Positions 1-13,178 of a DNA stretch of 13,178 bases are shown piece by piece (positions within the stretch are counted from its first letter, which is position 1; each line of letters begins with the position of its first letter). The notes below the pieces were generated by a model. The model saw only the letters and a program-made list of their open reading frames with translations, did no database searches and had not been told where the DNA came from. The DNA lies in assembly GCA_050012475.1 (NCBI GenBank), contig JBEKHC010000120.1, forward strand, positions 1 through 13,178, given 5' to 3'. This DNA is from Candidatus Velthaea sp. Its GTDB lineage: Bacteria; Vulcanimicrobiota; Vulcanimicrobiia; Vulcanimicrobiales; Vulcanimicrobiaceae. The translations under genes and the position numbers were made by a program.

Positions 1-201
1 CTGTGGCTGCGCGCGCTCGAGAAGCTCTTGCGCGACGCCGGCGTGCCGGCCGCGCGCGGCCGCCGGGTCGCCCTCGATGCGATCGTCCGCACCGAAGGCG
101 CGCTCGTGGTCGCGCGCGCACTTGGCGACAACGCCGTCTTCGTGCGAACCGTCGGCGAGATCGAGAAGCTGCTGCTCGAGGAGGCTGCCGCTCGTGGCTA
201 A
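1..201 (+). CDS. TetR/AcrR-family regulator, C-terminal part (5' end outside window)
   Basis: Frame 1 (not in ORF track) reads LWLRALEKLLRDAGVPAARGRRVALDAIVRTEGALVVARALGDNAVFVRTVGEIEKLLLEEAAARG*, TAA at 199-201. 'EGALVVARALGD' resembles LmrA/YxaF-type TetR C-terminal helices. Confidence 0.8.
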   Translation: MWLRALEKLLRDAGVPAARGRRVALDAIVRTEGALVVARALGDNAVFVRTVGEIEKLLLEEAAARG

Positions 202-787
202 GGGCTTTGCCGACATCGCCTTCACCCCGCGCGTGCAAGCGCTGCAGACGCGCTACGGGTCCCGCTGCACGTACGCTCGCCGCAGCGAGGGGCCGCGCGA
301 AACGCTCGGTCCCGACGAGCGCGAGTTCATCGAATCGCGCGACAGTTTTTATCTCGGGACCGTCGGCGAAACCGGCTGGCCGTACATCCAGCACCGCGGC
401 GGCCCCAAAGGCTTTCTGCGCGTCCTCGACGACCACACGCTGGCGTTCGCCGACTTTCGCGGCAACAAGCAGTATATCTCGGCCGGGAACGTCGCCGGCG
501 ACGACCGCACTGTGCTCTTCTTGATGGACTATCCGTCGCAAACCCGGCTCAAGCTGTTCGCCCACGTTCGCGTCGTCGAACCCGATGCCGACCCCGAACT
601 CATCGAGCGCCTCACCGTCCCCGGCTACGACGCTCGCATCGAGCGCGCGTTTGTATTCGACGTCGAAGGCTTCGATTGGAATTGCCCGCAGCACATCACG
701 CCGCGCTACACCGCCGAGGAGATCGAAGCGGCGGTCGCGCCGCTCAAAGCACGCATCGCGGAACTCGAAAGCCGCCTGAAGGGCTAA
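194..787 (+). CDS. Pyridoxamine 5'-phosphate oxidase-like FMN-binding protein
   Basis: GTG at 194 after GAGGAGG (178-184), overlapping the TetR stop. Motifs SFYLGTV, GWPYIQHRGGPKGFL, FADFRGNKQY, DWNCPQHITPRY. The upstream part of ORF 77..787 is shadow of the TetR gene. Confidence 0.9.
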   Translation: MAKGFADIAFTPRVQALQTRYGSRCTYARRSEGPRETLGPDEREFIESRDSFYLGTVGETGWPYIQHRGGPKGFLRVLDDHTLAFADFRGNKQYISAGNVAGDDRTVLFLMDYPSQTRLKLFAHVRVVEPDADPELIERLTVPGYDARIERAFVFDVEGFDWNCPQHITPRYTAEEIEAAVAPLKARIAELESRLKG

Positions 788-977
788 CGGCGCGCGATTG
801 ACTCGATCGTCTATCAGGCCGCGCGCGGAACTCGGCGATACCTGGCTCGCTGGAAGATGGCGGCGGGGCGAGCATTCCTCGGCAATACGCTGAGCATCGC
901 CCACTCTTGCCTGCACCCGCTGACGGTCACGGACTCTGAAAGCAGAAATACACCGCTGGACAACGAAAGAACGTCCC

Positions 978-1190
978 ATGGGTAGCCCGCTCATCGTATC
1001 AGACTCAGAGATCCTCGGTGGAACTCCTGTCTTCGCCGGAACCCGCGTTCCCGTGCGTCTTCTGTTCGAAAATCTTGCAGACGGCGCGAGCCTTTCTGAG
1101 ATCCTGGAAGCCTTCCCGACGCTCCAACGGGAGCAAGCGATCGAGGCGCTGCGCCAGGCAGACTCACTGATCGAGCGCAGTGCCTCGTAA
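978..1190 (+). CDS. DUF433 domain protein (putative antitoxin)
   Basis: 70 aa with DUF433 signature ILGGTPVFAGTRVPV...LADGASLSEILEAFPTL; directly upstream of a PIN-like gene. Confidence 0.9.
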   Translation: MGSPLIVSDSEILGGTPVFAGTRVPVRLLFENLADGASLSEILEAFPTLQREQAIEALRQADSLIERSAS

Positions 1191-1198
1191 AGAGTTCG

Positions 1199-1563
1199 GT
1201 GCGCGTACTTCTCGACGAGTGCGTGCCAAGACAGGTTAAGAACTGGTTGGCTGAAACACACGACGTCTCAACGATCTTCGATGTCGGCTGGGCAGCATGA
1301 AAAACGGGGCGCTCCTGCGCGAGGCGAACGAGTGCCTTGACGTACTGGTAACCGCTGACCAGAATATGTATCAGCAGCAGAGCTTCGCAGGGTTGACAAT
1401 CTCTCTCATGGTGCTTCCGACGAATCGCTTGCGACTAGTGAAGAATGCCGTGCCAGCGTTACTTCAATCTCTCGCCAGGCTTGTTCCGCGGCAGCGAATC
1501 GTCATCGATCTCGGGCCGGACACCAACTCTCGTTGCAGCGCATCGTCGAAGAAGGCACCGTGA
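1199..1563 (+). pseudogene. DUF5615 PIN-like toxin, frameshifted
   Basis: GTG 1199 gives MRVLLDECVPRQVKNWLAETHDVSTIFDVGWAA* (TGA 1298-1300). The family continues in another frame as MKNGALLREA...DVLVTADQN (ATG 1297). One extra base near 1295 would restore GWAGMKNG. Confidence 0.85.
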
Positions 1564-1665
1564 CACGCCACGTATTCGGTACGGTGACATAGCGCTGGCT
1601 TTCGTCCCACTGTTGGCCGTTGCGCAAATGGACCTCGCCGGTCCCCGCAAGTGCAAAGGCCGAAC

Positions 1666-1932
1666 GCAAACGTGGTCGCCGCGCTCGAAGGCTCCGGCAG
1701 CGTGGCGACGCGCCTCAAAGCGAGATCGCGGCCGTGCGTGCCGGTTACGCCGACGGCGAGGCCTCGTGCGTGATCAACCTCCTGGGCATCGGCGAAGCCG
1801 GCGACAAGTTCTCAAAGGAGCAGCGCGATACGCTCGACCTGTAGCTGCGCGCGCTCGAGAAGCCTCGCGCGACGCCGGCGTGCCGGCCGCGCGTGCCCGC
1901 CGGGTCGCCCTCGATGCGATCGTCCGCACCGA
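1666..1932 (+). pseudogene. Decayed partial copy of the TetR gene seen at the window start
   Basis: Reads ANVVAALEGSGSVATRLKA / IAAVRAGYADGEASCVINLLGIG...TLDL*LRALEK / RDAGVPAARARRVALDAIVRTE across two frameshifts and a TGG->TAG stop (1842-1844). Confidence 0.8.
1839..1932 (+). repeat. Direct repeat of positions 1-95
   Basis: Hand alignment with 1-95 shows 4 substitutions and a 1-bp deletion. Confidence 0.95.
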
Positions 1933-1933
1933 G

Positions 1934-2275
1934 AGCGCCGTCCCTTGGGCAACTCGTGCAGGAAGCCTCTCCGCGGTTCCCGGCGCGTTGCTGGCGCAGC
2001 TCGCGGTCAATGCGCCGTTTCGGGGCCAAGGTGCGGGCAAAGTCCTTGTTAAGCACGCGCTCTTGCGAATAGCCGGCCTTGCCGACGACTGGGGGTGCGC
2101 CGCGGTGGTCACCGACCCGATCGACGATCGCGCGCGCAACCTCTATCGAGGCTTCGATTTTGAGCCGCTGCGCGAAGGATCGAACCGGATGATCGTCGCG
2201 ACAACAATGATCGCCGCAATCGAACGCGGTCGCTGGACACACCCAGCGGCGCTTCGATCGCCGGCGCTAATATAG
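1934..2275 (+). pseudogene. GNAT acetyltransferase (AtaT/TacT-type toxin-like), N-terminally truncated
   Basis: VPGALLAQLAVNAPFRGQGAGKVLVKHAL...AVVTDPIDDRARNLYRGFDF matches the C-terminal half of GNAT TA toxins, including the acetyl-CoA motif RGQGAG. No N-terminus or cognate antitoxin seen. Confidence 0.75.
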
Positions 2276-2315
2276 ACAAAAACTCCGTGTTGGCATATGC
2301 TAGGCATATGCCAAC
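2273..2315 (+). promoter_or_regulatory. vapBC promoter with overlapping operator
   Basis: TAGACA (2273-2278), 17 bp, TATGCT (2296-2301). Perfect inverted repeat GTTGGCATATGC-TAG-GCATATGCCAAC (2289-2315) covers the -10 and the ATG at 2308. Confidence 0.75.
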
Positions 2316-2553
2316 CGATGACTCTGCGGCCCGACGCGTCAAGCTCTTCAAGAATGGTCGCAATCAAGCGGTGCGCATTCCACGAGAATTCGAGTTGCCG
2401 GGGGAGGACGCCCTAATGCGCAGGGACGGACCGCGGCTGATCATTGAACCGCTCGGCCCTCGATCGCTCGTCGTCTTACTCAAGACGCTTTCGCCAATCG
2501 AAGACGATTTTGCACCGATCGCTGAGCTGCCGACTGATCCGATTGATGTGTAA
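2308..2553 (+). CDS. vapB: AbrB/MazE-fold antitoxin (VapB/VagC-like)
   Basis: VKLFKNGRNQAVRIPREFELPG...LIIEP signature; stop abuts the vapC GTG. Confidence 0.9.
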   Translation: MPTDDSAARRVKLFKNGRNQAVRIPREFELPGEDALMRRDGPRLIIEPLGPRSLVVLLKTLSPIEDDFAPIAELPTDPIDV

Positions 2554-2952
2554 GTGAGGTATCTGCTCGATACCAACATTCTCTCGCACGTCATTCGCAA
2601 TCCGCAGGGTCGCGCCGCTCAGAAGATCGTCGAAGTCGGGGATCAAGCGGTCTGCACGAGCATTGTTGTCGCTGCCGAGCTTTGGTACGGCGCCATGAAG
2701 CGCAACTCGGATCGCCTGACTGCGCAAGTCGGTGCCGTCCTTGGAGCGATCGATATACTTGCAATCGCATCGCCTGTTGAACGCATTTACGGCGAGCTGC
2801 GCGCTCGGCTCGAACGAGAGGGAAACCAAATCGGTGGCAACGATCTGTTGATCGCCGCGCAAAGCATTTGCCTCGGACTAACCTTGGTGACCGACAATGA
2901 GCGTGAGTTTTTACGAATCGTCGAATTGCCATGCGCAAATTGGCTGCACTAA
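2554..2952 (+). CDS. vapC: VapC PIN-domain toxin
   Basis: YLLDTNILS, AELWYG, IGGNDLLIAA, LVTDNEREF; acidic PIN residues present; frame intact. Confidence 0.93.
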   Translation: MRYLLDTNILSHVIRNPQGRAAQKIVEVGDQAVCTSIVVAAELWYGAMKRNSDRLTAQVGAVLGAIDILAIASPVERIYGELRARLEREGNQIGGNDLLIAAQSICLGLTLVTDNEREFLRIVELPCANWLH

Positions 2953-3055
2953 AGAACGGCCGAGATCGGCGACCCGCTTCCCGCGAGCTTACTTTCTCGA
3001 GAGTGACTTCGGCTTTGACAACAAGCGCACCTCAAAAGGCGAAACGCCGCAGCCC

Positions 3056-3089
3056 TTGACTCAGCCAGTTATTTTGATGTATATACATT
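3056..3089 (+). promoter_or_regulatory. mazEF promoter/operator region
   Basis: TTGACT at 3056-3061 and perfect palindrome ATGTATATACAT at 3077-3088, just before ATG 3092. Exact -10 register is ambiguous. Confidence 0.6.
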
Positions 3090-3091
3090 GT

Positions 3092-3454
3092 ATGAACCGA
3101 CGTCCGGAGATTGTTAAGACCAGCGCCGCAAAGAATACTCCCATACCGAGATTAGGCGTCGACTTCAGTGCACTCGTCGTTTACGACGCGCGTGTCTACA
3201 AAGCCGGCAATTCGCTGGCGATTCGTATCCCCAGTACGATCGCCAAAAGGATCGCGCTGGAGGACGGCGTCGCTGTCGAGATGGCAGCTGATGAGGGCAT
3301 GCTTTACATTCGCAAAGCACCGTCGCGAGTGCTTACCGATCTCATCGAGCGGATCACGCCGGAAAACACTCATGGAGCCCTGTTCGATGAATCGGTGGGC
3401 GCCGAACGTTGGTGGAAGAATACGTCCCGGAAGTCGGACATATCGTCTGGTTAA
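3092..3454 (+). CDS. mazE: MazE/AbrB-family antitoxin
   Basis: KAGNSLAIRIP, LTDLIERITPENTHG and VGAERW are MazE-like. Start ATG 3092 inferred; the C-terminus runs 13 aa past the usual ExW end. Confidence 0.8.
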   Translation: MNRRPEIVKTSAAKNTPIPRLGVDFSALVVYDARVYKAGNSLAIRIPSTIAKRIALEDGVAVEMAADEGMLYIRKAPSRVLTDLIERITPENTHGALFDESVGAERWWKNTSRKSDISSG

Positions 3455-3754
3455 CCCTCGGCCCGCAACGGGGGCGCGAGCATGCCGGACGCCGGCCTTT
3501 CCTTGTCCCTTCACCACGGGATTACAACGCAAAAACGTCGCTTGCCGTCGGCGTCCCGATCACCTCGAAAGTCAAAGGATACCCGTTCGAGGTAGCGATC
3601 CGAGGCACGAATTCGATCGCCGGCGTTGCTCTCGCAGATCAGATAAAAAGCCTCGATTGGCGAGCACGGCTCGCCGGCTATGCCGCTCAGGCTTCGCCAT
3701 CCAACCCTTCGCTCCGTACGCCGCCTTCTCACAACACTGCTGCAGCTGAAATAA
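3409..3754 (+). pseudogene. mazF: MazF/PemK toxin with a C-terminal frameshift
   Basis: YVPEVGHIVW, GREHAGRRPFLV, PITSKVKGYPFEV, LADQIKSLDWRAR. After ...QASPS the MazF-like terminal helix TLRSVRRLLTTLLQLK* lies in the +1 frame (3704-3754); the uncorrected ORF runs to 3789. Confidence 0.8.
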
Positions 3755-3913
3755 GCGATAGCGCGGCTCATTCGGGGCGTGAGCACTGACGGCTACGGAA
3801 CCGATGCTGAGCATGAGCTAGTCGTCCTGCCGCAGAGATGAACGAGGTAGTCTGACGACGCTCATGCCATGTCGCATGCAAACTTAGCGGGCGGACATGG
3901 AGCGGGCAGAAGA

Positions 3914-3958
3914 CACGGAGCGAGCGGGCATCCGGAGATGCGCGACGCTCGCCCCGCG
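3914..3958 (-). terminator. Stem-loop downstream of the DM13 gene
   Basis: On the minus strand CGCGGGGCGAGCG pairs with CGCTCGCTCCGTG (two G-U pairs that form only on this strand). Inner stem GCATC-TCCG-GATGC has a UNCG-type loop; TCTTCT follows. Confidence 0.55.
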
Positions 3959-3970
3959 CCGGACGAGGGA

Positions 3971-4378
3971 TTACTTCAGGCTTGCGGCGCCGAAGTTGAC
4001 GTGGAAGCGTTCGCAGTAGATCGCGACCGACTTGACGTCGTCCAGATTGACGTTCGCGGGGATCACGTAATTCTGATTGCCGGTGTTGCCTTTGAGATCG
4101 CCGAGGTCGACGGACTTTGCGTCTTCCACATCGTTGCCGCTGATTGCGTGGTCGGCGAGGATGACGTGGACTTTCGGTCCGTTCGAGGTGCTGAAGTTGG
4201 CGAGGCGCAGGATGCGGCTGCCGTCATCGAGTTTGTAGATCGTGGCAGTGCCGCTCGTGGCGTGCGCAGCGCTGACGAAGGCGCCGCTGCTCAGGGAAGC
4301 CGGCGCGGCGTTCGCGGCGAGCGGCGCGAGGGTCGAGAGAATCGAGAGGGCGAGGGCGGCGCGAGTTGCGATATTCAT
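3971..4378 (-). CDS. Secreted DM13 domain protein
   Basis: Signal-like MNIATRAALALSILSTLAPLAANA, then DM13 motifs SGTATIY, LRLANFSTSNGPKVHVIL, DLGDLKGNTGNQNY, VAIYCERFHVNFGAASL. Alternative start at 4393. Confidence 0.88.
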   Translation of the reverse strand: MNIATRAALALSILSTLAPLAANAAPASLSSGAFVSAAHATSGTATIYKLDDGSRILRLANFSTSNGPKVHVILADHAISGNDVEDAKSVDLGDLKGNTGNQNYVIPANVNLDDVKSVAIYCERFHVNFGAASLK

Positions 4379-4434
4379 GATGAGTGCTTTCATTTTGGTG
4401 TCGTGCGGTGCACGTGAGGTGAGGATGAAGGTGA

Positions 4435-4461
4435 GTCTCGGGTCGGCGCGTTTCGTTACAG
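4435..4461 (-). promoter_or_regulatory. Candidate ECF promoter (copy 1, upstream of DM13)
   Basis: CTGTAACG-N13-CGAGAC on the minus strand; overlaps the TAA of the upstream micro-ORF. Confidence 0.65.
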
Positions 4462-4614
4462 GTGCGCGGCCGACGTTGTCGCGGTGGCCGTCGGGAACGG
4501 ATCGTCGACGCTCTTGTTGACGAAGAGCAGTTCGGGCCGGAAGGCCAGCCAGAGCATGGCGACCGCGAGCGTGCCGAGAATGATGACGACGGGTTTGCGG
4601 AGCAGCTTGGTCAT
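4456..4614 (-). CDS. 52-aa membrane micro-protein resembling the N-terminal anchor of DM13 proteins
   Basis: ATG 4614 with GAGG RBS; MTKLLRKPVVIILGTLAVAMLWLAFRPELLFVNKSVDDPFPTATATTSAAHL*. Basic N-terminus, one TM segment, FRPExLFVNxxVxxxxP motif. Confidence 0.7.
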   Translation of the reverse strand: MTKLLRKPVVIILGTLAVAMLWLAFRPELLFVNKSVDDPFPTATATTSAAHL

Positions 4615-4644
4615 GGTGGAAATCCTCGCTGAAGGATGAGTGCG

Positions 4645-5322
4645 ATGCCGGTACGTCTCGGTGAGAGCGGCGAACGTTACAGCGGGCCGGATGAAAATCG
4701 CACGCTCGCGCTGCTGCGCGCCGGCGACGAGGCGGCGTTCCTCGAACTGGTCGACCGCTACGCACCCGCGATGCAGAAGATCGCCCGCGCCTACGTGCGC
4801 GACGACGCCACCGCCGAAGACGTCGTGCAGGAAGCCTGGATGGGCGTCTTGCGCGGTTTGCCGACCTTCGAGGGACGAAGCAGCCTGCGGGGCTGGATCT
4901 TCACCATCGTCGTCAATCGCGCCAAAACGCGCGGGGTGCGCGAGGCGCGCAGCGTTCCGTTTTCGGCCCTCGCGCACGACGAAGTGCAGCGCGACGATCC
5001 GTCGGTCGCGCCGGACCGCTTCGCGGGTCCCGGCGAAGAGTGGCCGCGGCATTGGCGCGACGGCCCCGTCCCCTGGACCGATCGCCCGGAAGAAAAGCTG
5101 TTGAGTCGCGAGCTCCGCGCGCGCATCGACGCGGCCATCGACGCCTTGCCCGCCGCTCAGCGCTCGGTGATCGTTCTGCGCGACATCGCCGGCCAGCCGA
5201 CTCAAGACGTCTGTAACGCCCTGGACCTCAGCGAGACCAATGTTCGTGTGCTGCTCCACCGTGCCCGCGCGAAACTCCGCCGCGCTCTCGACCCTTATCT
5301 CACCGGAGACCGATTCGCGTGA
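4645..5322 (+). CDS. ECF-subfamily sigma-70 factor
   Basis: GDEAAFLELVDRY, AEDVVQEAW, FEGRSSLRGWIFTI (region 2); LPAAQRSVIVLRD...VRVLLHRARAKLR (region 4). ATG 4645 chosen for GAAGGA spacing; ATG 4636 is an alternative. Confidence 0.93.
   Translation: MPVRLGESGERYSGPDENRTLALLRAGDEAAFLELVDRYAPAMQKIARAYVRDDATAEDVVQEAWMGVLRGLPTFEGRSSLRGWIFTIVVNRAKTRGVREARSVPFSALAHDEVQRDDPSVAPDRFAGPGEEWPRHWRDGPVPWTDRPEEKLLSRELRARIDAAIDALPAAQRSVIVLRDIAGQPTQDVCNALDLSETNVRVLLHRARAKLRRALDPYLTGDRFA
4655..4682 (-). promoter_or_regulatory. Candidate ECF promoter (copy 2, upstream of the micro-ORF, antisense within the sigma 5' end)
   Basis: CTGTAACG-N14-CGAGAC on the minus strand, about 40 bp before ATG 4614. Confidence 0.65.
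5211..5237 (+). promoter_or_regulatory. Candidate ECF promoter (copy 3, internal to sigma gene, facing the anti-sigma gene)
   Basis: CTGTAACG-N13-CGAGAC on the plus strand, about 80 bp before GTG 5319. Confidence 0.5.
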
Positions 5323-5567
5323 CGCCTGAGATGGATTGCATCGACCTCGTCGAGATCACGACCGACTACCTCGAAGGCAAACTCGCGCCTGAGGACGCCG
5401 CGCGCCTCGAAGCCCACTTAACGGAATGCGACGGCTGCACGGAATACCTGCGCCAAATGCGCATCACGCAGGACACCCTCGGCCGTCCGGATGCCGCCGT
5501 CATCCCCGCCCCCGGCCGCGAAAAGCTCCTCGCGGCGTTCCGCGCCTGGAAAGCCGAAAAGCCGTAG
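5319..5567 (+). CDS. zf-HC2 (ZAS) anti-sigma factor, soluble
   Basis: GTGA overlap with the sigma stop and GGAG RBS. C...DYLEG.L...HLTECDGC gives HxxxCxxC; no TM segment. Confidence 0.92.
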   Translation: MTPEMDCIDLVEITTDYLEGKLAPEDAARLEAHLTECDGCTEYLRQMRITQDTLGRPDAAVIPAPGREKLLAAFRAWKAEKP

Positions 5568-5579
5568 CGCGAGCGACGT

Positions 5580-5603
5580 GGCGCCGCGTTAGCGGCGCTG
5601 TTT
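5580..5603 (+). terminator. Possible intrinsic terminator of the sigma/anti-sigma operon
   Basis: GCGCCGC-GTTA-GCGGCGC followed by TGTTT (short U tract). Confidence 0.45.
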
Positions 5604-6530
5604 GGCCGCCTCCGCGAAATCAGGGCTGCGCCGCCGCTTCGCCGAGCTGATCGAGAAGTTTGCGCCCGGGGACGAAGCCGGGGCGAAACGCGGGGTGGGA
5701 AACGGTGCAGTGACGGCGTCGGGCGGCTCGTCCGAGAGCACACCGGACATCGCGGTAAATCCGCTGCCGACGCTGGCGCATCCGACGTTCTTGCGCATCG
5801 CACGCGGCGATGAGACGCTTGCGTTCAAGCGCGGTCGCCGCAGCATCGCGTGGGTGGAATCCGACGCCCCCGACGGCTACCTCTCGTTTATATGAAAACG
5901 CGTACGCGTATATGAAAACGCGCGTCTCGTGGTGGTCGATCCGACGCTCACGAGCATCAGCTTCGTGCGCGCGTCGGATTTCCGTGGCGGCCGCGCACGT
6001 CTCACCGTGCGCACCGCGTTGCCGGCGGGCTCCTCCGGCGAATTCGCGGTGCGCTTGGCGAATGCCGAGAGGCGTCTTCACGGACACGGCACCATAGGCG
6101 GTCGTCGATCCGCCGGCACTCGAACCCGCGACGGACGATGGCAAGAGCCGCCTGCGCGTGCCCAACATCTACGAAGTTTACTCGGCCGACTGGCCGCGGC
6201 CGAGTTCGCCAATGCCAGCGTTAGCCGGGAACACGAATCGGTCGACGACTACAGCATCGCCGTCAACATGGATAACCGTCACGTGCGGCGTCTGCTGACC
6301 ACGATCGACACCAGGCGGCCGGCATCGCGCGCGTGCAGTCAAGGTACCTGGTGCGGACCGCGTTCTATCTCTTTCTGCAGCACGAAGGCCGCCGCCACGA
6401 CCCCGCGATCTACGATGTCGCCCTCGAAGCCTACCAACAAAGCTAACTCGAACGCGTCGCGCAAACCATCGTTACCGCGATCGCCGCCGTCGACCGCATC
6501 GACTCCGCGGCATTGCTGAAACTCAAAGTC
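5602..6530 (+). pseudogene. Decayed C-terminal fragment of an unidentified protein
   Basis: Protein-like text can be stitched across frames 1/2/1/3: PLPTLAHPTFLRI..ESDAPDGYLS, SDFRGGRARLTVR, VPNIYEVYSADWP, VNMDNRHVRRLL, YLVRTAFYLFLQH..YQQS*LERVAQTIVTAI. In-frame stops at 5893, 6095 and 6444; boundaries approximate. Confidence 0.6.
5889..5922 (+). repeat. 14-bp direct repeat (period 20) around a 12-bp palindrome
   Basis: TATATGAAAACGCG at 5889-5902 and 5909-5922; ACGCGTACGCGT at 5898-5909. Confidence 0.9.
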
Positions 6531-6654
6531 GAGCGGGAAAGGGATGGCTTCCAGCGCCCGTCCTCGGCTAACCCTCGGAATGCCGCATTTTGCTTCCAAG
6601 CTCGATGCGGCAGTCGAACGCGACCAGCGGCTCCGCGACCGGAAGCGTCGCGGA

Positions 6655-7404
6655 TCAATCGATTTCGCGAGCGTTGAGATCGACGAGAGCTCCATTTATA
6701 CCGCTCGCGCGATCGCTTGCCAAGAACGTCAGCACGTCGGCGACTTCTTGCGGAGTCGCCGCTGCCGCAAGGTCATCCGCAGAATAATACGCTTCGGCGC
6801 CCGTGAAAGCCACGCCGCCGAGCACGAGGGCATTCGCTACGATGCCGTCGGCTTTATGCTCGCGCGCAATTGCAAGCATCAGCGCATTGACTCCTGCTTT
6901 CGCCGCCGCGAACAGCCCGCGCCCCGGCGCTGGCGAGATCGAGGAACCGGCGGTGACGGTCACGATGCGACCGCGCGATCGCGCGCCGTCACGATACGGT
7001 TGGCCGAGCATCGCACGAAGCGCCGGCAAGGCAAGGTTGTAGGCGGTTTCCGTGAATGCGGACAACGAACGCCGCAGATCGTCAGGACTCGAGGTCGCGA
7101 GCGGAATCAGACCGCCCCCGCTTCCGGCCAGATTGACCACCGCGTCGACGCGCCCGAACGTTGCCATGCATTCGTCGACGGCGGCCGACGCCGACCCTGG
7201 ATCGCTGAGGTCCGCCCGGATCGCGACCGCGCGATCGCGCAGTTCGGGATCGGCAGCATTCGCGATCGTCGCCACCGCACGTTCGCGTTCGCGGGAGAGC
7301 ACCGCGACGCGAGCGCCTTCGCGCAACAGCGTCGCGAGCGTGGCTCCACCCACGCGCCCGGTCGATCCAGCCAGCACGATCGCATCATCGTTGACGAGGT
7401 TCAT
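6655..7404 (-). CDS. SDR-family oxidoreductase, atypical (FxxxK)
   Basis: AGSTGRVG nucleotide loop, ADLSD, FGRVDAVVNLAG, GRIVTV, FAAAKAG, EVADVLTFLASDRASGING. Start ATG 7404 inferred. Confidence 0.88.
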   Translation of the reverse strand: MNLVNDDAIVLAGSTGRVGGATLATLLREGARVAVLSRERERAVATIANAADPELRDRAVAIRADLSDPGSASAAVDECMATFGRVDAVVNLAGSGGGLIPLATSSPDDLRRSLSAFTETAYNLALPALRAMLGQPYRDGARSRGRIVTVTAGSSISPAPGRGLFAAAKAGVNALMLAIAREHKADGIVANALVLGGVAFTGAEAYYSADDLAAAATPQEVADVLTFLASDRASGINGALVDLNAREID

Positions 7405-7522
7405 GCAGCACTCGCAGCGCCGAAGAGCTGCCGACGCATGATGACGGCGTGAGTCCAGTTTGCCGTGCGATCGGCCCTGGACGATTCGCATCTTCCGGTT
7501 TCGTTTCCGCAGCGGAGGCCGA

Positions 7523-8008
7523 TCATTCTCGACCCACAGCCTCTAACCGCGCTCGAGACGTATCGTGCGCAGCGTCGATATCCTGAACGGCCGTCGCGGC
7601 GGCCAGCCCGAATTTCGGCATGCCGTCGTAGATCGCTTCGGCTTTTCCCGGCTCGACGATGTACGTCTCGTGCCAGAGGCCGACGCTCCCCGTCCCGCGC
7701 ACGAGCTTGTTGTATTCGCGCCACGCCGGAAAGTGCGTTTTGTCGGGATCGCGCGCAAACCGCTCGAGGTCCTCGTACGATGTCCAATATTGCACCATGA
7801 GCGTGCGCGGTGGGGTAAAAAACATCTCGGCGTGCAAAAACCCGATCTCGGGGTGCCGGCTCAGCTCGCCCAGCATTTTCGGCATCGCCCGGAAAACAGC
7901 GAACCAGCGGCGGAAATCCCACCAGCGATTGACGCGCATTCCGATCAGAAACACCACGATCGGTTTTTCGAGCTGAGCGGTAACTCGTCGATTGAGGATC
8001 GGTGTCAT
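7523..8008 (-). CDS. DUF4188 domain protein
   Basis: ATG 8008 with GAGG RBS; VVFLIGMRVNRWW, AMPKMLGEL, VQYWTSYEDLERFA, H.PAWREYN, VGLWHETY, AIYDGMPKFGL. Confidence 0.88.
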   Translation of the reverse strand: MTPILNRRVTAQLEKPIVVFLIGMRVNRWWDFRRWFAVFRAMPKMLGELSRHPEIGFLHAEMFFTPPRTLMVQYWTSYEDLERFARDPDKTHFPAWREYNKLVRGTGSVGLWHETYIVEPGKAEAIYDGMPKFGLAAATAVQDIDAAHDTSRARLEAVGRE

Positions 8009-8073
8009 GACGAACCTCGTACCGGAAAGATCGCGAAGAACCGCAAGTTCGACGCCGGCGAACCGTCTCCCAG

Positions 8074-8841
8074 TCAATCGCTGCGCGCCAACCCCCGATC
8101 GGACGGCCGCGAGAGCCGCCGCGAAATACCGCGCGCCGCCGTCTGGACGGCTGCCCCGACGCGATGCGGGTCAATCCGCGCCTTCGGCCCCGTTACCGAA
8201 ACCGCGGCGAGAACAACGTCGTCGCGAAACACCGGAGCCGCAACACAAACGACGCCGGGGACGAGCTCCTCGTTATCGACGGCCGTTCGATCGCGCGCAA
8301 TGCGAAACAGTTCGGCTTCGAGCGCTACCGGATCGGTGATCGAGTGGGGTGTCTTCGCGACCAGCTTCGCCAAACCGACGCTGCTCCGAACCTCATCCGA
8401 CGAAAACGCCAGCATTGCTTTACCCAGCGCCGTGCAGTGCGCCGGCAGCCGTCCGCCGAGGCGGGTTGAGATCGGGACGCGGCGGTGGCCGCCGATCTTG
8501 GCGAGATAGACGACATCCTTGCCGTCGAGCACGCCCAGATTGACGATCTCGTGCGTCGCTTCGTACAGGTCTTCCATGAAGGGAATGGCGATTTCGTGCA
8601 AGTCGAAGCGTTGCAGCTGCACGCGTTGGCCGAGCTCGAAGAGCCGAATCCCAAGCGCGAATTGTTCGCCGGTCCGCTCCAGCCAACCGCGCTCGACGAG
8701 ACCGTGGGCAATCCGATGCACGGTCGATTTCGGCAACTCCGTCCGAGCCGCAAGTTCCGCTAACGACAGCGCGAGGTCATCGTCCCCGAACGCTTCGATG
8801 ACACGCAGGGTTCGCCCGAACACCGAAACGTCCGCCGCCAT
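8074..8841 (-). CDS. IclR-family transcriptional regulator
   Basis: HTH LSLAELAARTELPKSTVHRI; effector domain GGRLPAHCTALGKAMLA, DNEELVPGVVCVAAPV. Confidence 0.95.
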   Translation of the reverse strand: MAADVSVFGRTLRVIEAFGDDDLALSLAELAARTELPKSTVHRIAHGLVERGWLERTGEQFALGIRLFELGQRVQLQRFDLHEIAIPFMEDLYEATHEIVNLGVLDGKDVVYLAKIGGHRRVPISTRLGGRLPAHCTALGKAMLAFSSDEVRSSVGLAKLVAKTPHSITDPVALEAELFRIARDRTAVDNEELVPGVVCVAAPVFRDDVVLAAVSVTGPKARIDPHRVGAAVQTAARGISRRLSRPSDRGLARSD

Positions 8842-8852
8842 GGCGCGCCGTT

Positions 8853-8871
8853 CGTTCCATTGAGTGGAACG
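8853..8871. promoter_or_regulatory. Palindromic IclR-type operator
   Basis: CGTTCCA-TTGAG-TGGAACG in the divergent intergenic region; a weaker related site CAATCCG-CCGAT-CGGAACG lies at 8916-8934. Confidence 0.65.
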
Positions 8872-8989
8872 CCTGCTTGACGCGGTTCGGCCATTTGGCT
8901 GAGACTTGTCGTATGCAATCCGCCGATCGGAACGTTCGTCCGTCCCTCAGTCCGGCACTTTCTGATTGCTCGTACATTGGCCGAGCAGC

Positions 8990-9913
8990 ATGCCGGTAGC
9001 GGCCAAGGCGCGTTTCGCCGCAGGTTCCGGGGTGCCGCTGGTCACGCCGTTCCGAAACGGTGCGCTCGATCTCGACGCGTTTGCCGGCCTCGTGCAGTTC
9101 CAGATCGATGCCGGCACCGATGCTCTCATCATCTGCGGCAGCACCGGCGAAAACCAAGCGCTCTCACTGGACGAGCGCGCCGAGCTGATCGATTGCGCGA
9201 CCGCAGCCGCGGTCGGCCGCATCGCCGTCATCGCGGCAACCGGCTGCGAAACCGAAGCCGAGACGCTCGACCTCTCCGAACGTGCGACGCATAGCGGCGC
9301 CGACGGCCTCCTCGTCATCACACCGCGCGCCACCGCTGCGTCGCAAGACGGTGTCGTCGCGTATCTCGGCAACGTCGCGGCGCGCACTCACCTGCCCATC
9401 TACGTCTATAATTATCCGGCACGCACGCACGTCGACGTCAGCGCCGAAACCATCGAGCGGCTCGTCTACGCGCACCCCAACGTCGTCGGCCTCAAGCAAA
9501 CCGACGGCAATCTGTCTCTGGTTACCCAAGTCCGCCGCCGGCTCGGCCCCGATTTCTCCATCTTCTGCGGGATCGAACAGTTCGCACTGCCCGGCCTGAT
9601 GCTGGGCTCTGCGGGGATGATCACCGCGTCGGGCAACATCGTGCCGCGCCAGGTCGCCGATCTGTATCGCGCCTTCCGCGCCGAGCGGTTCGACGCTGCG
9701 CGCTGCTTGCACGACACACTCAGCGACATCTTCGACGCGGTCGTCTACGCCGAGTCGTCGCCGGCCGCCGCGCTCAAATACTTGCTGCGCCGCGCCGGGC
9801 GCATCCCGACGAACGAACACCGGCTCCCATCGCTCCCTCCGTCCGAACGAGACGAACGGCGGCTGCACGCCGCACTTGCCGCCGCGACCGATGCCGTCAC
9901 CGCGCTGTCTTGA
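8990..9913 (+). CDS. DapA/NAL-family class I aldolase (HpaI-like rather than true DHDPS)
   Basis: PLVTPF, GSTGE, YNYPAR, Schiff-base Lys in VVGLKQ. FCGIE motif recalls DapA-fold HpaI aldolases; PYY is replaced by PRA. Confidence 0.85.
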   Translation: MPVAAKARFAAGSGVPLVTPFRNGALDLDAFAGLVQFQIDAGTDALIICGSTGENQALSLDERAELIDCATAAAVGRIAVIAATGCETEAETLDLSERATHSGADGLLVITPRATAASQDGVVAYLGNVAARTHLPIYVYNYPARTHVDVSAETIERLVYAHPNVVGLKQTDGNLSLVTQVRRRLGPDFSIFCGIEQFALPGLMLGSAGMITASGNIVPRQVADLYRAFRAERFDAARCLHDTLSDIFDAVVYAESSPAAALKYLLRRAGRIPTNEHRLPSLPPSERDERRLHAALAAATDAVTALS

Positions 9914-11019
9914 AGATCGACGACGTCAGCCTCACGCTGTTCGCTTGGAACGGACTGCCGGCAATCCGCTACGCCGTGCAGTCGCGCGTCGAAGCGGGCT
10001 CCGGCGTCCTCGGCTTGCTCACGCTCACGACCGAGGATGGCCTCGCCGGCCATGCCTTTCTGGGTTCGGCCCTCTATCCGGCCGACGTCGACGCCACCGG
10101 GTTGATGCGCTTTCTCAAACCGCTCGTGCTCGGGCGCGATCCGCTGTGGCGCGAACGCATCGTCGCCGATTGCTGGACCCGCAGCCGGATGACCAGCGTG
10201 CGGTCCATCGGCGCGATCGACGTCGCGCTGTGGGACCTCGCCGGCAAGATCGCGGGGCTGCCCGTTCACGCGCTGCTCGGGACGTTCCGTGACTCGGTTC
10301 CCGCCTACGCGAGCTCGGCGATCCTCGACTCGCCCGATGCGTACGCTGCCGAAGCCCTGCGCTATCAATCTGCCGGCTGGCGCGCGTACAAGATCCATCC
10401 GCCGCAACACTGGAAAACCGACATCGCCGTGTGTCAAGCCGTGCGCGCGGCGGTCGGACCGGACTATCCGCTGATGCTCGACGCCGCTTGGAGTTATCCC
10501 TACGACGTCGCCTTGCGCGTCGGGCGCGCGATCGAAGCGCTCGGCTTCCTCTGGTATGAAGATCCGCTCGCCGAGCGCGACATCTACAACTGCGCGAAGC
10601 TGCGCGAGAAGCTCGACATCCCGCTCATGGCCACCGAATATCCGCCGCACGGCCTCGACGCCTACGCACCCTGGCTGCTGCTGCGCGCGACCGACTATCT
10701 GCGCGGCGACGTCGCCGTCAAGGGCGGGATTACCACCCTGGTCAAAGCCGCGCATCTCGCCGAAGCCTTCGGTCTCAAATTCGAGGTGCATCACGGCGGC
10801 AACTCGCTCAACAACGTCGCCAATCTGCACGTTCTCGCAGCCATCAACAACGCCGATTATTTTGAAGTATTGCTGCCGGACGCCGCCCACCGTTACGGTC
10901 TCGAACGCGAAATCGAGGTCGACGCAAACGGCTTCGTGCATGCTCCAACCGAGCCCGGCCTGGGCATGCCGATCGACTTCGGGCTCATCGAGCACAACGC
11001 GCTCACCACGTTACGCTGA
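9910..11019 (+). CDS. Mandelate racemase/muconate lactonizing enzyme (enolase superfamily) protein
   Basis: TTGA overlap with the aldolase stop. IDVALWDLAGKIAGLPVHALLG, KIHP, metal ligands in MLDA/YEDP/ATEY, GGIT, PTEPGLG. Confidence 0.93.
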   Translation: MKIDDVSLTLFAWNGLPAIRYAVQSRVEAGSGVLGLLTLTTEDGLAGHAFLGSALYPADVDATGLMRFLKPLVLGRDPLWRERIVADCWTRSRMTSVRSIGAIDVALWDLAGKIAGLPVHALLGTFRDSVPAYASSAILDSPDAYAAEALRYQSAGWRAYKIHPPQHWKTDIAVCQAVRAAVGPDYPLMLDAAWSYPYDVALRVGRAIEALGFLWYEDPLAERDIYNCAKLREKLDIPLMATEYPPHGLDAYAPWLLLRATDYLRGDVAVKGGITTLVKAAHLAEAFGLKFEVHHGGNSLNNVANLHVLAAINNADYFEVLLPDAAHRYGLEREIEVDANGFVHAPTEPGLGMPIDFGLIEHNALTTLR

Positions 11020-11026
11020 CGCACCT

Positions 11027-11057
11027 GTTGCGCGATCGCTCACCGATCGAACGCAAC
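11027..11057 (+). other. Intergenic stem-loop
   Basis: GTTGCG-CGATCG-CTCAC-CGATCG-(AA)-CGCAAC; no U tract. Confidence 0.45.
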
Positions 11058-11116
11058 GCACGCACCTCCGATTCGTTCACTCGATCGCTTGCACTAATTG
11101 AAGGGGGAATACGCTC

Positions 11117-12166
11117 ATGTCGAACGACGCAAAGCTGCCGACCATCTCTCGGCGCGGCCTCATCAAAGCCGGCGGGGCCGTCGCGGCGACCGCGGCCGGC
11201 GCGTCCGCGGTTGGCTGGCCGAACATCGTGCTCGCGCTCAACAAAGTACGGATCGTGATCGTGCCCAAAGGCCTCAACAATCCGGTCTTCAAAATCGCCG
11301 ATTTGTCGGGCCAGCAGCGCGCGAACGAACTGGGCGACGTCGAATTCCGCTTCACCGGGTCGCCGCAATCCGACGGCGCGCAGCAAGTCGCCGCAGTCGA
11401 CGGCCTCATCGCGGCCGGCTACGACGGCATCGGCATCTCCGTCGACGACGGTGAAACGATGATCGAACCCATCAACCACGCGATCGCCAAGGGCATTCAC
11501 GTCATCACCTGGGATTCCGACGCGCCCAAGAGCAAACGCGCGTGCTTCTACGGCGTGGACAACGTCAAAGGCGGCCAGAAGCAGGCCGATATCATGAACA
11601 AGCTGCTCGCCGGCAAGACCGGCAACGTCTGGATTCTCAGTGGCCTTGCGTCCGCGCCGAATCTGCAAGACCGGCTGCGCGGCGTGAAGATGAACCTCAA
11701 CAAAAACCTCACGATCGCCGGCACGAGCTTCTGCGACGAAGACATCGCCAAGGGCGTGACCGAAACCGAAAACGTCCTGCGCTCGCACCCCGATCTCATC
11801 GGCTTCGTCATCGTCGGTGCCTGGCCGCTGCTCGCGAGCCCCGGCGCCATGCCGCTGCTGACGGCGCGCGCGAAAGCCGGACTCAAGGTGGTCGGCTTCG
11901 ATTACGTCGCTCAGGAGTTGCCGTTCATTCAAAACGGGACGGTCTACGCGACGGTGGGTCAGGATTATTGGGGCTGGGGTTATCAATCCGTGCAGATTCT
12001 CTACAACCTCATCAAAGGCAAGAAATATCCCGATTTCGTGCCGCAGAAAATCCCCGTGGTCGATCAGTCCAACGTCGCCGACTACGTCGAAAAGTGGAAG
12101 AACGCGAACACCGTCGAGGGTGCGTTCAAGGCGTTCGGCGAGCCGCCCGTGCAGCCGCTGGCATAA
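11117..12166 (+). CDS. Sugar ABC-type substrate-binding protein (type I PBP fold) with Tat signal
   Basis: AAGGGGG RBS; SRRGLIK twin-arginine motif plus hydrophobic stretch; KGLNNPVF, YDGIGIS, VITWDSDAP, YGVDNVKGG, VVGFD, TVGQDYWGWGY. Confidence 0.92.
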   Translation: MSNDAKLPTISRRGLIKAGGAVAATAAGASAVGWPNIVLALNKVRIVIVPKGLNNPVFKIADLSGQQRANELGDVEFRFTGSPQSDGAQQVAAVDGLIAAGYDGIGISVDDGETMIEPINHAIAKGIHVITWDSDAPKSKRACFYGVDNVKGGQKQADIMNKLLAGKTGNVWILSGLASAPNLQDRLRGVKMNLNKNLTIAGTSFCDEDIAKGVTETENVLRSHPDLIGFVIVGAWPLLASPGAMPLLTARAKAGLKVVGFDYVAQELPFIQNGTVYATVGQDYWGWGYQSVQILYNLIKGKKYPDFVPQKIPVVDQSNVADYVEKWKNANTVEGAFKAFGEPPVQPLA

Positions 12167-12172
12167 CGGCGC

Positions 12173-13178
12173 ATGCAAACCACGAAGTACCTCGCGAAGA
12201 ACATCGAGTTCGTCAGCCGCTCCGACCAAGGCGGTCGGGGCGACGGCTGTCAGATCATGGTGCACCGCGGCTACGCCTACATCGGGCACCTCTTCAGCAA
12301 CGGCTTCACGATCCTCGACGTGCGCGATCCGCGCAAGCCGCGCACCGTCGATTTCATCCCGGCGCCGCCGCAGACGTGGAGCCTGCACGTGCAGACGCAC
12401 GAGGATCTGCTCTTCGTCGTCAACGCGCTCGACATGTACAACCTGCCGGTGTTTTTCGAGGAGTCGGAATACCACTCGAAGTCGGTGATCGAGACGCTCG
12501 ACGAGAAAGGTTATAGCTTCACGGCCGGGTTGCGCGTCTATAACATCGCCGACCCCGAGAAGCCGCGCGAGATCGGCTTCCTGCCCGTCGACGGGTTCGG
12601 GCTGCATCGGATGTGGTACATTGGCGGCGCGTATCTGTACGCGTCGGCGCACATCCGCGGCTACACCGACTACGTGCTGCTCGTCATCGACGTGTCGGAT
12701 CCGACCAAGCCGCACGAAGTCGGCCGCTACTGGCTGCCGGGGATGTGGGTGGCCGGGGGCGAGAAACCGTCGTGGCCCAGCGGGCGGCGATTCTCCGCGC
12801 ATCATGCGATCGTTCCGGCCGGGAGCGACATCGCGTATTCGTCCTGGCGCGACGGCGGCATGGCGCTGCTCGACATCAGCGATAAAACCAAGCCGCGGCT
12901 GATCGCACACCAGAATCTCTCGCCGCCGTTCGGGGGCGGGACGCATACGACGCTCCCGCTGCCCGACCAGCAACTCGTCATCGTGGCCGACGAATCGATC
13001 GCCGACAACTGCGCCGACGGCATCAAGTACATCTGGGTCGTCGACGTGCGCGAACCGGCCAATCCGGTGACGATCGCGACCATGCCGCTGCCGGAGGAGG
13101 ACGATTACTGCAAGCAACCCGGACACTTCGGACCGCACAACTTGCACGAAATGCGGCCGGGGTCGTTCCGCGATTCCA
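12173..13178 (+). CDS. LVIVD-repeat (beta-propeller) protein, 3' end outside window
   Basis: Not in ORF track because it has no stop. ATG 12173: MQTTKYLAKNIEFVSRSDQGGRGDGCQIMVHRGYAYIGH... with repeats FTILDVRDPRKP, LRVYNIADPEKP, LLVIDVSDPTKP, MALLDISDKTKP, IWVVDVREPANP. Confidence 0.88.
   Translation, partial: MQTTKYLAKNIEFVSRSDQGGRGDGCQIMVHRGYAYIGHLFSNGFTILDVRDPRKPRTVDFIPAPPQTWSLHVQTHEDLLFVVNALDMYNLPVFFEESEYHSKSVIETLDEKGYSFTAGLRVYNIADPEKPREIGFLPVDGFGLHRMWYIGGAYLYASAHIRGYTDYVLLVIDVSDPTKPHEVGRYWLPGMWVAGGEKPSWPSGRRFSAHHAIVPAGSDIAYSSWRDGGMALLDISDKTKPRLIAHQNLSPPFGGGTHTTLPLPDQQLVIVADESIADNCADGIKYIWVVDVREPANPVTIATMPLPEEDDYCKQPGHFGPHNLHEMRPGSFRDS

Follow-up and report, generated by a model that had tools for sequence, protein, structure and literature searches.

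The window, that is, the whole stretch of 13,178 nucleotides analysed from a Candidatus Velthaea sp. contig, carries genes for an ECF sigma factor, a soluble zinc anti-sigma factor, a DM13-domain protein and a micro-ORF, together with three copies of a bipartite repeat (Table 1). The start of the sigma gene at 4645 was favoured since its close homologs are mostly 225 aa long, and the GTG start of the anti-sigma gene overlaps the sigma stop codon. No hydrophobic stretch was seen in the anti-sigma sequence. The DM13 assignment (PF10517) scored 97.2 bits against a gathering cut-off of 25, and this DM13 gene was the sole one found in the genome. A scan of positions 3800-5800 for sigma-70 promoters and terminators gave nothing, and no promoter for the sigma gene was located there. 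Three metatranscriptome contig sets from the same study yielded only short pieces of 85-95% identity from other organisms, which were counted neither way.

Table 1. Genes and candidate promoters of the sigma/DM13 locus (window positions)
Feature	Position	Strand	Remarks
DM13-domain protein	3971..4393 (start 4393 or 4378)	-	Pfam DM13, E 1e-27; signal-peptide-like N-terminus
Candidate promoter, copy 1	4435..4461	-	-35 TGTAACG 4460-4454, -10 CGAGAC 4440-4435; probable start ~4426 (A); ahead of DM13 gene
Micro-ORF, 52 aa	4456..4614	-	Hydrophobic anchor and conserved segment that begins single-chain DM13 proteins
ECF sigma factor	4636..5322, likely start 4645 (225 aa)	+	Pfam Sigma70_r2 and r4_2; long sigma2-sigma4 linker; ECF293-like
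Candidate promoter, copy 2	4655..4682	-	-35 4681-4675, -10 4660-4655; probable start ~4646 (A); antisense in sigma codons 7-16; ahead of micro-ORF
Candidate promoter, copy 3	5211..5237	+	-35 5212-5218, -10 5232-5237; probable start ~5246 (G); sigma codons 192-201; ahead of anti-sigma gene
Soluble zinc anti-sigma factor, 82 aa	5319..5567	+	zf-HC2; Cys7, His33, Cys37, Cys40

The surroundings of the locus were read by eye. Positions 978-3789 hold small genes resembling toxin-antitoxin pairs in the ORF list (a DUF433-like pair, GNAT, VapBC-like and MazEF-like), and a short tandem duplication of ~20 bases at 5889-5923 interrupts a possibly degraded gene downstream of the anti-sigma gene. A catabolic-looking cluster at 6655-13178 comprises an SDR oxidoreductase, a DUF4188-like protein, an IclR-like regulator, a DHDPS-like aldolase, a mandelate-racemase-like enzyme, a sugar-binding protein and an LVIVD-repeat protein.

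A preliminary description of this DNA had reported 14 identical bases in two blocks at three sites, each oriented toward a start codon about 40-80 bp downstream, with no further copy in the window. In the window the pattern CTGTAACG-N12..15-CGAGAC recovered exactly these three sites, and none of 200 shuffled sequences reached three matches. The distances from the -10 box to the start codon were measured as 41 or 56 nt for DM13, 40 nt for the micro-ORF and 81 nt for the anti-sigma gene. The absence of further copies extends to the whole genome (5,363,455 bases, 204 contigs, 64% G+C), where the strict pattern matched only the same three sites, as did three of the relaxed patterns tried, including TGTAAC-N14..17-CGAGA and TGTAAC-N15..17-GAGAC. 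The genome-wide chance expectation of the strict pattern is ~0.013 per spacer length; the triple is a real feature, far beyond chance. The likeness among the copies is confined to the two boxes, the spacers being unrelated. The TAA of copy 1 is the stop codon of the micro-ORF, and none of the three copies faces the sigma gene from upstream.

The scan of the genome and of homologous loci, which had been proposed as a check, was extended to relatives, and matches to the sigma factor were found in 3/41 and 8/301 related genomes (own genome included). In both same-genus matches the four genes and the three sites are retained without exception. Among five loci from another genus, DM13, the micro-ORF and copies 1 and 2 are kept in four and copy 3 in two, and one locus has a DUF417 gene behind copy 2. 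Copy 1 is retained in seven of the eight Vulcanimicrobiota loci, which are the seven carrying DM13, and a divergent site near the sigma start is present in all eight. DM13 was detected in 6/201 family-level genomes; G110 (96% complete) and G1329 (83%) carry DM13 and the micro-ORF without a sigma match and without the motif there. The motif thus accompanies the sigma factor rather than DM13.

A family set of 94 non-duplicate sigma loci, obtained from searches centred on five phylum-level groups, gave the consensus YGTAACG-N16/17-GAC, which in many cases is closely followed by a leaderless start codon. With the embedded position inside the sigma gene excluded, a GAC lay 16-18 nt downstream at 60 of 139 YGTAAC sites near the 94 sigmas (42 at exactly 17), the 60 including window copies 1 and 2 and their close kin. 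The same GAC test on five control hexamers gave 10/122, 9/95, 0/27, 8/161 and 14/230 (0-10%). Across relatives the leading C of the repeat is not conserved, and the -10 element, given as CGAGAC in the preliminary description, has a conserved core of GAC. At 19 of the 60 sites an ATG begins 9-11 nt after the GAC, and because this spacing fits leaderless mRNAs, the probable transcription starts in the window were placed at 4426, 4646 and 5246. In the recognition helix of the sigma factor, the residues that correspond to E. coli RpoE 171, 172 and 175 are Arg, Val and His, as in SigD chain 3vep, and C. glutamicum SigD reads GTAAC (PMC7826278 supplement). In the 36/38 TIGR02943 loci with a readable helix, the free promoters have the form TGTAAG-N17-G(A/T)C, which resembles the sigmaE consensus of Neisseria (PMC2893595).

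The sigma factor probably groups with ECF293; it fits the description of that group, and the tree supports the placement. ECF293, the former ECF13/101/117, includes Neisseria sigmaE-MseR and P. aeruginosa PA3285 (PMC7826278 supplement, PMC2893595). The extended linker of this group is present, as Pfam r2 ends at residue 99 and r4 starts at 162, with 19 extra residues relative to E. coli sigmaE, and the gene at +1 encodes the short soluble zinc-finger anti-sigma factor (82 aa, zf-HC2). The anti-sigma has the RsrA/MseR-type Cys-x25-His-x3-Cys-x2-Cys arrangement with the same offsets as MseR and RsrA, and its Cys7/His33/Cys37/Cys40 resemble in spacing the Cys4/His30/Cys34/Cys37 of MseR (PMC2893595). 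The three-Cys sigma4 trait, stated for most ECF293 subgroups only, is missing, with one Cys in the whole protein. The TIGR02943 (Sig70_famx1) equivalog cut-off of 162.2 bits was not reached (95.9 bits), and TIGR02943 represents a sister clade. In a FastTree phylogeny, which held no named ECF293 reference, the 94 family rows and 36 TIGR02943 rows fell on one side against 16 other ECFs with support 91. Eight family rows have an ACP synthase III gene at -1 (five were inspected, one confirmed as PRK07515), and we take these eight members to be orthologs of PA3285. An ACP synthase III gene at -1 is listed for ECF293s2 (PMC7826278 supplement). The marks of ECF16, a six-helix DUF1109 anti-sigma and a CGAA -10 element, are absent, the locus having a soluble zf-HC2 protein and a GAC core.

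On this comparative basis the three repeats are probably promoters of the form YGTAACG-N16/17-GAC read by the local ECF293-like sigma factor, two of them lying inside the sigma gene itself; the promoters would drive the anti-sigma gene and a two-piece DM13 and not the sigma gene, and we put the probability of this reading at about 0.8. That the repeats are the cognate promoters of the local sigma factor, as the preliminary description had proposed, is strongly supported by the comparison of relatives. Its outline lacked the location of two copies inside the sigma gene, the fact that none of them drives sigma, and the apparent identity of the micro-ORF as the N-terminal anchor half of a split DM13.

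The -35 element of copy 3 consists of the TGT AAC codons of Cys193-Asn194, and its -10 element of the Ser-Glu-Thr codons just before the recognition helix in the region-4 helix-turn-helix. The site is thus contained in the sigma coding sequence and points toward the anti-sigma gene, as an internal anti-sigma promoter should. An alternative is that copies 1 and 2 are real promoters and copy 3 is a silent by-product of the protein motif C-N-x4-S-E-T. The residues do belong to a conserved helix-turn-helix, C-N...E-T being found in 104/118 top homologs with a readable site, and the anti-sigma gene is already translationally coupled to sigma. In the 94 family genes the embedded site is full in 21, has a GTC-type -10 in 11, reads TGTAAT in 13 and is missing in 49, among them 3/8 Vulcanimicrobiota loci, which have TGC there. 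The embedded copy is evidently dispensable, because 49/94 genes are without it, and the Cys is mostly kept even after loss of the promoter, so a protein constraint acts too. A protein constraint, however, does not choose TGT over TGC. The Cys193 codon is TGT in 40/45 genes with Asn next and in 8/35 with another residue next, and for Cys-Asn the proportion holds after dereplication at 70% identity (26/28) and 60% identity (13/14). The background is 11-17%, with TGT in 45/419 Cys-Asn pairs of the genome's long ORFs (~11%) and in 3149/19023 of all Cys codons, and 32/244 anti-sigma Cys codons are TGT. Among 23 conserved two-fold columns the bias is strongest at Cys193, followed by Asn202, which lies in the start-site region. 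Where Arg-Asn replaces Cys-Asn (seven genes), 5/7 use CGT AAC, against a background of 256/4642, so that GTAAC is preserved through the Cys-to-Arg changes; moreover, loci without the embedded site can have a free copy directly before the anti-sigma gene (L095, L153). These codon choices indicate that copy 3 is under DNA-level selection, and a by-product is an improbable explanation.

The sister clade keeps the same position, with TGT AAG in 14/15 Cys-Lys genes of TIGR02943. The sixth base of the embedded element varies with the residue at RpoE position 171: Arg there is accompanied by C (31) or T (13) and never by G, His or Trp by G (14) or T (3) and never by C. Free sites switch alike (44/66 TGTAAC vs 13/43 TGTAAG), and Arg171/-31 has been named as a specificity residue-base pair and tested by Todor et al. 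(PMC7776599). This C/G covariation amounts to one contrast between two clades, and the TIGR02943 genomes are lower in G+C; in independent-pair tests, with two to three supported pairs only, no effect was seen. One quick tree and one FastTree were used. An upstream autoregulatory site was found in 1/30 loci with the embedded site vs 13/49 without it (p 0.013, uncorrected), in a comparison that covered 92/94 loci, left out the 13 TGTAAT loci and accepted GAC, GTC and CAC as -10, a choice made after seeing the data. The independent-pair version of this comparison (three pairs) showed nothing, and such exclusivity is a lead only.

All eight sigmas of the clade beside ACP synthase III (L158, L160-L166) keep TGT AAT without a GAC/GTC box at the usual offset, and no -10 was recognisable in the eight TGTAAT genes from the Pseudomonadota search; either a different -10 is used or the element is a relic. 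In L095, L016 and L017 the anti-sigma gene is upstream of sigma in divergent orientation and is faced by a TGTAAC or CGTAAC site; it has thus kept its place behind the motif despite the rearrangement. In L141 the anti-sigma gene is upstream of sigma on the same strand.

The reader of the sites could also be a repressor, or an ECF sigma from elsewhere in the genome that recognises GTAAC (ECF16- or SigD-like), instead of the local sigma factor. ECF16 reads (T/C)GTAAC-N17-CGAA and SigD reads GTAAC/GAT (PMC8315932, PMC7826278 supplement), so the -35 box is shared, and 42 ECF candidates were counted in the genome at a first look. The -10 core is nevertheless GAC in this family and not GAA or GAT, and the motif accompanies these sigmas in different phyla and before different genes, is absent at DM13 in the two genomes without a sigma match and has a sixth base that tracks this sigma's own specificity residue, which together leave such a reader quite unlikely. 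Relics of local duplication or recombination without any promoter role would accord with three near-identical boxes within 800 bp and with the clearly rearranged (split) DM13 gene, but only the two boxes are alike, the spacers are unrelated, and the fixed 17-18 nt offset, the orientation to start codons and the leaderless spacing recur in distant phyla, so that this origin is very improbable.

Returning to the reading as promoters of the local sigma factor, copy 2 occupies the first sigma codons in antisense. The N-terminal extension of the protein follows the pattern [R/G/S]-[L/V]-x4..5-[E/K/D]-R-Y in 30/32 closest homologs, for which protein sequences only were compared. Arg, Gly and Ser share NGT-form codons, as would be expected if the antisense -10 box limited the DNA sequence at this position, and copy 2 may constrain these codons. 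The probable antisense start lies within the sigma ATG (4645-4647), so the copy-2 transcript would overlap any sigma leader; interference with sigma expression is plausible and represents the least certain step.

The preliminary description had spoken of a self-contained regulon, and a small one is supported. Genome-wide, 960 YGTAACG sites showed no enrichment of GAC at offset 17 (20 vs 8-30 at other offsets), and a wider regulon was rejected on this ground. The pattern TGTAACR-N15/16-RGAC had 29 matches in five sigma-bearing relatives, 13 of them at the locus, and in five genomes without a sigma match it had 12 vs 20 for the reversed control. Two weaker intergenic TGTAACG matches in the genome (C14:55430(+) and C150:5706(+)), with GCGGAC or AGCGAC and within chance expectation, precede ORFs that by eye are cation-diffusion-transporter-like and HTH-regulator-like and are possible extra targets. 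Across the family, 36 genes downstream of the motif were scanned, and those of redox or stress type were a pyridine nucleotide-disulphide oxidoreductase, an AhpC/TSA protein, a molybdopterin oxidoreductase, two DoxX and one DUF417; the others were three lactonase-like propellers, two anti-sigmas, transporters and 12 without a Pfam match. A redox or metal stress signal, to which the preliminary description had linked DM13, is plausible by analogy, given the RsrA/MseR-type Cys-His spacing, the redox genes that follow the motif in other lineages and the SOD-like predicted fold of a DM13 homolog.

Behind the motif in two loci (L015:5546-5851 and L135:2524-2733) lie small secreted peptides with repeated SCGG-type Cys motifs and no Pfam match, which presumably resemble precursor peptides of metal-binding modified peptides.

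The micro-ORF can be aligned to residues 1-50 of single-chain DM13 proteins (e.g. P0192, P0193, P0195, P0198, P0203 and P0221). Its 20-codon core is nearly invariant in seven loci, the differences being mostly synonymous (L001 vs L005: eight synonymous, no non-synonymous). A search for longer forms with the micro-ORF itself returned only one over-extended call of the same peptide, and the homology emerged from the DM13 homologs. The micro-ORF accompanies DM13 in sigma-less relatives, and in G110 its position is downstream of DM13, so the two stay together even when their order changes. An ancestral anchored DM13 protein thus appears to have been divided between an anchor peptide and a separate exported domain; that the two re-associate is a guess.

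A sequence search found no DM13 relative with a solved structure. The predicted model of P0193, a single-chain homolog (35-row alignment, pLDDT 88), adopts the beta-barrel fold of Cu/Zn superoxide dismutase (SOD), its best alignments being with chains of that family: the 14 top rows are all Cu/Zn-SOD family (Z 8.1-9.6, rmsd ~3 Å, 100-113 residues), and unrelated rows begin only at Z 6.5. Against 4n3t the model gave Z 9.6 and rmsd 2.7 Å over 108 residues, with a Foldseek E of only 0.015. In the 35 DM13 rows His44, His76 and Cys127 are invariant and Asp96 nearly so. With 6-14% identity to SOD and few invariant residues, SOD activity is not implied, and the shared predicted fold shows no function. 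The window protein shares the Pfam match (PF10517) with DM13 proteins; here anchor and domain are separate genes.

These observations can be assembled into a circuit. The sigma factor would be made at a basal level from another promoter and held by the soluble zinc anti-sigma factor until thiol-oxidising or metal stress released it. Copy 1 would then yield the exported DM13 domain, copy 2 the membrane-anchor peptide and, by read-through, DM13 as well, and copy 3 extra anti-sigma that shuts off the response. As copy 2 would fire back across the sigma start codon and leader, lower sigma expression may be a further result. The likely outcome is a circuit of negative feedback with no positive autoregulation, a built-in brake kept by many bacteria. 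A bolder joint reading is tentative and rather doubtful: sigma genes of the ECF293 clade would carry their own target promoter in the helix-turn-helix codons, ten codons from the reading residue, with lock and key co-evolving, and here an antisense copy would in addition self-repress sigma while switching on a two-piece, membrane-docked DM13 of SOD fold. If true, it would describe a doubly self-limiting redox or copper switch and open a first way into the function of bacterial DM13.

Circuits of this kind are already known, PrshA and rseAP3 being established internal anti-sigma promoters. In C. glutamicum sigH-rshA, the SigH-dependent PrshA inside sigH drives only the ZAS anti-sigma, with sigma made from housekeeping promoters; it differs in belonging to ECF12, in its motif GGAA/GTT and in being shown experimentally in one species (PMC3489674), whereas the present site was traced by codon choice across phyla and is joined by a second antisense site in the 5' codons. 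The rseAP3 promoter within E. coli rpoE is likewise sigma-dependent and serves the anti-sigma operon, but its start lies 228 nt upstream of rseA, the anti-sigma is a membrane protein and rpoE is also positively autoregulated (PMC8595263). ECF16 (Brucella BcrS, Caulobacter SigF) shares the -35 TGTAAC, the 17-nt offset and, in its own case, a role in oxidative/chlorine stress, but has CGAA as -10, a six-helix DUF1109 membrane anti-sigma and autoregulation (PMC8315932).

Known ECF293 systems are alike in the long linker, the short soluble zinc anti-sigma at +1 and a very small regulon (PMC7826278 supplement, PMC2893595), and the Neisseria consensus GTMAGBWTT-12/13-CGTCTAAH puts GTC 17-18 nt after the hexamer, a geometry similar to that of the window promoters (PMC2893595). 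They differ from the present locus, where the -35 ends in C and not G, the -10 core is GAC, region 4 has one Cys and not three, and no upstream autoregulatory site is found. The 2021 classification stated that ECF293 promoter motifs are not conserved and that the gonococcal Ecf seems not autoregulated (PMC7826278 supplement), while meningococcal sigmaE was reported as autoregulated (PMC2893595). The ECF293 entry mentions no internal promoter, in contrast to copy 3 here, and the terms "DM13", "GAGAC" and "AGAC" are absent from the available part of the PMC7826278 supplement. The ECF293 motif was likely missed because searches look upstream of sigma, and in many members the site is within the gene or directed away from it. 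The literature search found no paper on this motif for ECF293, on an embedded promoter in ECF293 or on a link between DM13 and the SOD fold, although the PMC7776599 datasets may hold predicted motifs for the clade; it likewise gave no published account of the branch motif, of its location in helix-turn-helix codons across phyla, of the second antisense copy or of the split DM13.

A candidate promoter consensus is hereby supplied for a large, unstudied ECF293 branch in which the standard classification found none, and it would make the regulons of this branch predictable. Internal anti-sigma promoters would pass from single-species cases to a trait traceable across phyla by one codon, and a non-redox explanation is offered for one ECF293 region-4 cysteine. 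DM13, a widespread domain, would be linked to a probable redox switch, to a predicted SOD-like fold and to a natural split form.

Two or three family sigmas occur within ~4-30 kb in one genome at L118/L097, L125/L129, L123/L128 and L009/L143, with the embedded site in some only. In G001, identical TGTAACG-containing 26-mers are paired at distant places (C14:754860 with C14:856767, and C13:14734 with C17:27981) and probably lie inside repeated elements.
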